Shown here: in pieces, positions 1 to 64,000 of the stretch
Numbering within the stretch: the first letter of the stretch is position 1
Layout of the letters: each line of letters starts with the position of its first letter
Sequence record: OU343167.1
Reading direction: 5' to 3' (one strand)
DNA: 64,000 nucleotides
Notes under the pieces: model-generated
Told to the model about the DNA's origin: nothing
What the model saw: only the letters and a program-made list of their open reading frames with translations
Databases searched by the model: none
Translations under genes and position numbers: made by a program

Positions 1-36
1 GTTTGTTGATGTAGAACTCCGGAGGAAAGAGAAAGA

Positions 37-312
37 ATGTGCTATGAAAGAAGAATCATCCCACTCGCAATAAACTCTTATCCTCTTCCAGCGTTCTTAT
101 GGAATGAGCGGTGCCTTCGGGCACCAAAGCCCTTCATGATCGATGGCTACTATCACATACCTCCCTATCGTAGGGTAAGACCGGGATTTATAGTTGTTCC
201 TACTGGCTTCACGACAACGCCTAGTACCGTAAGAGATGTAGTTGAGTCTCTACGCGGTCGAGTGCGTAATACCAATAAGGCTATTGACAATTTACTCAAA
301 AGTCTTATCTAA
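37..312 (+). CDS. hypothetical protein
   Basis: 91-aa ORF co-oriented with downstream run; may be 5'-truncated by window edge. Confidence 0.55.
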   Translation: MCYERRIIPLAINSYPLPAFLWNERCLRAPKPFMIDGYYHIPPYRRVRPGFIVVPTGFTTTPSTVRDVVESLRGRVRNTNKAIDNLLKSLI

Positions 313-423
313 TACGGACATGCATGACATTACTCTACATGTCCTTGGAATTCTGCGATCCCGACCTTGGCACAACGTTAAATCGTTGAATTCCTAAACC
401 TTAAAACATCCGGAGCGTCTACA

Positions 424-1677
424 ATGACTACTCAAAATTACGTTATGCTGAACGAACAAAATGAATTCCCAATCAAAGGCTGGGTTAAGGGCGTACCGGT
501 TGAAGCCGATGCTAAGCGTCAGCTGAAAAACATTGCGGGACTCCCGTTCATTTACAAGCATTTGGCAGTAATGCCTGATGTCCATCTTGGGACCGGTGCT
601 ACCATCGGTTCTGTTATCGCTACTCGGGGTGCAATCATTCCGTCTGCGGTAGGGGTCGATATTGGGTGCGGAATGGCCTGCCAGCTGACTGATCTGACAG
701 CTAACGACATGACTCGTGGCCTACAACATCTTCGATATAGAATCGAGTCCCGTATCCCCCATGGTCGTACTGACAATGGCGGACCTAACGACCGTGGTGC
801 ATGGAGTGACTTCAACCTCGTTTACAAGAAACTCGAACCAGAACTCCAAGTTCAGGTTAAGAAGCTTGAAGAGGAACTGAAGCTCATTGTAGCTAAACAC
901 CCCAAACTGGGTAAAGCAGCTAACCGTGCGTTCAACCATGCTGGTACCCTCGGCACTGGTAACCACTTCGTCGAAATCTGTCTGGATGAACAAGATCGAG
1001 TTTGGATCATGCTCCATTCGGGTTCTCGTGGGATCGGTAACGCTATTGGTCGGTACTTCATCGAGAAAGCAAAAGAGGAGATGCGGCTCTACCACATCAA
1101 CCTGCCTGATCAGGACCTCGCTTATCTGCCGGAAGGTACCAAGTACTACAACGATTACATCGAAGCTGTACATTGGGCTCAGCGTTATGCAGCACTCAAC
1201 CGTACCATCATGATGCGGGCGACCATTGAGGCTGTAGCTGATTACATGGGTCGTCCAATCAATACCAGTCTCACTGCGGTCAACTGCCACCACAACTACG
1301 TGTCGTTCGAGAATCACTTCGGTGCGAAAGTATCCGTTACTCGTAAAGGCGCTGTACGGGCAGATGAAGGCATGTATGGTATTATCCCTGGATCGATGGG
1401 TGCAAAGAGCTTCATCGTGAAAGGTAAAGGGAACCGCGAGTCCTTCTGTTCGTGTTCGCACGGAGCAGGACGTGTCATGTCCCGAACCCAAGCCGCTAAG
1501 ACTTTCACTCTTGAAGATCATGCTCGTGATACTGCCGGTATAGAATGCCGGAAAGACATTGACGTAATCGACGAGACTCCAAAGGCTTATAAGAACATCG
1601 AAGACGTAATGGCTGCTCAGGATGACCTCATTGAGATCGTCCACACCCTGCGTCAAATTGTTTGCGTCAAGGGCTAA
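424..1677 (+). CDS. rtcB: RtcB family RNA ligase (3'-phosphate/5'-OH)
   Basis: Motifs MPDVHLG, VGVDIGCG, GTLGTGNHFVE, LHSGSRG, HHNYV, IPGSMG, SHGAGR, DETPKAYK. Confidence 0.97.
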   Translation: MTTQNYVMLNEQNEFPIKGWVKGVPVEADAKRQLKNIAGLPFIYKHLAVMPDVHLGTGATIGSVIATRGAIIPSAVGVDIGCGMACQLTDLTANDMTRGLQHLRYRIESRIPHGRTDNGGPNDRGAWSDFNLVYKKLEPELQVQVKKLEEELKLIVAKHPKLGKAANRAFNHAGTLGTGNHFVEICLDEQDRVWIMLHSGSRGIGNAIGRYFIEKAKEEMRLYHINLPDQDLAYLPEGTKYYNDYIEAVHWAQRYAALNRTIMMRATIEAVADYMGRPINTSLTAVNCHHNYVSFENHFGAKVSVTRKGAVRADEGMYGIIPGSMGAKSFIVKGKGNRESFCSCSHGAGRVMSRTQAAKTFTLEDHARDTAGIECRKDIDVIDETPKAYKNIEDVMAAQDDLIEIVHTLRQIVCVKG

Positions 1678-1684
1678 CCCGAAC

Positions 1685-1700
1685 GGGGACTTCGGTCCCC
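1685..1700 (+). terminator. GC hairpin with TTCG loop after rtcB
   Basis: GGGGAC-TTCG-GTCCCC; no clear U-tract. Confidence 0.55.
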
Positions 1701-1724
1701 ATAACTTTCCTAAAGGAAAAATAA

Positions 1725-2612
1725 ATGATTCGAATTACTCAGCTTCACGGTAACGGCCTGGCAGATCACTACGATTGTCAGCCCTTTAAATTCCCTGGCG
1801 GTGAGATCGGTATCAAGATCCCTCTGAAAGATCACAGAAAGAAAGGTGAACAATTCATAGTCAATGCTTGGCTTCGTAATAGCGATGACATCATGGAACT
1901 GTTCCTGGTGTTCAATGCTATTCGTCGTCAACGTATTCGTCCTGAAATGCACCTGGTTATTGGTTATCTGCCGTATGCACGACAAGATCGTGTTTGCGAT
2001 GAAGGTGAACCTTTGTCGATCAGTGTGATGACTAGCTTGATCAACGCATTGGATGCTACATCCGTGTGTTTGTACGATCCGCACAGCAATGTGTCGCTAC
2101 CGCTCATCAACAACTGTCGTGAAATCACCCAAGCTGATATTATCAAGAGCTGGGTATGTGTAGAAGGACAACTTCTGGAAACTCCACAAGAATGGTGGTT
2201 GGTTGCCCCTGATGAAGGTGCACGTAAAAAGATCGAAGCCATTGCAAAAGAGATTGGCGCTGCTGGCGTACTCTACGCTTGCAAGAACCGTGAACTGTCG
2301 ACTGGTAAGATCACCCATACGTCTTTGTTGAATGCCCATGATGTTCCTCGGTTAGCAAAGCTGTTGGTTATCGATGACATCTGTGATGGTGGCCGCACGT
2401 TCATTGAACTTGCTAAGGTTATCCACGAACAGTGCATCGTAGATCAACTGGGTCTGTTTGTAACCCATGGTATTTTCTCCAAGGGTTTCGACGAGCTGAA
2501 CGAATACTACGACTATATCCAGACCACTAACACCTATCATCCTAACGCCGTAAATGATTATCGGCATGATGGTGTACGTGACCCGAAATTCTTCTCCCAT
2601 TCTGTTTTCTAA
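1725..2612 (+). CDS. prs: Ribose-phosphate pyrophosphokinase-like protein (Adps-like, NARP1-type)
   Basis: FPGGE, YLPYARQDR, DPHS, VAPDEGA, LLVIDDICDGGRT PRTase motif, VTHGIFS; adjacent to Nampt-like gene. Confidence 0.92.
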   Translation: MIRITQLHGNGLADHYDCQPFKFPGGEIGIKIPLKDHRKKGEQFIVNAWLRNSDDIMELFLVFNAIRRQRIRPEMHLVIGYLPYARQDRVCDEGEPLSISVMTSLINALDATSVCLYDPHSNVSLPLINNCREITQADIIKSWVCVEGQLLETPQEWWLVAPDEGARKKIEAIAKEIGAAGVLYACKNRELSTGKITHTSLLNAHDVPRLAKLLVIDDICDGGRTFIELAKVIHEQCIVDQLGLFVTHGIFSKGFDELNEYYDYIQTTNTYHPNAVNDYRHDGVRDPKFFSHSVF

Positions 2613-2628
2613 TCCGAGGATCAAGAAT

Positions 2629-4395
2629 ATGTCTAATGCTCTCTATGCTGCAACTGCTACTGACTGCTACAAACCCGGTCATGGTGCTCTGTACCCGAAA
2701 GGTACTGAACGTAAATATGCTAACTTCACCCCGCGCTCTGCTAAGCAGTTCCTGCGGTCGAAGTCTTGCTCTGCGTTCTACGATAACAAAGTCGTTAACT
2801 TCGGGTTGCAAGGTACTTGGCACGAACTGGTAGAACTGTGGGATCGCACCTTCTTCAATCTGCCTCGTGAAATTGCCGTCAAACGTGCACAACGTCGTTT
2901 CGACAACATGTGCGGTAAAGGCGTAATCAAACATGAGTGTCTGTACAAACTACATGAACTGGGTTACCTGCCTCTGACTGTACTGGCTATTGATGAAGGT
3001 GAACGTGTTAACATTGGTGTTCCAACTTTCGTAGTTTACAACAGTCTGGATGACGATGATCATTACTGGCTGGTGAACTATCTGGAAACCATCGTTAGTT
3101 CGTACAACTGGAAAATGATTTGCAACGCAACCATCGCTGCTGAATACCAACGTGTATTGAACCATTATGCTGACCGTACTTGCGATAACCGTGAGCACGT
3201 TAAGTTCCAAGCACATGATTTCAGCTTCCGTGGTATGAGTGGCCCTGAAGATGCAATGCGTTCTGGCTCGGCTCACCTGACTAGCTTCGCTGGTACTGAT
3301 ACCATCCCGGCACTTGATTACGCTGAGATGTATTACGGTGCTAATAGCGATACTGAACTGTTGGGTGCTTCGGTTACTGCAACCGAACACGCTGTAGCCA
3401 CTACCAACATCCTGTACCGTTTGCAAATGAAGATCAACTTCCTCAAAGAGGAAGGTACTGTGATCACTCCGGAACTGCATGACAAACTGCGACTGGAAGC
3501 TGAACGTGACTACATTCTGGAGATCATTCTTCAGAAAGTTCCGGAAGGCATCATCTCGCTGGTCTGTGATTCCTTCGACTTCTGGGGTGTTATCTCTGAT
3601 GTTCTCCCGAGCATCCGTGCAGAAATCGAAAGTCGTCTGAAGAATGAACTTGGCCTTGCCAGGGTTGTTGTTCGTCCTGACTCCGGTGATCCGGTTAAAG
3701 TTATTACTGGCTACATGGCTTACCCGACTGAGTTTGCAGATCGCGCTGATTTCGAGAAGCACATCGGTGAACTGGGGTCCATTGAGTTCAGTGGCTACGA
3801 AGTTGTACGTATCGCAGGCGAATACTACGAGATCAATCACATTGCTTCGTCGCTCTCCGATTTCCTGTCTGAAAAGACTATCCCGGAAGTTGAAGTACGT
3901 GGTGCGATTGAAGTCCTGTGGGATTCCTTTGGCGGTACTGTTAACGGTAAAGGCTTCAAATGCCTGAACGAATATGTTGGCCTGATCTATGGCGATTCGA
4001 TTACTGTAGAACGTACCGAGCAGGTCATGTCTCGCTTGGAACGTAAAGGCTACGCCTCTAGTAACGTCGTTCTCGGTATTGGTAGCTACACCTATCAGTA
4101 CAACACTCGCGATACGTTCGGTATGGCCGTTAAAGCCACTGCTGTTCAGATCGAAGAGGAATTCGTAGAGCTGTATAAAGATCCAAAAGCTGCATCTAGT
4201 AAAAAGTCTGCAAAAGGTTTCCTTCGTGTAATTAAAGATGAAGAAGGTAACTTCGTTCTTGAACAAGAAGCCGGCATGTCTTGGGCGACTCTGGAGACAG
4301 AATCCGGCGAATTGAAGCTGTTCTTTAAGAATGGTGAATTCTACAAGAACGACACGATGGCAAAAATCCGGGAACGGATTGCGACCTCTCTGTAA
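2629..4395 (+). CDS. nadV: Nicotinamide phosphoribosyltransferase-like protein (Namat-like, NARP1-type)
   Basis: TDCYKPGH, HDFSFRG, SFAGTDTI, ATEH, VVRPDSGDP, GLIYGDSIT, GIGSYTYQYNTRDTFG, KKSAKG; start moved to ATG 2629 after GAGG. Confidence 0.93.
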   Translation: MSNALYAATATDCYKPGHGALYPKGTERKYANFTPRSAKQFLRSKSCSAFYDNKVVNFGLQGTWHELVELWDRTFFNLPREIAVKRAQRRFDNMCGKGVIKHECLYKLHELGYLPLTVLAIDEGERVNIGVPTFVVYNSLDDDDHYWLVNYLETIVSSYNWKMICNATIAAEYQRVLNHYADRTCDNREHVKFQAHDFSFRGMSGPEDAMRSGSAHLTSFAGTDTIPALDYAEMYYGANSDTELLGASVTATEHAVATTNILYRLQMKINFLKEEGTVITPELHDKLRLEAERDYILEIILQKVPEGIISLVCDSFDFWGVISDVLPSIRAEIESRLKNELGLARVVVRPDSGDPVKVITGYMAYPTEFADRADFEKHIGELGSIEFSGYEVVRIAGEYYEINHIASSLSDFLSEKTIPEVEVRGAIEVLWDSFGGTVNGKGFKCLNEYVGLIYGDSITVERTEQVMSRLERKGYASSNVVLGIGSYTYQYNTRDTFGMAVKATAVQIEEEFVELYKDPKAASSKKSAKGFLRVIKDEEGNFVLEQEAGMSWATLETESGELKLFFKNGEFYKNDTMAKIRERIATSL

Positions 4396-4397
4396 TA

Positions 4398-4428
4398 GAC
4401 ATGGGGAGCTTCGGCTCCCCTTTATGTC
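4398..4428. terminator. Palindromic terminator (CAT..hairpin..TATG family)
   Basis: GACAT-GGGGAGC-TTCG-GCTCCCC-TTT-ATGTC. Confidence 0.8.
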
Positions 4429-4447
4429 ATAAAAAAGATTTCAAATC

Positions 4448-4455
4448 TATATTAC
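4448..4455 (+). promoter_or_regulatory. phiKZ-type early promoter core TATATTAC
   Basis: TTTCAAATC-TATATTAC just downstream of a terminator; same motif recurs in the window. Confidence 0.7.
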
Positions 4456-4484
4456 TCTTTTGTATCCACAACGAGGTAACTGCA

Positions 4485-4883
4485 ATGTCGAATAAAGACC
4501 GTTTAGATGAAAAGAAAGAATGGCAAGAATCGAACCCAGTTCTCAATGAGTTCTGCTGGACTGTAAGTCGTACCATGGGCGACGTAGCACGTACCAGTGA
4601 CGACCGTACTCCCATTGTCGATATCCCTGCTGGAAAGACCTATGAAATCACTACCAACCAGGAGAACGATATTTATAATGTCGGTCTTGAAACTGGTATG
4701 GTGAACTTCGTTGATCACCTACGCGAGAATGGTTACAAGATCATCTCGCCGGTAAGTGGGCATCCTGTCCCATTTGAGCAAGCTGTAACCTTGGTAAATA
4801 GCACAGAGCAGGTCGTACAAGAACTACCTGGTAAGTCTTTCGTTGAAACCTTCTATGATTATAACTGGGGTGTGAATACATGA
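4485..4883 (+). CDS. hypothetical protein
   Basis: ATG 4485 after GAGG; packed operon. Confidence 0.75.
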   Translation: MSNKDRLDEKKEWQESNPVLNEFCWTVSRTMGDVARTSDDRTPIVDIPAGKTYEITTNQENDIYNVGLETGMVNFVDHLRENGYKIISPVSGHPVPFEQAVTLVNSTEQVVQELPGKSFVETFYDYNWGVNT

Positions 4884-5086
4884 TTGCAGCGCCGCCGCCA
4901 CCGGGTAAAGTAACGATAGATGGTTTACGTCGAACGTTGTCAGATCAGATTGAAGCTGAAATTTCATTGGCTTGTCGTGAAATTGAACTGACAGACATTC
5001 GTTATGTAGATCAAAAAGAAATACTCGAAATAGTGCGGCGGTTCCGTAATGACGTTCGCACAACCATCACTGATAAAGGTAAATAA
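4880..5086 (+). CDS. hypothetical protein
   Basis: ATGA overlap with previous gene. Confidence 0.7.
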   Translation: MIAAPPPPGKVTIDGLRRTLSDQIEAEISLACREIELTDIRYVDQKEILEIVRRFRNDVRTTITDKGK

Positions 5087-5087
5087 A

Positions 5088-6443
5088 ATGACGATTGAAA
5101 TGGATGAATTGAAACCGATCCGCGAAGGTTTTGGTGTAGTAGAAGAAACTCGTAAGCTTGCACGCATTGTTGAGATCGATGATGTTGTGAAACACCCTAA
5201 TGCCGATGCACTGGAATTGGCTATTGTTGGTGGTTGGCAACTTTGTGTAAAGATGGGCGAATATAAGAAAGGTGATCGCGCTATTTACTGCGAGATTGAT
5301 TCTCTTCTTCCTCTGGATAACGTTAAGCTCTTCGGTTTTCTTGAGAGCCGTCGGTCCGACAATCGACGTGTAGACGGTAAAAACTATCATCGTTTGAAAA
5401 CTATCAAGCTTCGTAAAGAGCTCTCTCAAGGACTACTGGTTCCGATTCCCGATGAGTTCAAAGATGAACCCGTTGATACTAACCTGACCCTGAAGCTGGG
5501 TATCCTTAAGTACGAGTCTGCTCCTCCGATGGTATCGAAGGCTCATGCAGCACGTAACGCTCCGTGGATCGTTAAGCTTGGTGCCAAGCTGATTGGTAAT
5601 CTGGGTGGCGCTCTGAAACCGTGGCCTGAGATGCTAACTAAGTCCGATCAAGACCGCATTCAGAATAAGACCGTTGCGTTTTATAACCTGAAAGAAGACG
5701 GTGATGACATGGAAGTTACCTATAAGCTGGATGGTAGCTCCATGACCGTATTCTGTGTCGATGACAAAGGTATTCGTACTGGCGTTTGCTCGCGGAACTA
5801 CGAACTCGGAATGGGTGGTGAGAAATGGGGATTCATCCAGCAGCTTCGGTATTGGGTTGGTAACTTCCTTATCCGTAACCGTAATCTGTTCCGTAAGAAG
5901 ACCTGGGTTACTCCAGAAGGTAAACTTCGTAATTGTATTATTCTGCCCCTTTGGACGAAAGGTACCGCTATCGAAGACAATAACTTCGTACGTGTAACTA
6001 ACCAACAACAGATCATCGAACGTCTTCTCAAGTTCCACAAGAACACCGGTCGCTTCATTTCTGTACAAGGGGAACTGATTGGACCATCTATTCAAGATAA
6101 CTTTGAAGAAGTGGCTGATTACGATTATTACATCTTCAACGTGTATGAGGATGGTAATCGTGAACTCCTGCCGGCCGAAGCACGAGCTGTTGTAAAAGAC
6201 CTTGGTCTGAATTATGTTCCCGTGCTTGACCCGTGCTGGAAACCTTCTAAGGAAATGTCTGTTAAAGATGTTCTCGCTATGGCTGAAGGTCCATCTGCAT
6301 TTAAGAACAAGCGTGGATACCGGGAAGGTCTGGTATTTAAGTCCAACCAACGTGTACTGTCGTGGAAAGCCATTTCGACTAATTATCTCTTGAAGAAAGA
6401 GAAAGAAGAAGAGAAAGCAGCCGCTAAAGAAGACGCTGTATAA
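5088..6443 (+). CDS. Rnl2-family ATP-dependent RNA ligase with N-terminal tRNA-binding OB-like domain (DRB0094-like)
   Basis: N-terminal HPNADALELAIVGGWQ..VK.GEYKKGD.AIYCEIDS; motif I KLDGSS; QGELIG, FNVY, REGLVFK, KAIS. Confidence 0.88.
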   Translation: MTIEMDELKPIREGFGVVEETRKLARIVEIDDVVKHPNADALELAIVGGWQLCVKMGEYKKGDRAIYCEIDSLLPLDNVKLFGFLESRRSDNRRVDGKNYHRLKTIKLRKELSQGLLVPIPDEFKDEPVDTNLTLKLGILKYESAPPMVSKAHAARNAPWIVKLGAKLIGNLGGALKPWPEMLTKSDQDRIQNKTVAFYNLKEDGDDMEVTYKLDGSSMTVFCVDDKGIRTGVCSRNYELGMGGEKWGFIQQLRYWVGNFLIRNRNLFRKKTWVTPEGKLRNCIILPLWTKGTAIEDNNFVRVTNQQQIIERLLKFHKNTGRFISVQGELIGPSIQDNFEEVADYDYYIFNVYEDGNRELLPAEARAVVKDLGLNYVPVLDPCWKPSKEMSVKDVLAMAEGPSAFKNKRGYREGLVFKSNQRVLSWKAISTNYLLKKEKEEEKAAAKEDAV

Positions 6444-6445
6444 CG

Positions 6446-6476
6446 ACATAAAGGGAGCTCTAGCTCCCTTTTTTAT
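6446..6476 (+). terminator. Intrinsic terminator
   Basis: ACATAAAGGGAGC-TCTA-GCTCCCTTTTTT. Confidence 0.85.
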
Positions 6477-6497
6477 TTTTGTCAAGAAGGTGAATAT

Positions 6498-6884
6498 ATG
6501 TCACAAGCTCTAAAATTCCTGACTCGTAATTTGGATAGTGAAGAACTATACCTGATATTGAACTGGAAGACCGATAAGGTTCTCTCTCCTATTCTTCAGA
6601 CAGTTGGTATCCTATCTGAAGAAATGGGTGAAGAAGGGCGACGCGTCTACTATAAGTTCGATAACGCCATTTGGAAACTTTGTCGATTTATCCGGGCCGA
6701 ACATAATCTTCCAGAGTTCCAAGAAGATCTCATCAGTGTTGTTCGCAACTACTTTAAGTTTATCTGGCGTGACGATGGATTCAATATTGTTATCTTTGAA
6801 GAACCTGGATATGCTCGTGTCGAGTATAGTACTACCATTGACGTAATGGACATCTTCCATGAAGGTAAACCTCGTCGGCTCTAA
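6498..6884 (+). CDS. hypothetical protein
   Basis: ORF after GAAGGTG RBS in packed run. Confidence 0.75.
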   Translation: MSQALKFLTRNLDSEELYLILNWKTDKVLSPILQTVGILSEEMGEEGRRVYYKFDNAIWKLCRFIRAEHNLPEFQEDLISVVRNYFKFIWRDDGFNIVIFEEPGYARVEYSTTIDVMDIFHEGKPRRL

Positions 6885-7140
6885 GAAAACCATAACTGCA
6901 TTGCTGTATAACAACAATGTATATTCGTTTGCTTTCTTTGCTGAGACAATCAGGAAAGCTATTGAAGCGTATGACCCAAATCAGCGCTTCACCATCAGCT
7001 ATCGTCGTTATATGCCACTATGGCAGAAAATCCGGATGACGATATTCCGCCAATACTCGGATCAGATGTATGTCAATCAAATAAAGATCCAGCTTCAGAC
7101 GGATAAAACCTGGGAAACTATTCTTGACGTAGAGGGATAA
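6859..7140 (+). CDS. hypothetical protein
   Basis: packed co-oriented ORF. Confidence 0.65.
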   Translation: MKVNLVGSKKTITALLYNNNVYSFAFFAETIRKAIEAYDPNQRFTISYRRYMPLWQKIRMTIFRQYSDQMYVNQIKIQLQTDKTWETILDVEG

Positions 7141-7142
7141 AC

Positions 7143-7592
7143 ATGTCAATATTTTACCGTTACGCTAGTCAACCTAAAACAGAAATTGTTTGGTGGAATC
7201 CCATTAGTTGGATTAAACGTGGTTGGCAAGAACTCACCACAGCTAATGCATCTGATGGACACACGTTCTTTACAGCGTTATATTTCTGTTCTCTCCTTCT
7301 GTCAATGTGGTTGATCCATATTCTATTCGTGGGTTGGTTCCGTTGTCTGTTTATACCTCGGTGTTGGATTGGTCGAGTTGATCAACTGAAGGAAGGTTAC
7401 ATTGATGATTGGGGCACTTACACGAAAGAGGCTAGAGAATGTATTCTAGCTAATTCTGATAGCCCTCACGCAATTGTAAAAATCGTTGAACGAGTTAATC
7501 CAATCTTCATGGCAGATGAAGGTTTCTGTAGTATATACTCACCTAACTACAAATGGAAACGAAGCTGGCGTGAACTTTTTTCTCGGAATTAG
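7143..7592 (+). CDS. hypothetical membrane protein
   Basis: hydrophobic stretch FFTALYFCSLLLSMWLIHILFVGWF. Confidence 0.7.
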   Translation: MSIFYRYASQPKTEIVWWNPISWIKRGWQELTTANASDGHTFFTALYFCSLLLSMWLIHILFVGWFRCLFIPRCWIGRVDQLKEGYIDDWGTYTKEARECILANSDSPHAIVKIVERVNPIFMADEGFCSIYSPNYKWKRSWRELFSRN

Positions 7593-7644
7593 AAAATACC
7601 GAGTTAACTGATAATGTGTTATTAACTATAAACAGGAAACGAAA

Positions 7645-8202
7645 ATGTCTCAAGAAATCGATTTGACTGTATCTCCGCTGGAACCTCGTAAAGAGACTCC
7701 CCTACAACCGACTGACGTTTTTGACATCGTCCGTAAGTGTGGTCTTACTGAAGACTTTAAACGTCTCTGCTATGAAGATGCCACTCCAGAAGAACTCGAT
7801 TTTAATCCTGACGTAGTTACTGTCTACCGTCATGATCTCGGATTGAAATTCCTTCGTGGTAAAAATCTGCCGACTACGTTGGAAGATCTGAAGGATCGAA
7901 CTGAAGTTCTATTTGAAACCATGACTGCTGGTAAGATTGACTATAAAGCCGGTGAAATGATTGTTCTTTTCCCTCGCCCTGTTTATAGTGGTAGCGATCT
8001 TAAAAATAACATGGTCATTGCCATTGTTAAAGAAGACTTTAAGTTCGAATCTGACGTAGATCTTAACTGTGGTGGCGAAGAGAATTTCGAAATTGCGATG
8101 CGCCCCTATGTAGAAGGTGGACAACTGGAACTGGTTACTAATCCTGGTCTTCGTGTGTATAGCGCGTATGAACGTTGGACTTTCCTGGAACGGTTTAAAT
8201 GA
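7645..8202 (+). CDS. hypothetical protein
   Basis: packed ORF with AGGA RBS. Confidence 0.8.
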   Translation: MSQEIDLTVSPLEPRKETPLQPTDVFDIVRKCGLTEDFKRLCYEDATPEELDFNPDVVTVYRHDLGLKFLRGKNLPTTLEDLKDRTEVLFETMTAGKIDYKAGEMIVLFPRPVYSGSDLKNNMVIAIVKEDFKFESDVDLNCGGEENFEIAMRPYVEGGQLELVTNPGLRVYSAYERWTFLERFK

Positions 8203-8768
8203 AAATTCTTGAACAACTGACACAAAAAGGTCTGCTTGACGAATTCATTTCTGAATTTTGTACGACCTCTGCTCTCGGTCCACAAGTTATTTCAGATCGT
8301 CTTCCCGATGCAAAGAAATGGTTGGAAAGTCATTCTATCACATTTGAGTCGAAGGGGAGCATCGAAAGAACCCCTCGGCTCATTGCAGAATCTGATTTCC
8401 GTATTGATCAATGGATGCGTGTTGTAAACAATAAGCTGGACTATCTTGAGACAGCTTATGATAAAGCAATTGAACAAGGGGTTAGTCTAAATAACAGCTT
8501 CTTCAATTACGATATCAGTGTCCTGTATACTCTTGATAAAAAGCGTCTAGATGCTTACCCAATAACTGTCGCTCGGGTTAGAGCCTTTGCAGAGAAGATC
8601 GGTGCGCAACCTTATCGTCTTCTTAATGGCGATATTAATACGAGGATAGCTTATGAGGAAGAATACTACGCCGCGTACGTCAAGGAACCATATAAGGCGA
8701 TCATGGGAAACCCCGACTACTACAAGGAAACCATCGAAGCCGCGAATGAATGCTACGGACGTCCGTGA
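8199..8768 (+). CDS. hypothetical protein
   Basis: ATGA overlap. Confidence 0.75.
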   Translation: MKILEQLTQKGLLDEFISEFCTTSALGPQVISDRLPDAKKWLESHSITFESKGSIERTPRLIAESDFRIDQWMRVVNNKLDYLETAYDKAIEQGVSLNNSFFNYDISVLYTLDKKRLDAYPITVARVRAFAEKIGAQPYRLLNGDINTRIAYEEEYYAAYVKEPYKAIMGNPDYYKETIEAANECYGRP

Positions 8769-9024
8769 TATTTATCGCGACATCGAATCGTTAGTTCCTG
8801 TCCCACCTCCATTGAAAGAACCAATTCCAGTGAGTGTCGATCCAGTCTATTCGACGATAGACATAGATTGGAATGAGAAGAAATCTGGTGTCAAGTTTGT
8901 ACCCAGAGAACGATTCAATCTGTTTGACGGTATATCGCCGTGGACATGGTTCTGCATCGCCTTTCTCTCTGGATGTTGGATTGGTATCGAAATCATTAGC
9001 GCTTACTTAACGAGGTCATTATGA
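8746..9024 (+). CDS. hypothetical protein, C-terminal TM helix
   Basis: start moved to MNAT; WTWFCIAFLSGCWIGIEII. Confidence 0.65.
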   Translation: MNATDVRDIYRDIESLVPVPPPLKEPIPVSVDPVYSTIDIDWNEKKSGVKFVPRERFNLFDGISPWTWFCIAFLSGCWIGIEIISAYLTRSL

Positions 9025-9332
9025 GTCTGCTCCTTTCTGCTTGTCAACGACTGCATGCTATCGCCACTGTTGGTTTCCCCAACTATCTAAAAGATCGAGC
9101 TACTTTTGTTGGAGATAAGGAGTATATTCTCCAGGTAATTGCACATTTCGAAAAGTATCACTGGACCGAACAGTTGAGTGAAGCTATCAATGATTATGTA
9201 CGCAGTCGTAAGAAAGCGCGTACATGGACAGTCACCGTTGTACCTTCGATTCTTCAACCTGGTACAGCTCTGTTTAAGTTCAAAGGTGACGATGGTAGTA
9301 CTCTTTCTATTCGCATTAGGAAAGCTCTATGA
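9021..9332 (+). CDS. hypothetical protein
   Basis: GAGG RBS, overlap. Confidence 0.7.
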   Translation: MSLLLSACQRLHAIATVGFPNYLKDRATFVGDKEYILQVIAHFEKYHWTEQLSEAINDYVRSRKKARTWTVTVVPSILQPGTALFKFKGDDGSTLSIRIRKAL

Positions 9333-9434
9333 GAGACGATTATGAAGGTTTCTGATTCTTGGGAAGACTACATCTTCTCTTAACGTCATATAAGCCCGGC
9401 GTTAGCTGGGCTTTATATCGATTAGGGTATTCCG

Positions 9435-9902
9435 ATGTCAGCAAAAAATAAAATCAACATAGATCTATACGAAGTGTATCTCCGCTTCATTTATTTGAAT
9501 CAGGCGATAAAACTTCCACGTACTGAATTCGAGCAATTCAAAAAAGAGTTTGTCAGAAAGGTACGCTATTTTTATAAAAACGTAACCAGAGCTCCTCTCA
9601 TCTGGAACAATAGTCATTATCTCGTTCAACTTTACAGAGTAATGGTTGAAGAAGATAAAGAAGCTATTCAAAAAGAAATTCAAACCGAACTCGATTGGCT
9701 GTTCGATATTTGTCGTATTTGGATCGACTCTCCTAATTGGAATGGAGTCGGTGTAGATGAGTATGTTTACCGAACAGATCTATTCCATATCGAATCTTAT
9801 TACAGATGGGTTTGGAATAGAAGGGCAGAAATTGTTTATCCTCCCTTCTCAGAAATCAAAGAAATCTACATCGCCATCGAAAAAGAACTTGAAGGAAAAT
9901 AA
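9435..9902 (+). CDS. hypothetical protein
   Basis: ORF after hairpin 9387-9420. Confidence 0.7.
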   Translation: MSAKNKINIDLYEVYLRFIYLNQAIKLPRTEFEQFKKEFVRKVRYFYKNVTRAPLIWNNSHYLVQLYRVMVEEDKEAIQKEIQTELDWLFDICRIWIDSPNWNGVGVDEYVYRTDLFHIESYYRWVWNRRAEIVYPPFSEIKEIYIAIEKELEGK

Positions 9903-9903
9903 A

Positions 9904-10464
9904 ATGCAATCCAACAGTATCCGTAATCAAATCCTCGTTATGACCGATGACCCTGCTACCAGCCTGGCTATTCGCAATGTGCTTTCTAATGGGTTGACAT
10001 CTCTTGGTCTTAACCACGAAGTAATGCACACCGGTCGTGAAGACTATGATAATCTTGATCCTGCTGTAATCTTGAGTAAGTTCAAAGAAGATGATTATCA
10101 TCTAACTGTCAGTGAGCACGCTATTCATCCATGTGGCACTAAGGTGTCCCCACCTGTGAACAATGCGATCAACCCGCTCTGGAGTAAAGAACTCCGAATC
10201 TCCGTGCTGGGCGGTACCCATCGCGGTAAGTCGATCCTGTGTCAAGTGATTTACCACATTCTGGTACAACACCTGAAACTGATTGATGCTAACAAGTTCA
10301 CTCTGCGTGATATCGACGGTCCTCGTTTCGCTTTCGAGAGTCCTCTTGATACAGAGCATTGGCCTGCGGCAGCTGAAGCTATTAGTCGTTGGGGTATCGA
10401 TCTGCGTTCGGTGTTCCTGGAATCTACCCAGAGTCTCGATCCGATCCTGCGTCGGTCCATCTGA
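9904..10464 (+). CDS. hypothetical protein with P-loop-like motif
   Basis: start moved to MQSNS; RISVLGGTHRGKS resembles Walker A. Confidence 0.7.
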   Translation: MQSNSIRNQILVMTDDPATSLAIRNVLSNGLTSLGLNHEVMHTGREDYDNLDPAVILSKFKEDDYHLTVSEHAIHPCGTKVSPPVNNAINPLWSKELRISVLGGTHRGKSILCQVIYHILVQHLKLIDANKFTLRDIDGPRFAFESPLDTEHWPAAAEAISRWGIDLRSVFLESTQSLDPILRRSI

Positions 10465-10469
10465 ATCAC

Positions 10470-10487
10470 GGGGAGCTTCGGCTCCCC
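10470..10487 (+). terminator. Intrinsic terminator
   Basis: GGGGAGC-TTCG-GCTCCCC then T-rich. Confidence 0.8.
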
Positions 10488-10526
10488 TTGTTCTTTATTT
10501 TTTTGTATTTAAACGTTTTAAAAACC

Positions 10527-10534
10527 TACATTAC
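10527..10534 (+). promoter_or_regulatory. early promoter variant TACATTAC
   Basis: TTTAAAAACC-TACATTAC after terminator, same context as other copies. Confidence 0.55.
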
Positions 10535-10606
10535 CAATTTGATATTCGTAGAGATATCATTCAAATACGTAAAGAAGATCATCGATAGTCCATAGAGGAA
10601 TGTTCC

Positions 10607-11011
10607 ATGAATACCGAAATCCAAACCAGCGTACATATCACCATTCTGCAACGCATTGCAGAAGCTGTATTCGTTTACTATAATAACGCTTTCCGTCGTG
10701 AAGCTGCTAATGCCCTCCCCACTGTTGAGGTTGGTGACGCTACTGTTACCTTCCATCATCGCTCCGTTGATCGTCGCCTGAGCTATGTCGTTGCTGAGGT
10801 AAAGGTATCTGATCGTCTGTGGAACGTCGTACAGGAATATAGCTATGGCGTCCCTGGTGGCATTGACTTCCAACTAGTTGGAGATACAGTTTCTGATGAC
10901 ATCATTTCGGATATGGAAGAAGTGAACAGTTTGTTTACAGAGGCAGTTGCATATTGTTCCTCTAACTTCGATCAATACGGTAAACCTATCACGGTTAAAA
11001 CTAAAGTCTAA
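10607..11011 (+). CDS. hypothetical protein
   Basis: AGAGGA RBS. Confidence 0.75.
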   Translation: MNTEIQTSVHITILQRIAEAVFVYYNNAFRREAANALPTVEVGDATVTFHHRSVDRRLSYVVAEVKVSDRLWNVVQEYSYGVPGGIDFQLVGDTVSDDIISDMEEVNSLFTEAVAYCSSNFDQYGKPITVKTKV

Positions 11012-11047
11012 CTGTTTCTTCTAACCCTCATTGCAAGGATTTAATTT

Positions 11048-11386
11048 ATGGATACCGATAAGCGTTATCAAGAGCTGTGGAAGAAAACAATAGTCATGGT
11101 TGTCACCGATACGGTCATGTCGCATCCAAGTTGCTTGGATAAAGAGCATGTACATTTCTGCGATGGGACGCAGGTGATAATCGGTGATACCAGTTTTGAT
11201 CCGGAAGTAAAAACCTGGACAATCGCCGTAGGTACCGGTCCTGGTATCCTTCACTTCGATGTGACCGTTCATGACGGTGGCGTAATAATTAATGACTACG
11301 CTAGTCGCGGTTGTATCGAATCTGCTGAGCTATACCGTGACTGTGCACAGGTTCTTGTGAAATGGGCCGAGTATGTAACTCGATAA
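11048..11386 (+). CDS. hypothetical protein
   Basis: AAGGA RBS. Confidence 0.75.
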   Translation: MDTDKRYQELWKKTIVMVVTDTVMSHPSCLDKEHVHFCDGTQVIIGDTSFDPEVKTWTIAVGTGPGILHFDVTVHDGGVIINDYASRGCIESAELYRDCAQVLVKWAEYVTR

Positions 11387-11396
11387 GGAAAAAGTA

Positions 11397-11789
11397 ATGG
11401 ATCAAGAATTCCATCGCCTTCGTCGTAATGAACTTTATATCCTTGAACACGATGCAATCTCAATGGCATTGTTCAGGTTCATTCTCGATAAAGTTACACC
11501 AGAGAAGCTTCCATATATCCTCAACAACATCACTGGTCCAGATAACCACTCGGTTGATGTGAGGATTGATTGGAAATCTGAAGCACCAGAACGTTTCATC
11601 GTCCATATCACGGCAACTCGTGACAAAGAGACATCTTGGATCGAATATGAATTCGACATAGACTGCATGAACCATTTGACGATCTTTAAGAAATATCGTC
11701 AAGGAAGTCGCTCTGAGGGTTGGATGAGAAGTCTTCTTCATGAAGTGCTTCGCTACGTAGCCCAGAACTGCGATGCATTAAAAGCTTAA
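11397..11789 (+). CDS. hypothetical protein
   Basis: TAAGGA RBS. Confidence 0.75.
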   Translation: MDQEFHRLRRNELYILEHDAISMALFRFILDKVTPEKLPYILNNITGPDNHSVDVRIDWKSEAPERFIVHITATRDKETSWIEYEFDIDCMNHLTIFKKYRQGSRSEGWMRSLLHEVLRYVAQNCDALKA

Positions 11790-11792
11790 GGT

Positions 11793-11828
11793 GCATAAAG
11801 CCCTCTCCTTCGGGAGAGGGCACTCTAT
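11793..11828. terminator. Palindromic terminator family copy
   Basis: GCATAAAG-CCCTCTCC-TTCG-GGAGAGGG-C. Confidence 0.85.
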
Positions 11829-11898
11829 CTTTTTCTTTACCGTTAAAGATTATCTCAGATCTACATCATGTAGATGATCATGAACTCATTACTAGGAG

Positions 11899-12378
11899 GT
11901 GTCCATGATAGAACTACATCCTATTTTGGAGTCGGTTGTACTTACAGCCATCCGTTCTTCTACCATGGCATGCGGTAGAGCGGACGAGCTTGAAGAGGAA
12001 TATAGGGCATTCTTTGCCGAGCCTCAATTTAAGCGCCGGATTCCAATTAAAGATAAGAAACATTGGTTCACAGTTGAAAGTGGTCAACAATTCCTTTATC
12101 GTGAACACGTGCTTGATTTAATGAGCGGTGTGGACGATGAGGATGATGATGACCTCGATGATACCCTAGACGAAGAGGATATGTCCAAACTTCGATTCTA
12201 TCAATTGCAGATTGAAGATGGTCCGATCTATTATGGTTCATTCGATCCGCTTGATCTAATCGATCTTGAAGATGCATATGAAACGGGTATTCTCCAAACT
12301 AAAACTTGGATGGACGTAATTCTCGTTAATTGTGGATTCTTTGTTGATCCTAACGAGAAGATCCTTTTTCCTCAATAG
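11899..12378 (+). CDS. hypothetical protein with acidic tract
   Basis: AGGAGG RBS; DDEDDDDLDDTLDEED. Confidence 0.75.
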   Translation: MSMIELHPILESVVLTAIRSSTMACGRADELEEEYRAFFAEPQFKRRIPIKDKKHWFTVESGQQFLYREHVLDLMSGVDDEDDDDLDDTLDEEDMSKLRFYQLQIEDGPIYYGSFDPLDLIDLEDAYETGILQTKTWMDVILVNCGFFVDPNEKILFPQ

Positions 12379-12401
12379 TACTAACGCTTAACGTGGAGTA
12401 A

Positions 12402-13010
12402 ATGATGGATATTGTAGCAGAAGCATATCAGCAAGTTAAAGCTATCTTGGATACTCGCATCCCGTCGAACGTGCTTCCGCTATGGAAAGGGCATCACACA
12501 GTAGAGTTAGCAGCAGCTATTGGCGTAGGTTATACGGTCGGTTCTGGTGAACGACGTAAAGGTTCTGGGCTACCGGTATGGACGCATTTACACAATGCAG
12601 CATCCATCGGTAAAATGTTTGGGCTTGGTCCTGGCGAACAGGCTGCCTTGTGGTTACATGACATCGTCGAAGATAGTAGCTGGACTCTCGATGACGTTCT
12701 AACTCATTTCACGCCGTATATCACCAAACTTGTACAAGGTTTAACGCAGCCGAATTTTGATGCTCCTCGGAAAGTTCGAATCGATGCGTATCATCGGCAA
12801 TTAGAAGAATGTTGTGACGTTACACAGACGTGCAAACTTATTGAATCTCTCACCAACGTGTATGTCATCGTTGATGATGCTCCTAAGTTTGCGCCCGTCT
12901 TCCTCAAAGAGAAATTGGACCTCTATAATCGAATGACTAAAGCTCATCCGGTAGTAAGAGATGTATTCAAGATTTTCTTAGACGAGGCATTTGCTAAACT
13001 GGAGGCTTAA
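12402..13010 (+). CDS. HD-domain protein, small alarmone hydrolase (SpoT/Mesh1)-like
   Basis: RRKGSGLPVWTH, AALWLHDIVEDS, ITKLVQGLT, KLIESLTN: pattern of RelA/SpoT-type HD hydrolases. Confidence 0.75.
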   Translation: MMDIVAEAYQQVKAILDTRIPSNVLPLWKGHHTVELAAAIGVGYTVGSGERRKGSGLPVWTHLHNAASIGKMFGLGPGEQAALWLHDIVEDSSWTLDDVLTHFTPYITKLVQGLTQPNFDAPRKVRIDAYHRQLEECCDVTQTCKLIESLTNVYVIVDDAPKFAPVFLKEKLDLYNRMTKAHPVVRDVFKIFLDEAFAKLEA

Positions 13011-13282
13011 TGTCATACTACCTTGCTTTTATAGTTGGTATAGTAACCGCCTATATCTCTGCTTATCATGAGAGTGTAGCGATAGTTATGTTCATAGGTA
13101 CATCCATCTGGTTCTACCTTTATATACAACTGGAAGCACGTGGTATTTGGAAAGATATTTTCAAATGGTCACCCGTGTGGTATAAACGTTGGGTAATTGG
13201 ACATAACTTTTTGATGCCATGCGTATTCGCTATATGGATTGGCTATCTGGTTGGTCCAATTGTAGAGTCGTATGCTATCTAA
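13010..13282 (+). CDS. hypothetical membrane protein
   Basis: three hydrophobic segments. Confidence 0.7.
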   Translation: MSYYLAFIVGIVTAYISAYHESVAIVMFIGTSIWFYLYIQLEARGIWKDIFKWSPVWYKRWVIGHNFLMPCVFAIWIGYLVGPIVESYAI

Positions 13283-13314
13283 ACATAGTCCTCCCTTCGG
13301 GGAGGACTTTATGT
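13283..13314. terminator. Palindromic terminator family copy
   Basis: ACATAGTCCTCCC-TTCG-GGGAGGACTTTATGT. Confidence 0.85.
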
Positions 13315-13389
13315 TGGATGGATATTACATTTAAAACATTTGAATCACTACATAACAAACTTGACATATACTCAAAAGAGGTTAAGGAG

Positions 13390-13746
13390 ATGAAACGCTA
13401 TATAATCGCTTTTCTGATCATGATGTTTACTGGTTGCCAACCATCGTTCGCTGAACGTGATCAACAGATAACCGAAAAATCCTGTAAGATCGCTGTATCT
13501 ATGTCCCGCGATGTTATCAAGATCTTTCGGAATGGCGGCGACCAGTTCCAAGCAATGTCTTATTTGAATAAGCGTATGGGTGACACCGATAACGATGATA
13601 TTCGTACTGGGGCCATCTATGCACAAGTTCTTGTAATAGATATTAAACGCAACATAACTAAACGTTTTCCTGATAAAGATATTATCCAGGCGATAATCGA
13701 AAGTTGTGAAGCTAACGTGGGTTACAAATTCGCAGGGAGTAAATGA
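13390..13746 (+). CDS. hypothetical exported protein
   Basis: AAGGAG RBS; signal-peptide-like MKRYIIAFLIMMFTGC. Confidence 0.75.
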   Translation: MKRYIIAFLIMMFTGCQPSFAERDQQITEKSCKIAVSMSRDVIKIFRNGGDQFQAMSYLNKRMGDTDNDDIRTGAIYAQVLVIDIKRNITKRFPDKDIIQAIIESCEANVGYKFAGSK

Positions 13747-14198
13747 ATATGTTCGTCCGTCTTATTGTAGGTTTTGTAATGCTGATGGTGTTGAGTGTAG
13801 CCAATGCTGCACCGCCGCCTAAAGGTTTCATGCGGGATACCCGTGTGGTCGATGTAGAGCTTTGTGAAAAAGTTGAGATCATCGCAACTGCTCTCGCTAT
13901 TGACAACATGAAAAGTAATGTAAGTGTTCGTGATCTCTCGCAACAGGTCGTTACCGCTCTTTTGAACAACGAAACAAAAGATCCGACAAGTTGGGCAGTA
14001 TTCCACTACATTGCAGTTTATTCACCAACCCTGCATAATAACCTTTATAGTAAAACCTACCGCCTTAATTGGCTTAACCTAAAAGGTAATCTCAGTCAGT
14101 ATCCTGACTTTATCGGTGGTGCCACTTATCTCGATTGTAAGGAAGCCATCGGTACTAAGTTCGAATACCTTCGTCCCATCAATGGACGCGCCCTCTAA
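13743..14198 (+). CDS. hypothetical exported protein
   Basis: signal peptide ..VMLMVLSVANA. Confidence 0.75.
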   Translation: MNMFVRLIVGFVMLMVLSVANAAPPPKGFMRDTRVVDVELCEKVEIIATALAIDNMKSNVSVRDLSQQVVTALLNNETKDPTSWAVFHYIAVYSPTLHNNLYSKTYRLNWLNLKGNLSQYPDFIGGATYLDCKEAIGTKFEYLRPINGRAL

Positions 14199-14212
14199 AT
14201 TAAGGAGATCCC

Positions 14213-14662
14213 ATGAAATACGTAGCTGCTTTCGTTCTTATGTTCTTCTCTTTCGCTGTTAATGCGAATAATTACCTTGCGTTGAACGATGACGTTTGCG
14301 CACTGGTATATCAAACCAGTATTGTTGTAGGTAATCAGATCGAAGAGAAAAACGCCAATTCCGATCAGGCTTCTATTGCCGTTCAGAATGCGTACTGGAC
14401 TCTCTGGAACAAAGCAAAAGATATGCCTAAAACCATGGAGTACGAAATCACCGCGAATCTTACTGCGCTGTGGTATATCAAAGATAAGATCGTTAACTTC
14501 CATGTCGATATCACTCGGTATAGGGAACAGTTTGGTCCTAACGGCTTTAATGGAATGACCGCTACTGATCGTGCTGCGGAAAGGCTTTTCTCTGCATGCA
14601 GGATGAGTAAGAGTTTTGATCCTAAACCGTTTACTGTACCTAATCCAGCAGATAAGAAATAA
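14213..14662 (+). CDS. hypothetical exported protein
   Basis: signal peptide MKYVAAFVLMFFSFAVNA; AAGGAG RBS. Confidence 0.8.
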   Translation: MKYVAAFVLMFFSFAVNANNYLALNDDVCALVYQTSIVVGNQIEEKNANSDQASIAVQNAYWTLWNKAKDMPKTMEYEITANLTALWYIKDKIVNFHVDITRYREQFGPNGFNGMTATDRAAERLFSACRMSKSFDPKPFTVPNPADKK

Positions 14663-14664
14663 AT

Positions 14665-14698
14665 GCATATGCCCTCTCCTTCGGGAGAGGGCTGTATG
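14665..14698. terminator. Palindromic terminator family copy
   Basis: GCATAT-GCCCTCTCC-TTCG-GGAGAGGGC-TGTATG. Confidence 0.85.
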
Positions 14699-14719
14699 TA
14701 CTAAAATTTTTTTCAGATC

Positions 14720-14727
14720 TATATTAC
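14720..14727 (+). promoter_or_regulatory. early promoter core TATATTAC
   Basis: TTTCAGATC-TATATTAC after terminator. Confidence 0.7.
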
Positions 14728-14757
14728 GTATTTGCTGAATCCATAAGGACTTTACAA

Positions 14758-14928
14758 ATGACGTATAAGAGGAAACAGTCTATCTGGTTAATGATAATTG
14801 GACTAGTCGTCTTTGTCATTATTGCCTGTATCTACACGAAGAAACACGCTGAACGTCAAGTTGAGCAATGTAAAAAATATCCCCTTTCTTGTCAAGAGGT
14901 AGTTACACATGTCCAGTCGTTCCGCTGA
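14758..14928 (+). CDS. small single-TM protein (below ORF-track cutoff)
   Basis: hand-translated 56 aa MTYKRKQSIWLMIIGLVVFVIIACIYTKK..; AAGGA RBS; first gene after early promoter. Confidence 0.65.
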   Translation: MTYKRKQSIWLMIIGLVVFVIIACIYTKKHAERQVEQCKKYPLSCQEVVTHVQSFR

Positions 14929-15103
14929 TCGTCTTCAAGTACTTGTAAATGGTGGTAAATCGGTTATCGCTACAAACCCAGATATCGCAAAACGTATCAC
15001 CAGTCTTGAGATAGGTTGGGAAGAACGTTCTGGTGAATTACTTCCCACTGTAAAAATTACATTCCGAGATCCAGAACCTTTGAGGGGTGGTGTAATTGGC
15101 TAA
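14909..15103 (+). CDS. hypothetical protein
   Basis: GAGG RBS. Confidence 0.65.
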   Translation: MSSRSADRLQVLVNGGKSVIATNPDIAKRITSLEIGWEERSGELLPTVKITFRDPEPLRGGVIG

Positions 15104-15590
15104 CAAGATCGCAATAATCCACGGTACATGGATGCCTGATCCAGATAATGAGACCGGCTGGGAACTCGCTGTCGTTCCGCTTGTTCAGACGTATTGCAAT
15201 TCAAATTGTACTCGTTATATCCCTGGTGGTCAATTCAGTCTGATTAATCTGACTGATGATACTGTTCTCGATAAGGCTATTAATAACTCAATGTCATTTA
15301 CGCATGACATTGAAACCTTTATCAAGGTAACAAATAAACCAGGTATTCATCGAATGACACCTGTTCCTAAAACAGGTAGTATCACCATGCATAATCTCGG
15401 CCAGTTGGACGATGGAGGTGAAGAGTATGATGTTTACCTGATGATCCCAAGTAATATTAATGCCGCTCTTAAAGACCGGTGTTTTGAATGGGAAGGGATG
15501 TACTTACTGAGAGACATCGAGGTTGAAGAAGATGAGCTGTTGGAATTGGCTACCTTGGAACTTCTCAAGCAAGTCCGCTTCGGTGAATGA
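15096..15590 (+). CDS. hypothetical protein
   Basis: packed ORF, TTG start. Confidence 0.7.
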   Translation: MANKIAIIHGTWMPDPDNETGWELAVVPLVQTYCNSNCTRYIPGGQFSLINLTDDTVLDKAINNSMSFTHDIETFIKVTNKPGIHRMTPVPKTGSITMHNLGQLDDGGEEYDVYLMIPSNINAALKDRCFEWEGMYLLRDIEVEEDELLELATLELLKQVRFGE

Positions 15591-15978
15591 CTCAAATGTC
15601 ACGTCACTAAATAAAAAAGAGTTATCTTTTATGCTTCGAGATAGAACCATTGTCATAGATTCTAAAGAAGAGTTCTATGACAAATATGTTCGCTACATGA
15701 CAACTCAAATTCTTCGGGATATCCGTTCTGAAATGGAATTGGATGATTATGGTGGAAATTACGCGAACGTAAAATATGATTCGTCTGGAGCAGCCTGGTT
15801 CGAAATACATGTATCCCACATACTCACAAAAGAGTTAAAACTCTCTCTAAGAGAAGCAATGGGTAAGCATGGTTGGTTAATTGAAATCATTGATGAGGCT
15901 AGCCCTACTAATGAAACAGGTGAGTCAATTGTGACCCGTATTAAAATCTATCTCACTCATGGAGAGCTTGTCCGATGA
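15583..15978 (+). CDS. hypothetical protein
   Basis: packed ORF; start uncertain. Confidence 0.65.
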   Translation: MNDSNVTSLNKKELSFMLRDRTIVIDSKEEFYDKYVRYMTTQILRDIRSEMELDDYGGNYANVKYDSSGAAWFEIHVSHILTKELKLSLREAMGKHGWLIEIIDEASPTNETGESIVTRIKIYLTHGELVR

Positions 15979-16319
15979 CCCTTGGTATTTCAAAATCGCT
16001 TCTGGAAGATGCAATCAAAACTCTCCGGATGGAAACCGACAATTGTTCTATTCCGACAAAAAGTGAAGTTATTGCGATGCTGGTAGAACGCCAGGCTAAT
16101 GAAGTCTGTGCAAGCATCCGTAAAAAGATCCTTGAAGATCTACCTGGTTTCAATAACTTCCATTATGTCAGAAACTATGAGATTGTTGTCGAACATAAAG
16201 ACGACATTGCTTTGTCTGTAAAGAAAGTTGTTAAAGCGCGGTTGAAAGAAGCAGGATGGACGAAGGTAGAGTTCTGCGAACATAGTTGCGGTATTACAAA
16301 GATCAGGATCAAGCTATGA
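15975..16319 (+). CDS. hypothetical protein
   Basis: LKEAGWTKV motif resembling 21233-21640. Confidence 0.7.
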   Translation: MTLGISKSLLEDAIKTLRMETDNCSIPTKSEVIAMLVERQANEVCASIRKKILEDLPGFNNFHYVRNYEIVVEHKDDIALSVKKVVKARLKEAGWTKVEFCEHSCGITKIRIKL

Positions 16320-16738
16320 AAAACACCCGTTTAGTAGAAGTGGCTAAACATGCCTATTGTTTAATCGGTGGTCTGCCTGAGCCAGAAGACCTTGATGAAA
16401 ATGAAAAAGAATACTGGGCGACTATACCGAGTGAAGACATCAAACTTGCTTCACATTGGAAACTCGTATCTACCGGTCCTCTTTACGACCTCCTGATGAA
16501 GTTTAGTAAAATAGACCACGATCGAGTTAACCCTTATCCGGGTGGTCCCACTCTTAACACCGATGAACTTGAAACATTCAGGATTCCAGGTGAAGATGAG
16601 GGTGCTTTGATTTGGCGTGATGTCTGTATCACGTGGTACAAACGACCAGGGCGTTGCATGTGTGCTTCAAGGGATCTCACCGATGAAGAACTCGTGCAAC
16701 TAGAACAAGAACTCAACAAAGCGATCGAAAAACCATGA
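16316..16738 (+). CDS. hypothetical protein
   Basis: ATGA overlap. Confidence 0.7.
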   Translation: MKNTRLVEVAKHAYCLIGGLPEPEDLDENEKEYWATIPSEDIKLASHWKLVSTGPLYDLLMKFSKIDHDRVNPYPGGPTLNTDELETFRIPGEDEGALIWRDVCITWYKRPGRCMCASRDLTDEELVQLEQELNKAIEKP

Positions 16739-17103
16739 CCGTATATTTCGAAGGCACTGGTGAACCGCGCGCAGCCACGTTCAGTGAAGTACGTGATCTG
16801 TTTATAGACGCGGTGAATAGTAAACGAGATGAAATTCTCGCTGAAGCTGAACAAGGTAAGTATGAGGCATACGTCAATCCGAATGCTGCCATGGCGGATG
16901 ATATTGTCTCCGGTGTACTCGGTGTGATTGAAGGTAACCATCCCGACTGTCCCGGTTTTTCACTCATTCCTAAGGTGGGTGAAGAAGAAAAAGCCGAAGC
17001 TATTGAAGCAGGTGGAAACTGGATTCCATTCGCATCTGAAGATGTGGAAGCAATCGATATTTCCGATGGGGTAGTTGATTATTTCAAATTGGTAAACAGC
17101 TAA
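16735..17103 (+). CDS. hypothetical acidic protein
   Basis: ATGA overlap. Confidence 0.75.
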   Translation: MTVYFEGTGEPRAATFSEVRDLFIDAVNSKRDEILAEAEQGKYEAYVNPNAAMADDIVSGVLGVIEGNHPDCPGFSLIPKVGEEEKAEAIEAGGNWIPFASEDVEAIDISDGVVDYFKLVNS

Positions 17104-17603
17104 TGAACTACAGTATCATCGAAGCTCCCATTCTTGTGAAGATGTCCCTACGTTCGATCATAGAGAACAAACTTTACGAACAATCCGGTTCACTCTGTCG
17201 TTATATCAAAACCATTCTGAAAAATGGTACCGTGAGACGTTACCGTGTGGTAATGGCGATCGATGATACTGATGGTGCACTGGTTGGTTATATCTTGCAC
17301 AATACTGGCCGTCGTAATCTCTGTATGTTCTACGTTAAACCCGAATTCCGGCGAAAAGGCGTCGGTTCAGGTATGGTGAAAGAACTACGACGATTGACTG
17401 GTTCAAAACTTCTACGTGGTTATTATGGTTTCCATGGATACCAACATTTCTACGAGAAGCATTACATCTACCAAGTCGATGCTGACTTCACGACTGAAGA
17501 AACTAAACGCATTCTGAGGGGTGAAGTTAAAGCATCATCCATTCTGAAATACCGGCAACACAAACTACGTCTTAAAACCAAACAACTTGTAGGAGAAGCT
17601 TAA
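17103..17603 (+). CDS. GNAT-family acetyltransferase
   Basis: motif A FYVKPEFRRKGVGSGMV. Confidence 0.75.
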   Translation: MNYSIIEAPILVKMSLRSIIENKLYEQSGSLCRYIKTILKNGTVRRYRVVMAIDDTDGALVGYILHNTGRRNLCMFYVKPEFRRKGVGSGMVKELRRLTGSKLLRGYYGFHGYQHFYEKHYIYQVDADFTTEETKRILRGEVKASSILKYRQHKLRLKTKQLVGEA

Positions 17604-17893
17604 TGGCTACTCAACTGATTGGCGCTGCTGTAGAAGTACGTACCGAGGCAATTGAACTGTTCAAGAACAAAGTTCGTGAACTCAGTAAAGATGACACCAA
17701 CGACGGCAATGATGTTCTTTGCGGGGCAGCTGCTGCCGCTATTGACTATGCGGTGGGTGGTGTTCTCGACGCTGTTGAAAACCATTACGAGGATATCATC
17801 ACTGGGTCTACCGACCACGATGAAGACCCTGGTGTGAATCTCACTTGTGTCTCCGGGCTCTCGGAAACCTACTTCGAGTCCGTGAATACCTGA
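17603..17893 (+). CDS. hypothetical protein
   Basis: AGGAG RBS, overlap. Confidence 0.75.
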   Translation: MATQLIGAAVEVRTEAIELFKNKVRELSKDDTNDGNDVLCGAAAAAIDYAVGGVLDAVENHYEDIITGSTDHDEDPGVNLTCVSGLSETYFESVNT

Positions 17894-18234
17894 TGAAGGT
17901 TCCTTCGTTAGATTGGAACGATCCAGACCTTGACTCCTTGCTCCGAGTGAGTGGGGAGTTTTCTGCCGTTGTTATCGACCTTGAGAAATCCATTATCAAT
18001 GTCGGTGTTGCAATGTTAAATGATCTTCTGGATAAAGCAACGGTTGACGTGGTTGACAAGACGGGTATAGCTGAAGGACCTGTCCGTGAATGGCTCACTG
18101 ACTTTGCTTACAAGCTCGGTGACATTAACCTCTCTGCTGTGAAAATGGTGGAGAACCATTCTCTGGATACTTCAGCTGCTAGTCACGTTGTGGGTTCCAT
18201 CTACTCCTATCACTACGACAGGGTTAACACATGA
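17893..18234 (+). CDS. hypothetical protein
   Basis: TGATG overlap. Confidence 0.7.
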   Translation: MKVPSLDWNDPDLDSLLRVSGEFSAVVIDLEKSIINVGVAMLNDLLDKATVDVVDKTGIAEGPVREWLTDFAYKLGDINLSAVKMVENHSLDTSAASHVVGSIYSYHYDRVNT

Positions 18235-18446
18235 GTGATCCGGCTAACGCTCTTATCGAGTATTACGCATCTCGTGGTCTTAGTGGCGTAATGGCTACAC
18301 ATGAACTACATACACAGATCAATGGCGATCACATCATCTTCGGTGGTGGTTGGACCGAGACAACAGAGAAAGCAGCATCATCGCTAAGGCGGCGAATGAA
18401 GCGTAGTTCCATAACCGAGGTGAATGTATGGAAGAAGCGAAAGTAG
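18231..18446 (+). CDS. hypothetical protein
   Basis: ATGA overlap. Confidence 0.65.
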   Translation: MSDPANALIEYYASRGLSGVMATHELHTQINGDHIIFGGGWTETTEKAASSLRRRMKRSSITEVNVWKKRK

Positions 18447-18763
18447 AATACCCCTACCATGATAACGAATTTCAGAGCGGGAAAACAAAATTCCTACAAG
18501 ATGAAATTCGCGAACGGGTAGACGGCATCATCAATGAAGGTTTCGCTGATATTTCATATAACGGCGAAGGACGAATGATGTCTAAACTCTTCACTGATAC
18601 TGCAAGAAAAGCTGCTTTGGCTACTATCGATGCTATTCAGACTCATGGTCAAATCATGATCGTCGGTAGTGATGTGTACGATGAAGAGGGTAAAATCCGC
18701 CTCACTAGTACGCCGTGGTATCCTGATCTCACGCAATCTCTTTTTGAGGGAGTTAACACGTGA
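18428..18763 (+). CDS. hypothetical protein
   Basis: GAGGTG RBS. Confidence 0.7.
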   Translation: MEEAKVEYPYHDNEFQSGKTKFLQDEIRERVDGIINEGFADISYNGEGRMMSKLFTDTARKAALATIDAIQTHGQIMIVGSDVYDEEGKIRLTSTPWYPDLTQSLFEGVNT

Positions 18764-19104
18764 CTGATACGAAAGATGATTGTCCCTTTAAACCTACAAA
18801 AGAGTGGTTAAGAGCAAATGACTTATTCCTCCAAGAGTTTTCAGAAACTCATGAAACGTTCAGCCGAGAAAATGTGCTCCGTTACACGGACGCTGCACAA
18901 CAAGACGCGTTCGATGAAGGAATTAAAGAAGGTATCCTTCTGGCCCTTCGGTTCCTGAGTTCAGGTAACTATCGTTGCTCCAGGTATTATGACTCTAAGC
19001 TCAAGCGGAGTAAATCTGTAACTGATCGCGCTGTTGGTGTTAGGCTTATTTCTGATAATAACAATACCTTAGCAGATCGATATTTCAAACACATTAATCA
19101 ATGA
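18760..19104 (+). CDS. hypothetical protein
   Basis: GTGA overlap. Confidence 0.7.
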   Translation: MTDTKDDCPFKPTKEWLRANDLFLQEFSETHETFSRENVLRYTDAAQQDAFDEGIKEGILLALRFLSSGNYRCSRYYDSKLKRSKSVTDRAVGVRLISDNNNTLADRYFKHINQ

Positions 19105-19111
19105 GGTAAGT

Positions 19112-19462
19112 ATGCATAATCTAAACATCGTTATTATTGGTAGTCCATTCCTCTATGGAATCCTCACACTGATTTCGATTGGTCTGGCGGGATGGATTCT
19201 GTTCTCTAAAAAGAACTGGGTAAAACAACTTGGTTTTGCAAAACGCTTCCTCATCGCTTTGGTCATCGTAATCTTCTTCCAATTGTCGCTGCTTCAAATT
19301 ACCACTCCGGTGAAACAATCAGCGGTAACTCGATTCGATGCACCTATTGTTGATCAAACATCGATCCCGGAAAAAGTTACCAAACCTCAAGATAATGTGT
19401 CGAAAGCCCAACTCTCTTTTGACGAACAACTCAAGAAATCTAAACAGGAAAACGCGCAATGA
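19112..19462 (+). CDS. two-TM membrane protein, SPFH partner
   Basis: two hydrophobic helices; overlaps SPFH gene. Confidence 0.75.
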   Translation: MHNLNIVIIGSPFLYGILTLISIGLAGWILFSKKNWVKQLGFAKRFLIALVIVIFFQLSLLQITTPVKQSAVTRFDAPIVDQTSIPEKVTKPQDNVSKAQLSFDEQLKKSKQENAQ

Positions 19463-20325
19463 AAAAGTACGTCCAATTTGTTTTTGCAATTCTGATCGCT
19501 CTCGCTGTTACCGGCTGTTCGTTCGAGGTTATTCCTCCGGCACATAAAGGTAAGCTACTCACTGTGAATGGCTACTCTCCGGAAGTTCTTGAACCTGGTA
19601 AACTCACCGTTTATGGACGAGACCAACTTATCCTGTTGGATGGTTCGGTTCAGACCAAAAACGAACAACTGACTGTAAAGATGGCAGATAAACTCGATCT
19701 GACTTTTACTGTTAGTTTCCGTACTCGCGTTGCTGGTAACGAACAAGTTATCAACGCCATGTTCAACTCGATCACCGTTGTGGACAATATCGTTACCCTG
19801 GATCAAGTTTACAGTATCTATGGTCGAGATGTAGTTAGCTCGGTTTCTCGTTCTGTACTTGGCAAATATAAAGTCGAAGAAGTTCCTGCAAACTTCGATA
19901 AGATCACCGCTGATCTTCTGGCCAAACTCCAAGAAGCAATGAAAAATTCTCCGCTTGAAGTATCTAACGTTACTCTCGGCAGTCTGAAGTATCCGAGTGT
20001 TATTACTGAAGCTATTGAGAAACAAGCTGAGCGTGAACTTGCTATTCAGACCGAGAATAACCAGCAAGCGATTGAAATGACCAAACGCACTAACGCCTTG
20101 AAACTGGCCGAAGCTGATCGTGAGGTTGAGCTGACTAAAGCACGTACCCTGCGTGATCAGAACCAAATTGTTGCAGCGGGTATTAGCGAGAAGCTTCTGC
20201 AATATCGTGCTCTGGAAGTTCAAGAAAAAATGGCTAACAGTCTGGGTAACTCCGGCTCGTCCATCTTTGTTCCATATGAAGCACTGAACAGCACTGGCAT
20301 GAGCAATCGTGTATTCAGCAAGTAA
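19459..20325 (+). CDS. SPFH/band-7 domain lipoprotein
   Basis: lipobox ALAVTGC; IPPAHKGKLL, coiled-coil C-terminus, EKLLQYRALE. Confidence 0.85.
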   Translation: MKKYVQFVFAILIALAVTGCSFEVIPPAHKGKLLTVNGYSPEVLEPGKLTVYGRDQLILLDGSVQTKNEQLTVKMADKLDLTFTVSFRTRVAGNEQVINAMFNSITVVDNIVTLDQVYSIYGRDVVSSVSRSVLGKYKVEEVPANFDKITADLLAKLQEAMKNSPLEVSNVTLGSLKYPSVITEAIEKQAERELAIQTENNQQAIEMTKRTNALKLAEADREVELTKARTLRDQNQIVAAGISEKLLQYRALEVQEKMANSLGNSGSSIFVPYEALNSTGMSNRVFSK

Positions 20326-20384
20326 TTTAATCTGCGTCTCTTAGGAGACGCAGTTATACCTTCTCTCTAATTAAGGATACGAAA

Positions 20385-20696
20385 ATGGAACATGTAGAAA
20401 ACGTAATTGAACAACATTCGGCTCTGACCAACGCTGGTGCTTCTGTACTGAAATACTGCGAAGATCTCAAAAGCGATCTTCTTAAAGGTCTCGATGTTGA
20501 AGCCGAAGCAGTCAAAGTACATTCGGCATTTATCGATCGTGCTATCGCTGGTACCATGGCCGGTATCCAGAATGATTTCCATCTGGTACCGAAGTTCATT
20601 GTTAATGAGAGTGGTGAATCTCAGACGGTTGAAGTCGCTCCGAATACTCTGGAGATTGACCTGGCTGCTTCCTATTGGGCAACTGTTAATAACTGA
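20385..20696 (+). CDS. hypothetical protein
   Basis: TAAGGA RBS. Confidence 0.75.
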   Translation: MEHVENVIEQHSALTNAGASVLKYCEDLKSDLLKGLDVEAEAVKVHSAFIDRAIAGTMAGIQNDFHLVPKFIVNESGESQTVEVAPNTLEIDLAASYWATVNN

Positions 20697-20749
20697 TCCG
20701 ACATAAGGCTGTCCCCGCGGGGACAGCTTTTTTACCGTTTAATTTTTAG

Positions 20750-21181
20750 GTGGAAAGTATGCCATTTACTATTCCGACATCGGCTATTATTCTTTTAATT
20801 CTGGCCGGTTTAATTTGGTTAACACTACCAACAGAATCAAAAAAGAAAGAAAAGCCAAAAAAGAAAGAAAAGCGTCGTGTTATTATCGGTAGTATGACAC
20901 ACTACGTCGGTAGTAACCTTATTGCTTATTCAGACTTCCGTCGAATGTATCTAGACTTTCCAGATACCCAGGGCACTGTGTTTCTTTGCTGTCAGGATAG
21001 AACAATTGAAGTATACCAATCTCTTGAATCGGCATACCGAATGGCAGGGGAAGATACGCATTCTATTCTAGAAGTTACTTTGGTTGGCGATCCTGAATGG
21101 AGTGTTAAAGTAGAGCAGGTTACAGAGGGGCAAACCGGTGTACGGACTGAACTTGGCTTTGGTATTATCGCTATGAAGTGA
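20750..21181 (+). CDS. hypothetical protein, N-terminal TM anchor
   Basis: AIILLILAGLIWLTL followed by Lys-rich tract. Confidence 0.7.
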   Translation: MESMPFTIPTSAIILLILAGLIWLTLPTESKKKEKPKKKEKRRVIIGSMTHYVGSNLIAYSDFRRMYLDFPDTQGTVFLCCQDRTIEVYQSLESAYRMAGEDTHSILEVTLVGDPEWSVKVEQVTEGQTGVRTELGFGIIAMK

Positions 21182-21232
21182 CCGATGTTATGTACAGCAA
21201 TACCGCTGTTCATGACTATGGAGAATCACCCA

Positions 21233-21640
21233 ATGGCGATTTATTCCCTGGACGAAGCCGGCAAGGCTATGTCCGATGCTGAGATTGCTCAGTATGAAGA
21301 TGCTATCAACGAATATCTGTCTCTTCCTGGGACTGTTGATTTCCTTAACGATCCGGAACAAGCTGTCCATTTCGTTCACCGTCATTTCCGTAATGTCACC
21401 ATTGCTGAAACTTCCGTTGCTGCTCTAAAGAAAGCGATTGAAGATGCCGGTTGGAAATCCGTTTCCGTTGAAATCAAGAATGGAAATGAGATGTTCGTTA
21501 GCTTCTATGTTGAAGAACAACCGGAAGCTCCGGTAGAACCTGAACCGGGTGAAGGTGGCGATAACGAAGGTGAGAATGGTGGCACTGGCGGTACTCCTCC
21601 GGAGACTGGCGGCGAAACCGAACCCGACGTTGGTGAGTAA
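21233..21640 (+). CDS. hypothetical protein with Gly/Glu-rich tail
   Basis: GGAG RBS; IEDAGWKSV; EPEPGEGGDNEGENGG tail. Confidence 0.75.
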   Translation: MAIYSLDEAGKAMSDAEIAQYEDAINEYLSLPGTVDFLNDPEQAVHFVHRHFRNVTIAETSVAALKKAIEDAGWKSVSVEIKNGNEMFVSFYVEEQPEAPVEPEPGEGGDNEGENGGTGGTPPETGGETEPDVGE

Positions 21641-21675
21641 ACATAATTGCCTCTCCTTCGGGAGAGGCGTTATGT
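21641..21675. terminator. Palindromic terminator family copy
   Basis: ACATAATT-GCCTCTCC-TTCG-GGAGAGGC-GTTATGT. Confidence 0.85.
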
Positions 21676-21687
21676 CCTTTTTTCTTT

Positions 21688-21780
21688 TATATTTAAACGC
21701 ATTAAAAGCCTATATTACAACTGTGATAATAGAAGGTTATATTTAAACCTTTTAAATCCCTATATTACAAATGTGATATT
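21688..21780 (+). promoter_or_regulatory. tandem duplicated early promoter (TATATTAC at 21711 and 21761)
   Basis: imperfect direct repeat with 50-bp period: TTATATTTAAAC..TT.AAA.CC-TATATTACAA.TGTGAT. Confidence 0.75.
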
Positions 21781-21804
21781 CCACCATGTAAAAAGGATAG
21801 TACA

Positions 21805-22410
21805 ATGAAACAATTGCGAAAAGAAATTCTGAGCAATACCATCGATGGTATTCCGTCTGCATGTGAGCTTCACCTGTACGTTGATTTCATTTTTAACGTA
21901 CCTGTGTTCATCGTCCATAATCAACTAGCTAATGATTTCGATGTAGACGATGTTCGTCGTTACGGTGCTGTGTTCGTGGATTTCTATTCCGCGATGAATT
22001 TCATGCAACTCGCTAAAGCTACCTGGTATGGTAACACCGAGATCGAACTCGGGCGGGTACAAGGGTGCATCAAATACCATGAGCTTTATGAGCTACTGGA
22101 AGACAAAAACGGTGATGATGAACTTATCATCGAGATCTCGGCTGGGAACAAATTTGTGTTTCTCACTGTTGGAGATGATCCCAATTCTCTTCACTTCACA
22201 TCGGATATCAGTAAGGCATGTAACTTCAATAATCTTGGACATGCTGACATGATTATCGCTCGCCTTGGACTCGCATGTGAGATGGCGTCCGTAACCGAAA
22301 TCATCAAAACTGGAGTTTTCAACGATCATGATGTCGTTAACTTCAGTGTTCTCCGAAAAACCGCAGAGCGTACACATAGTGTCGTTCGCCACTACACCAC
22401 TAATATTTAA
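21805..22410 (+). CDS. hypothetical protein
   Basis: AAGGA RBS; first gene after tandem promoter. Confidence 0.8.
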   Translation: MKQLRKEILSNTIDGIPSACELHLYVDFIFNVPVFIVHNQLANDFDVDDVRRYGAVFVDFYSAMNFMQLAKATWYGNTEIELGRVQGCIKYHELYELLEDKNGDDELIIEISAGNKFVFLTVGDDPNSLHFTSDISKACNFNNLGHADMIIARLGLACEMASVTEIIKTGVFNDHDVVNFSVLRKTAERTHSVVRHYTTNI

Positions 22411-22424
22411 AAGGAAAATTCAAA

Positions 22425-22661
22425 ATGCTGACTTACAACATCCTGAACGATATGGTTACCATCATCCATCTGGATCCGGTTACCATGACACCCGAGCGCT
22501 TCCAGGCTTACAACATGCATGTGGCTGGTAAACTCGGACATGATGCACGTGCTTTCATGAAGAAAGATGGGCACGGCTACGACGTGATCGAATGCTGGGG
22601 TTCCAGCGTAGAAGCCAAAGAAAAACTGATTCAAGCACTGCGCGAGGTTGATTCCAAATGA
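22425..22661 (+). CDS. hypothetical protein
   Basis: AAGGA RBS. Confidence 0.75.
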   Translation: MLTYNILNDMVTIIHLDPVTMTPERFQAYNMHVAGKLGHDARAFMKKDGHGYDVIECWGSSVEAKEKLIQALREVDSK

Positions 22662-23050
22662 GTATCGTATCTGTAAAGGTTACTCGTAAGCGTAAAGGCG
22701 TTATCTATGTTCCACGTGGTGTTGGGTGTGCCGTTAATCCCGGTACCAATCTGATCAGTATCGAATACAACCGTGCTGATAATTACGGTATCGATGACGG
22801 TGTCAATGTCTTCGAGATTGATGGATTCGATAATCCCATCAATAGCCGTAATGCAGAGCTCGTCGAATGGGTGAAAGCCTGTAATGGCGAAAATATCGTT
22901 GTCCATTGTGAAATGGGCATGAAGCGTTCCAAGCAAGTAGCTCTGTGGATCATTGAACACTTCGGTTACCACATGATGGATACCATTGAATTCCAGCGGC
23001 CGGGTGATGGAAACTGGGTTCGTTACAACCGCTATCGCTCGGGAGAATAA
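22658..23050 (+). CDS. CX5R (tyrosine/dual-specificity) phosphatase-like protein
   Basis: IVVHCEMGMKRS = HCX5R signature. Confidence 0.7.
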   Translation: MSIVSVKVTRKRKGVIYVPRGVGCAVNPGTNLISIEYNRADNYGIDDGVNVFEIDGFDNPINSRNAELVEWVKACNGENIVVHCEMGMKRSKQVALWIIEHFGYHMMDTIEFQRPGDGNWVRYNRYRSGE

Positions 23051-23051
23051 C

Positions 23052-23582
23052 ATGTTCGAACTCAAATTCGCTGAAAAGGAAAGTTTCCCTGGTCGTGGTC
23101 CATGCATTGAACTCTATGGTGACTATGTCACCGAGCGTGTATGGGAAGCTGTTCATCGGGTTGTTACATGTAACCTGATGTCCTCTCCGTTCTATCAAGC
23201 AAAACAAGGTTTCAGTGTATTCTTCCAAGGCGGTCATAATGACCCACGTGGAAAATGGATCCTTCTGGAATTCTGGGTTGATGACATCGAGAAAACCAAC
23301 GAATTCGTCCGACTCTTGTCGATTGAAGTTGATAAGGTTCTGATGAAGCGTAATACCCAGATCTGCGTTAACCCGTACAAAATGGGTTACGATGATGGCA
23401 ATGGTTCTTATACCGCTCTCAGTGAAATCCATAAAGAAACTGGCTGTCGTGTTGACTGGGGTTGTTCGATGAGCCCCATCACATTCCATCCAGAAAATAA
23501 CCTGGAACATCGTGCAGTAACTAAACTCTGTGAGATGTTCCAACTTCCTGTAACTCGCTGGAAAGACACCTGGGAAGTCTAA
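23052..23582 (+). CDS. hypothetical protein
   Basis: GGGAG RBS; start moved to MFELK. Confidence 0.75.
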   Translation: MFELKFAEKESFPGRGPCIELYGDYVTERVWEAVHRVVTCNLMSSPFYQAKQGFSVFFQGGHNDPRGKWILLEFWVDDIEKTNEFVRLLSIEVDKVLMKRNTQICVNPYKMGYDDGNGSYTALSEIHKETGCRVDWGCSMSPITFHPENNLEHRAVTKLCEMFQLPVTRWKDTWEV

Positions 23583-23624
23583 CCCGGAATCCCAATCTAC
23601 TGATTAACTAAAAAGGAAAATGTA

Positions 23625-24098
23625 ATGTTCGGTTCTAATAATACTGCTGATCGCCGCCTCGCTTCCACTCTGGCTCAAGAAAACAAAATCGAGATCGTGG
23701 GTGGTAATATCGTCCTGTCGGATCTGTATCGTGCAACTCCTCTGATGGACGACAAACTGTTGTTCAACGTGGAGGCTCTTCCGGAATTCATGCCTCACCT
23801 ACTGACCTTCGCTCCGGTGGAAGTCGAACGTAAAAATCTGATCCTGGGCGATGAGCGGGTGTTCCAGCTGATCGAGAACTACATCGAAAATATGACCGAT
23901 GAGGAAGCGCTGGTTATTCGTAACCAAATCGATCGCATCAATGTCGTTTATGGCATCCGTTCCATCGAGTGTTACAAAGACAGCTTCATCGTGCACTTCA
24001 ACATGGGCAAGAAACCCATGAGCGCGATCATCGCTGTGCTCAACATGGTTGATGGTGTCGATACCTTCGAGTACGCTCATCGCACTTCTCTGAACTAA
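23625..24098 (+). CDS. hypothetical protein
   Basis: AAGGA RBS. Confidence 0.8.
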   Translation: MFGSNNTADRRLASTLAQENKIEIVGGNIVLSDLYRATPLMDDKLLFNVEALPEFMPHLLTFAPVEVERKNLILGDERVFQLIENYIENMTDEEALVIRNQIDRINVVYGIRSIECYKDSFIVHFNMGKKPMSAIIAVLNMVDGVDTFEYAHRTSLN

Positions 24099-24104
24099 TG
24101 ACAG

Positions 24105-24121
24105 GGGACCTTCGGGTCCCC
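24105..24121 (+). terminator. Intrinsic terminator
   Basis: GGGGACC-TTCG-GGTCCC then CTTT. Confidence 0.75.
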
Positions 24122-24146
24122 TTTCTATACATTTTTCTTTAGGGTC

Positions 24147-24503
24147 TTGAAAATGCAAGTTAAACAAGGTTGGGGTTCACTCCCCGAGTCGTTGTCTCTC
24201 TTCGACAACACGAGTAAGGCTTCTGAAGCATTCCGTAAGGTACGCGAAGCTAATCCAGAAATGTTCAATGTCGTTGATCAAACGCGCATTATTATTCGGT
24301 CTGGTGTATTGGAACCGGAGAACTGGAAACTCGATGACCACACTAAAGGTCTGGTCTATCGCGTCAGTATGGGTAGTATGCCGTGGAACATGGCAGACTA
24401 TCAAGAACTCCGGCAATGGCTTTTCCGTTTGGGTTATGTCAACCCCTACATCGAATACAACCCTGAAAAATCTATGGTCACCATTCAATTTGAGATGCCA
24501 TAA
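24147..24503 (+). CDS. hypothetical protein
   Basis: packed ORF. Confidence 0.7.
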   Translation: MKMQVKQGWGSLPESLSLFDNTSKASEAFRKVREANPEMFNVVDQTRIIIRSGVLEPENWKLDDHTKGLVYRVSMGSMPWNMADYQELRQWLFRLGYVNPYIEYNPEKSMVTIQFEMP

Positions 24504-24925
24504 TGACTGAACTCGACGAAAAGATAAAGAAGCTATTGGACTGGAGTTGGCGTGTAGAGATAGAGCCTCGCCATTATAATGGAAAGGCCACTCTGACACA
24601 AATGCTATGTGGCCGTAGTTGCTATTATGGATCCTTCATCGATGCCAATAAACTCTTGGTGTCTGATGAAGACCAGAAGACTATGTTTGAATCCGCTAAG
24701 GCTACGAAGCAATTCGTATCGCTTAGCATCGAGCTTACCTACAAAGAACCTAAAAAGTACTCGTGGGAAAAACAAACATATCGAACTAAAACCTTGTGCA
24801 TCTGGGCCGATACCATTAGCAAAGCTGTGCAGATAGCTTATCTCTATTTAGATGAACATACGACTAATGAGACACATGACAATGGTCAGTCTGTTTATAA
24901 GGTCGTAAAATTACCCGGAGAATAG
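24503..24925 (+). CDS. hypothetical protein
   Basis: TAATG overlap. Confidence 0.7.
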   Translation: MTELDEKIKKLLDWSWRVEIEPRHYNGKATLTQMLCGRSCYYGSFIDANKLLVSDEDQKTMFESAKATKQFVSLSIELTYKEPKKYSWEKQTYRTKTLCIWADTISKAVQIAYLYLDEHTTNETHDNGQSVYKVVKLPGE

Positions 24926-24927
24926 AC

Positions 24928-25188
24928 ATGAATTCTAACATCAAACTGGTAAAAAACGAAGGCGAATGGCTGGTACAGAAAATGGAAACTCAGAACAAGT
25001 TTACGTTTTCGCTGGATGATGATACCAGTTGGGTGTCACTAGGAATTCATCCTGACTCGGGTCTTCGTTTCGAATGCAATATGAGTGGTGTTCTAGAACG
25101 GGTTTATCGGGTGAAAGACAACATTGATCTTGATGTGGTTGAAATCCCATCTAACCATGGTCTTGCACGCCAACTTAATATTCAATGA
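24928..25188 (+). CDS. hypothetical protein
   Basis: GGAG RBS. Confidence 0.7.
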   Translation: MNSNIKLVKNEGEWLVQKMETQNKFTFSLDDDTSWVSLGIHPDSGLRFECNMSGVLERVYRVKDNIDLDVVEIPSNHGLARQLNIQ

Positions 25189-25589
25189 GGTTATCAATGT
25201 TTATTGAAACACTGGTTAACTTATGCATCATAGTTGCTGTAATTGCACTTGCTTATACAATCGTTCGTTTTGTATTTAGGATCAGGAAACATTTTGTCGT
25301 AAATGTACTACATGTCCGAGGTGCAGTGAGTCGCAAAATACCAATTAAAAATAAAGGTAATTGCTATGGGCTGCGTGATGGTAGGAACCAGTTCTATGTT
25401 GTAATTAGAAATGGTGAAGTGACCTACCACAAAAACCTTACCAATCTGGAGATAGATTTAATCTCCAACGATGCTGATACCCTGTACTTCAAATATCACC
25501 AAGTCTGGTTAAGAGGCGGTGGTGCTTATAAATTCGAGGAATTCGATTTGAAGGGTAACAATAACGTTATTGATTGGAGGACAATCTAA
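25185..25589 (+). CDS. hypothetical protein, N-terminal TM
   Basis: LCIIVAVIALAYTIV. Confidence 0.7.
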   Translation: MRLSMFIETLVNLCIIVAVIALAYTIVRFVFRIRKHFVVNVLHVRGAVSRKIPIKNKGNCYGLRDGRNQFYVVIRNGEVTYHKNLTNLEIDLISNDADTLYFKYHQVWLRGGGAYKFEEFDLKGNNNVIDWRTI

Positions 25590-25603
25590 CACGGAGATTC
25601 CGT

Positions 25604-25981
25604 ATGGATAAAACTCTCATTGAGTTATCTTTTCTATTATTCATGACTGCATTACTACTAGCTTGGGTAATGATTATTATTCATCGTCCTCTTGTAGTGA
25701 ATAATAAGCGCGTGAATATAGAAGTAGTAGGATACTCACATGACGGTATAAAAACGACTCCGGTCTGTTCGAATCCTGTTGTGGTCGATAGCTTAGATTC
25801 GACATTTTATGTCTATCTTTCTAATGACATGGTTATACTAGATCAACGCTATAGGGAAGATTTGATATATCAGTCCTCGTTCTATTATGTCATTGAAACT
25901 TCATTGAATGAATTTGTTCGAGTCATTAGAACGCGATCTGATAAACCCATTAGCTTCAATTTCAAATTTGGAGAATACTGA
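25604..25981 (+). CDS. hypothetical protein, N-terminal TM
   Basis: GGAG RBS; LSFLLFMTALLLAWVMIII. Confidence 0.7.
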   Translation: MDKTLIELSFLLFMTALLLAWVMIIIHRPLVVNNKRVNIEVVGYSHDGIKTTPVCSNPVVVDSLDSTFYVYLSNDMVILDQRYREDLIYQSSFYYVIETSLNEFVRVIRTRSDKPISFNFKFGEY

Positions 25982-26421
25982 TGACTGAGAAAGTCTCTAG
26001 TTCTATCCGTGTACCGCTTTACCAAATGGGTAAGAGCGATAAGCACTTCGCACAACATTTACGTATGCCTGTTTATCGGGTTGATATAGAAGGTGTTGGT
26101 TCGGTTCTGTCTAGTTATGTGAAGGTGGATTCCACGTTCAATATCTTTGCACTCTGCGGTGGTGATGAAGACATTCGTAAACTGAAGATTGAAGAAGTCG
26201 CCTACGTTGATTCGGGTGATAATATTCTATTCCACAAAGTCACCGAACACGATCCTATCGAAATTCGTCGCGATGGTCTTTTCCGTTTTGGTATGGTATC
26301 CAAGATGGATGGACTGCGGTGGGGAACTACCTTCGAAGTCGATGGTGTTACTGGTCATGCTGTGATCAAGATCGATCGGGAATCTCCGATTATCGGAGTT
26401 AAGTTCTCTCTGGTAGCTTAA
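25981..26421 (+). CDS. hypothetical protein
   Basis: TGATG overlap. Confidence 0.75.
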   Translation: MTEKVSSSIRVPLYQMGKSDKHFAQHLRMPVYRVDIEGVGSVLSSYVKVDSTFNIFALCGGDEDIRKLKIEEVAYVDSGDNILFHKVTEHDPIEIRRDGLFRFGMVSKMDGLRWGTTFEVDGVTGHAVIKIDRESPIIGVKFSLVA

Positions 26422-26454
26422 CATAGAGCTCTCCCTTCGGGGAGAGCATTATGT
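26421..26454. terminator. Palindromic terminator family copy
   Basis: ACATAGA-GCTCTCCC-TTCG-GGGAGAGC-ATTATGT. Confidence 0.85.
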
Positions 26455-26480
26455 CGTTACATTCAATTGTTTTAAAAGCC

Positions 26481-26488
26481 TATATTAC
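26481..26488 (+). promoter_or_regulatory. early promoter core TATATTAC
   Basis: TTTTAAAAGCC-TATATTAC. Confidence 0.72.
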
Positions 26489-26514
26489 AAGCTTGGTCAA
26501 CCGGGGAACATGTA

Positions 26515-26871
26515 ATGAAAGATATACTGATCCGTGAATCACGTAATGCGGCTGTAACTAGCGTCATGCGTATTTATTACGATCAACAACATAAGGCTGG
26601 TGTAACGACTGAAGCTGCAACGAATGCTATCGTTGATGCTTTCAACAATCGTTTCGACTTCAAAGCTGAACTGAGGGATAACGCAAACGATGAACGTCTG
26701 TTTGTTGTAAACTGTATCTTCGAGGGACGGGATCGCCGTTACCTCACTGTTTGGGTTGATCGTTCCACGGGTGAGATCAATGCACATGCAAATCACACTC
26801 TGAATTGGCCCGATGCAAATCGTTTCCAACGTGAACTAATCTCTGTCGCTGTAATTGCTTCAACGGTGTAA
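26515..26871 (+). CDS. hypothetical protein
   Basis: first gene after early promoter. Confidence 0.75.
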   Translation: MKDILIRESRNAAVTSVMRIYYDQQHKAGVTTEAATNAIVDAFNNRFDFKAELRDNANDERLFVVNCIFEGRDRRYLTVWVDRSTGEINAHANHTLNWPDANRFQRELISVAVIASTV

Positions 26872-26982
26872 AATGCAACAAGTTACAACAAGTAAACAAA
26901 AATATATCATCAACACGATACTCGACCAAAAATGGAGAGAGCGTAAAGATGTAGTGACAGATAAAGCGAAAGGTAAAAAGAA

Positions 26983-27282
26983 ATGAACTTCAGTACTCTC
27001 ATTAGTGATACAATGAAACTTAGTGCTAACCTGGCAAAGAACGATGTCGTTAAAGGCATGGTATTGCAGGCGGCCAGGGATATTTTTATTACCCGTACTG
27101 ATAGAGAAAAAGGTTATACCGAAACAAAGTATGCCAATGAAGGTGATGACCTTGAAATCATTTGCGAAGATGTAGATAATCCAGCTGGTGGTTTCCGGGT
27201 AATCAACCATGATAATTTCAATCAGATTGAAACCATCCCATTTAGTGAGATGGAAGATACATTCAACGACTATGGCAAATAA
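26983..27282 (+). CDS. hypothetical protein
   Basis: AAGGT RBS. Confidence 0.7.
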   Translation: MNFSTLISDTMKLSANLAKNDVVKGMVLQAARDIFITRTDREKGYTETKYANEGDDLEIICEDVDNPAGGFRVINHDNFNQIETIPFSEMEDTFNDYGK

Positions 27283-27313
27283 ACATAGTTATCTCGATCA
27301 AGAGGAATAAACC

Positions 27314-27511
27314 ATGAGTGTTAAAGCTACCGCTCTGGAAAACATCACTGCCAACGTTAGTGATAGTGGGCCTGGTTTAATAATGGCAAATAAAGGTGAT
27401 GAACTCAAGATCATTCGTAAGGTAAGCGGGGACACTTACGAGGTTGTTCTATCGAGTGATCCTGAAGCTGTATCGTTCTATGCCTCCCGTAGTCAGATTG
27501 TCATTCATTAA
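27314..27511 (+). CDS. hypothetical protein (SH3-like size)
   Basis: GAGGA RBS. Confidence 0.7.
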   Translation: MSVKATALENITANVSDSGPGLIMANKGDELKIIRKVSGDTYEVVLSSDPEAVSFYASRSQIVIH

Positions 27512-27525
27512 TAGAGGATTCGAAA

Positions 27526-28050
27526 ATGAAAGTAGGTGATCAGTTCTATACAACTACCACACTGCGCACGCAGGATAATCCGAATGTAACCTATCATCCT
27601 GGTTGGGTACTTACCCTCGAAAAAGAAATGGAAGGCACTACACTGTTTATCGGTGTAGATAGCTGCGGACGTCGATTCGTGGTCGGACCTCATAATGGAG
27701 TAGCTACTGATATCCCAGTCGATCCTGAACTTTTCCGCCGTGCTGTTGCACGAGGATATGATGGTAGCCCCGAGTTCTTCCGCAAAGGTTACAACCGTAT
27801 CCTCGAAATGCAATTGAAGGTGGCGATGGAAGGTCGTCAGATCTTTATGATTTCTGACGAGGCATTGGACAAAGCCATTCAACTCGACTCCGAAATGGAA
27901 TCTATTGGTGTATTCGATCCTATGTATGAGCAACATAAAGCTAGCCGAGATGCGTATCTCAACATGGCTGAGATTCTCAGTAAGCTGGAATCGCTTGTTG
28001 TTACATACCGAGAAGAATCCCGTCTGCTCTTCCCAGAATACCACAAGTAA
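27526..28050 (+). CDS. hypothetical protein
   Basis: GAGGA RBS. Confidence 0.8.
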   Translation: MKVGDQFYTTTTLRTQDNPNVTYHPGWVLTLEKEMEGTTLFIGVDSCGRRFVVGPHNGVATDIPVDPELFRRAVARGYDGSPEFFRKGYNRILEMQLKVAMEGRQIFMISDEALDKAIQLDSEMESIGVFDPMYEQHKASRDAYLNMAEILSKLESLVVTYREESRLLFPEYHK

Positions 28051-28094
28051 TACTGGGCTGCTAAATGTAATAGTCATTTAGCAAGGATTTTGAA

Positions 28095-28454
28095 ATGCAA
28101 CAGGCATTCCATGGTGAAACCCAATACAACAAATGGTCTTCGACTATCTGGGGTAGGGGGAAACGTAAAGATGTTGTAACGAATGGGTTGTACTGCATTG
28201 TCCATCTTGGGACCGGTAAGTTCGTCATGGGGCGAAGTAAAACGGTCTCTAAAGATGTAGACCAATTGATCGCACGCATTAAAGGACAAGCTAGCCCTTG
28301 GCCTAAGATGAATCGATTGATGGAAGGTGATCCAGAAAACAGCGATCTGGAATTGTTGGAGTTTCCTGCAAGTCAAGCAGAAGCCAAACAAATCGAAGGT
28401 CGCATTCGGATCACCCTAAAAGAAACGCAGTATAGCTATCTGTTACTCAATTGA
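28095..28454 (+). CDS. degenerate GIY-YIG-like protein
   Basis: GLYCIVHLGTGKFVMGRS resembles GIY-X9-11-YIG; ..AEAKQIE..I helix. Confidence 0.5.
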   Translation: MQQAFHGETQYNKWSSTIWGRGKRKDVVTNGLYCIVHLGTGKFVMGRSKTVSKDVDQLIARIKGQASPWPKMNRLMEGDPENSDLELLEFPASQAEAKQIEGRIRITLKETQYSYLLLN

Positions 28455-28491
28455 GGACCTTCGGGTCCTCTTTATTCCCTTAGGAGCGAAC

Positions 28492-29136
28492 ATGTCTAAT
28501 GTAGTTGATGTTGCAGGAACTGTATCTGGTATGGCCATTCAACCGAACAACCCTGTATTCGAGATGTCGCATGTACTCGAACAAAAGGTAGCTGATATCC
28601 AGAAGGCGATTGTTAATCAATTCGAAGGTAATGACTACGTTATTTATACGCGTCGTGCTGACGAACTGCCGCAAGCACGTTTCACCATTGGTCTTGGTCG
28701 AACCGGGTTACCTGAATTTGTTACCATGGGTCTTACTGAAAAAGATTACGTGCGTGATATTTTCCGTGCAGCTGCTGTAGCCGCAGATACTGTCGACATT
28801 GAGGAACGTGATCTGTACAACGCAGGAGACTGGGCAGACTATCTGAACGAAAAGCTGTTGTCGGCCAAAAATCTTCGCTACTACTATCGGTTCATTCCTA
28901 TTGACTCCGAACAGTTCATGCATGGAGTTGGTTTGAACTGTGGTCGTTTTTACGGACCGAACTCGGACCGTGTACGTGTAGTGCAATTGATTTACTCCCT
29001 GGATGGGTATTTCCCTGATGAAGAAGGTTATCCTTCTAATCTCATCGATCAACCTATCCTCCCGCAAATCCCTTACGGTTACCCGCATCGTGCATCTGCA
29101 CGTTTCGCTGATACCGATAACCGTTGGTTGAATTGA
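28492..29136 (+). CDS. DUF4262-like protein
   Basis: FTIGLGRTGLPEFVTMGL and VVQLIYSLDGYFPDEEGY. Confidence 0.6.
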   Translation: MSNVVDVAGTVSGMAIQPNNPVFEMSHVLEQKVADIQKAIVNQFEGNDYVIYTRRADELPQARFTIGLGRTGLPEFVTMGLTEKDYVRDIFRAAAVAADTVDIEERDLYNAGDWADYLNEKLLSAKNLRYYYRFIPIDSEQFMHGVGLNCGRFYGPNSDRVRVVQLIYSLDGYFPDEEGYPSNLIDQPILPQIPYGYPHRASARFADTDNRWLN

Positions 29137-29143
29137 GGTAAAC

Positions 29144-29374
29144 ATGGAAAAGAAATTCAAATGTGGTACGTTCATTCTCACCAATAATCAGGTAAAGAAT
29201 GCCAAAGGTGAGATCTATATGGAAGCAGATCAGCCGGGTCGAATCATGGTAGTCGATCCGGCAAAAGCTCCATTGATGTATGGTATTCGTCGAGATGAAA
29301 CCACCATCAATTACGTGTATGTCACTGAAACTGATATCCGTGTAAATCCGGCGTTCCCTCTACCAAGTCTGTGA
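29144..29374 (+). CDS. hypothetical protein
   Basis: GAGGT RBS. Confidence 0.7.
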   Translation: MEKKFKCGTFILTNNQVKNAKGEIYMEADQPGRIMVVDPAKAPLMYGIRRDETTINYVYVTETDIRVNPAFPLPSL

Positions 29375-29381
29375 GGTAAGC

Positions 29382-29741
29382 ATGGTATTTAACTGGGATA
29401 CATCGGGAGCGAATAATATTCGTAACCTGATGCTCCCCGTTCAATCGCCGTACTACATGAAGGTCTCGACCGAAGATGGTCGGGATCTTTTGTGGTTCGT
29501 TCGAAAGCGCGGTGAGAAGATCGCTGAATGGGTCACTTCTTATGTTAATGAGGAGTTGGTCCGGTGGAAAAACTTCAAAACAGCTCAGCTTATGCTGGCA
29601 CATGTAACCACTCAACCTGACCTACCTAAGTTGATCCTGGCAATGGGTGAAACTCCAGGTAATTACAAAGTTAAACTTGTGTATCTCCGCGATCATGAGA
29701 TTGCGGCAAGTACAACTATTTCAATCGCTAAAGAGGAATAA
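29382..29741 (+). CDS. hypothetical protein
   Basis: GAGGT RBS. Confidence 0.75.
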   Translation: MVFNWDTSGANNIRNLMLPVQSPYYMKVSTEDGRDLLWFVRKRGEKIAEWVTSYVNEELVRWKNFKTAQLMLAHVTTQPDLPKLILAMGETPGNYKVKLVYLRDHEIAASTTISIAKEE

Positions 29742-29744
29742 GTC

Positions 29745-30224
29745 ATGGCCTATAGCCTGGGTATCGCTGTACGTGATAGTTCGGTATTGATCGTCACCAA
29801 CGATTTCAAATACGAGAACATTGTTCTGTTCAAACCTATCAATGGCATGAAGATCGAAGGTGCTTCTGTTCATCTGGTATGCATCTGCTTCGGTGACAAA
29901 GAGAAGCGTTCTCTGGTTCACGAGATCATGACCAACAACGAACGGACCGACTACAGTCGTGAAGACATTCTGGCCATGATGACCGAGCATGGTGTGGAAC
30001 TTCGCGTTATCGCCGACAAAGTGGTCCATGTATTCCAGAACATCCGGGATGTGGCTACACATGGGATCATCGATTCCAATACCACTACCTTCTGGTTTGG
30101 CGATACGGAGCATCGCAAACTGTTCTTCCCGTATTGTGGTAAAGAAGGTAAACCTTTCCGTCAAGCTTACCGTGACGAAGAACTCTGTCGTGTATTCGAG
30201 TTCGTAACCGTTATCAACCTGTAA
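29745..30224 (+). CDS. hypothetical protein
   Basis: GAGGA RBS; followed by hairpin 30227-30255. Confidence 0.75.
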   Translation: MAYSLGIAVRDSSVLIVTNDFKYENIVLFKPINGMKIEGASVHLVCICFGDKEKRSLVHEIMTNNERTDYSREDILAMMTEHGVELRVIADKVVHVFQNIRDVATHGIIDSNTTTFWFGDTEHRKLFFPYCGKEGKPFRQAYRDEELCRVFEFVTVINL

Positions 30225-30280
30225 CAACATAATTGCCCTCCTTCGGGAGGGCTTCTATTTCGTAAAGAGGAAAATCAAAA

Positions 30281-30661
30281 ATGAAACGTAAACTCGTAGA
30301 TGTACAAGGTCTTCCCCGGCTTATCGTCGAACGTATCTCCATACATCGCATGCATCACCATAAGGATCGTGGTTGCAGTCCGCTGATTGTATTCGAACTG
30401 AATACCGCCCTCACTCGCATGGAAGTTCTTCTAGAGGCATTGTCTAAGATTGATTTCTATGACATGTCTCTTGTTCATGATCAGATCTTGTTTGACACAG
30501 AAGACGGCGATAACATCATCACTATCTTCACTTCTTTCCAACGTCAGTTTATTGGACGCAATCCAACGACTGTTCTGCTTTTCGATGCAATCATCGACCT
30601 GTGTACTACTCTTCACATTCGTGACGAAGAGTGGTGGGTTGAATATAGCCGTTTCAATTAA
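30281..30661 (+). CDS. hypothetical protein
   Basis: GAGGA RBS. Confidence 0.75.
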   Translation: MKRKLVDVQGLPRLIVERISIHRMHHHKDRGCSPLIVFELNTALTRMEVLLEALSKIDFYDMSLVHDQILFDTEDGDNIITIFTSFQRQFIGRNPTTVLLFDAIIDLCTTLHIRDEEWWVEYSRFN

Positions 30662-30678
30662 CCAAAAGGAATATACAA

Positions 30679-31194
30679 ATGAAACATATCGTAGTTTATG
30701 GTAAGCAGGGTGTAATCATCGCACGTGATAAAGCCAATGAAGATACGGACATCCGTTTCGACTGGGGTATGCGGCGAGAAGGCGAGGAAGATCTTGTAAC
30801 CTATCGCGGTGAAACCGCGAAGCTTTTGGTTATCCAGTCTGGCGATTGGGCAGCAAATGAACTTGTCCGTAATCGTCTAAAAATTCTTGACTTTGGTGGA
30901 AATATCATCGATGTCGATATCATCGATGCTCTTACCGATGAGCTGGGGAATCATAAAGGTGATATCTGTGTCGCTCTTTTTACTGACCATTCGGTAACCA
31001 CATTCACCCGTGATTACTCTGACAACAGTACTAGGGTCATCACAGATATCTATCCCGAAACTGGTATGAGTTTCGTTAAGTCTCCTGACGTTGATCTCGA
31101 TGGACTGGAGAACGCAGATACCTTCGATGAATTCTCTCAGTTGTTCTGGAAGGATCTTGATCTGATCATTAACGGATGGTACGAATTCAAATGA
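30679..31194 (+). CDS. hypothetical protein
   Basis: AAGGA RBS. Confidence 0.8.
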   Translation: MKHIVVYGKQGVIIARDKANEDTDIRFDWGMRREGEEDLVTYRGETAKLLVIQSGDWAANELVRNRLKILDFGGNIIDVDIIDALTDELGNHKGDICVALFTDHSVTTFTRDYSDNSTRVITDIYPETGMSFVKSPDVDLDGLENADTFDEFSQLFWKDLDLIINGWYEFK

Positions 31195-31634
31195 GTGCTT
31201 TCATTCCTCAATGGCGTCGTGACACCAATAACATCGACCATAAATACGGCTTCGAACTGGCTGCATACGGTAACACCAACGGTTCCGGTATCTATGCTTT
31301 CATCGAACGTCACGTCAAATACGTAAACAAGAAAAAGAAACAGGAACATGATGAAGTTATTCAAGTAATTCATCTTGGTAAACCGTATATCCGTAACTGG
31401 GTACATTACCCGGTAATCAATTCTACTGATCTCGGTTTGTTGTTCGGTCATGATGATGACATGCTTGACGATGCTTACAACCGTATTCAAACTGCGGAGT
31501 ACGTATCGGTAGAGTTGATGGAATCTATTTCAAAAGAATATCAGGTCTATATCACAGCTGTGATTGACGATATCAAATACGTGTTCAGTCCTGAACGCAC
31601 ATTCAAGTCTGATGAGGGTTATGAAAATGGCTAA
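31191..31634 (+). CDS. hypothetical protein
   Basis: ATGA overlap. Confidence 0.7.
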   Translation: MSAFIPQWRRDTNNIDHKYGFELAAYGNTNGSGIYAFIERHVKYVNKKKKQEHDEVIQVIHLGKPYIRNWVHYPVINSTDLGLLFGHDDDMLDDAYNRIQTAEYVSVELMESISKEYQVYITAVIDDIKYVFSPERTFKSDEGYENG

Positions 31635-32145
31635 GTCTAAGGAACAGAAGAAAGCAGAAGCATTGGAACGTGGTCGTCATGCGTATCTGCGTGACAATCT
31701 TTACACCTTCTGCGGTTATATGCCTGGCGGTTCTCACTGGATTATTGACGGTGATCCGAACGAACAACTTGAAGGGATGTTGGTCCAATGCAAATTGGTG
31801 ATGGATAAGGTGAAAGAGCTCAAGCTCGAAAATCTGACTGCCAACAAATACATGTGGACCACCATGACAAGTTGGGATCCGCTGCATGTATTTACGTTCC
31901 TGATTGGACGTAAAGAAAATTTGTTGGAGTTGATCCGACAAATGCATGATGCCCACTGCGCTGAAATGCCCGAGGGTGATCCGTGCCGCCGTAATCTTTA
32001 CGGTAATGGTTTCGTTCGGGAAGAAGAACTGAATAAGTTCGTTAAATGGTTGAAAGTAAGTCATCCGAAGTTCTTCACCACCTACAACTGGATGTCCTAT
32101 AACGAAATTATCAAACCCGTCCAACCTAAAGTTACAACTGCTTAA
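31627..32145 (+). CDS. hypothetical protein (paralog array)
   Basis: MAKSKEQKKAEAL N-terminus resembles 34123-34569. Confidence 0.75.
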   Translation: MAKSKEQKKAEALERGRHAYLRDNLYTFCGYMPGGSHWIIDGDPNEQLEGMLVQCKLVMDKVKELKLENLTANKYMWTTMTSWDPLHVFTFLIGRKENLLELIRQMHDAHCAEMPEGDPCRRNLYGNGFVREEELNKFVKWLKVSHPKFFTTYNWMSYNEIIKPVQPKVTTA

Positions 32146-32171
32146 TTCCATCAAGCCCTGAGGAAATAGAA

Positions 32172-32627
32172 ATGCCTAAAGTTAATTCCATGCTCGAAAA
32201 CAAACTCCGTGATCTGGCCAAGGACGAGCGTTACTACGCTGTGCTGACCGAACTGTTCCCGGCCATGATGTGTACCATGCCGTCTGGTCTGAATTACAAA
32301 CCTGGTCGTGAAGGTGTTGTCGAGTTCCATCATCGCCTGGCTGAACTGAATGACATCGTTCGTGAGATTGATGTCAGTTGGGGTGGTATGCCGATTGAAG
32401 ACGAACCTTTCGTTAAATTGGCTACCATCGATTCTCTGGTGGTTCTTTCCACTCCGGCTGGTGTCCGTAAGTATGTTCACCAATGGCGTGATATCTGTAA
32501 AGCGCTGGAACTACCGGCAGACTCTGATGTATGGCGTGCACGTCAACCTGAAGGGGTTGATATGAAATCTGTCTGGGCTGAGTTCCAGGAGGAACTCATT
32601 GCTTATCTACGCGAGGTAGTAGTCTAA
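32172..32627 (+). CDS. hypothetical protein (paralog array)
   Basis: similar to 32627-33088 (KL..L..D, FP..M...P...NYK). Confidence 0.8.
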   Translation: MPKVNSMLENKLRDLAKDERYYAVLTELFPAMMCTMPSGLNYKPGREGVVEFHHRLAELNDIVREIDVSWGGMPIEDEPFVKLATIDSLVVLSTPAGVRKYVHQWRDICKALELPADSDVWRARQPEGVDMKSVWAEFQEELIAYLREVVV

Positions 32628-33088
32628 TGGCTAAAGCAACCACCAACCCCATTATCCAGGAAAAACTGAACGAACTGCGATACGATAGCGACTGGCTTTA
32701 CTACATGTCTATCCAATTTCCGAGTTGGATGTCCATGACGCCCGGAGCATCGAACTATAAAAACAGTATGACTCCAGATGAGTATTACGCACATATCCAA
32801 GCCTGGCGTTCGATGACGGATGATCTGATTCGTGTCCGTGAGGTTCTTGGTATCAGCATGAGCGGAATGACCAGTGAAACTCTGGTTCATTTGGATGTTA
32901 ATGAAGTTATGCGTGAGTTCAGTCTGTCGGTTACACTGCGTAACCATCGGAACCAATGGAAAGCTAATATGCTTTACCTAGGTCTTGATTGCGGCGACCA
33001 CCTCTGGCGTCCAAAAGAAAGAGAGCTGGTGGTTGGTCAAACTGAGTGGGCTCGTTTCCGCGAGGCCATCATCAATGGCGTTTACTAA
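32627..33088 (+). CDS. hypothetical protein (paralog array)
   Basis: similar to 32172-32627. Confidence 0.8.
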   Translation: MAKATTNPIIQEKLNELRYDSDWLYYMSIQFPSWMSMTPGASNYKNSMTPDEYYAHIQAWRSMTDDLIRVREVLGISMSGMTSETLVHLDVNEVMREFSLSVTLRNHRNQWKANMLYLGLDCGDHLWRPKERELVVGQTEWARFREAIINGVY

Positions 33089-33097
33089 GGAACTAAA

Positions 33098-33691
33098 ATG
33101 AAAAAGCTTACTCTGGAAGCCCTCCGAGGCAAACTACATGCAATGGCTTTTCTGCGGGTCAACTATCATGGTTGGATCATTCAACGTAATCGTGCAGCTG
33201 GCTACGATTTGATTAATATCGTTTATGACGATACCACTATCCTGGTAGGTACAGACGATCCCAAGCGGATTGGTTCTTTCAACAAATGGATGTCGGGTGT
33301 AGAGAAAGGTTATCTCGAACCGGTTAATGCCACCATTCGAAAGATGTATTTGTCTCCTGAAGCTTTAGTCATGAATGGTGATTCCGAGGGTATGGATCTG
33401 GATGATCACCTCGGTTTCATCGGAGACGTACTTGGTAAGAATATCCAGGTCATAAAAGATGCTCGTCGTGAAAACAGTTTTGGTCATTATGTTCTAAAAG
33501 ATGACAAGCTGTGGTACGTACACTACATGCCAAGTATCTACAAAGTCAATACGGGTGAAATGTTGTTCACCTGTTTTGAAGGTGAATACAAAAGTATTCC
33601 AGAATATCCGCAAACTTACGCTCCGGTAAGAATGCAGTTCAAGGTCGAATATAACCTTTCTGGTCGAGTGGAGCATCATGATGGAGACTAA
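33098..33691 (+). CDS. hypothetical protein
   Basis: AAGGA RBS. Confidence 0.75.
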   Translation: MKKLTLEALRGKLHAMAFLRVNYHGWIIQRNRAAGYDLINIVYDDTTILVGTDDPKRIGSFNKWMSGVEKGYLEPVNATIRKMYLSPEALVMNGDSEGMDLDDHLGFIGDVLGKNIQVIKDARRENSFGHYVLKDDKLWYVHYMPSIYKVNTGEMLFTCFEGEYKSIPEYPQTYAPVRMQFKVEYNLSGRVEHHDGD

Positions 33692-34190
33692 GAAATCAAC
33701 GAAGACGCGTCGGCAGACTGCTGCATTTAAAAGAGCATTCGAGGCCTGGATGGTAATGGTTCGTAAGTTCCATTCTTATTCTGGTAAAGGCATACCAGAC
33801 GTAGATGTGATGACTGACCTTCTCCATTGTCACAGGAATCTTCTGTGCGTGGCGAAAGAAAACGGCATCTACATGGATGTGATGGGTGTAGACCCTGCTA
33901 ACCACACTGTCTATGAACATGCGAGCTGGTTGCTTTCGTATTCCTATTGGGACACGATCGTACATCTGAACTTTCAACTACCAAAGAACAAGTTTAAAAT
34001 CTGGTCAGAATATCCCGTCAGTGAACGACGCGCTTTCGGGAAGGCACTTAATGTGCTTGCACTGGCTTTTAAACATTACGATGAACACAAAGAATTCCTT
34101 CGTGAATTTAGGGATATTAAAAATGGCAAAAACGCAAAAGCAGAAAGCGCTGGAAGCAGCGACCCGGAAGCTGATAAAGTTCTACAGTGA
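33678..34190 (+). CDS. hypothetical protein (paralog array)
   Basis: similar to 34123-34569. Confidence 0.75.
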   Translation: MMETKKSTKTRRQTAAFKRAFEAWMVMVRKFHSYSGKGIPDVDVMTDLLHCHRNLLCVAKENGIYMDVMGVDPANHTVYEHASWLLSYSYWDTIVHLNFQLPKNKFKIWSEYPVSERRAFGKALNVLALAFKHYDEHKEFLREFRDIKNGKNAKAESAGSSDPEADKVLQ

Positions 34191-34569
34191 TACGTTTCCG
34201 ATGTTGATCGTAGCTATCGAAATGTGCGAGGGCGATGGTTTCGACCATCGCCTTCGTGCGGTATTCGATGCCTATAAAAAGACCTGTAAGATGGCAGAAG
34301 AAGCAGGAGTTGATCTTAGCCTCTATGGGGTCAAGCTAACTGACGTGGATACGTTCACTAGTTTCCGCTGGTTCATTGAAGGTGACTATATCTGGGACAT
34401 GATCAGGAAGCTCAATAAGGCGAAATATGATCAGGTTTCAGATCTTCCTCGTTTGACCGAATGGAGCGAGTTGGACAGTCATCAAAAACTTCAGTTCACT
34501 CAAGGTCGTAATTACATTATCGATCGGCTTAAAGAAAAAGTCACTTACGATCGATTCAGAAACTATTAA
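34123..34569 (+). CDS. hypothetical protein (paralog array)
   Basis: start moved to MAKTQK; A.E.G..GV..W..WD.I..LN shared with 33678-34190. Confidence 0.75.
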   Translation: MAKTQKQKALEAATRKLIKFYSDTFPMLIVAIEMCEGDGFDHRLRAVFDAYKKTCKMAEEAGVDLSLYGVKLTDVDTFTSFRWFIEGDYIWDMIRKLNKAKYDQVSDLPRLTEWSELDSHQKLQFTQGRNYIIDRLKEKVTYDRFRNY

Positions 34570-34576
34570 AAGGAGA

Positions 34577-35098
34577 TTGAAAATGACTAAGACTCTTCAT
34601 GTCGTACGTGTCCGGGACGGTATCGTCGATAGCCTCAATAACGAGGGTTTGTGGATCGACAAACATGTAAACTGTCTTGAAGACAAATGGGAAGCTTACA
34701 AGCAGACCGTTCAGTTTCAAAGCATGAACTGGGGTACTCTGTATTTCGTTAACGAGGTCGATCCGAGCACTGGTGGTGACCTTACTCCTTATCGTTATCA
34801 TGAAGTATGGATCTGCCAGCGGGGCGTTGTACAGAAGCTGGATCTTGTCGGTGATCTCGAAACTGGTATGATTGGTCCTGACCATGTCGTTGCGATTGTA
34901 ACTACAAACGACGGCATGGAATATGGTTTCGTAAACAGTGTCTGGGGTGATCGTCTGGATCACAGTCATTACTACGGGGATGCTATTATGCTCCCTTGTG
35001 AGAACGCCCAAGAGGCTGCTGCTGTAAACCGCATCCTGGAGAAACTGTCGAATGGGATTACTTTGTCTGTCCCTCTTGTAATGAAGCGGATCAAATAA
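34577..35098 (+). CDS. hypothetical protein
   Basis: AAGGAG RBS. Confidence 0.8.
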   Translation: MKMTKTLHVVRVRDGIVDSLNNEGLWIDKHVNCLEDKWEAYKQTVQFQSMNWGTLYFVNEVDPSTGGDLTPYRYHEVWICQRGVVQKLDLVGDLETGMIGPDHVVAIVTTNDGMEYGFVNSVWGDRLDHSHYYGDAIMLPCENAQEAAAVNRILEKLSNGITLSVPLVMKRIK

Positions 35099-35111
35099 AG
35101 GAGTACTTCAC

Positions 35112-35471
35112 ATGGACTACAAATGGCACGGTAAGTTCGTTGTAGAGATTCATGGTAATGGCTGTAGGAATGGATCTGGCACGAGTTACCTGGTACGTGA
35201 AGGTTCTAAAAAACACGATCAGCGTGACTATGCTATTATCTCCCGTATCGGTTTCCAGGATACTCTGTTACTCGAAGAGCATGAGGTTGAAGACTACCTG
35301 AATAACGTAGCTCCTTCGATCGCACATGCCATTTGGGAGTCCGAAGGGCGGCCGAGTGATAACCGCATGAATATCCGTGCTCTACGTATAGACATGGACA
35401 GTCTGTTCAATAGGTTCCAGATTTATTCTGGAAGTCCTATCGATATGGATGATAGCTACAAGGCCGTGTAA
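35112..35471 (+). CDS. hypothetical protein
   Basis: AGGAG RBS. Confidence 0.75.
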   Translation: MDYKWHGKFVVEIHGNGCRNGSGTSYLVREGSKKHDQRDYAIISRIGFQDTLLLEEHEVEDYLNNVAPSIAHAIWESEGRPSDNRMNIRALRIDMDSLFNRFQIYSGSPIDMDDSYKAV

Positions 35472-35535
35472 GGCTCATAGACGATGGATGTTGTAAAAGG
35501 CATCCATCGTATGAGTTTATCAAGAGAAACGCATC

Positions 35536-36051
35536 ATGGACAAACCAGAGCTGTTGTATCATGGCTCTCTCTACAAACAGAAGGAACTCATGCCTGGCTT
35601 TAAAAGGTCCGGTAAGTTAACAGTGTGGGATGGGGTTGAGTCTAACCTAAATCTTTATGCTACCTCTGTCAAACGAGAAGCTGAACTACTTGGAATAGGT
35701 AGTGCTGTAGAAAAAGAGTTTAACTCTGATCGCTTCGTTGAGATCAATGGTGATATATGGATCTTCTCCGATCGATTAATCACACTTGAAGAATTCCTCA
35801 AGTTGACGATTTATGTTTACACTATTCCCTTCCGCGATTCAGATGGATGGCAGAAGAATAATAATCCGTATAACAACATTGATACGGAATGGACCACTCG
35901 GAATACTATCCACAATGTCACAGTTGAAGAGGTAGACCTTCGTGAAGTTATGAAGGGTAAAGTTGTTACTTCGACCACTGCACCCATGGATACCGATTTC
36001 AAGGTTCTTCTGCGTCGATATCCGAAAGACGTATTGATGTATAAATTCTGA
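35536..36051 (+). CDS. putative ADP-ribosyltransferase-fold protein
   Basis: N-terminal LYHGS plus downstream LYATS, the H-G-[ST]...Y-[AF]-[ST] pattern of H-Y-E/Arr-like ARTs. Confidence 0.45.
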   Translation: MDKPELLYHGSLYKQKELMPGFKRSGKLTVWDGVESNLNLYATSVKREAELLGIGSAVEKEFNSDRFVEINGDIWIFSDRLITLEEFLKLTIYVYTIPFRDSDGWQKNNNPYNNIDTEWTTRNTIHNVTVEEVDLREVMKGKVVTSTTAPMDTDFKVLLRRYPKDVLMYKF

Positions 36052-36092
36052 GAGCTCTTCGGAGCTCTCTTTATTCCGTCACGAGGTTTGAT

Positions 36093-36329
36093 ATGCTGAC
36101 AGTTATCTTTAAGAGACATGACAAGCGTCATGAGCTCTGTATTGGCAATCCTGAAGATCTTATCGCTCTGTTGATTGTATTGCAGAATAGCGATGAGGTC
36201 AGTGAATATAAAGTTATTAACTCCGATTCAGGTGTAGTTAAAGACTTTAAGGTTTCTTTTGGTTGGGGTAATGAGTTCTTTAGTAAGAATGCTCCTGATG
36301 GTTTCACCTGGAGCAATAACCTTATCTAA
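36093..36329 (+). CDS. hypothetical protein
   Basis: GAGGT RBS. Confidence 0.7.
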   Translation: MLTVIFKRHDKRHELCIGNPEDLIALLIVLQNSDEVSEYKVINSDSGVVKDFKVSFGWGNEFFSKNAPDGFTWSNNLI

Positions 36330-36571
36330 AAAAAGATAAGGAATTTTATACTGGATCACCTTGATCTAATGAGGGGGAGATTACCCCTCTTTATTCTTCT
36401 TTTAATATACACTACCTTTAGGTACATCCGAAATGAGTATTAAACTCCCAATACAATCCAGCATAATAGTTCCTCGGATAGCAGCTACCTCAAGAGTAGC
36501 TGTACCGAGTAAGAATACACTCCCCACCCCCGTTGTATGTAATTACTTTAACCAAAAGAGGAAAATGCGAC

Positions 36572-37369
36572 ATGGCTAAATTCATTGGTATCTACGACCG
36601 TTTCGATATGGAGAAGGTCAAACAGGTTTTCAAGCTAACTGAACTTGACGATCTGGAAATCATTCCCTGTAATGGAGAGAACTTGCTGACTGGTGTAGTC
36701 GCTTACACTGGTGGTAACATCAGTCGTTATATGGAAGAGCAGCTTCATCAGGCTAAACTGATTCTGAATGGCCTCGGTATCTATTGCGAACACAATGAAG
36801 TCGACGTAGAAGATTCCAGCGCCACTAAGGTATACCTTGGACCGCATGGTGATCTGTATCTGCTTTGTAAGAGCCATGTAGACTTCTTCGGAATGTCCCG
36901 TGAAGAAACCTGTTCACTGGGTATTGGTGATGGGTTCGCTCGTCCTGTTCAAATCCGTACCGACAACAACGAACACCTGTTCATTCGTGAGTTCTACTTC
37001 ATGGGTGAACATAACGCACTGCGAAATGCTCGCCGCTATTTGCAACACATCGTTCGCCGGAGCCGGCTCCTGAAAGAATCGGATATGGAGGAGATTTCTC
37101 GTCGAGCTGCTGGTAAGGTTACCATCATCGGTATTACCAGCCATGGTGTTGTCTACGATCTGGTTTCTCCGAAAGCGATCAAACAAATCCGTGATACTCA
37201 ATGGCATCTTGATCCGATTGCTGAGCGTGTGGCTGGCTACACGATCTATCAGGTTACCAGTAAATGCCGTGAACTTCCGGTAGCAACTAAATGGTCTCTG
37301 TTTGCTCTGGCTGATCGAGACTATCGTGATGCTATTAACCAATTCCTCCCGGAACAAGGTACCAAATAA
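36572..37369 (+). CDS. hypothetical protein
   Basis: GAGGA RBS; start moved to MAKFIG. Confidence 0.8.
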   Translation: MAKFIGIYDRFDMEKVKQVFKLTELDDLEIIPCNGENLLTGVVAYTGGNISRYMEEQLHQAKLILNGLGIYCEHNEVDVEDSSATKVYLGPHGDLYLLCKSHVDFFGMSREETCSLGIGDGFARPVQIRTDNNEHLFIREFYFMGEHNALRNARRYLQHIVRRSRLLKESDMEEISRRAAGKVTIIGITSHGVVYDLVSPKAIKQIRDTQWHLDPIAERVAGYTIYQVTSKCRELPVATKWSLFALADRDYRDAINQFLPEQGTK

Positions 37370-37578
37370 TGTACTCTATCGCCTGGAATCAACTCGTTGA
37401 TGATATTCTCAGTAAAGGCGTACTGCCTGTAACCATGAAAGCTGAAGCTGAGATGCCCACTCGGGCAAGACCACAGGTGATAACAGCATACGCGGACGGG
37501 ATCTTCCCCGTCCGTGATATGTCGTGTCTTCCACATTCTCGTAAATCAGTTTATTACAAACAAGGAAATGAAGTATGA
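37369..37578 (+). CDS. hypothetical protein
   Basis: TAATG overlap. Confidence 0.6.
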   Translation: MYSIAWNQLVDDILSKGVLPVTMKAEAEMPTRARPQVITAYADGIFPVRDMSCLPHSRKSVYYKQGNEV

Positions 37579-37916
37579 ACGCTATCGAACAAGTAAACGC
37601 TGTTGAACATGATGAGTACGTCGATCTGGTTTTCCCGTACATGATCGAGGATTTGGCTAACGCTGTCGATGGTGTTAACATCGCTGCATTGGAAGGTTTG
37701 GATTATCACATCGATAAGGCCCGCCAATACAAGGAAGAATGGGAACAGGCTGGTCTGAGTTTCAACCGTGCTTCTCTGATCTACCTTCTGACCTTTATGC
37801 GTGTATTCATTCAGGATACCCCGAAGCACGAATCCTGTCAGTGGGTCATCAACAACTACGAGACTTATCTGCCGTTCTTGGAACGCGGTGAAGCCATCCA
37901 TATTTTGGAGGAGTGA
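37575..37916 (+). CDS. hypothetical protein
   Basis: ATGA overlap. Confidence 0.8.
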   Translation: MNAIEQVNAVEHDEYVDLVFPYMIEDLANAVDGVNIAALEGLDYHIDKARQYKEEWEQAGLSFNRASLIYLLTFMRVFIQDTPKHESCQWVINNYETYLPFLERGEAIHILEE

Positions 37917-38479
37917 ATATGAAAGGACAAATGCATTTCGCCCAGGCAGTTTTTGCCGATCAGGTTGTTTTCTTCGGTCGTAAGGATTGCGGTTTCAATA
38001 CCCATGTCGTTCGCTTCCATGAAAATAACGACAACACTTACCATCCCCCGCAGGAAGAACGCAAACAGAAAATCAAGTGTATCATCATTGGTGGTGAAGA
38101 TACTCTGGTTCGTCGTATTCGTGATCTGCTTTGGGATGATGATGTTGGCCGGTTTTACGATAGCTTTACTTCCGGCCATCTGAGTGAGATCCGCGCGTTG
38201 ATCCAAGAAACTCATCACGATAACGGCGCTCAAGGTAACTGCCTGTTCATTAATGAACATCATCACGTTTATGATGTGTTCTGCGGTTATACCTATAATA
38301 CTTCGATTCCGTTGACGCAGTGGTATCCGGACACTGCTATTGCGAAATCGTTGTATCATGGGATGGAAACCGGAGAATTGAAGACCGTCAAACTGTCGGG
38401 CTATGTGCCTGCAATGGAGCGTGTCGGTTTGCTCGCTGCGTGCGGGTATGATCGTTGGCGTGTAATTGACTTTGAGTGA
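37913..38479 (+). CDS. hypothetical protein
   Basis: GGAGGAG RBS. Confidence 0.8.
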   Translation: MNMKGQMHFAQAVFADQVVFFGRKDCGFNTHVVRFHENNDNTYHPPQEERKQKIKCIIIGGEDTLVRRIRDLLWDDDVGRFYDSFTSGHLSEIRALIQETHHDNGAQGNCLFINEHHHVYDVFCGYTYNTSIPLTQWYPDTAIAKSLYHGMETGELKTVKLSGYVPAMERVGLLAACGYDRWRVIDFE

Positions 38480-38688
38480 ATGAAATGACTTATCGTGTTA
38501 CTGTTCGTGCTAGTGAGCGAATTGAAGCTTCAGCCTTGAAAGGGCGGACTTCTTATCTCTGTGCAGAAAAGGATGAACCCCTAACTCTGCTCGGTCAGAT
38601 TCCTGGGACTGATCAATTTGTGGTCAGTGTTCAGGATCGTGCACGTCCTCTGGTATTCAAAGCCAGGGAACATGAACTGAAGTTCTAG
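38476..38688 (+). CDS. hypothetical protein
   Basis: GTGA overlap. Confidence 0.65.
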   Translation: MNEMTYRVTVRASERIEASALKGRTSYLCAEKDEPLTLLGQIPGTDQFVVSVQDRARPLVFKAREHELKF

Positions 38689-38723
38689 AAAAAGTAGACC
38701 TCTATTCTAACCGTTTAGAGGTC

Positions 38724-38731
38724 TATATTAC
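38724..38731 (+). promoter_or_regulatory. early promoter core TATATTAC
   Basis: GTTTAGAGGTC-TATATTAC. Confidence 0.65.
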
Positions 38732-38767
38732 TTTTATGCCGTTAAGCTTAACCAAAAGGAAAATGCA

Positions 38768-39595
38768 ATGAACTTCAATGAAAGTGTCACAGCTGTCATG
38801 AACATTTACGTTAATGATGGTGAAAATAAATATGCGAAATATGTAGCGCGAGCTGCGCGTGAGGAAATTAAGTCATTCAATCTGAGTGAACTCACCAAGA
38901 ACCATCGGATGCGTATTTCCGATAACGTGGAACCACATCTTCTTCGTTTTCATTTGCCGGGAGAACAAACGCAAAAGCTTTACCCGTATCATCAACTGAT
39001 GCGTCGTCTGGCATATATCGAAGATTTCACCCTTAACGGCGACGTTAAGGTGGATGTAAAAATCGCACGTAATGTGTATCGTCCACCACACGTCGTGAAC
39101 TTCAATGAAGGATTCTGGTTCGGTCCTGAAGTTCATTCGTACAAAATTTACAAGAACGCCCGAGGGAGAAAGGCTGAGTTCCGTCCCGGTTACGACGATT
39201 TGATCGAAGACATCTATGTCGTCGGTGAAGGATCCTGGGCACAGAAATGTGCAGGTGAGATTCGTCGTATTTCCCGTGAAGGTAGCAAAGAATATCGGTT
39301 CCCTATTGAGAAGATTAAAAAGCGGGAGTGGAGATATAAGTTCCTCCGTGGTCAATGCTTTATCATCTTCAAGTGTTATACCGGTCTGTTCATTGTGACT
39401 TACGAACAACCTCTGCTTCAACGTTACATTGGAGATGAAGAAAGGAAGAACCTCGGTTACATGATCGGTGGGGAATATATTCCCGCACTCACTGAAAACA
39501 TGCTTTCGATGGCCAACCATGAGATTATCGAGAAGCATCCGATCCAAAATACCTACACACGTGGAAACTTCAGCTATGTGAGGGAAAAGAAATGA
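38768..39595 (+). CDS. hypothetical protein
   Basis: AAGGA RBS; first gene after early promoter. Confidence 0.8.
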   Translation: MNFNESVTAVMNIYVNDGENKYAKYVARAAREEIKSFNLSELTKNHRMRISDNVEPHLLRFHLPGEQTQKLYPYHQLMRRLAYIEDFTLNGDVKVDVKIARNVYRPPHVVNFNEGFWFGPEVHSYKIYKNARGRKAEFRPGYDDLIEDIYVVGEGSWAQKCAGEIRRISREGSKEYRFPIEKIKKREWRYKFLRGQCFIIFKCYTGLFIVTYEQPLLQRYIGDEERKNLGYMIGGEYIPALTENMLSMANHEIIEKHPIQNTYTRGNFSYVREKK

Positions 39596-41106
39596 TTCAG
39601 GAGTTTATGTCCTGGTACAAAGAGATCATGTCGATCAATCCGACATTCGCATCTTTAGTCGGTGTTGGTTTGGGTGGCTGGGTGCTTATGATGGCGCGAA
39701 GTTTACCTAAGAAAATGTTCAACGCAATTCGGAATCAGGTTGTCACATCCCTGATAATGAACAATGGTGGACATGGCCCTAATGAAGAACAATGTATCGC
39801 CTTCATGAAGTGGTTCAAACAACAACCTATCGCCAGGTTCAGTCGGAAGCTATCGTTGAACTCTATGTGGAATGGTAGTCCCTCTCCTAGCACCGATATC
39901 GGTGCTGGTTTTGGTACCCATTTCTTCTTCTACAAAGGGCGCTTCTTCTGGTTCAATCGCTCTAAGCTGGATAGCTCTGGTACTCATATGGAAAAATTCC
40001 AGATTGAGATCCACGGCTTGACTAGGAACACTCAACTACTGTTAGATCTTGTAGAGGAATTCCGTGTTAAGGGAGATGATAAAGAAGTCTGCGTCATTCC
40101 ATGGGAAGGCTTGCGTTGGGGTGATTCTATCCCGATTACTAAACGCGCGCTGAACACAGTTATCATGAACCGCAAACAAAAAGCGGAGATCATTGGTAAG
40201 ATTGAAGAGTTCTTCTCTGGACGGGAGTGGTATGAGTCCCGTGGCATGCCGTACAAAATGTGCGCTATGCTTTCAGGTCCCCCTGGCACTGGTAAGACAT
40301 CTATCGGTAAGGCAATCGCTTCGGCTTTTAATAAGAATATTTATTGGTTGTCTTTAGCCAGTATCTCCGATGAACTGCTTCGTAAAGCTGTTACGTCTAT
40401 GCCTTCTGGTAGTGTTCTGATGATCGAGGACTTCGATACCAATAAGGCAGTCCAGAATCGTTCGCTTAAGAAACTGACAGCTGGCGAGGAAGATGAGTTG
40501 GATAGCCTTATCACTCAGATGGGGTTGACTAACTATCGAGTGATAGATAATGGCGGCGGACCCATGTGTATATGGGATATACCCGGTGAAGATTTCAGTG
40601 TTGGGTATCAGCAACACAACCCAACTGAATCGCGTCAATACCGAGATGTCATTGGAAACAGCTTTGATGCACCGGTGCCGGAAGAACCCCTTTCTAAATA
40701 CATTGCCGATGACCCAATTATGCTTCGCATATGGGAACTTCATAACCGTCGTGCTAATGGAGGTGAAGAAGATACTCGCATGGGTGGCCTAACACTCTCT
40801 GGCCTGTTGAATGCCCTTGATGGTGTTGTTCCGTTGGATGGATCGCTGATTCTTCTAACTACCAACCATCCAGAGCACCTTGATCCAGCATTGGTTCGTA
40901 AGGGCCGTGTTGATCATCAATGGGAGATCGGTTTGCTGGAGGATGCAGAAGTTCGTGATTATATCGAGCTGATGTTCCCGTCTACTCAAGTAGATAAAGG
41001 TATTGTGTTCCGTTCAATTGCCGGTTGTGATCTGCAAGCTCTGTTTGCAGAAAACCGCAATGACGTTAAAGCCTTCATCGAGTCTATCCCGAAAGATATC
41101 GTTTGA
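39592..41106 (+). CDS. BCS1-like AAA+ ATPase
   Basis: N-terminal TM; WYESRGMPYK, Walker A GPPGTGKT, Walker B LMIEDFD, LTLSGLLNALDG, TTNHPEHLDPALVRKGRVD. Confidence 0.9.
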   Translation: MIQEFMSWYKEIMSINPTFASLVGVGLGGWVLMMARSLPKKMFNAIRNQVVTSLIMNNGGHGPNEEQCIAFMKWFKQQPIARFSRKLSLNSMWNGSPSPSTDIGAGFGTHFFFYKGRFFWFNRSKLDSSGTHMEKFQIEIHGLTRNTQLLLDLVEEFRVKGDDKEVCVIPWEGLRWGDSIPITKRALNTVIMNRKQKAEIIGKIEEFFSGREWYESRGMPYKMCAMLSGPPGTGKTSIGKAIASAFNKNIYWLSLASISDELLRKAVTSMPSGSVLMIEDFDTNKAVQNRSLKKLTAGEEDELDSLITQMGLTNYRVIDNGGGPMCIWDIPGEDFSVGYQQHNPTESRQYRDVIGNSFDAPVPEEPLSKYIADDPIMLRIWELHNRRANGGEEDTRMGGLTLSGLLNALDGVVPLDGSLILLTTNHPEHLDPALVRKGRVDHQWEIGLLEDAEVRDYIELMFPSTQVDKGIVFRSIAGCDLQALFAENRNDVKAFIESIPKDIV

Positions 41107-41115
41107 CGATATATT

Positions 41116-41140
41116 GCGGTGGGGAAAACCCACCGCTTTT
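41116..41140 (+). terminator. Intrinsic terminator
   Basis: GCGGTGGG-GAAAA-CCCACCGC-TTTT. Confidence 0.8.
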
Positions 41141-41181
41141 CTCAATTAAATAGAAAATACAAATTCTAAGAGGAGTACCTG

Positions 41182-41871
41182 ATGTACACTAATGATTCCA
41201 AGACCGCAGCGTACGAGAATACTCACCGCCTGATCATGAAATACATGGCTGACTTCACCAATACCTCAACCCCACCTAAAGTTAAAAAGGGTTGGTATGC
41301 TTTGGTCACCCGCGATACTGGGGACGTATGGCTTGCGGAGTCTCCGTCATTTTCTGCTGTAATGCAACGCTTCCGTTCTGGAAGTATGGCAAACATGCCG
41401 GTTGCTATTGATGAAGCAGTAAAGGCTGGCCAAAAACTGGATCTTTGGTTCTGTACTAAACCGGAGATCAATGTGGAACAACTGCGAGAAGAGTTGGATC
41501 AAAGGGATCAACTTCTGCAACGAACTGCGCCACGTAAATCTTCCAATGGTAGGGTGTTCGTCATCCGCCATGATAAGTCGGCGGATTATTTCCTGACGAA
41601 AACCCGTAATAATAATACCACGGAATATGAAGTACTGACCAAGTTCATGTACTACATTGGTAAGATCGAACACTCTCACCATTTCCGTTCGAACAAGCTT
41701 CTTCAGAGCTTCGTTACTGAACAAGCTGAAGATATCCTGAAATGTCGGGGTTTCACTATCACCGAGGTAGCTGAGTTCAAGTCGATTGATGAAGCAATCG
41801 AGATCATGGAAAACTTCACCATCGATTCCCCTATGGGTCGATGCTTGAATCAAAGCTTCACTCGTCATTAA
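41182..41871 (+). CDS. hypothetical protein, two degenerate GIY-YIG-like repeats
   Basis: KGWYALVTRDTGDVWLAES and GRVFVIRHDKSADYFLTKT. Confidence 0.55.
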   Translation: MYTNDSKTAAYENTHRLIMKYMADFTNTSTPPKVKKGWYALVTRDTGDVWLAESPSFSAVMQRFRSGSMANMPVAIDEAVKAGQKLDLWFCTKPEINVEQLREELDQRDQLLQRTAPRKSSNGRVFVIRHDKSADYFLTKTRNNNTTEYEVLTKFMYYIGKIEHSHHFRSNKLLQSFVTEQAEDILKCRGFTITEVAEFKSIDEAIEIMENFTIDSPMGRCLNQSFTRH

Positions 41872-41948
41872 AATGTACTGAGGCTACATAATCTAGTGAG
41901 TGCTTATGTAGCCTCTAATCTCTTTTAAGAATTAATAGGAATAGCTCC

Positions 41949-42650
41949 ATGTCGACAAAGATCATCAATCTTCCCTTCGTACAACTGGTCCTGAAACGCA
42001 TCAGTGATTATACGTTGAATCATCAGTCTGGTTTGGATGATGTACCGCATCTGTGCGTAAAGGTAAAACATAACAACGGTTATGCCTGGTTTGGCGTTAA
42101 CATTCTCAACCACGAAACTCGGGCATGGTCCAGTTTCGAGGTCGATGAAATGAAAGCTCGTTTCCTCGAAGCAATCAATAAACTGTGCGATGTAATCGAG
42201 ATCGTTACAGACGTATCACGACTGATGGAATCTATCCAAGATGTTGTAACTGGTCGTAAGCGTCCCACCTTCTTTGGTGGCCATGGAAACGACATGATCC
42301 AAATGCACACGATCAATAACGTGCAGTTGGATGTATATCGCGAAGACATCAATTCAGACACCATGTCTTACGGAGGCTTTGCAGCTGAAGTTCGAATCAA
42401 TGGTCAGGACTATCCTCTGTTCCTGTATCATCGTGGCGTTATTCTCTATCACTACATCAATGAGGTAGATGCCAAACGACTGATCGTAGATTCGTTGACC
42501 AACAACTTTGGTGAACTGTTTGAGAATTATGAAGTTGATGAACAACATGTAAATGTATTCCGTGTAGTTGAACGCACGCGGAATAAAAATCGTAATGAGG
42601 CGGACAGTAGAACCATCCGTTCTCTGACCGATAGCCGACGGAGCGCATAA
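41949..42650 (+). CDS. hypothetical protein
   Basis: AGGA RBS. Confidence 0.8.
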   Translation: MSTKIINLPFVQLVLKRISDYTLNHQSGLDDVPHLCVKVKHNNGYAWFGVNILNHETRAWSSFEVDEMKARFLEAINKLCDVIEIVTDVSRLMESIQDVVTGRKRPTFFGGHGNDMIQMHTINNVQLDVYREDINSDTMSYGGFAAEVRINGQDYPLFLYHRGVILYHYINEVDAKRLIVDSLTNNFGELFENYEVDEQHVNVFRVVERTRNKNRNEADSRTIRSLTDSRRSA

Positions 42651-43072
42651 TGGCTTCTCAACTCATTGTTGTCGATCTCACTAAAGGTGGGCAAAAAGTC
42701 GACTTCAGTGAGTTGACTAGAGAGCCCACTGATAGTCTAATGTTCTATGTTGGAGAGGAACATGAGGCGGCCCATCTACATCAATTCTCCTATAACCCAG
42801 AATTCAGTAACTGGCAGAAACTAGAGTTCTGTATTTTCTGGGATCATCAACATCGTCCTACAGCGGAAGATCCTCGTGTTGAAACTGACACTGAGTTATA
42901 CATCCGTAAATTATGTAGACAATACGAAGTTGCCATCGATGGGTACATGTTAGGTGTTAAGCACTTTGGACAACGTACTATCGTTGAGTTCAAAATGAAG
43001 GAAGAGATAGCTACTCCTCTAACTTTAGATTGGACAAAGGTCGAACCTCCACCTAGGGAGGTAATCGTTTAG
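42650..43072 (+). CDS. hypothetical protein
   Basis: TAATG overlap. Confidence 0.75.
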   Translation: MASQLIVVDLTKGGQKVDFSELTREPTDSLMFYVGEEHEAAHLHQFSYNPEFSNWQKLEFCIFWDHQHRPTAEDPRVETDTELYIRKLCRQYEVAIDGYMLGVKHFGQRTIVEFKMKEEIATPLTLDWTKVEPPPREVIV

Positions 43073-43075
43073 TTA

Positions 43076-43275
43076 AAGGTTACGCACTATCATATGCGTT
43101 TCCTGATCCTTTACGATAGCTCTTTTACAATTTGGTTAAGTTGGGCTAAAATCCAACGATCGACAGGATGGGTTAGAGTCCCATCAACTTTAGGGGTCTG
43201 CTATCGGCTGATCCCTGTGACTGGTGTCATTACCAACCTTGAGCTCCCTCCCCCTTGATCGGGGGAGGGGTTTAT
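43076..43275 (+). ncRNA. candidate structured ncRNA with tRNA-like arms
   Basis: non-coding; AAGGTT(43076)/AACCTT(43235) closing helix; GTTGG/CCAAC and GATGGG-TTAGAGT-CCCATC hairpins; ends at strong terminator 43244-43275. Confidence 0.45.
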
Positions 43276-43302
43276 TTTGTCAACCCCAATAGGAACTTAC
43301 AA

Positions 43303-43770
43303 ATGTCAGTAACACTCAAATTTCCTTTTATGCCGTCTCTCGAAGCAGCGGAGTTGAGTGCTGTTATCCGTGATATCTATTTTGACCAATGTGCAGAGAA
43401 AGGGATTACTCCCAACCCAGATGCTTTCGAACATCAACCTGTCACACATGTTACGAATATGGTACATGGCGAAGGTGAAGACGTTCACTGGGCGGAAGAT
43501 AGCGACAGCGAGAATCTTCATATCTGCTTCACATGTCCGTTGACTGGTGCGCTGGCAAAGGTCGTTCAACCCCTTATCTACAATGCACCCATGAATAAGA
43601 TCTGTGTTCGTCTTTGGATTGAACACATGTTACTTACCATGCTGGAATTGTTGCTGTTCACTCAGATGCAAGAGCAAATAACAATGATGTCAGAAGCGGC
43701 AAAAGAACGGCGTGCAGTCATCACAAAATCCATTCATGTAAAGAAGGATCAACTCGATGCAATTAAATGA
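43303..43770 (+). CDS. hypothetical protein
   Basis: AGGA RBS; start moved to MSVTL. Confidence 0.75.
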   Translation: MSVTLKFPFMPSLEAAELSAVIRDIYFDQCAEKGITPNPDAFEHQPVTHVTNMVHGEGEDVHWAEDSDSENLHICFTCPLTGALAKVVQPLIYNAPMNKICVRLWIEHMLLTMLELLLFTQMQEQITMMSEAAKERRAVITKSIHVKKDQLDAIK

Positions 43771-44287
43771 CCTGCGTATTCCTGCTGAACTCATTCCTAT
43801 CGGCTTGTGCTGCATCTGGGCACGTGAACAATATGTTGATCCGAATGGCAACTATTTCTTCACCACCAAAGAGGTTATTAGCGGTATCCATCTGGATAAG
43901 ATGGTGGAAGAGTTTAATAAAGCTATGCGAGAGCATTTCTATCATAGCAACCACATCGAGATCACTCTCCACGGCATCGAAATCAAAGATAATAAAGTCC
44001 ATTACTTCCATCAAGAACCTGCTGTTGAGTTCTATGATGAAGTAAAAGCACAGTATTGCAACGTTGAGCTGGCTCGTTATGATGCTGACGTAATGGACAA
44101 AGACCTGTTCTTTGATATGGTGTCGAAAGAAATCGCTGACCTGAGTAAGATGATCATGCAGCATATCTACTTTAAGTTTGACCGAGTACAAGCGGAGACC
44201 TGGTCTCGTTACCTGCTTGCACGTGGATCTAATAAAAGAAACGGGACTGGCCTTGAGTCAGTTGACGTAGAAGTTAAACTCTCGTAA
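43757..44287 (+). CDS. hypothetical protein
   Basis: AAGGA RBS. Confidence 0.75.
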   Translation: MQLNDLRIPAELIPIGLCCIWAREQYVDPNGNYFFTTKEVISGIHLDKMVEEFNKAMREHFYHSNHIEITLHGIEIKDNKVHYFHQEPAVEFYDEVKAQYCNVELARYDADVMDKDLFFDMVSKEIADLSKMIMQHIYFKFDRVQAETWSRYLLARGSNKRNGTGLESVDVEVKLS

Positions 44288-44311
44288 AAGAATACTTGAG
44301 TTGTAATGATA

Positions 44312-44680
44312 TACGAGGACTAATGTCCCAACAGAACAGAGGTCACCCGGATCATCTCCCCTAAGGCTCCCCGTCGCCACATTAGGGTGCCGCAGTGACC
44401 TCGCCTTATTCCCACTAGCTTTCGGTGTAAGTGGGCTCTCTCCGCATAAGTTCGGAGAGACTAACAGCGATCCATGCCAAAGGATCAAGCCGAAGCAGGT
44501 ATATTGACTTGGCCGTCTTTATATCTGAAGTTACGACGACTACTACCTCCAGTAGAGAGGGGTATCTCTGAGTGGCGTTGCCTAACCAGATAGGTGCCGA
44601 CCAGTATTCGGTGCCTTAGCTGGCCAGCTTTCTGGTAAGGTAATTTAACGAATAGCCCGCTCCGTTGAGGAGCGGGTTTT
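44312..44680 (+). ncRNA. candidate large (~350-nt) structured ncRNA, family unknown
   Basis: GC-rich non-coding gap in a gene-dense region; many inverted-repeat helices; terminator GCCCGCTCC/GGAGCGGG-TTTT at 44655-44680. Confidence 0.6.
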
Positions 44681-44716
44681 ATTCCGCCTTAGACCGCAAA
44701 CAGGAGAATTTAAATA

Positions 44717-45394
44717 ATGACTATTGTCATATGGGATGGTAACGATCTTTTGGTTGATCGCATTACTACGATCACTCAGAGCGACATCACCGGAGCTGAT
44801 GGTAAACCTCGGCCATACTACGTAGAACTTGATAACTCCAAGATCTATCTTGCCTCTGACCATAAGTGGGAAGCTAAGGTTTGGGGTAGGAATATAAAAG
44901 CATTTACGATGGTTGGAGATACCGAGCATCGTCATTGCTGGCTTAATTTCCTGGAGACGGGTGACGATGTACACAGCTTAGCAGAGACAGCTAAGAATTT
45001 CCAGCACTTGCTGTCACCTAATGCGGAATACATCGTTATCGATGAAGACAATGTTCTTCATGTATTCGAAGCCACCCATGTAGAATTTAGGAGCAATTAT
45101 TATTCCACTCCTGCACGTAAACCAATTATTTTTGGTTGCGCTGAAGCAGTTGAACTATTGAATAATGTATTCACCTCGGCTGAGAACAAACTAAGCCCAC
45201 TGGAATGCATGGTTATAGCTCAAGCGCACTATCCTGTACTTGGTCGTCGATTCGATCACTGGAATGCTGAATCGAATATACTCACACGTGACAATGATCT
45301 TAGTGATCGGGCACGTCATTGGGTAGCAAGTCGGGCAGTGAAAAAGATATCGGTTAACTCTAAACCCCGTCCTGTCAATATCGTAAATAGGTAA
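44717..45394 (+). CDS. hypothetical protein, possibly Ntn-hydrolase (HslV/proteasome-beta)-like
   Basis: N-terminus MTIVIWDGNDLLVD resembles Thr1 Ntn hydrolases; IIFGCAE resembles the late GSG-type motif. Confidence 0.4.
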   Translation: MTIVIWDGNDLLVDRITTITQSDITGADGKPRPYYVELDNSKIYLASDHKWEAKVWGRNIKAFTMVGDTEHRHCWLNFLETGDDVHSLAETAKNFQHLLSPNAEYIVIDEDNVLHVFEATHVEFRSNYYSTPARKPIIFGCAEAVELLNNVFTSAENKLSPLECMVIAQAHYPVLGRRFDHWNAESNILTRDNDLSDRARHWVASRAVKKISVNSKPRPVNIVNR

Positions 45395-45399
45395 ATAAA

Positions 45400-45528
45400 A
45401 TGCGCAACCTCCCTGAAGAACGGCTTAAACGTCGTCAACGTGATATGCGTAAAGATAAGCTACAACGTGGATTGATGTGGTCGTTCATCAGTGTCGTTGT
45501 CATCATTTCTGTTATCCAACTTTTTTAA
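45400..45528 (+). CDS. small single-TM protein (below ORF-track cutoff)
   Basis: hand-translated 42 aa, basic N-terminus then WSFISVVVIISVIQLF. Confidence 0.55.
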   Translation: MRNLPEERLKRRQRDMRKDKLQRGLMWSFISVVVIISVIQLF

Positions 45529-45540
45529 AAGGAAATTAAA

Positions 45541-46074
45541 ATGTCTCAACATGAAATCGCTATTGCAAAAGAACTCTTCACTTTCAAAACCTTTGTTGAA
45601 AGGATGGTTCACGCTACAAAACTGCTCGGTATGACCTGGCGTGTACAAATGCGTGATGATAACGGTAATATCATTCACACCGAAGTAACCGGTAATAAAG
45701 GTGGTCTCGCATTCGTAAAGGATTATGAAGTTGCTATACCGATCTATGGTGAGCAGCTCCTTCTGAATGAAGGTGAAACACCATGGTTGATCGATGAAAA
45801 AGATCCTACATTCATTGAGGTCAATCGCATCCTGACGGAATATAACCGTGCTATCACCGCACCGCTGTATAAGTCGATGCGCGACATTCTCCCATTTTCC
45901 AAACTTCTTATCGATCGTTTTCCAGTCTATAACGACCATCCCCAATTCGCTACCTATCTGGCTGTGAATCCTCTGACCGAAAGAGATGGTTATCGGATCA
46001 ACAAGGACGGTAAATTTGCCTGGTGGACCGGTAAAGGTAAACATCACAATTACAATGTAGTCGAGTTGGTATAA
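45541..46074 (+). CDS. hypothetical protein
   Basis: AAGGA RBS; last + strand gene. Confidence 0.8.
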   Translation: MSQHEIAIAKELFTFKTFVERMVHATKLLGMTWRVQMRDDNGNIIHTEVTGNKGGLAFVKDYEVAIPIYGEQLLLNEGETPWLIDEKDPTFIEVNRILTEYNRAITAPLYKSMRDILPFSKLLIDRFPVYNDHPQFATYLAVNPLTERDGYRINKDGKFAWWTGKGKHHNYNVVELV

Positions 46075-46078
46075 GACG

Positions 46079-46125
46079 ACATATAGCCCTCTCCTTCGGG
46101 AGAGGGCTTATGCCTTATTTTTTTT
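46079..46125. terminator. Bidirectional terminator at convergent strand switch
   Basis: ACATATA-GCCCTCTCC-TTCG-GGAGAGGGC-TTATG plus long T-run. Confidence 0.88.
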
Positions 46126-46126
46126 T

Positions 46127-47011
46127 TTATTCCATCAGCTTCCAGCAGATATCAATATTAGACAATAGCCAGTGGTCGTACCAAAGAATAGTTGCCCCGA
46201 CTGTATTTTGCCTAACGTATTTAGATGCCTTGTTATTAGAAAGCGCAACTGCTGTATAAGCATCCTTCTTACTTATTGTATCATATTTAACTTGTAAGTT
46301 AGATGCTGTCCGTAACTGTTTATTATTGTTCATCGGAGTGAACAGATTATCAAACATCCACTGATCCATAATGAATGGTCGGTAGGTATGTCCTTGATAG
46401 ATAATATCGCGTCCTTGTTCAACTAGACCTTTAAATCGACTGTCACTTTTTATCTGCGGAGTTATATAAGTACCGTCAAGTGTTCCCTCGACAGCTGCAA
46501 ACCCAGCTGCATATACTTCATTTGGATACAACCAGTTATGTACGCTGGATGGAATGAAATATACCTCATTGTTAACCATAAACTTTCCATAAGGAGGTTT
46601 AGTAGTACCCTTGAGGTCAGCACTCCTGAGAGAGCTATATGCTGCTACGAGTTCTGTTAGTCCAGGTAAGTCTTCCATAGGGACTGTACCGAAATAGCCC
46701 AATGTAGAATCACCCCTTTGTAGCCTGTCTACACCCATGTCGGCATTATTAGACAAGGCACCAGTATTACGTTCTATACAGGTAGTATGACCGGTATCTA
46801 AGAATAAACCTTCTTCTAATACCTGCCTAATAACAATATAGTACTGAACGTTCTTTATGGCATTGAAATCAACTTCATGATAGTTACGGTAAGGCGGAGT
46901 AGCTGGAATGGTTGCAATTGGCGTTAGTGTATTAAGATCAGTGATTTCGGCTGATGCATAAACACGATATTCCTTACAAGCAACTCCAGTCCCATAAAAC
47001 GTAATCTTCAT
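46127..47011 (-). CDS. putative virion structural protein (phiKZ-like tail-fibre paralog family)
   Basis: GDSTLGYFGTV..GKFMVNNEVYFIPS motif, shared with N-terminus of 48950-50518. Confidence 0.6.
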   Translation of the reverse strand: MKITFYGTGVACKEYRVYASAEITDLNTLTPIATIPATPPYRNYHEVDFNAIKNVQYYIVIRQVLEEGLFLDTGHTTCIERNTGALSNNADMGVDRLQRGDSTLGYFGTVPMEDLPGLTELVAAYSSLRSADLKGTTKPPYGKFMVNNEVYFIPSSVHNWLYPNEVYAAGFAAVEGTLDGTYITPQIKSDSRFKGLVEQGRDIIYQGHTYRPFIMDQWMFDNLFTPMNNNKQLRTASNLQVKYDTISKKDAYTAVALSNNKASKYVRQNTVGATILWYDHWLLSNIDICWKLME

Positions 47012-47191
47012 TAAACTCGCCCTCTATATTTAAACAGTGGCCACAACACTCTATTTGTTGTATCGGTAGCAACTGTCTTTGTCATAACACCACGAGCAAG
47101 ACGAGCGTAATCGGGGTTGTTCAGTGCAGTGGGAGTTCTAACGATCTCTAATGATGAAACAAAGCCTCCATCAGTGGGGAAGGCTTTTATG

Positions 47192-47374
47192 TTATCTATT
47201 TCGGCGAGTTATACGGTAGCCAAGTGCACCTAAGTCTACTCTAAAAAACCCTTTACCTTTATTGAAACCACCACCAACACGAACCATACGATCACCCTTA
47301 TCCATCTTGATTTCAGTGAGTTTAAAAGTTCGCGTGAACGCAACGTATTTATGTACCAGTGTACTCATAATCAC
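47192..47374 (-). CDS. hypothetical protein
   Basis: GAGGTG RBS; basic 60 aa. Confidence 0.65.
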   Translation of the reverse strand: MIMSTLVHKYVAFTRTFKLTEIKMDKGDRMVRVGGGFNKGKGFFRVDLGALGYRITRRNR

Positions 47375-47375
47375 C

Positions 47376-47636
47376 TCAATGTAAAACGTTCAAACCGTCA
47401 TGCTTATGACAATCACAGGTACAGAGTTCTTGCTCAATTCCACCTATGATTACAAACGTAGCCTTAGCTACAGGTACGTCATGTTTCTTAGCATGCCATA
47501 CAGCTAACTCATCTGTACGTTCTTTCTGAACGATATCGTCTACAACGCCAAATATCTTTCTTAATACATCGATGTTAAAACTACCATCACGATTGATGTA
47601 GTTCATATAGACGGCATTACAACATGCGAAAGCCAT
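47376..47636 (-). CDS. hypothetical Cys/His-rich protein
   Basis: packed ORF; ACC..ELCTCDCHKH. Confidence 0.7.
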   Translation of the reverse strand: MAFACCNAVYMNYINRDGSFNIDVLRKIFGVVDDIVQKERTDELAVWHAKKHDVPVAKATFVIIGGIEQELCTCDCHKHDGLNVLH

Positions 47637-47935
47637 TACTGTTTACTCCCTGTATAGAACAATGGACGCAAATCAGTTTGATAATACTCGTCCTTCATGT
47701 GTGTAAAGTTCTTATCAAAGCTTTCTGTTTTATAAGAAGTTCTCAATCCGTTAGGCCATACAACGAGCATATTGCCAACTTCAAAGTCAGTGATCAGAGA
47801 CTCGAATTCATTAGGGGTAATGGTATCTCCACTCGTCTTAACAAACCGACTAGCGATAAATCCACTCCCCCAATCAGAAGACATCCAAGCACCCGCTTCC
47901 GTAATAAGTTTAGCACGAACCAGAGTCTTAGTCAT
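47636..47935 (-). CDS. hypothetical protein
   Basis: packed ORF. Confidence 0.7.
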   Translation of the reverse strand: MTKTLVRAKLITEAGAWMSSDWGSGFIASRFVKTSGDTITPNEFESLITDFEVGNMLVVWPNGLRTSYKTESFDKNFTHMKDEYYQTDLRPLFYTGSKQ

Positions 47936-48113
47936 ATTTGTTTCCCCAGTTTACTGTTTCGTTGAGAAGAGTAGCACTTGGCTTTCTATTCCGAATTTGT
48001 CTTTTAATAGATTCGTTTAGCTCTTCCATTGTTTCTCGAACTTTAGCCAATCGTTCCTTTTGTTCATTTGTAGGAACACTACTAGCTATACCCTGCAAAG
48101 CTTTTAGTGACAC
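47928..48113 (-). CDS. hypothetical protein
   Basis: packed ORF. Confidence 0.6.
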   Translation of the reverse strand: MSLKALQGIASSVPTNEQKERLAKVRETMEELNESIKRQIRNRKPSATLLNETVNWGNKYD

Positions 48114-48166
48114 GTCTTTACCCTAGATAATGTTTAACCATAGGATCTGGTCTTTCAGTATATTCA

Positions 48167-48730
48167 TCATTGTATTTGGATTGAAGTCTCATAACCGCCA
48201 GACGTCTTGTACGACCTGAATCTTTTTGGAACTGGTATATCGTAACGACGGCACCATTTTCTAACAGCGTTATCTGATACGCCGTATTTCTTCCCAATTT
48301 TAGTTAATGGTAAAATATGTAGATCGGCAATGAGCTGATCTTTATCGGGTCGCTCCACTTTACGATTACCTTTACCCGTGCATTCAAGGCTACAATAATA
48401 TTCTTGCTCTGTACTAAGTACAGAACCACAACATCTACAAAGTTTAGTGGGGTACTTAGTTGGATCTATACCCATCCTCCGCATCCATGCATGTAATTTA
48501 ACATGCATTGCATCGGGAAGGATTAGTAGATTTTCTGGGTGATTATTGGACCTGTTCTCATCCAAGTGATGTACAACTTCATCGTCATATAAAGGACGAC
48601 CCAATACTTCCTCGGCTACGACTCGATGTTCATAAACCCACCCCCACATATTCTTATTCTTCTTAGCTTCTGGGTGATCCGGCCTATAAAGCAAAATATA
48701 TCCGTTCAGTTCTCTCGAACGCTCTTCCAT
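48167..48730 (-). CDS. HNH homing-endonuclease-like protein (HNH + Zn finger + HTH)
   Basis: YEHRVVAE..VHHLDENRSNNHPENL, CRCC..YCSLEC, KIGKKYGVSDNAVRKWC. Confidence 0.9.
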   Translation of the reverse strand: MEERSRELNGYILLYRPDHPEAKKNKNMWGWVYEHRVVAEEVLGRPLYDDEVVHHLDENRSNNHPENLLILPDAMHVKLHAWMRRMGIDPTKYPTKLCRCCGSVLSTEQEYYCSLECTGKGNRKVERPDKDQLIADLHILPLTKIGKKYGVSDNAVRKWCRRYDIPVPKRFRSYKTSGGYETSIQIQ

Positions 48731-48805
48731 AATTCATTGCTCCAGGTTCAATCAATTATACAGCATATTGCAACTGGACCCAACCAGTTGCAATACATTA
48801 GAGAC

Positions 48806-48883
<78 letters not shown>

Positions 48884-48949
48884 GAAATTTGAATTGAGTA
48901 CTGGAATCTACATCACTGAATACTCTCGTATACTATTAGACACGAAGTA

Positions 48950-50518
48950 TTATTTTATTTCGTATTCGACTACGGGTGTTGTTTTGGATACATCACCACC
49001 AAATCGATAGACTCCATCGGATACAACTAACATCTCTTCATACGAAGAAATAGCTGGGAAAGTATCTCCGATTAGTTCTGGCTCTTTATTAAGTTGCACC
49101 AAAGCTAATCGTGTTCCGGAGTTATTCGTCACATAGATGTTATTACCGAATATGATTCCTCTATACGTCGAATATTTGTTGGCAGGCGCATTCAAAGGAA
49201 TGACTTCAGTTGTACTAAAATCAGAACTAATCTTTACGTAGTCCGTTGGCGAGATGTTTGTCCCACCTATTGTTAATCTACCTTGAGATGCAACGATAAC
49301 TAATTCACCATTATCGTTAAATCCTAAATTATGATGCCATAATTCAATTGGTAGAACATCAGCAATCATGCCGATTTCATATGTCGTAAGGTTAACTGTT
49401 ATAATGTTCTTATGGATTTTATCACTGCGCCCAGAGAAACCACCAACAATGTACAGTATATCGTCTTTAACTATACTAGCTGTACGTTCGATGTAATATG
49501 CATCGACTAAACCTGGAATAGCAGCTAGCTTTTTAGTTTCCCATGTGTCTGTAGCTATCGTGTAAATATAAATAGTCGGACCAGTAGACAATGGGTTACC
49601 ATGCAAAATCAACTTACCATTATTGTAAACCATATTGGTTGTAGTTGTCTCGCCTTGGAACGGAACTGTAGATGGTAACTTGGTCCATGTTTTAGTATCT
49701 CGGTCTAACCGATGTAAGTCGGACATGAAAGTAGTAGGTCCTGTTGTATATCCACAGGCCATGTAAATATCGTTGTTATCCAAATCATACGCGAGTACTG
49801 GCATCCCACGTTGCGGCGGTGGATTTACAGTCGACAATACAGAGGTAATACCTTTAAGTTCCTTTGGCGGAATATATTCAAGTACCGGTCGCCATCCACG
49901 ATAACTAGTAGCTTCTGTTGGCGGATGACCATCGTAAATATAAAGGCCATTCTTTGCCTGAGGATGAGTTGTCGATGGTGAAAACTGTAGGTAATTACCA
50001 TTGGTATTTCTATTAGCCGCCCAGTTATAACTTCCGTTTCCGGCGCCTATAAGTTGTTCATCTGTGTACTTTGCCCAACTTCCTTTAGTTGTAACATTGC
50101 CAAAAATATCCCACAATTCAGAACCTTCATTACCTTGAGTAGTGATATCCGAATAAGGATTTACTCCAGCATTCATTAGACGAACTTTAAACATATTCCC
50201 ATCGATTACAATAACTTTACTACCATCTATTAAACCAGCCTCGTCAAGTTGGTTTGGACTAATGGAATGGAGAATAGCTGTCTTCGAATAATAAAGAATA
50301 ACATTATTTCTAGATACTTTAATCCAACCAGCATCTGTATTTATAGTACCAATGGAGTCAAGCTCAACAAGTGTTCTTAACTGAGGGTAAGTTATAAACT
50401 TGTCGCTTGTCAACTCACCATACAGACCAAGTGTCGAATCACCTTGTTCAAAGGTAGATGGACCCGGTAGTTTATTTCCTGTAGCCTTAATGAGCGCAGA
50501 CAATAATGATTCGAACAT
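48950..50518 (-). CDS. virion-family domain fused to Kelch-like beta-propeller
   Basis: MFESLL start; GDSTLGLYGEL..FKVRLM..GWRPVLE virion-family domain; C-terminal LYIVGG / IIFGNN repeats. Confidence 0.8.
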   Translation of the reverse strand: MFESLLSALIKATGNKLPGPSTFEQGDSTLGLYGELTSDKFITYPQLRTLVELDSIGTINTDAGWIKVSRNNVILYYSKTAILHSISPNQLDEAGLIDGSKVIVIDGNMFKVRLMNAGVNPYSDITTQGNEGSELWDIFGNVTTKGSWAKYTDEQLIGAGNGSYNWAANRNTNGNYLQFSPSTTHPQAKNGLYIYDGHPPTEATSYRGWRPVLEYIPPKELKGITSVLSTVNPPPQRGMPVLAYDLDNNDIYMACGYTTGPTTFMSDLHRLDRDTKTWTKLPSTVPFQGETTTTNMVYNNGKLILHGNPLSTGPTIYIYTIATDTWETKKLAAIPGLVDAYYIERTASIVKDDILYIVGGFSGRSDKIHKNIITVNLTTYEIGMIADVLPIELWHHNLGFNDNGELVIVASQGRLTIGGTNISPTDYVKISSDFSTTEVIPLNAPANKYSTYRGIIFGNNIYVTNNSGTRLALVQLNKEPELIGDTFPAISSYEEMLVVSDGVYRFGGDVSKTTPVVEYEIK

Positions 50519-50682
50519 AATTTTATCCATTGAAAAGTGACTGTTTACAGAGGGGTGGCTGTATAGAACTTCACGTTCCTACTCCCTTTCCGTCTAAGGC
50601 CTCCCCATTATAGGTACTTACCAAAAGACTAAATCATACAATTTGCAACATAAAGCCCGCCTTTCGGCAGGCCTTATTAAAA

Positions 50683-50768
50683 TGGTAGGAGCAGAGGGAC
50701 TCGAACCCACAGTGCCTTACGACGGCTGGACCTAAACCAGCTGGCTATACCAATTCGCCTATGCTCCC
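50683..50768 (-). tRNA. tRNA-Leu(TAG)
   Basis: GCTGG-TT TAG GT-CCAGC, long variable arm, TTCGAGT, CCA. Confidence 0.95.
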
Positions 50769-50793
50769 ATGTAAAATAGCGCTTAACGCTAAT

Positions 50794-50827
50794 TCTTACA
50801 TATAATCACTATACCAGTATTTCTTTT
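50794..50827 (-). repeat. 34-bp Kelch-to-tRNA junction repeat, copy 1
   Basis: TCTTACATA-N8-ATACCAGTATTTCTTTT (+ strand); second copy at 53704-53737. Confidence 0.85.
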
Positions 50828-51765
50828 CACGGGTTTTCTGGATCGTAAACCCACAGGTCATTATGATAGACACCATTTGTATAACCGCCAGATAAATAAA
50901 TCTTACCGTTATAAACTTCCATATTGGCGTAGAACCGAGTAGGCGGCATCTTACCAGGAGGAAGAATTATATTTGACCATGTGTCAGTTTCAATATCGTA
51001 AACACTGAAAATATGATCGTTATTAATAGTGTTAGGAGTAGAACTTGTACCAGATTGCCCACCGAATACATAGATCTTATTATTAAGAGCTACGGCTGAA
51101 TGTCTGTTCCTATTTACAAGACCATTCTTGTGGGCAGTCCATGTGTTGTTGTCGACATTATAACTTCTGAATGACGTAACTGACGTATTAGCTGTTTCAT
51201 AGCCACCTAACGTGTAGAGGCGTCGACCATGACTTGTTAAAGTCGCATAACGAATTTGATAAGGTGGTGTCAAGTTAGCTACTGTGAAGTTATCGGTATT
51301 ATAGCTCTTAAATTCATACATAATACCTTGTGCACCGTTACCACCAAATAGGTACACCTTATTATCAATAGCTGACATGCAATGACTGTTACGTACGGCC
51401 AATCCACCATTAGAGCGTGTTACAGGTGTAATTGTCTCACCATCAATCGTAAACTCAATCATCGTGTTTGTATCAGCAGAACCAGTGTATCCACCGAATA
51501 CATAAAACTTGTTATCAACTAAACCACCAGCTGCACGTAAATTAACGTTTGCTCCTGCCGGTAGTTCTTTCCATTCGTCTGTTAAGAAATCATAGACGGA
51601 TACAGTATTGAACGCGTTAGTGGTAGCACGTCTACCACCGAAGATATAAAGTTTGTCTCCTACGACAACAGAGGTTGACTGGTTTCTTCCGACGTCGGGT
51701 CCCTGTAGCTGAACCCAACCTTGCTTACTTTTATATTCCCCAATTCCTAACAATGCTTCAAACAT
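50827..51765 (-). CDS. Kelch-repeat beta-propeller protein
   Basis: six repeats such as KLYIFGG..VYDFLTDEW, KFYVFGG, KVYLFGG, RLYTLGG, KIYVFGG, KIYLSGG; MFEALL start. Confidence 0.92.
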   Translation of the reverse strand: MFEALLGIGEYKSKQGWVQLQGPDVGRNQSTSVVVGDKLYIFGGRRATTNAFNTVSVYDFLTDEWKELPAGANVNLRAAGGLVDNKFYVFGGYTGSADTNTMIEFTIDGETITPVTRSNGGLAVRNSHCMSAIDNKVYLFGGNGAQGIMYEFKSYNTDNFTVANLTPPYQIRYATLTSHGRRLYTLGGYETANTSVTSFRSYNVDNNTWTAHKNGLVNRNRHSAVALNNKIYVFGGQSGTSSTPNTINNDHIFSVYDIETDTWSNIILPPGKMPPTRFYANMEVYNGKIYLSGGYTNGVYHNDLWVYDPENP

Positions 51766-51825
51766 AACGATTACCTTTCGTCAAAATCATAACATATAAC
51801 CTCCCCGAAGGGAGGCTTTATGTTT

Positions 51826-52041
51826 TTAATCTTGATTAGCTAACCATTCTTTAAGAAGAGCAACGAAATTGACAGGCTCTTTTACAATTTGACCATTTCG
51901 ACAAACTGGTACTTTTTCAATATTCGGGTCATCCATAATTGGTCGATACCATTCCTGGAATTTCTTATTCAGGTCCCGACTAAAAATTTCCGTAATGAGT
52001 GCGCCAAGTCCATCGTCTTGGAACGGAGCGGTTTCGTACAT
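51826..52041 (-). CDS. hypothetical protein
   Basis: AGAGGA RBS; start moved to MYETAP. Confidence 0.65.
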   Translation of the reverse strand: MYETAPFQDDGLGALITEIFSRDLNKKFQEWYRPIMDDPNIEKVPVCRNGQIVKEPVNFVALLKEWLANQD

Positions 52042-52328
52042 TTTTGTTCCTCTGTAGTTATAGCAAGTTTTACAAGGGCTAGCCGGTGGGTTACCCAAGC
52101 TGTAATGAAATCTCCACGTGTAGTACAATCGTAGCTTACATGTGCTTGATATTCAGGATGGTTAATATTGAATTTATCTATGACCTTAGACCGTAGATAG
52201 TCTTCTGCTGCTTTTGTTGACATCCCTTCTGTATTTGGGAATTCTTCTATAAGTAGCTCTGACAACATTTTATTTCTTGAAGCTAGGTCTATATCAGCCT
52301 CAGTATGACATGGCATGAAAGCTGTCAT
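51969..52328 (-). CDS. hypothetical protein
   Basis: GAGGT RBS; overlaps downstream gene. Confidence 0.6.
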   Translation of the reverse strand: MTAFMPCHTEADIDLASRNKMLSELLIEEFPNTEGMSTKAAEDYLRSKVIDKFNINHPEYQAHVSYDCTTRGDFITAWVTHRLALVKLAITTEEQKCTKPLRSKTMDLAHSLRKFLVGT

Positions 52329-52330
52329 GA

Positions 52331-52522
52331 TTACCTCTTTACATCCTTTGACATACTGTTATATAGCCCAGTATAAAACGACATAAAACTCTCCTTATCG
52401 GAGAGTCGTATATCGGACATTAAAACCAGTCTCTTTTTGATCGTAATGTCCATCGTGAGGTGACAGTTAGTGGAACTGAAGAGACACCTTTCGGTATGGG
52501 CGGCCCATTCGACTTCCCTCAA
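52331..52522 (-). CDS. hypothetical protein
   Basis: packed ORF. Confidence 0.5.
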   Translation of the reverse strand: MREVEWAAHTERCLFSSTNCHLTMDITIKKRLVLMSDIRLSDKESFMSFYTGLYNSMSKDVKR

Positions 52523-53001
52523 TCATCGGCTTGCCACTATTAGCCTTTGGTTTCCGGGTGCTATAAATGGTCACATCGAAATACTACAGTCTGCTGGACC
52601 TAAAGTGAGATGTTTCTACAGGTAGCTTTCGATGAAGTAACTTTGTTCGTTACATATTGTAATCAACTGGGTATTATTTTAATCAAGCGTACAGAGTACA
52701 CCGATTAAACGGAACGGGCAGGTCAAGACCCACCAAATAGCTTCGAACACAGCACCAATGATTTCACCAACTACATTGAGGGCTTGTCGCCCTTTATGCT
52801 GTTTTTCTTTTTTGTCATCAGTCATTATTAACAAACCATAATTGGTACTTCAAGTCCATTGCGTTTGCAATGCTCTTCAAGTTTACGTTGAGCCTGGTTG
52901 AACTTAGCCAGTGTCTCAAGAGTTTTCTCTCGGTTGCCAGCAAGTTGTTCTGGAGTTTGATGAGCATGAATTGCTTTTATATAAAGATTAGGAACCATAA
53001 G

Positions 53002-53538
53002 TCACCCGAAAGATTTACGTGCGTCGGCTTCATTGTCAAACAAACGACAACCCCAAATATAAGCTGCGTCTAGTTCAGCACGGAAACATTTCTTAACTTC
53101 CTCACTAGCTGTCTTCATGTAGTTGTCTACAGCATCTAAGAAAGAATAACCTTCAGCTTTACCTACAAAGCTGGCTATACTAGATTCGCCAGTAGCGCGA
53201 TGTCCTTCTTGCCAAATTTCATATTCTTTCTTCTTAAGTACAGAATCACGCTGTTCTTCTAAGACTTTCATTACTTGATCAAAGTCTTCATAACCCATGC
53301 GACTGAGTCGAGCAATGAGACTTTGCTGTGCTTTACCATCTAACAAAGTCTCATGCATCTCTTTGGTAGCTTCTAGGTACACGCCGTTTTGAAGGAGGAT
53401 CAAGAAGTCATTAAACTTCATATATTCACCACCCTCGTTATCTAAGACCATCTTAGTCTCATTGACAGTGTCCTGTGGACTCAATAGAATCTTAGGCACT
53501 GCGGGCGACCAACGTTTAATCAAACTTAATGCTGACAT
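53002..53538 (-). CDS. hypothetical protein
   Basis: AAAGGA RBS; start moved to MSALS. Confidence 0.75.
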   Translation of the reverse strand: MSALSLIKRWSPAVPKILLSPQDTVNETKMVLDNEGGEYMKFNDFLILLQNGVYLEATKEMHETLLDGKAQQSLIARLSRMGYEDFDQVMKVLEEQRDSVLKKKEYEIWQEGHRATGESSIASFVGKAEGYSFLDAVDNYMKTASEEVKKCFRAELDAAYIWGCRLFDNEADARKSFG

Positions 53539-53600
53539 GTTATTTCCTTTTGTAATAGTTGACATAAAGCTCTCCCCGAAGGGAGAGCACTATGACGCAT

Positions 53601-53689
53601 TGGTGGAGAGGACTGGACTCGAACCAGTAATGCCCGATACGGACGGCTGATTTACAGTCAGCTGGGGTTACCAATTTTCCTATCTCTCC
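53601..53689 (-). tRNA. tRNA-Tyr(GTA)
   Basis: GCTGA-CT GTA AA-TCAGC, long variable arm, TTCGAGT, CCA. Confidence 0.93.
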
Positions 53690-53703
53690 GAAATCTGGTA
53701 TAG

Positions 53704-53737
53704 TCTTACATAGTATTACCATACCAGTATTTCTTTT
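53704..53737 (-). repeat. 34-bp Kelch-to-tRNA junction repeat, copy 2
   Basis: matches 50794-50827 apart from an 8-nt central segment. Confidence 0.85.
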
Positions 53738-55592
53738 ATGGCCTATATGCGTAGAGCTCATTACCTTTCACACCGTTTGGTCTATTACCGCCAGCGATAT
53801 ATAAGGTATCAGCACATGCAGCCATCATAGCAGCATCGCCGTTTATAGGAATGTCGGGGAGTCTTGTCCACGCACCACTGACTGTATCATATTCCCAGAA
53901 ATCATTCAATCCAGTGCTTGGACTAGCGCCGCCACCTATATAAAGTTTATTATCAATCGCAGCTAATAGACAACCTACACGAGCAACAAAGCTGGCGGGT
54001 ACGTTAGATATGGTAGACCATGTACCAGCGACCAAATCAAGAACACGAATGGTTTTAGTCATGGTGTTAGAACTAATCCAACCACAGGCAATGTAAAGTT
54101 TATTATTCACAATAACCATTGCCGCTCTAGCCAATCCTTCTGGAGCAAGTTGGGGTAATTTATACCATTTGCTTCCAGCCGCAGCATCTAAACTATAACG
54201 ATAAATAGCTCTATCGGTGCGTCCATCATCACCAAAAAGATAGGCATATCTACCAAAAGATGTCATGCAGTGGTTTGTTCGCCATGTGGGTGCGTTTGGT
54301 TCAGATATACTGTCACTCCACTTGTCTTCTAGATGGTTATAAGAATACAGATCTGGAGAATAGTTACTACCAGAGAAAATAAGAATCTGGTCAGCGACAG
54401 TTGTGGCTGCCGATTGATAACGTGCAGGAGGTTTAACTGGTCCTTCTTTCCACGTATCTGTAAATACATCGTAAATCAAGTTTGTATTCTTTACTGCACC
54501 ATCACTACCAAACATAACAAACAGTTCTGAATAAGTACTTGCTACGGCTGCTTGCACCCTACCGCCAGGCATGTCTGCTTTTCTTACCCATGTTTTCTCT
54601 GGGACAGGTTCCCAGTTTTCGGGAGCACGAGATACCTTGTAGATTTCTTTTATTTTATTTGTTGTGCTAGTCCAGTTAGTAGAGAATGGTTCAGATGTAC
54701 CACCGACAATATAAATATCATCTTTTAGTCCAATAACACCCGACATGTTTCGATATGATAATCCGGTATCCGATGAGCGTGCCCAAGATTTTTTGACTGG
54801 ATTATAACGATGGAGGTATATTTTGTTACCTTGACCGAGGTTACCCCAGCCGGTATAGTTATAGTAACCTTCATCATCAATAAAACCACCATGCCATACA
54901 TGGTGATATGCAGGGTCCATTGTCTGCCATAATTCCCATTGTTTGGAAATAAGATTAAATCGATGTATTCTTAGGTTCTGATTATTTGCCCATCCACCCA
55001 AACAATAGATATAATCTCCATGTCCAAAAATTGACATACCTGCTAATATCCCACCACCGACATCATCAAAACTTGGTAATCCTGGATAATTTTCAAGAGT
55101 CGCGCCAGTAAGTGGATTTAATTTATAGAATCCGGCTTTATAACTGGGTAAAACATATATGTCCCCTCTATGCTGACATACAGCATTCCCATACGACGTC
55201 TGTGGTAAACGTCCCGTTAACTCAACTGCACTAGTTAACCCAGGTAAATTCAATGCACCTGTCGTTGATAAAAGACCAGCTAAATTAGTAGAAAATTGGC
55301 CGCCTGGTATTAGCATTCTATTATTATAAATAGTTGCTCCATTGATGGAAATAGTTCTAGCATGGTTTCCACCAACAGTCATCGACATATCGGACAGTTT
55401 AAATATTTCAGTTGCAGAGCGGATAGCTCCAGTAGAATCTTGACCGCCAACTACATATAAGTTATCGTTATCCATCGCAACGATTGGACCTGCAATACCC
55501 ACTGGAAGGTCAGCTACCTTCTTGGTTCGCATATAAAAGGGTACATATGGAGCTCTCTCCATTGCACCAGAACTGAGTAATATCTCGAACAT
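53736..55592 (-). CDS. double Kelch beta-propeller protein
   Basis: about 12 GG-containing repeats (LYVVGG, YCLGG, IYIVGG, LYIACG, LYIGGG, LYIAGG); MFEILL start. Confidence 0.9.
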   Translation of the reverse strand: MFEILLSSGAMERAPYVPFYMRTKKVADLPVGIAGPIVAMDNDNLYVVGGQDSTGAIRSATEIFKLSDMSMTVGGNHARTISINGATIYNNRMLIPGGQFSTNLAGLLSTTGALNLPGLTSAVELTGRLPQTSYGNAVCQHRGDIYVLPSYKAGFYKLNPLTGATLENYPGLPSFDDVGGGILAGMSIFGHGDYIYCLGGWANNQNLRIHRFNLISKQWELWQTMDPAYHHVWHGGFIDDEGYYNYTGWGNLGQGNKIYLHRYNPVKKSWARSSDTGLSYRNMSGVIGLKDDIYIVGGTSEPFSTNWTSTTNKIKEIYKVSRAPENWEPVPEKTWVRKADMPGGRVQAAVASTYSELFVMFGSDGAVKNTNLIYDVFTDTWKEGPVKPPARYQSAATTVADQILIFSGSNYSPDLYSYNHLEDKWSDSISEPNAPTWRTNHCMTSFGRYAYLFGDDGRTDRAIYRYSLDAAAGSKWYKLPQLAPEGLARAAMVIVNNKLYIACGWISSNTMTKTIRVLDLVAGTWSTISNVPASFVARVGCLLAAIDNKLYIGGGASPSTGLNDFWEYDTVSGAWTRLPDIPINGDAAMMAACADTLYIAGGNRPNGVKGNELYAYRP

Positions 55593-55676
55593 GTACGTGC
55601 TCTCAGTTAGTATTAATGATTCATAAGATAACCACTAACGGCATAAAAGAGTAACCAATGGCTACTCATTTGAATT

Positions 55677-55711
55677 TGGCACCGCGACCTGGACTCGAAC
55701 CAGGGACCCAG
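55677..55711 (-). pseudogene. 3' half of disrupted canonical tRNA-Asn
   Basis: CT-GGGTC-CCTGG-TTCGAGT-CCAGG-TCGCGGT-G-CCA: positions ~42-76, acceptor complementary to the 5' half at 56459-56492. Confidence 0.88.
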
Positions 55712-55721
55712 TATATTTTTT

Positions 55722-56279
55722 TTATTGTGTGGGGACCAAGGTGCTAATACCCCCATTAGCACCGACCCTAATAAACCTAGCCGGAATATTGATCTTGTAT
55801 GCTCGGCACCATTTACGAATTGCGTTATCGGATACTCCATACTTCTCTCCTATTTTTACAAGTGATAGCAATGTAACATCGAGGGCAAGTTGTTCTTTGG
55901 ATGGTCGTTCCACCTTACGACGACCTTTGGCTGAACACTCGGGGCTACAGAATGTTATCAGTCGGTGACTAATGACAATACCACAGCCAGCACAAAGCTT
56001 AGTTGGATAGTTCCTAGGATCAATACCGAGCCGTTTCATCCAACCATGTAACTTCATGTGTTGTGACTGAGGGAGAATCAATAAGTTCTCTGGATGGTTG
56101 TTAAGCTTATTCTCATCCAGATGATGAACTTCCTCGTCATCGTAAAGTGGTCTACCTAATGTGTCTTCTCCAACCACTCGATGTTCGTAAACCCATCCAA
56201 ACATTTTAGGGTTAGCTATGGCTTGACGATGTTCGGGTAAATATAATGCCCTATAGCCGTTAATTATTTTCTCTTTCAT
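55722..56279 (-). CDS. HNH homing-endonuclease-like protein (paralog of 48167-48730)
   Basis: YEHRVVGE..VHHLDENKLNNHPENL, CAGC..FCSPEC, KIGEKYGVSDNAIRKWC. Confidence 0.9.
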   Translation of the reverse strand: MKEKIINGYRALYLPEHRQAIANPKMFGWVYEHRVVGEDTLGRPLYDDEEVHHLDENKLNNHPENLLILPQSQHMKLHGWMKRLGIDPRNYPTKLCAGCGIVISHRLITFCSPECSAKGRRKVERPSKEQLALDVTLLSLVKIGEKYGVSDNAIRKWCRAYKINIPARFIRVGANGGISTLVPTQ

Positions 56280-56360
56280 ATCGAACCTAGGATATATAAA
56301 TAGATCGCTAGTTCGATCTATGTGACGGAATAAAGAGTAGCCGGAGCTACTCTTTGAAAT

Positions 56361-56447
56361 TGGCTGGTAAGGTAGGATTCGAACCTACGATGGGCTTTCG
56401 CCAACGGATTAACAGTCCGCCCCCTGCTACCGCTCGGGTACTTACCA
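56361..56447 (-). tRNA. tRNA-Asn(GTT) with long variable arm (type II body)
   Basis: TGGTAAG/CTTACCA acceptor, G73, GCGGA-CT GTT AA-TCCGT, variable arm GGC-GAAA-GCC, TTCGAAT, CCA; 87 nt. Confidence 0.9.
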
Positions 56448-56458
56448 AGAAAACTATC

Positions 56459-56492
56459 CAGTCGCTTGCTCTACCGACTGAGCTATCGCGGA
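56459..56492 (-). pseudogene. 5' half of disrupted canonical tRNA-Asn
   Basis: TCCGCGA-TA-GCTC-AGTCGGTA-GAGC-A-AGCGA-CT-G: positions 1-34 of a proteobacterial-type tRNA-Asn. Confidence 0.88.
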
Positions 56493-56641
56493 AGAATTAC
56501 TAACAACTTCTTTCTTGTAGAAAAATCACAAGTAACTGAATTACAGTATTTCACTACATATTATTACAATCTGAGTATTATTTATTTTTTATGACATTAT
56601 GTAAATAACGTGTAGTTAACCTTATTATAAATATTATTATT

Positions 56642-57649
56642 TTAATCAATGGCTAATGGTGCTAGTTTTACCTGATAGATACCCGATAACAATTGGCTTT
56701 TTAACATATATGCTCCACCACCAACTGGCATTTTAGATCCACCTGCAATGATCATGCTATTATCTGGACCTTTGGCTATAGATGAAATATTAAGGAATCC
56801 AATACCTAGTTCAAATGGTTCAGCCCATTTCCGGCGCCTAATATTAAAACGCTGTGCAAACATTTTAGTTACACCGCCGACATCAACTGCATTAAGGTAA
56901 TTAAAATATTCCCCATCTACATAACCATTACCTTGCCATATTGTTGCTTTGTCAGCAGGTATTATTAGCCATGGTGTTAGTTCCCATACAAGTGTAGTAA
57001 CATTGTATCTATAGACTTCTAAGTTTGGTATGTTCTTAGTATTATCCCAGCCACCAAAATGGTAGAAATAACCATTATAATAAAATAATTGTTGACCTGA
57101 CCTAGGTCCACCGCTATAGGCTTGACCGCCGAGCCAGTTCTTAGTCGATGGTTTTAATCGCATGGCGTTTGTACCAACTGGATTAACACACATAATAAGA
57201 TCATTGCCATCAGACGCTGACGCAGTTCCCCATAATGCACCAGGACCACTATAACGCTCAACGCGACTACCTGTGCTTATATCAAAATGTTGTATAAAGT
57301 TAGAAGTACCTGTACCCCCATCACCTGCTGCGTTCCATCCAGTAATACCACCATAAACAATAAAGTTATTTTTATGTAATGTACCAAATCCAAGTGATAC
57401 ACCCGGTAAAAATGTACCAGATGCTGTTGCGCTTATCTCTGCAAATGGGTTTATAGTGAACCGTCTGAAAACAGTTGCTGCTGATTGTCCTTCCGTATGA
57501 TGTCCGGATCCAACATATAACGTATTTCCATCTACGTACGACATCGTACCTGCCAATGCTACCGGTAGGTCACCTAATTTTATAATTTCACTAAATCCAA
57601 CCAAGGGTGTTTCATCGCCTAAACCTGATGATAATAGTAATTCAAACAT
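56642..57649 (-). CDS. Kelch-repeat beta-propeller protein
   Basis: LYVGSG, FIVYGG, FYHFGGW..YRYNVTTLVW, MIIAGG; MFELLL start. Confidence 0.88.
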   Translation of the reverse strand: MFELLLSSGLGDETPLVGFSEIIKLGDLPVALAGTMSYVDGNTLYVGSGHHTEGQSAATVFRRFTINPFAEISATASGTFLPGVSLGFGTLHKNNFIVYGGITGWNAAGDGGTGTSNFIQHFDISTGSRVERYSGPGALWGTASASDGNDLIMCVNPVGTNAMRLKPSTKNWLGGQAYSGGPRSGQQLFYYNGYFYHFGGWDNTKNIPNLEVYRYNVTTLVWELTPWLIIPADKATIWQGNGYVDGEYFNYLNAVDVGGVTKMFAQRFNIRRRKWAEPFELGIGFLNISSIAKGPDNSMIIAGGSKMPVGGGAYMLKSQLLSGIYQVKLAPLAID

Positions 57650-57726
57650 GAGTGTGCTCTCAAGTAAATCATTTTAGATCATAGGATAACCTTTGCGGCT
57701 CAGATATTTATTTTATTATAATAGAC

Positions 57727-57764
57727 AGCATAATACCTCCCTTAAATAGGGGAGGCATTATGCT
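57727..57764. terminator. Palindromic terminator family copy
   Basis: GCATAATACCTCCC..GGGAGGCATTATGC. Confidence 0.8.
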
Positions 57765-57773
57765 TTATTAATT

Positions 57774-57850
57774 TGGTGGGTCCAGCAGGACTTGAACCTG
57801 CGACCAAGCGATTATGAGTCGCCTGCTCTAACCAACTGAGCTATAGACCC
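57774..57850 (-). tRNA. tRNA-Ile2(CAT, lysidine type)
   Basis: GGCGA-CT CAT AA-TCGCT arm and body closely match enterobacterial tRNA-Ile2 rather than tRNA-Met; CCA encoded. Confidence 0.85.
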
Positions 57851-57894
57851 TAATTCATTATCTACATATTAGTATACATAGGGCTCTTATGACA

Positions 57895-58242
57895 TCATGG
57901 ACGGTCAGTCCAGTGCTTGAAATAGTTACCATCATTAGGACGGCCATGTTTGGCAAGAATATTTTTAAGTTCTTCGCCAGACAACTTAATTCTATCGCCT
58001 ACTGGACTATCCAGTTCAGGACAGGGTTCAGTCTTACGTGTGATGATTAGATTGTCAGTTCCATCTTTGAAGATAAAGATAAACTGAGTTTCATTATCAC
58101 TAATCTTTTTCTTAACGCAATGTTTTACTTCTGGATGTTTCTTGTGGATAGCTACAAAAGATTCAACAAGAGTCAGTTTCATAAACTCAGGACTAACAAA
58201 TGTGAAATATACAGCGTTCTGTGTTGGGGTTAGATGATTCAT
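57895..58242 (-). CDS. hypothetical protein
   Basis: GGAG RBS. Confidence 0.75.
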   Translation of the reverse strand: MNHLTPTQNAVYFTFVSPEFMKLTLVESFVAIHKKHPEVKHCVKKKISDNETQFIFIFKDGTDNLIITRKTEPCPELDSPVGDRIKLSGEELKNILAKHGRPNDGNYFKHWTDRP

Positions 58243-58244
58243 AT

Positions 58245-58550
58245 TTACTCCGTATGTTTGAGATAGGTTTCAACTGCTTTAAGACCTTTATTAAAGAACA
58301 TGGTTTCAACATAAGTAATATTATTTATACTCTCCTCGATAAGTTCCCATTTGATACAACGTGTAATAGCGTTGATTGTAATATCTAATCCGTTTGGGAA
58401 TAGGGTTACTTCATCAGTAAGGCGAATCCAATCGGGAGCTTTCGCTCCATTACGTAAGCGGGGACTAAACGTAAGATTGTAGAGTTTCTGCAATGGTTCT
58501 TTTAGTAGCGCTTTTTGTTCTCGATGTTCCATAATTTCTCTTAAAGACAT
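58245..58550 (-). CDS. hypothetical protein
   Basis: packed ORF. Confidence 0.7.
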   Translation of the reverse strand: MSLREIMEHREQKALLKEPLQKLYNLTFSPRLRNGAKAPDWIRLTDEVTLFPNGLDITINAITRCIKWELIEESINNITYVETMFFNKGLKAVETYLKHTE

Positions 58551-58762
58551 TTGAAAATAAAAATAGAATACTCGTCAGGATTAGTAACTTTCAACGTATT
58601 CTCCGTTCGTAGTATCTCGTATCCACGGTACTTGTTTTCTAAAATATCTAGACGCGAAATACACTGTGCTTTATTTTCAAACTGGATAGTCGATTCTTCT
58701 GTGGATGTAATTCCAAACAACCCCACGTGAATCGCTAAAACAAACATTGTTGCGATATTCAT
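58541..58762 (-). CDS. small exported hypothetical protein
   Basis: start moved out of tRNA-Pro to MNIATMFVLAIHVGL. Confidence 0.6.
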   Translation of the reverse strand: MNIATMFVLAIHVGLFGITSTEESTIQFENKAQCISRLDILENKYRGYEILRTENTLKVTNPDEYSIFIFKCL

Positions 58763-58820
58763 GTCTATTATCTCGATACAATATAAAACCCCTCTATGAC
58801 AGAGGGGCTCTATATTTAAA

Positions 58821-58896
58821 TGGTCGGAGTGGAGAGACTCGAACTCCCGACATCCTGCTCCCAAAGCAGGCGCGCTACCAACTGCGCTACACTCCG
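58821..58896 (-). tRNA. tRNA-Pro(TGG)
   Basis: CGGAGTG/CACTCCG, CCTGC-TT TGG GA-GCAGG, TTCGAGT, CCA. Confidence 0.95.
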
Positions 58897-58902
58897 TAAA
58901 TT

Positions 58903-58988
58903 TGGTACCCGGTGTCGGACTCGAACCGACACGGCTTTCGCCGAGAGATTTTAAGTCTCTTGTGTACTACCAATTTCACCAACCGGGC
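58903..58988 (-). tRNA. tRNA-Leu(TAA)
   Basis: GCCCGGT/ACCGGGT, AGAGA-CT TAA AA-TCTCT, long variable arm, CCA. Confidence 0.95.
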
Positions 58989-59027
58989 ATTTCTTCTCTA
59001 TAAATAGAGGCTCTTCAGTATTTTTCA

Positions 59028-59205
59028 ACATAAAGCCTCCCGATGGGAGGCATTATGCTCATCAACACAACAAGGAGAAAGATACAACTTACCAACTGAA
59101 AGGAGGGGACCACAACAGGGAGTCTTACTTCCTAGAAGCCAGCTGGAAGGGTTGCTGGCTCCGGCGAGCTGTGGTCTATGTAAAAAACGAGGAGTGACGT
59201 CTCTA
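59028..59205 (-). ncRNA. candidate ~150-nt sRNA upstream of tRNA-Leu/Pro
   Basis: GACCACA/TGTGGTC and AGCCAGC/GCTGGCT helices; TATGTA-type motif at 59203-59219; terminator 59028-59057. Confidence 0.4.
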
Positions 59206-59228
59206 CATATCATTACATAGTGGGTAAG

Positions 59229-59981
59229 TTATTCTTCATTGCTAATGAAGGCAATACGCTCTTCAATATTTTCTACTGTGATACTTTCTTCAAAGTTTTC
59301 AGTAGATACGCTAGTAAAACCATGTTCGGTATCTATCTGAGATAGACCGATTTGCATTAGTTTGCGTGCAGGTTGACTAAGGCCATCAATGCCAGCTTGT
59401 TCGATAGCAGCTTTATAACCAGTTAAGGTAGTGAGAGAAGACATGTTCTTTTCCTCTTTTTTGTTTCTTACATGAATGAAAATTATTGGTCCTTCAGACT
59501 TATACATTTCAAAGCCTGGGGTTAGAATAATTTCATTATTAATGTTTTTAGCTACATACCCGCCACGAATAACCTTGCTAATATAGCTATTCAGACCAGC
59601 GCCACCATCTGCAAAGTATTTCATGTCCTGTAGTTGTATCTCAGTGATGCTCTTTAGTGTATAAAGATAAAACACTTCTCCACCGAATTCAACAAGCATC
59701 CAATCAGGACCATATTTGTAGCTCTTTACATTAGATCTACCTGAACGATTGTAATATGTCCACATATCGTCCGTATTATTAATAAGCTCGGTTATGGTGG
59801 GTGGCTGTATACCGTTATCAGAATCTGGCTCGACCCATACATCGTAAGGGCGATCGGCACGCGGGTTATTGACCTCATCAAATAACTGATTGATTAGATC
59901 ATCCATTTCCGCTTCGAGAGATATCGCATATCGCAGCAAAAGGTTAATGTTATGCATGGTTGTTACCTTTAGAATTGACAT
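59229..59981 (-). CDS. putative virion head protein with KTSC-like segment
   Basis: SxE motifs (AISLE, VSTE) of the kind cut by phiKZ-type head protease; SGRSNVKSYKY..LVEFGG..YLY segment resembles KTSC; start may be 59957. Confidence 0.5.
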   Translation of the reverse strand: MSILKVTTMHNINLLLRYAISLEAEMDDLINQLFDEVNNPRADRPYDVWVEPDSDNGIQPPTITELINNTDDMWTYYNRSGRSNVKSYKYGPDWMLVEFGGEVFYLYTLKSITEIQLQDMKYFADGGAGLNSYISKVIRGGYVAKNINNEIILTPGFEMYKSEGPIIFIHVRNKKEEKNMSSLTTLTGYKAAIEQAGIDGLSQPARKLMQIGLSQIDTEHGFTSVSTENFEESITVENIEERIAFISNEE

Positions 59982-60014
59982 AACATAAAGCCCTCCCGAA
60001 GGAGGGCAGTATGA

Positions 60015-60428
60015 TTACATGACTTCACGGGTACCATCTACCATTTCAAGAACAGTGATCGTTTTACCAACCTCTGGTTTCTTGTTAACGATAGTTTGCA
60101 TTAGATGTTGCTTACCATCAGATTCGATAATCATCTTGCATTGGAATGTCTCTATGGCACCCATTTCGTTTCCAACGGCGCCGCCAGCAGCACCTCCAAC
60201 GAGACCACCGATCCAACCACCAGATTTACCAAAGATAGCACGACCGAGCATTGCACCACCAACTGCGCCAGCTGTGCCGCCGACAGTCGCACCAACGATG
60301 CTATTATCTTTAGCAATCAGTTGACATTCAGATTGCCTTACGATACCAGTTGTAGAAGACTTGATCTCCCCCGCTGCGATCGTGGTAAGAGGGAACATCA
60401 GAGTTACAGCGAGAGCGATCTTTTTCAT
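60015..60428 (-). CDS. glycine-zipper 2TM exported protein (YcfJ/SlyB-like)
   Basis: signal peptide; GATVGGTAGAVGGAMLG..GGLVGGAAGGAVG. Confidence 0.8.
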   Translation of the reverse strand: MKKIALAVTLMFPLTTIAAGEIKSSTTGIVRQSECQLIAKDNSIVGATVGGTAGAVGGAMLGRAIFGKSGGWIGGLVGGAAGGAVGNEMGAIETFQCKMIIESDGKQHLMQTIVNKKPEVGKTITVLEMVDGTREVM

Positions 60429-61585
60429 TACAGGAAGTCCACATCAAACTCATCTTTCTCGCCACGAGTGTCAAGAAGGTTAACCATGTAGTCACCTTTC
60501 TCGGCTTCTTGCGGGGAGGCTTGGGTTGCAGAGATATCGAGATATTCAACCATGAATGGCAGAGGGTTATCTTCCGGGAATTCCAGAGGAACACCAGTCA
60601 GCTCCAGATATTCTGCCGAATGTTTCTCTAGGGTATCCGGAATGATGTTCAGGAAAGTACCGGCAGCATTACCGTTAAACAGTACCCACTGGAAAAGTTT
60701 CTGTGCGTTAACACCAGCAAGGCTACGACCTTCAGAGAACAGGTATTTAACCCAGGTAACTTCAGTACGGATGATTTCCCAGAACAGTTCGATGATCTGA
60801 GGTTTGCACTGCTCGTACGCAGTCATACCACGTTCGGTCTTCAACAGTGCCTTAATTACTTCTTGGCCATATTGTGCATGGATCTCGAATTCATCCTGGG
60901 CGATCTTCTTAACCGCTTCACCAATCTGCTGGAACAGGCCAGTTTTACAAATAGCGAAAGTCACTGCAAACGATGCCATGAACTGAATACGTTCCAGCAT
61001 ATAAAGAGCAATGAAGAACATGAAGATCTTATTGTAAGTCTCCTGGTTATTCGGTACTTGCTTCAATGCATATGCGTGAGACGTGTCATGTGCTTCACCC
61101 ATTACACGGGCAACAGCGACCATACGTTCTTGTGCTTCTTCAACACGCAGGATCTCATCGAGGATAACGCGAGGATTCTTAAACGAACCCCTCACAATCT
61201 CGGAATAAGTAAGAGCATGAACGTCTTCGTTATCGTTGATTCGAACGTAACCTGTCCAGATCCTAGAGTCGGTCATCACCGGACCAAGAATATTCACAAT
61301 CGCTCGACTAGCTACAGAGTCAGCTTCCCATTGCCATGCAAGGGTCTTGATCATCATGTCGTAAGTCGATTTATTACATGTTTCAAATTCGATAAGACAT
61401 TGTTGGAAATCGAATTCCAATTCGTCCCAGTCAAGCTTACGTAGACGTTTGTAGAGAGACCATGGTACAGGGAAGTGGGTATGAATAGAATCTAGGAGTC
61501 CAGGTTCTTGACCAAGGATAATTTCGGGTACGTCATAGTCAGTCTTTTCTACGTTAAAAATTTTCTTGGGGAGCTTGTCAGTCAT
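60428..61585 (-). CDS. nrdB: Ribonucleotide reductase class Ia beta subunit
   Basis: WEAD, NEDVHALTYS (radical Tyr), LERIQF, QDEFEIH, C-terminal PQE..DY. Confidence 0.95.
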   Translation of the reverse strand: MTDKLPKKIFNVEKTDYDVPEIILGQEPGLLDSIHTHFPVPWSLYKRLRKLDWDELEFDFQQCLIEFETCNKSTYDMMIKTLAWQWEADSVASRAIVNILGPVMTDSRIWTGYVRINDNEDVHALTYSEIVRGSFKNPRVILDEILRVEEAQERMVAVARVMGEAHDTSHAYALKQVPNNQETYNKIFMFFIALYMLERIQFMASFAVTFAICKTGLFQQIGEAVKKIAQDEFEIHAQYGQEVIKALLKTERGMTAYEQCKPQIIELFWEIIRTEVTWVKYLFSEGRSLAGVNAQKLFQWVLFNGNAAGTFLNIIPDTLEKHSAEYLELTGVPLEFPEDNPLPFMVEYLDISATQASPQEAEKGDYMVNLLDTRGEKDEFDVDFL

Positions 61586-61677
61586 TTTCGTTTCCTTGTT
61601 AATATCAAGATTACTTACACTTGATATAGAACGTTAGTAATTCTTCTAATTATTAAAGTGATGTTAATGTTTGTTAT

Positions 61678-61713
61678 CATAAAGCCCTCCCCTTTAGGAG
61701 AGGGCGATATGTC
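61678..61713. terminator. Palindromic terminator family copy between nrdA and nrdB
   Basis: CATAAAGCCCTCCCC-TTTA-GGAGAGGGCGATATG. Confidence 0.75.
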
Positions 61714-61714
61714 G

Positions 61715-64000
61715 TTACAGAGTACAAGCTCCACCAGCGCAACCTTTGGAACCATCGTTATTTTCAAACGCGGATTCTAATGCAGCAAGCGACAGATTAG
61801 CGGAAGTCTCGGTGTTCATGTAGTATCGAGTCTTCATACCAAGCTTAACCTGCAAGAAGTAGTCGCGAAGCATTTCGTTAGAGCTAATCTTCTCGTCGCC
61901 GATAATCCGACGATACAGGTCAGCAGAAATACCTTGGTCAGTCCACTTCTGGAAGATAGCGTAAGCTTCGATCATATCCTTAGTTGGAATATCGTAAGCA
62001 AGTTCATACTTGTACGCTTTATCATCACCAAACGGTGCAGCCCAGTTAATCAGGTTGTTATTGTCCGACTTGTTAATAACAAGACGACGAACCGGATAGA
62101 TCGAGTTAGCACCGCCTACTGCTTTAGAGGATGCTTCACCAGGCATATATGCAACGAGCACCGAGTGACCGATACCACCGTTAGCAATAATTTCCTTACG
62201 GAGTTTCTCCCAGTTATAAATGTTCTCAAACCCACCAGGTACGATTTCATCTACATTTCGCTTGTAGGTATCAAGAGGCAGCCAACCTTCAGGCCACAGA
62301 GTCTTATGCATCCATGGAGCAAGACCACGTTCTTTAGAGATACGCAGGGAAGCCTCGATCAGGTGATACATATGCCGTTCTGCAACAAAGTGCATTTCAC
62401 GCTTACCAGCTTCGGAAGAATATGCCAGACCTGCACGGGCCATATGGGTAGCAAGACCCATGATACCGACACCAGCGCTCATACGCTGCTTAGCAGTGAA
62501 ACCCAGGTGAGGGAAGGCGTATTCTGCATTGAGAATACAGTAGTCAATCATCTTCAGCGCATAATAAGCAGCTTTACGATAAGTTGCTGCATCTGGGATA
62601 TTGTCAACAACAATAGCCGCCAGTGAACAGGTAGCAATCTCACCTCGACCATGGTCTTCCTCAGAATAGAGGTCACGCATGTCATAGTAAGGTTTTGTCG
62701 GTTCAGCAATTTCCATACAGAGGTTCGAACTATGAATCGGTTCTTTGAACGGGGTATGGCGATTCATTTCATCGATTTGAGCAGTATACGCAACACCAGT
62801 TTCATAGGCTTCGTTAAGAACCGTTTTTAGAAGATCCCGTGCATCGATGTAGGTCTTAGCAAAGTTCGGATCGGCTTCATACTTTTCATAGAGCTCTTTG
62901 AACTTAGCTTGGTCTTTACCGTAGAATGCTTCGAACAGGTCAGGTGCAGTATACGGGTTAAATACGAAGACCTTTTCATTCTTAGCTGCTTTAGCTGCGA
63001 ACAGAACGTTACCCATTGCTGCATAGTGAAGATCACGATTCTTACGGTCTTCAGTAGAGCGAGGGTTACGGAGTTGGGAGATCATATCCGCTTCTGGGTC
63101 AAAGAGACTATAGAAGCTAGTTACAGCACCGCCACGACCATTTTGCAGGTTAGCTCGAACAGCCTTACCCATTACATCGATGTAAGGTTTCTTACCTTGG
63201 TGAACGATGAGACCATTACGTACAGGATCCCCAACAGAACGGGACATGATGTTTACACCAATACCAGCAGAGGACTGGGTCATGATGTTCGCGATGTAGT
63301 CTCCGATAGCCAACGAAGTACCGTTGTCGCCAGAAGCGAAGAGGCAGCAAGAAGCAAAGCCCCGCAGTACAGTACCAAGGTTAACGTAGTTAGGAGTCGG
63401 CGCCGACAATTGTTTTTGAGAGAACAATTCATAATAGTTCTTCACATGTTCCAGCCGCTCAGCTTTAGGTTCTTTCTCAGAAAGAGCCATTGCCATCCGC
63501 ATGTATGTAAACTGCTGAGTTTCATACTCTTTCCCAGACACGCGATTACGAAGGGAATACTTACCACGGATATGGTGGAGAGCGAAATGAGGGGAATTGA
63601 AATCAAGATCATGATCAATCATCTCCTGGATAGCCTGATATTCATCATCGCTATAATCCAGTTTGATCATTACTCCATCTTCATGCATTTTGGCATGAAG
63701 TTGTTTTACTGTCGGAATACCGTCCAGTCCATAGATTTTCTTACGCAGAAATACTGCGTACAGACGACCAGCCATTAGGTAATACGACCAGGTCTTACGA
63801 TTAAGACATTCTTCGATCAGCCAACCCTGGAACTCCTGAGATGTAACCTTTTTGGGCTTACCGCTTACAGCACCTAGTACGATACTACCCCAGTCAACTT
63901 TGTTGCCCAGACGTGCCGCTGCCCACTCGCCCCAGCCATTTGCTTTCTCGTTATCGAAGGGTTGTTCAGTGCCATCCAGTTTGATAATAGTTTCAATCAT
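61715..64000 (-). CDS. nrdA: Ribonucleotide reductase class Ia alpha subunit
   Basis: ATP-cone-like start, SAPTP, FASCCL, SSNLCMEI, ATCSL, MPGEASS, KTRYY, C-terminal CAGGAC. Confidence 0.96.
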   Translation of the reverse strand: MIETIIKLDGTEQPFDNEKANGWGEWAAARLGNKVDWGSIVLGAVSGKPKKVTSQEFQGWLIEECLNRKTWSYYLMAGRLYAVFLRKKIYGLDGIPTVKQLHAKMHEDGVMIKLDYSDDEYQAIQEMIDHDLDFNSPHFALHHIRGKYSLRNRVSGKEYETQQFTYMRMAMALSEKEPKAERLEHVKNYYELFSQKQLSAPTPNYVNLGTVLRGFASCCLFASGDNGTSLAIGDYIANIMTQSSAGIGVNIMSRSVGDPVRNGLIVHQGKKPYIDVMGKAVRANLQNGRGGAVTSFYSLFDPEADMISQLRNPRSTEDRKNRDLHYAAMGNVLFAAKAAKNEKVFVFNPYTAPDLFEAFYGKDQAKFKELYEKYEADPNFAKTYIDARDLLKTVLNEAYETGVAYTAQIDEMNRHTPFKEPIHSSNLCMEIAEPTKPYYDMRDLYSEEDHGRGEIATCSLAAIVVDNIPDAATYRKAAYYALKMIDYCILNAEYAFPHLGFTAKQRMSAGVGIMGLATHMARAGLAYSSEAGKREMHFVAERHMYHLIEASLRISKERGLAPWMHKTLWPEGWLPLDTYKRNVDEIVPGGFENIYNWEKLRKEIIANGGIGHSVLVAYMPGEASSKAVGGANSIYPVRRLVINKSDNNNLINWAAPFGDDKAYKYELAYDIPTKDMIEAYAIFQKWTDQGISADLYRRIIGDEKISSNEMLRDYFLQVKLGMKTRYYMNTETSANLSLAALESAFENNDGSKGCAGGACTL

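Follow-up and report, generated by a model that had tools for sequence, protein, structure and literature searches.

Background

GOLLD (RF01998) and ROOL (RF03087) are large, helix-rich phage RNAs, which are often encoded near tRNA genes and have no established function. The put RNA of HK022, like other promoter-proximal antitermination RNAs, is a structured element located directly 3′ of a promoter and 5′ of a terminator. In the Rsa RNAs of Staphylococcus, the UCCC motif of a C-rich loop pairs with ribosome-binding sites.

The phiKZ-like phages, which form a nucleus, serve as model systems and are candidates for phage therapy; their RNA biology is almost unexplored. For phiKZ, Putzeys et al. 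(2024) described 17 ncRNA candidates derived from 5′UTRs by premature termination (PMC10914365). According to the same work, phiKZ 5′UTR terminators are often two-mode, giving either a short RNA or full read-through, and promoter-proximal terminators that yield abundant short RNAs were shown experimentally at loci other than the one considered here. The middle promoters of phiKZ, characterized by dRNA-seq, contain an A-rich repeat followed by TACT, whose centre lies 22 nt before the start site (PMC8244752). As for 201phi2-1, a middle promoter reportedly drives transcription of its tRNA-Leu, and its sRNA005 (sRNAgp182 in phiKZ) represents an sRNA conserved among the giant phages phiKZ, 201phi2-1, EL, and PhiPA3 (PMC11512511). 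The 201phi2-1 screen was restricted to sRNAs <250 bp, which excluded an RNA of the size described below. A 2026 review devotes one sentence to the non-coding RNAs of jumbo phages.

Genomic context and coding potential

The locus under study is a gap of 429 nt (44288-44716) between two ORFs of the + strand (43757..44287 and 44717..45394) in the window, i.e., in the whole analysed stretch of 64,000 nt from sequence record OU343167.1. The DNA belongs to a phiKZ-like jumbo phage of Pseudomonas aeruginosa. BLASTN reports 100% identity of the region to vB_PaeM_phiLBG22 and 94-97% identity to PA1C, PS119XW, BRkr, HHBS36_1, and phiHQ, with a single locus per genome. The flanking ORFs are separate genes, each having its own stop, ribosome-binding site, and start. 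The first-pass annotation, made from the letters of the window, had pointed to a GC-rich gap without a credible ORF, and this description is borne out: GC content equals 0.52 in 44300-44599 versus 0.41-0.45 in the flanks, and the only ORFs inside the gap are short and unconserved. In comparison with dinucleotide shuffles, the + strand of the gap has a folding z-score of −5.2 (0 of 100 shuffles are as good) and the − strand has one of −4.3. ARAGORN also places a cluster of seven tRNA genes ~4 kb from the locus.

Conservation and coding metrics both speak against a protein. Eight relatives share 90-100% identity over the RNA, and in these phages the identity of the flanking proteins goes down to 75-77%; in HPP-Temi, for example, the gap retains 89.7% nucleotide identity versus 75% and 77% for the flanking proteins. 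In PhiPA3, which belongs to a different genus, the first 146 nt are 77% identical versus 34% for the downstream protein, and the upstream protein of the window has no match in PhiPA3. Each homologue contains 3-15 stops in every one of the six frames, no open frame is shared, and indels are not multiples of three. Taken together, conservation above the flanks, stops in all frames, and non-triplet indels indicate a strong non-protein-coding constraint on the region. Automatic annotation has nevertheless placed small CDSs over the RNA in HPP-Temi, HHBS36_1, and Viktualia, and the annotated start of gp425 in 201phi2-1 falls inside it.

The comparison with known RNA families was performed using Rfam 15, at gathering score for the whole window and at E-values up to 10 for the region and four homologous loci, and returned no family match. 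The output consists of tRNAs and a sub-threshold Thr_leader hit (26.5 bits versus a gathering score of 55), whose alignment is carried by the terminator hairpin. The earlier remark that tmRNA ends and RNase P signatures are missing agrees with these searches: the ARAGORN predictions for the window comprise seven tRNAs and lack a tmRNA, Rfam yields no tmRNA at E-values up to 10, and RNase P RNA has no match either at gathering score or at E-values up to 10. Other rejected candidates are 6S and SRP (no Rfam match), the riboswitch and leader families of Rfam (nothing reaching the gathering score), GOLLD and ROOL (no covariance-model match in the window and four homologous loci), and group I and group II introns (no Rfam match at E-values up to 10 in a 561-nt search).

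Structure of the 5′ core

All helices listed in the first-pass annotation are present at their coordinates, starting from GGAC/GTCC (44317-20/44325-28) and GAGGTCAC/GTGACCTC (44339-46/44395-402), which encloses CCCTAA/TTAGGG, and continuing with CCCACT/AGTGGG, TCTCTCCG/CGGAGAGA, GATCC/GGATC, GGTGCCGA/TCGGTGCC, and the AGCTGGCCAGCT hairpin. Comparison with relatives arranges them in the order given below; all features lie on the + strand.

The 5′-terminal hairpin P1 (44317..44328) consists of GGAC, the loop UAAU, and GUCC. It is replaced by compensatory GGAA/TTCC in PhiPA3 and has a counterpart GGAG..CTCC at the same place in long forms. P1 is followed by an A-rich linker CAACAGAACA (44329..44338), unpaired in folds and having equivalents in all homologues, which lies directly 5′ of the core hairpin, referred to here as D1 (44339..44402). 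D1 is a three-tier hairpin that includes an outer helix (44339-46/44395-402), a middle helix (44348-50/44390-92), an invariant internal loop AUCAUCUC (44351-58), an inner helix (44359-64/44382-87), an apical mini-helix (44365-67/44376-78), and an invariant apical loop UCCCCGUC (44368-75). Three strings, namely AUCUC at the end of the 5′ internal loop, CCCGUC in the apical loop, and UGCC on the 3′ side, are invariant in 17 of 17 lineages.

Covariance model R1 was constructed from eight sequences, with the window group, PhiPA3, phiKZ, and Psa21 left out. It detects all of the left-out groups, reporting 44336-44404 in the window (34 bits, E-value 2e-5) and a D1-only homologue in the PHIKZ288/PHIKZ289 gap of phiKZ (L010:8613-8680). 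In the 17-lineage alignment, which was fitted to the model and therefore favours the modelled structure (a bias mitigated by slid controls and by the independent detection of the window), 97.8% of cells are standard pairs and 19 of 23 pairs have changed on both sides. None of 500 shuffles reaches any of the five measures, and in the slid controls, where partners are moved by one to three columns, pairing drops to 32-49%. Folding of single sequences gives the same D1 architecture in 13 sequences. According to these data, the window carries the features by which membership in the family is defined: the three-tier hairpin with AUCUC, CCCGUC, and UGCC, situated between a middle-type promoter and a terminator.

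Structure of the 3′ module

D1 is followed by a series of hairpins. P5a (CCCACT/AGTGGG, 44411..44435) has compensatory CCCTC/GAGGG in PhiPA3, and its loop includes CUUUCGG (44419-25), which is invariant, as CTTTCGG in DNA, in 12 of 12 full-length members. P5b (44437..44460) is formed by TCTCTCCG/CGGAGAGA with the loop CAUAAGUU; long forms have variable hairpins at this place. P5c (44469..44486) is formed by GATCC/GGATC and has GCCAA (44476-80) in its loop. Its stem changes to GCAGC/GCTGC in PhiPA3, GGAGA/TCTCC in 201phi2-1, and GACCAT/ATGGTC in the uncultivated phages L014 and L017, while the loop motif RCCA is found in all relatives compared. Changes in the stems of both P5a and P5c are fully compensated across relatives.

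The string CCGAAGC (44490..44496) is also invariant in all full-length members. Its CCGAAG part can pair with UUUCGG (44420-25), forming a possible long-range helix or pseudoknot, in which neither strand varies; RNAalifold applied to the long forms predicts the same UUUCGG/CCGAAG helix (columns 225-231 with 308-314). The P5c loop GCCAA is, moreover, complementary to TTGGC (44509-13) in the loop of P6. The two loops (RCCA in P5c and UGGY in P6) co-change: long forms have ACCA/UGGU, the window and PhiPA3 have GCCA/UGGC, and a fifth pair varies between A-U (L014 and L017) and G-C (L016, another uncultivated phage). These few independent changes are suggestive only, and the loop pair is a candidate kissing interaction.

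P6 itself (44496..44527, with the stem 44496-501/44522-27) covaries in 5 of 6 pairs. P7 (44530..44576) pairs GUUAC (44530-34) with GUGGC (44572-76) and closes a lineage-variable insert (44535-71). It contains two invariant U-G pairs, and its fifth pair covaries (7 sequences have C-G and 3 have U-A). The following three-way domain (44579..44642) consists of P8 (44579-90/44631-42), P9 (GGTGCCGA/TCGGTGCC, 44593-600/44608-15), and P10 (AGCT/AGCT, 44618-21/44626-29) with a GGCC loop (44622-25). At the DNA level P10 is a palindrome containing TGGCCA, and the palindromic loop is kept in all large forms. CTGGCCAG is invariant save in HPP-Temi, where A is replaced by G and a U-G pair is left.

Covariance model R2 was built from seven long forms only, with the window left out, and matches 44495-44648 of the window end to end (E-value 0.0026). 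In the R2 alignment, which is model-fitted in the same way as that of D1, 94.8% of cells are paired, 26 of 36 pairs have changed on both sides, and 0 of 500 shuffles are as good. At E-values up to 1, R2 detected neither PhiPA3 nor HPP-Temi; their 3′ domains were compared by eye. One pairing proposed by the first-pass annotation has to be replaced: CCTTA/TAAGG fails in HPP-Temi, and TAAGG (44636-40) pairs better with CCTAA (44581-85) as part of the 12-position helix P8, which covaries in relatives. The window shows all characteristics of the large form, i.e., the P6-P7-P8/P9/P10 domain, the string GAAGUUAY, and the CUGGCCAG hairpin. The + strand can be assigned to the RNA because the invariant U-G pairs of P7, as well as the U-G wobbles of D1 in PhiPA3, become C-A mismatches on the other strand.

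Members and history of the family

In total, 17 lineages were found by pattern scans, synteny with a gp287-like gene (with the gp287-like protein alignment as a query), BLASTN, and the two covariance models. The starting point was the 449-nt gp424/gp425 gap of 201phi2-1, where the same short invariant strings are visible by eye. Full-length members are the PA1C/PS119XW group, HPP-Temi, PhiPA3, 201phi2-1, Viktualia, an uncultivated phage close to 201phi2-1 (L013), the uncultivated 300-kb phages L014, L016, and L017, and the metagenome contig L094; L265 represents a divergent large form. Minimal forms, comprising D1 and a terminator only, belong to phiKZ (PHIKZ288/289 gap), PA7, Psa21, Phabio, L260-264, L267, and L270. 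The metagenome and genome scans used a loose pattern that gives chance matches in GC-rich genomes, and among the matches listed L094 is the only genuine member.

All members occupy the same genomic position, downstream of the gp287-like gene, and in each of them a promoter is followed by the RNA, a terminator, a ribosome-binding site, and a gene. The RNA is built of modules: D1 is found in every lineage, and the 3′ module of ~280-290 nt (44403-44650 in the window) is absent in phiKZ, Psa21, and Phabio. Measured from the promoter motif to the terminator, the minimal units are 151 nt long in Phabio and ~130-140 nt in phiKZ and Psa21, and the whole series extends from the one-domain form up to ~480 nt. 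Judging by gp287-like identities, both large and minimal forms are present in both major branches, and for this reason repeated loss of the 3′ module seems to be the simpler history.

The searches returned homologues in jumbo phages, and covariation is present in two independently modelled domains. The suggestion of a novel structured phage ncRNA made by the first-pass annotation holds well given the two-domain covariation, conservation exceeding that of the flanking genes, stops everywhere, and no Rfam or ARAGORN match.

Predicted transcription unit

The promoter region (44286..44315, + strand) consists of an A-rich stretch plus TACT (44293-44296), followed by TGTAATGATATAC; the motif itself, A-rich part and TACT, spans 44286-44296. 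The same layout is present upstream of every homologue and can be written as AAAGAATACT, 5-7 nt, TGTAAT, 2 nt, and TATA. In its sequence, the element fits the published description of phiKZ middle promoters (PMC8244752). From the promoter motif, the start site is predicted at the base of P1 (~44316).

The first-pass annotation had noted that a sequence upstream of the RNA recurs before a − strand sRNA candidate and a tRNA locus, and this observation survives in part. The 11-mer in question, TGTAATGATAT, has exact copies at 44302 (+) and 59207 (−). With one mismatch allowed, it has 4 matches versus 2.5 expected and, since 25 of 100 shuffles do as well, is not significant alone. The longer promoter context, in contrast, is conserved before every homologue, and the same layout also precedes a second small terminated unit (~59.2 kb) and the − strand tRNA genes.

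As for the opposite end, the terminator that had been recognized there is present as a hairpin and a T run. This intrinsic terminator (44655..44681, + strand) is composed of GCCCGCTCC/GGAGCGGGT and the T run (44677-44681), which ends 35 nt before the ATG at 44717. It has compensatory changes in PhiPA3, and every homologue ends in the same way. The unit therefore comprises a middle-type promoter, a structured RNA, and an intrinsic terminator, all on the + strand like the neighbouring genes. From ~44316 to the end of the T run it would give an RNA of ~366 nt with a hairpin at each end; helices with covariation between lineages account for nearly all of its length.

Proposed function and alternative explanations

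The explanation that we favour, with a probability of roughly 0.6, is an independently transcribed structured ncRNA gene, representing an RNA family of Pseudomonas phiKZ-like phages (Chimalliviridae) that has no Rfam entry and whose product is a stable RNA acting through the C-rich loops of D1. That the RNA acts as RNA is suggested by the fact that D1 is kept by every lineage and the invariant bases are the unpaired ones. According to this proposal, the phage non-virion RNA polymerase would transcribe the RNA from the middle-class promoter, starting near 44316, and the 5′ and 3′ hairpins would stabilize it. The working surface would be the two invariant unpaired strings of D1, the AUCUC(C) internal loop and the YCCCGUC apical loop, and these C-rich strings might bind a protein or a G-rich RNA, e.g., a Shine-Dalgarno-type GGAG(A) region. 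The complementarity of the loops to GGAG-type ribosome-binding sites is generic. Inside the RNA, no conserved partner of the apical loop was found among the GWRGCG region and the GACG strings. The 3′ module could serve as an accessory compact scaffold, adding stability or a second binding platform, and would use the possible UUUCGG/CCGAAG helix and the P5c-P6 loop-loop contact.

With a gene lying immediately 3′ of the unit, the same RNA would also become the 5′ leader of that gene upon terminator read-through. The gene (44717..45394, + strand) encodes a distant homologue of PHIKZ289 (BLASTP E-value 1e-8), has its own ribosome-binding site, and would be expressed from the promoter of the RNA only when transcription passes the terminator. 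The protein has no matches in Pfam or to PHROGs with a function, PHIKZ289 has none among PDB sequences, and searches of seven neighbouring proteins against Pfam and PHROGs were uninformative. This arrangement brings up the main rival explanation, a purely cis-acting 5′ leader or attenuator that controls read-through into the PHIKZ289-like operon, with the short RNA being a by-product and D1 a sensor of a protein, metabolite, or polymerase, like a riboswitch or HK022 put. It is a tentative alternative with several observations in its favour: the promoter, RNA, terminator, ribosome-binding site, and gene follow one another in every member, D1 is only 12-14 nt away from the terminator in minimal forms, and two-mode 5′UTR terminators are common in phiKZ (PMC10914365). 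A PHIKZ289-like gene, moreover, is located 3′ of the RNA in phiKZ, Psa21, L260, L270, the window group, PhiPA3, Viktualia, and L013, either immediately or with one or two small genes in between. However, downstream genes vary by lineage, and no PHIKZ289 homologue was found in the sequence examined around the five loci of 201phi2-1, L014, L016, L017, and L094. In the window, D1 lies ~250 nt from the terminator. No alternative pairing of D1 with either strand of the terminator is conserved, partial matches being present in phiKZ and L013 and absent in 201phi2-1, and no riboswitch or leader family matches. The distance between D1 and the terminator, the lack of a conserved antiterminator, and the differing downstream genes thus weaken an attenuator acting in cis only.

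A stable RNA with D1 as its active part also has to be compared with a different view of the large form, in which it belongs to a new class of ornate phage RNAs with an activity of their own, either catalytic (the ribozyme option of the first-pass annotation) or self-assembling into an RNA or RNP in the manner of GOLLD and ROOL. The GGCC (or UGGCCA) loop of P10 would then provide an intermolecular contact in addition to the loop-loop contact, and D1 would engage a component of host translation. Possible leads for the latter are that AUCUCC resembles the anti-Shine-Dalgarno tail of 16S rRNA and that the 5′ domain of this rRNA contains a universal string, GACGGG, to which CCCGUC is complementary. 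The size and helix density of the RNA, its invariant unpaired strings (CUUUCGG, CCGAAGC, GAAGUUAY, and CUGGCCAG), the candidate tertiary contact, the palindromic loop conserved in all large forms, and the location in a phage, with seven clustered tRNA genes a few kb away, are in line with such a class. We nevertheless consider it unlikely. No ribozyme, GOLLD, or ROOL model matches and there is no sign of processing, so that the ribozyme suggestion finds no backing; phiKZ, Psa21, and Phabio do without the entire 3′ module, and four bases make a short loop for a kissing interaction.

Much less probable still is a mobile origin of the ~290-nt module separating D1 from the terminator, e.g., as an inserted ORF-less intron whose splicing would leave a short RNA like that of phiKZ. 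Minimal and large forms do differ by one block, located between a conserved CCUAUU-like string and a terminator-proximal AU-rich string. However, neither group I nor group II introns match at E-values up to 10 in the 561-nt search, no homing endonuclease is present, and the long-read study of 201phi2-1, which carries the large form, reports no intron besides that of the RNA polymerase (PMC11512511). The presence of the module in both major clades, in addition, favours loss over repeated insertion. Finally, a decayed protein gene or a DNA element (operator, origin, or packaging site), as the automatically placed small CDSs in HPP-Temi, HHBS36_1, and Viktualia and the P10 DNA palindrome with TGGCCA might suggest, is hardly credible given the stops in all frames, the indels that are not multiples of three, the concentration of substitutions in compensatory pairs, G-U pairs that fit one strand only, and conservation above that of neighbouring genes.

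Implications

The D1-core RNA constitutes a covariation-supported family common to at least seven named genera or lineages, and offers a defined target for studying what purpose a structured RNA serves in a giant phage. The core of the family occurs in phiKZ, for which antisense silencing and Cas13-based genetics exist, and the natural series from the one-domain form to ~480 nt eases the design of structure-function tests. The family is also suitable for submission to Rfam, and it corrects the start of gp425 in 201phi2-1 as well as the spurious CDSs mentioned above.

Comparison with known RNAs

In the literature searched, there is no description of the D1-core family, its covarying structure, or its large form. 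Among the large phage RNAs, GOLLD and ROOL differ from the RNA of the window, which is smaller, is found only in Pseudomonas phiKZ-like phages, and has a one-domain minimal form. As for HK022 put, nothing suggests that the RNA of the window acts on polymerase; it has a single locus per genome according to BLASTN, and the polymerases of jumbo phages are unrelated in subunit make-up. Rsa-type RNAs have unpaired C-rich strings in loops as well; there is, however, no homology, and the resemblance is a lead only.

Within the giant phages, sRNA005/sRNAgp182 is likewise conserved, structured, and promoter-proximal. It belongs, however, to another locus, upstream of the tail gene gp182/gp277, and is small, coming from a screen limited to <250 bp.

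The 5′UTR-derived ncRNAs of phiKZ come from the same phage group and have, like the RNA of the window, a phage promoter and an intrinsic terminator just upstream of a gene. In the window this layout is given by the promoter at 44286-44296 and the terminator at 44655-44681, which lies inside the 5′UTR of the next gene. In contrast to the phiKZ candidates, which are <250 nt and defined by read ends (PMC10914365), the RNA of the window would be ~366 nt long with an extra multi-helix module, and its family is defined by covariation across 17 lineages. The D1-only unit of phiKZ may already be among the 17 candidates reported there. In comparison with the known systems, the RNA described here is thus a new RNA family and an expanded relative of the short 5′UTR-derived RNAs reported for phiKZ.

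Protein genes annotated around and over the RNA

Downstream of the structured RNA gene, a PHIKZ289-like gene (44717-45394, + strand) encodes a 225-aa protein distantly homologous to PHIKZ289, PSA21_390, and PhiPA3 gp355. Most members of this protein family start with MT-(I/Y)-IV-x-D. Pfam, PHROG (function), and PDB sequence searches yielded no match (for PDB, with PHIKZ289 as the query). The N-terminus of the protein may resemble that of N-terminal-nucleophile hydrolases.

In PhiPA3, the stop codon of gene 354 (L001:2600-3004) overlaps the promoter motif of the RNA. This gene is annotated as "putative phage integrase", a label that looks unfounded: the product has only 134 aa and finds no match in Pfam or PHROG.

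Public records of 201phi2-1, Viktualia, HPP-Temi, and HHBS36_1 contain protein genes annotated on top of the RNA. The small CDSs of the last 3, namely, CDS0139/0140 of Viktualia (L004:1586-2036) and those of HPP-Temi (L003:2644-2861) and HHBS36_1 (L007:444-569), look spurious. As for 201phi2-1, the annotated start of gp425 (L012:8505) falls within the RNA. In L013, an uncultivated close relative, a terminator and ribosome-binding site are found farther downstream, with a conserved start M-x-L-x-DEL.

Other terminated units and tRNA loci

The TGTAATGATAT motif of the RNA-gene promoter recurs at a second promoter-to-terminator unit without an ORF (59031-59217, - strand), where it runs on into GTAG and is followed by ~170 nt and a terminator formed by GCCTCCC..GGGAGGC with a T run. 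Directly downstream lies tRNA-Leu, which has an A-rich/TACT promoter of its own. Because neither R1 nor R2, the covariance models of the 5' core hairpin (D1) and the 3' domain (P6-P10 of the large forms), both built without the window sequence, has a match at this unit, it is not related to either element. A phiKZ-type unit, lying in phiKZ between PHIKZ287.1 and PHIKZ288 (L010:8067-8207), has no similarity to D1; its A-rich/TAC promoter-like string ends in TATGTAG and precedes ~90 nt without an ORF, and its strong terminator stands directly 5' of the PHIKZ288 ribosome-binding site.

A further locus (56361-56492, - strand) comprises a tRNA 5' half of ~35 nt (~56458-56492), with acceptor strand, D arm, and the beginning of the anticodon stem, and, immediately downstream, a tRNA-Asn(GTT) reported by ARAGORN, which is atypical in its length of 87 nt and long variable arm. 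The 5' half could be the leftover of a replaced tRNA or part of a split gene.

Terminator tails

In all members of the RNA family the sequence following the terminator stem is conserved across genera and TTTATTCCGTCTCAAGGAG-like (e.g., 44677-44700 in the window and L013:7645-7665). This tail may correspond to the terminator motif that phiKZ and 201phi2-1 have been reported to share (PMC11512511).

Follow-up and report, generated by a model that had tools for sequence, protein, structure and literature searches.

Homing endonuclease genes usually spare the genomes of their hosts, in that they lie inside self-splicing introns or inteins, or between genes. An intron-less endonuclease gene inside a functional gene is known from Aeromonas phage Aeh1, in which mobE interrupts nrdA and the two resulting protein fragments reassemble. 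Integrase-borne islands and prophages enter tRNA genes and make good the damage by bringing along a copy of the 3' end, and synthetic "cleave-and-rescue" or "home-and-rescue" drives direct a nuclease against a useful gene together with a linked, recoded copy of that gene that is not recognised. In phage T4, the free-standing endonuclease SegB is encoded in the tRNA cluster and has its preferred site inside the tRNA-Asn gene of T2L; through SegB homing, the recipient gains the endonuclease gene along with neighbouring tRNA genes, and its own tRNA genes are excluded (PMC2330249).

Here we describe a 747-bp cassette, made up of a tRNA-Asn gene and an HNH endonuclease gene, that lies inside another, broken tRNA-Asn gene in a 64,000-nucleotide stretch of sequence record OU343167.1 (hereafter, the window). 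We rate T4 SegB as the closest precedent, and the cassette as a variant of intron-less homing, both endonuclease genes being intron-less members of phage tRNA clusters. SegB is a GIY-YIG enzyme, however, whereas the cassette protein matches HNH_3 only, with no GIY-YIG assignment, and is not a member of the SegB family. [quoted passage not shown] Like mobE in nrdA, the cassette places an intron-less endonuclease gene within a functional gene, but the split nrdA gene still works whereas the gene split by the cassette is dead and its function comes from a separate cargo gene. Integrase-borne islands also target a tRNA gene and compensate with carried tRNA sequence; the cassette, in contrast, carries a whole divergent tRNA rather than a matching 3' segment, and no integrase. 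The synthetic drives are likened to the cassette because they have the same logic of a nuclease paired with a recoded copy, although they are engineered, RNA-guided and used in animals, whereas the cassette is natural, protein-guided and carried by a phage, with both the aim of its nuclease and the immunity of its rescue gene being putative. In the literature that we searched, we found no description of this element, no mention of PHIKZ296 and no account of expression or charging of the long-arm tRNA.

Results

The window, from a phiKZ-like jumbo phage, shows 100% identity to Pseudomonas phage vB_PaeM_phiLBG22. As described in the initial annotation, a canonical short-arm tRNA-Asn gene (55677-56492, minus strand), recognised as broken by comparison with intact relatives, is present as two pieces at 56459-56492 and 55677-55711, which are spaced 747 bp apart (55712-56458). 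When each piece is aligned on its own to the intact tRNA-Asn (76 nt) that relatives carry, the 5' piece (34 nt) shows 94% identity and the 3' piece (35-36 nt) shows 89-92%; relative to the intact PA7 gene, there are one insertion, four substitutions and a few nucleotides gone at the junction. The acceptor strands of the two pieces pair with each other, as the annotation had claimed, and a compensatory change in an acceptor pair relative to the Phikzvirus gene implies that both pieces come from one formerly functional gene. Intact orthologues of the broken gene are seen at two loci in our survey (L003, 3686-3761; L019, 4627-4702), and the upstream flank of the window locus is orthologous to the flank of a phiKZ site that we call site B. 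A chance origin of this arrangement is excluded because the split gene and cassette are found together in 14 independent genome records. The further claim that nucleotides are missing at the anticodon holds for the window allele but not for the phiKZ-group allele, from which none has been lost, and on this comparison the loss at the junction is a secondary decay in the window lineage.

An AT-rich, promoter-like motif, TAHTAHTATGTA, lies upstream of the broken gene (56555-56566, minus strand). Three copies of this motif are present in the window, against 0.18 expected, each directly upstream of a tRNA unit, and the motif probably drives transcription that passes through the 5' piece and the long-arm tRNA into the HNH gene. 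The canonical tRNA gene's own terminator-like hairpin (55649-55667, minus strand) now lies 3' of the whole cassette. A T-arm-like match elsewhere in the window (4526-4536) falls inside a coding region and is ascribed to chance.

The inserted cassette (55712-56458, minus strand), which is absent from uninterrupted alleles, consists of a linker, a long-arm tRNA-Asn, two hairpins, the HNH open reading frame and a short tail. The first hairpin (56334-56353, minus strand) lies right behind the long-arm tRNA, resembles the hairpins behind canonical tRNA genes of the cluster and has homologues at related loci; the second, which is terminator-like (56300-56321, minus strand), lies upstream of the HNH start. 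The HNH gene is the only open reading frame, and we found no obvious promoter belonging to the cassette itself. Neither an integrase nor a duplicated tRNA 3' end is present in the cassette, so that it lacks both hallmarks of an integrase-mediated, tRNA-targeting island. Its counterparts in phiHQ, PA1C and BRkr are 99-100% identical to it, those of the phiKZ group 84% and that of Psa21 68%. Comparison supports the view that the insert is a discrete unit of long-arm tRNA-Asn and HNH gene, recurring in distant jumbo phages.

ARAGORN and Rfam (tRNA model, 54.2 bits) agree with the initial annotation in finding a complete, class-II-like tRNA in the insert (56361-56447, minus strand). This 87-nt tRNA has an extra arm, the anticodon GUU, G73, a U1-A72 pair and an encoded CCA end. 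In an alignment of the long-arm family, 18 of the 23 base pairs show compensatory changes, including all three pairs of the extra arm, and 95.6% of cells are paired compared with 72% in shuffles. Asn identity is determined by nucleotides that include G34, U35, U36 and G73, and U1-A72 is a determinant for the amidation of Asp-tRNA(Asn) in the transamidation route (PMC9976931). All four of the identity elements are present in the window copy and in every Pseudomonas-phage member of the family, as is U1-A72, whereas members from enterobacterial phages, the T5-like ones among them, have G1-C72. The long-arm tRNA is thereby supported as a genuine conserved tRNA with Asn identity elements, and it would presumably be charged with Asn.

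The long-arm and canonical genes have an identical 11-nt core around the anticodon and differ elsewhere. Pairwise identities of the long-arm tRNA to tRNA-Tyr, tRNA-Ser, tRNA-Leu and canonical tRNA-Asn all fall within 55-72%, so that no parent can be named; the closest sequence is a long-arm tRNA(CUU) of Caulobacter phage CcrColossus, at 78%. The family spans the unrelated Demerecviridae, Straboviridae and phiKZ-like phages, and comparison bears out the annotators' statement that T5-like phages have tRNA-Asn genes of the long-arm kind. In these and other phages, the tRNA has the same cloverleaf with a 3-4 bp extra arm, a GAAA-type loop, GUU and G73, but its gene is an ordinary member of a tRNA cluster, annotated simply as tRNA-Asn, with no adjoining homologue of the window HNH and no tRNA remnants, unlike the cassette. 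A nearby HNH gene is likewise missing in Y1-MI and at loci L030, L031 and L033. Every genome surveyed has at least one tRNA-Asn gene, whether canonical or long-arm.

The 185-residue HNH protein is encoded by a full-length, unbroken reading frame (55722-56279, minus strand) that stands alone between hairpins, outside any intron or intein. Its predicted architecture matches the HNH/Zn-finger/HTH endonuclease that had been annotated behind the tRNA: an N-terminal HNH_3 domain (Pfam, E 1.3e-10, 41.2 bits against a cut-off of 24.8), a four-Cys Zn ribbon and a C-terminal three-helix, HTH-like module. The protein matches phrog_15471 at 1e-52, and the catalytic residues H52, H53, N61, N65 and H74 and the Zn residues C96, C99 and C111 are invariant among 55 homologues, with C115 being kept in at least 90% of sequences. 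A single-sequence AlphaFold model was unusable (pLDDT 34), whereas the AF2 model built from an alignment has a pLDDT of 93. Sequence searches of the PDB with the HNH protein gave no match among solved structures, and a PDB fold search with the model gave nothing significant, I-HmuI (1u3e) ranking first (E 0.23, TM 0.30). I-HmuI and the cassette HNH are alike in layout, with the HNH motif at the N terminus and, after it, extended DNA-binding modules whose last element is a helix-turn-helix, but I-HmuI is intron-encoded whereas the cassette HNH is not.

Comparison of the window and phiKZ copies of the HNH gene gives a dN/dS of ~0.06, indicating strong purifying selection as judged from these sequences. 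The corresponding pS is 0.56, while neighbouring genes give 0.34-0.43, with one at 0.87; being of the same order, these values may reflect long vertical co-descent with occasional replacement of alleles by ordinary recombination. The phiKZ-group copy contains one frameshift. In the four window-group genomes, the HNH is full length and no intact canonical tRNA-Asn gene was found, an observation that favours homing. A paralogous HNH gene in the same window, next to tRNA-Thr, sits where close relatives have a tRNA-Asp gene, and this too speaks for homing. Distant HNH homologues (40-45% identity) often do not adjoin tRNA genes, which, together with the occurrence of the long-arm tRNA elsewhere without an HNH, speaks against it.

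Uninterrupted canonical genes were found at the orthologous site in about 24 (23-24) Phikzvirus records by comparison of flanks, a check that had been proposed for the suggestion that a once-intact tRNA-Asn gene was entered. In the phiKZ group, the same gene is cleanly interrupted by the same cassette with no nucleotide lost, and the flanks of phiKZ and PA7 show 0-1 differences per 100 bp up to the gene, over ~1 kb on the left and 1.4 kb on the right. The cassette is therefore polymorphic for presence and absence at one site, with clean junctions. Around site B we saw no co-conversion tracts beyond the tRNA pieces, and the phiKZ/PA7 pair fits either gain or precise loss.

A second site (site A) adjoins tRNA-Asp, and both phiKZ and PA7 carry an intact canonical tRNA-Asn gene there. 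In fMGyn-Pae01, Churi, HUST_1 and T2P-like phages, site A instead contains the same 5' piece, linker and long-arm tRNA, with no HNH and with the 3' piece wholly absent; these alleles support the conclusion that the tRNA part of the cassette was copied into a second tRNA-Asn site. In six phiKZ-group phages that have the cassette, the other site holds an intact canonical gene whose sequence is that of the PA7 target.

Homologues of the HNH with 58-76% identity are present in Psa21 and at six metagenome or IMG/VR loci (L009-L014), in all of which the HNH gene lies ~70-85 nt downstream of a long-arm tRNA-Asn. The arrangement of tRNA half, full tRNA, HNH and second half, for which a search of other genomes had been suggested, recurs at L013, where both canonical pieces flank the tRNA and HNH and have their own compensatory acceptor pairs. 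L012 and Psa21 retain the 5' piece, and L015 retains a decayed 3' piece. A scan of IMG/VR with the HNH alignment matched only Psa21 and one 310-kb contig, and more homologues came from protein databases and from individual contigs. When the HNH tree is compared with the type of cargo tRNA (the L009 protein being left out), the two do not match, and the same HNH clade is found with two different cargo tRNAs.

Discussion

We favour the reading that the 747-bp insert is an intron-less homing cassette that targets canonical tRNA-Asn genes and brings a substitute tRNA-Asn, and we put its probability at roughly 0.6. At the level of genome comparison, the data demonstrate insertion into an intact gene and substitution of the tRNA. 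They likewise establish that the unit is modular and polymorphic for presence and absence, that a second site was invaded, that the HNH is conserved and that the long-arm tRNA is valid. The initial annotation had proposed a selfish tRNA-swapping element: the insertion, the discrete unit, the polymorphism and the copy of the tRNA at a second site bear this out in part, while the action ascribed to the nuclease stays conditional. The predicted HNH would make the break in the canonical gene, its specificity being read only from genomic position, and the long-arm gene would be immune to it even though the 11-nt core is common to both genes. That the swap evades host anticodon nucleases is speculative.

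In this homing model, the HNH most likely recognises the canonical tRNA-Asn genes of cassette-free phage genomes and cuts or nicks them in the anticodon arm. Repair would then copy the cassette from the carrier genome, with the halves of the tRNA gene serving as homology arms, and the target gene would be destroyed while a structurally different tRNA-Asn is brought in. Because the long-arm tRNA has the same anticodon, G73 and U1-A72, the phage would keep a tRNA-Asn. The lack of an obvious promoter in the cassette, and its position behind the AT-rich motif of the target, suggest that the 5' piece is a transcribed leader, which would be removed during processing of the long-arm tRNA. In addition, the resemblance of the hairpin behind the long-arm tRNA to the canonical ones suggests that repair can also resolve there, in which case only the tRNA would be copied and the HNH left out, giving the alleles seen at site A. 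The coexistence of the cassette and an intact, target-identical gene in six phiKZ-group phages counts against the model, and fits it only if the frameshifted HNH is inactive or weak, or if recognition extends beyond the gene.

The same coexistence is in favour of an explanation that we consider rather unlikely: a unit of tRNA and HNH would have entered a tRNA-Asn gene just once, long ago and untargeted, by illegitimate recombination and would then have spread by ordinary homologous recombination. On this account, the empty and site A alleles would arise from recombination among co-infecting phiKZ-like phages or between paralogous sites, and the HNH would cut elsewhere or cut nothing. The divergence of the cassette, which is similar to that of neighbouring genes, is in keeping with such a history, as are the distant HNH relatives that are not linked to tRNA. 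Moreover, paralogous Kelch-repeat genes flank the tRNA genes, and the hairpins and leaders there are alike, a setting that favours ectopic recombination. A single untargeted event is nevertheless hard to reconcile with the persistence of strong purifying selection on the HNH, with the association of one HNH clade with tRNA-Asn remnants across several distantly related lineages and with two cargo tRNAs, or with the occurrence of the same left junction in two separate canonical genes. The HNH paralogue that displaced another tRNA gene also argues against it, and the SegB precedent means that such targeting exists.

It is less likely still that the swap was selected mainly at the RNA level, with the long-arm tRNA-Asn resisting a host tRNA-cleaving defence, or some other tRNA-directed factor, and the HNH being a passenger or vehicle. 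Phage tRNAs do neutralise tRNA-cleaving defences (PMC11555353; PMC11464382; PMC13096335), and both the spread of the long-arm family across Demerecviridae, Straboviridae and phiKZ-like phages and the gain of the long-arm tRNA at site A without the HNH accord with this idea. Our analysis, however, identified no Pseudomonas nuclease that is Asn-specific, canonical genes alone suffice for about 24 Phikzvirus genomes, and a T5-like phage tRNA-Asn failed to give rescue from PrrC170 in the one test that we found (PMC11555353). Selection of this kind could, in any case, operate alongside homing, and the two readings do not exclude each other.

Finally, it is scarcely credible that the insert is an intron, either group I or protein-spliced, from which the canonical tRNA-Asn is spliced and in which the long-arm "tRNA" is an intron structure: although HNH genes are often found inside group I introns (PMC12908238), the anticodon arm is a known location of tRNA introns, and the phiKZ-group allele has complete exons with no nucleotide lost, in permissive Rfam scans the window and ten loci related to it (phiKZ, Psa21 and eight others) gave tRNA matches only and no intron family (Intron_gpI being absent at E <=1 in the window, <=0.01 in phiKZ and four loci, and <=0.1 in five more), the window-group allele has incomplete exons and could not yield a tRNA, the 3' piece is wholly missing from the site A alleles, and the long-arm tRNA is an independent gene that stands alone in many phages and has full covariation support. 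These results disfavour an intron, in line with the annotated view that the cassette does without one.

A more ambitious form of the homing model, which we offer tentatively and regard as possible rather than probable, is that the cassette is a natural viral "cleave-and-rescue" drive. The HNH would specifically destroy canonical tRNA-Asn genes, whether these belong to rival phiKZ-like phages or lie at paralogous sites within the carrier's own genome, and the linked long-arm tRNA-Asn would be a recoded rescue gene, immune at the DNA level. Its long-arm architecture might also be insensitive to a host factor aimed at tRNA-Asn, making the element both selfish and useful. If this drive reading is true, the lack of agreement between the HNH tree and the type of cargo would mean that the nuclease has repeatedly acquired new rescue tRNAs.

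Conclusions

A free-standing endonuclease gene inside another gene, with the damage apparently repaid by a separate gene for the same function that is built differently, would add a third way of sparing the host genome, one that to our knowledge had so far been seen in engineered gene drives alone. phiKZ, which serves as the model of nucleus-forming jumbo phages, itself carries the element, and the series of alleles in sequenced relatives (naive, invaded, decayed and tRNA-only) records the life cycle of such an element. In addition, the long-arm phage tRNA-Asn is a widespread and apparently undescribed class. Pseudomonas makes Asn-tRNA indirectly, and the long-arm tRNA-Asn bears on the rules of tRNA identity, especially in hosts that use this indirect route, as well as on counter-defence by phage tRNAs.

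A broken tRNA-Asn gene in the tRNA cluster

The interrupted gene (55677-56492, - strand) belongs to a phiKZ-like jumbo phage and sits within its tRNA cluster. The surrounding region shares 100% identity with Pseudomonas phage vB_PaeM_phiLBG22, 97-99% with phages phiHQ, PA1C, and BRkr, and 84-90% with phiKZ and phages close to it. Seven tRNA genes, all on the - strand, are found in the window by ARAGORN and alternate with four paralogous Kelch-repeat genes resembling PHIKZ298 (48950-50530, 50827-51765, 53736-55592, and 56642-57649, - strand), and Asn codons account for 5.5% of the codons in the long ORFs of the window.

The two stretches that the initial annotation had assigned to a single canonical tRNA-Asn are present on the - strand (56459-56492 and 55677-55711), 747 bp apart, and their acceptor strands pair. 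When the pieces were compared separately, and never joined, with the intact 76-nt tRNA-Asn genes of relatives, the 5' piece matched 34 nt with 94% identity and the 3' piece 35-36 nt of the same gene with 89-92% identity. In one acceptor pair both bases are changed relative to the Phikzvirus gene, each compensating for the other, so the two pieces are remnants of one gene that was formerly functional in the window lineage. The window gene has one insertion and a small nucleotide loss at the junction. Compared with the PA7 gene it also carries four substitutions; one of these, absent from PA1C, unpairs an acceptor-stem position.

The upstream flank of the broken gene resembles that of the orthologous place in relatives (site B), and the downstream flank resembles that of a second tRNA-Asn place next to tRNA-Asp (site A). 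PHIKZ297, located just upstream of site B in Phikzvirus (2044-2556 of the phiKZ locus, L001), is missing from the window and is reduced to a 3'-end remnant in PA1C (L004, about 1900-1960). An extra 218-aa ORF, annotated without a function, lies directly 3' of the hairpin following the 3' piece in PA1C (L004, 3019-3675) and BRkr (L002, 2753-3409), and is missing in the window and phiHQ.

Exactly three copies of the AT-rich motif TAHTAHTATGTA are present in the window, versus 0.18 expected, and all of them lie a short distance upstream of a tRNA unit on the - strand: tRNA-Tyr (53707-53718), the broken tRNA-Asn (56555-56566), and tRNA-Met (57863-57874). Early promoters of phiKZ have been described as AT-rich (PMC10914365), and TAHTAHTATGTA is a likely phage promoter; we infer that the cassette is transcribed from the motif of its target gene. 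Similar motifs precede tRNA units in phage Psa21 and four other compared loci (L009, L013, L014, and L031).

Empty and filled alleles

Relatives do possess the contiguous canonical gene, whose absence had been named beforehand as an argument against insertion. fMGyn-Pae01 carries an uninterrupted 76-nt tRNA-Asn at site B, which lies downstream of the PHIKZ298/297 homologues, and such genes are present in 23-24 records in total. In phiKZ and nine similar records the site B gene is split by the same cassette with zero gene nucleotides lost, so that the gap originally reported at the split holds for the window allele but not for the phiKZ-type allele. Across ~1 kb of left flank and 1.4 kb of right flank, phiKZ and PA7 show 0-1 base differences per 100 bp; on this alignment, the two phages are near-isogenic around site B except for the clean presence or absence of ~0.8 kb. 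Their tRNA pieces show 1 and 3 differences, exceeding the flanks, a pattern consistent with decay or with co-conversion of a very short tract.

About 18 phages, including PA7, SL2, and PA02, have two canonical genes and no cassette, and six, including KTN4 and fnug, have one canonical gene only. The cassette at site B accompanies a canonical gene at site A in six phages (phiKZ, Brmt, NK1, 6B, 9-Ps-8B, and 9Ps-7B) and is alone in two (124.01 and 2PS). A long-arm tRNA occupies site A together with a canonical gene at site B in three phages (fMGyn-Pae01, Churi, and HUST_1), and is found at site A only in five (T2P, U1B, U5, phi9_PA9, and OMKO1). Finally, the four phages of the window group (phiLBG22, phiHQ, PA1C, and BRkr) have decayed scars and a full-length HNH gene, and no intact canonical tRNA-Asn was found in them. 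Every genome surveyed among the phiKZ relatives keeps at least one tRNA-Asn gene, canonical or long-arm. Long co-descent of the cassette with occasional allele replacement may also account for this distribution, given that its synonymous divergence is of the same order as that of neighbouring genes.

The long-arm tRNA-Asn

The insert (55712-56458, - strand) does contain a complete, divergent tRNA-Asn(GTT) with a long arm, which is 87 nt in length (ARAGORN) and scores 54.2 bits against the Rfam tRNA model, together with two hairpins. In an alignment of 14 family members, 95.6% of cells are paired versus 72% in shuffles, both-side changes occur in 18 of 23 pairs, and all three extra-arm pairs covary. 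U1-A72 is present in all Pseudomonas-phage members, and G1-C72 in enterobacterial-phage members. P. aeruginosa has no AsnRS and makes Asn-tRNA by an indirect route, which, if this is correct, the U1-A72 pair fits. A review describes this pair as the determinant for the amidation of Asp-tRNA(Asn), and the bacterial Asn determinants that it lists, GUU and G73 (PMC9976931), are found in all Asn members of the family. Judged from sequence, the long-arm tRNA may also be charged with Ser, but its extra arm is short. Reading the cassette as an intron was rejected because Rfam scans at permissive settings, covering the window region as well as phiKZ, Psa21, and eight other loci, gave tRNAs only, and because many phages carry the long-arm tRNA as a gene in its own right.

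Long-arm tRNA-Asn genes, which the initial annotation had placed in T5-like phages, are indeed found in T5-like Epseptimavirus and, likewise without this HNH, in Proteus phage Stubb, Erwinia phage Vettismorki, Pseudomonas phage Y1-MI, and three IMG/VR contigs. A long-arm tRNA of Caulobacter phage CcrColossus (L022, 1500-1589), at 78% closest to the window's long-arm tRNA-Asn, reads CUU (Lys), so that among phage tRNAs a class-II-like architecture extends beyond Asn.

The HNH endonuclease and its relatives

The cassette ORF encodes a 185-aa member of phrog_15471 in which the proposed HNH, Zn-finger, and HTH elements are recognizable as an HNH_3 domain, a Cys ribbon, and a C-terminal three-helix module (predicted model, pLDDT 93). 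The His/Asn catalytic residues and three ribbon cysteines are invariant, the fourth (C115) is nearly so, and the best fold match of the model, I-HmuI, is below significance. Phages of the window group have the ORF at full length, and its dN/dS versus phiKZ is ~0.06, so function of the protein has been maintained; the phiKZ-group copy, annotated as 160 aa, carries a single frameshift. In several cassettes the HNH start codon is directly preceded by the conserved, T-arm-like sequence AGGTTCGAT (56280-56292 in the window; about 2923-2934 in the phiKZ locus, L001; also in loci L010 and L012, about 2489-2500), which could be an operator, target mimic, or tRNA remnant, and TTCGAAC occurs near the cassette HNH in Psa21, L009, and L013.

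A second cassette of this kind (48167-48883, - strand) comprises tRNA-Thr(UGU) (48806-48883), a hairpin, and an HNH paralogue (48167-48730) of 187 aa with an HNH_3 domain and 60% identity to the cassette HNH. The HNH paralogue is present only in phiLBG22 and BRkr, its place being occupied in phiHQ and PA1C by a tRNA-Asp(GUC) gene and hairpin; no tRNA-Asp was found in the window. Its homologue in a metagenome locus (L016) is also 3' of tRNA-Thr(UGU).

HNH homologues with 58-76% identity are found in Psa21, a 310-kb IMG/VR contig, and several metagenome contigs, each with a long-arm tRNA-Asn about 70-85 nt upstream. In L013 (GCA_040383985.1), both pieces of that lineage's own canonical tRNA-Asn, with matching acceptor strands, flank the cassette; the 5' piece is kept in L012 and Psa21, and a decayed 3' piece follows the HNH directly in L015. 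The cargo takes two very different forms: variant 1, that of the window, and variant 2, whose acceptor stem and T arm are near those of the canonical gene but whose D arm, anticodon stem, and extra arm have been re-written. The closest HNH pairs carry different variants (L010, variant 2, and L012, variant 1, 84%; Psa21, variant 1, and L013, variant 2, 76%), and cargo tRNA and nuclease have therefore changed partners. At 40-50% identity, the homologues are free-standing endonuclease genes of the ordinary kind, found both within tRNA clusters and outside them. Psa21-like contigs also have odd tRNA-like, highly structured non-coding stretches up- or downstream of their cassettes (L013, 1961-2036; Psa21, L005, about 1900-2430; L009, about 1890-2300; L014, about 3060-3320), in which ARAGORN reports a four-base-anticodon (actg) tRNA in L013 and, in Psa21, a questionable tRNA-Gly(acc), and Rfam found no introns.

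Spread of the tRNA to site A

Site A of the phiKZ type holds another canonical tRNA-Asn, adjoining tRNA-Asp and identical to the PA7 site B gene. In the eight phages with a long-arm tRNA at this site, the allele consists of the 5' piece, a linker identical to that of phiKZ site B, and the long-arm tRNA, followed directly by the native site A hairpin; the HNH and 3' piece are both missing. The right-hand joint falls where the cassette hairpin region and the native downstream region look alike, and a break in the site A gene, repaired from the site B cassette and resolving early, would yield this structure. These alleles show that the tRNA part can move to a new site unaccompanied by the nuclease. 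The leaders and first codons of the four Kelch-repeat genes are alike, as are the hairpins after tRNA genes, and because of this repeated homology ectopic exchange between tRNA sites could be favoured.

A proposed homing model

Sequence comparison shows that a modular, polymorphic cassette was inserted into an intact gene, that a second site was invaded as well, that cargo has been re-assorted, and that the substitute tRNA is valid. In the homing model, the HNH would break canonical tRNA-Asn DNA, and the long-arm gene, which has nothing but an 11-nt core at the anticodon in common with the target and differs in its stems, would be immune. Six phiKZ-group phages that have cassette and intact target together speak against a simple form of this model, but because their HNH is the frameshifted copy, this coexistence may represent a degenerating stage of the homing cycle, with two lineages as the basis.

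Our literature search returned no description of the tRNA-Asn/HNH arrangement or of PHIKZ296. The nearest system is T4 SegB, a free-standing endonuclease in a tRNA cluster that has its preferred site inside the T2L tRNA-Asn gene and promotes inheritance of its own tRNA region (PMC2330249). SegB, however, is a GIY-YIG rather than an HNH enzyme, and sits between genes without an isoacceptor of its target, whereas the cassette lies inside its target gene with a substitute. We rate the cassette as a variant of intron-less homing, in which insertion within the target gene is combined with a linked substitute gene.
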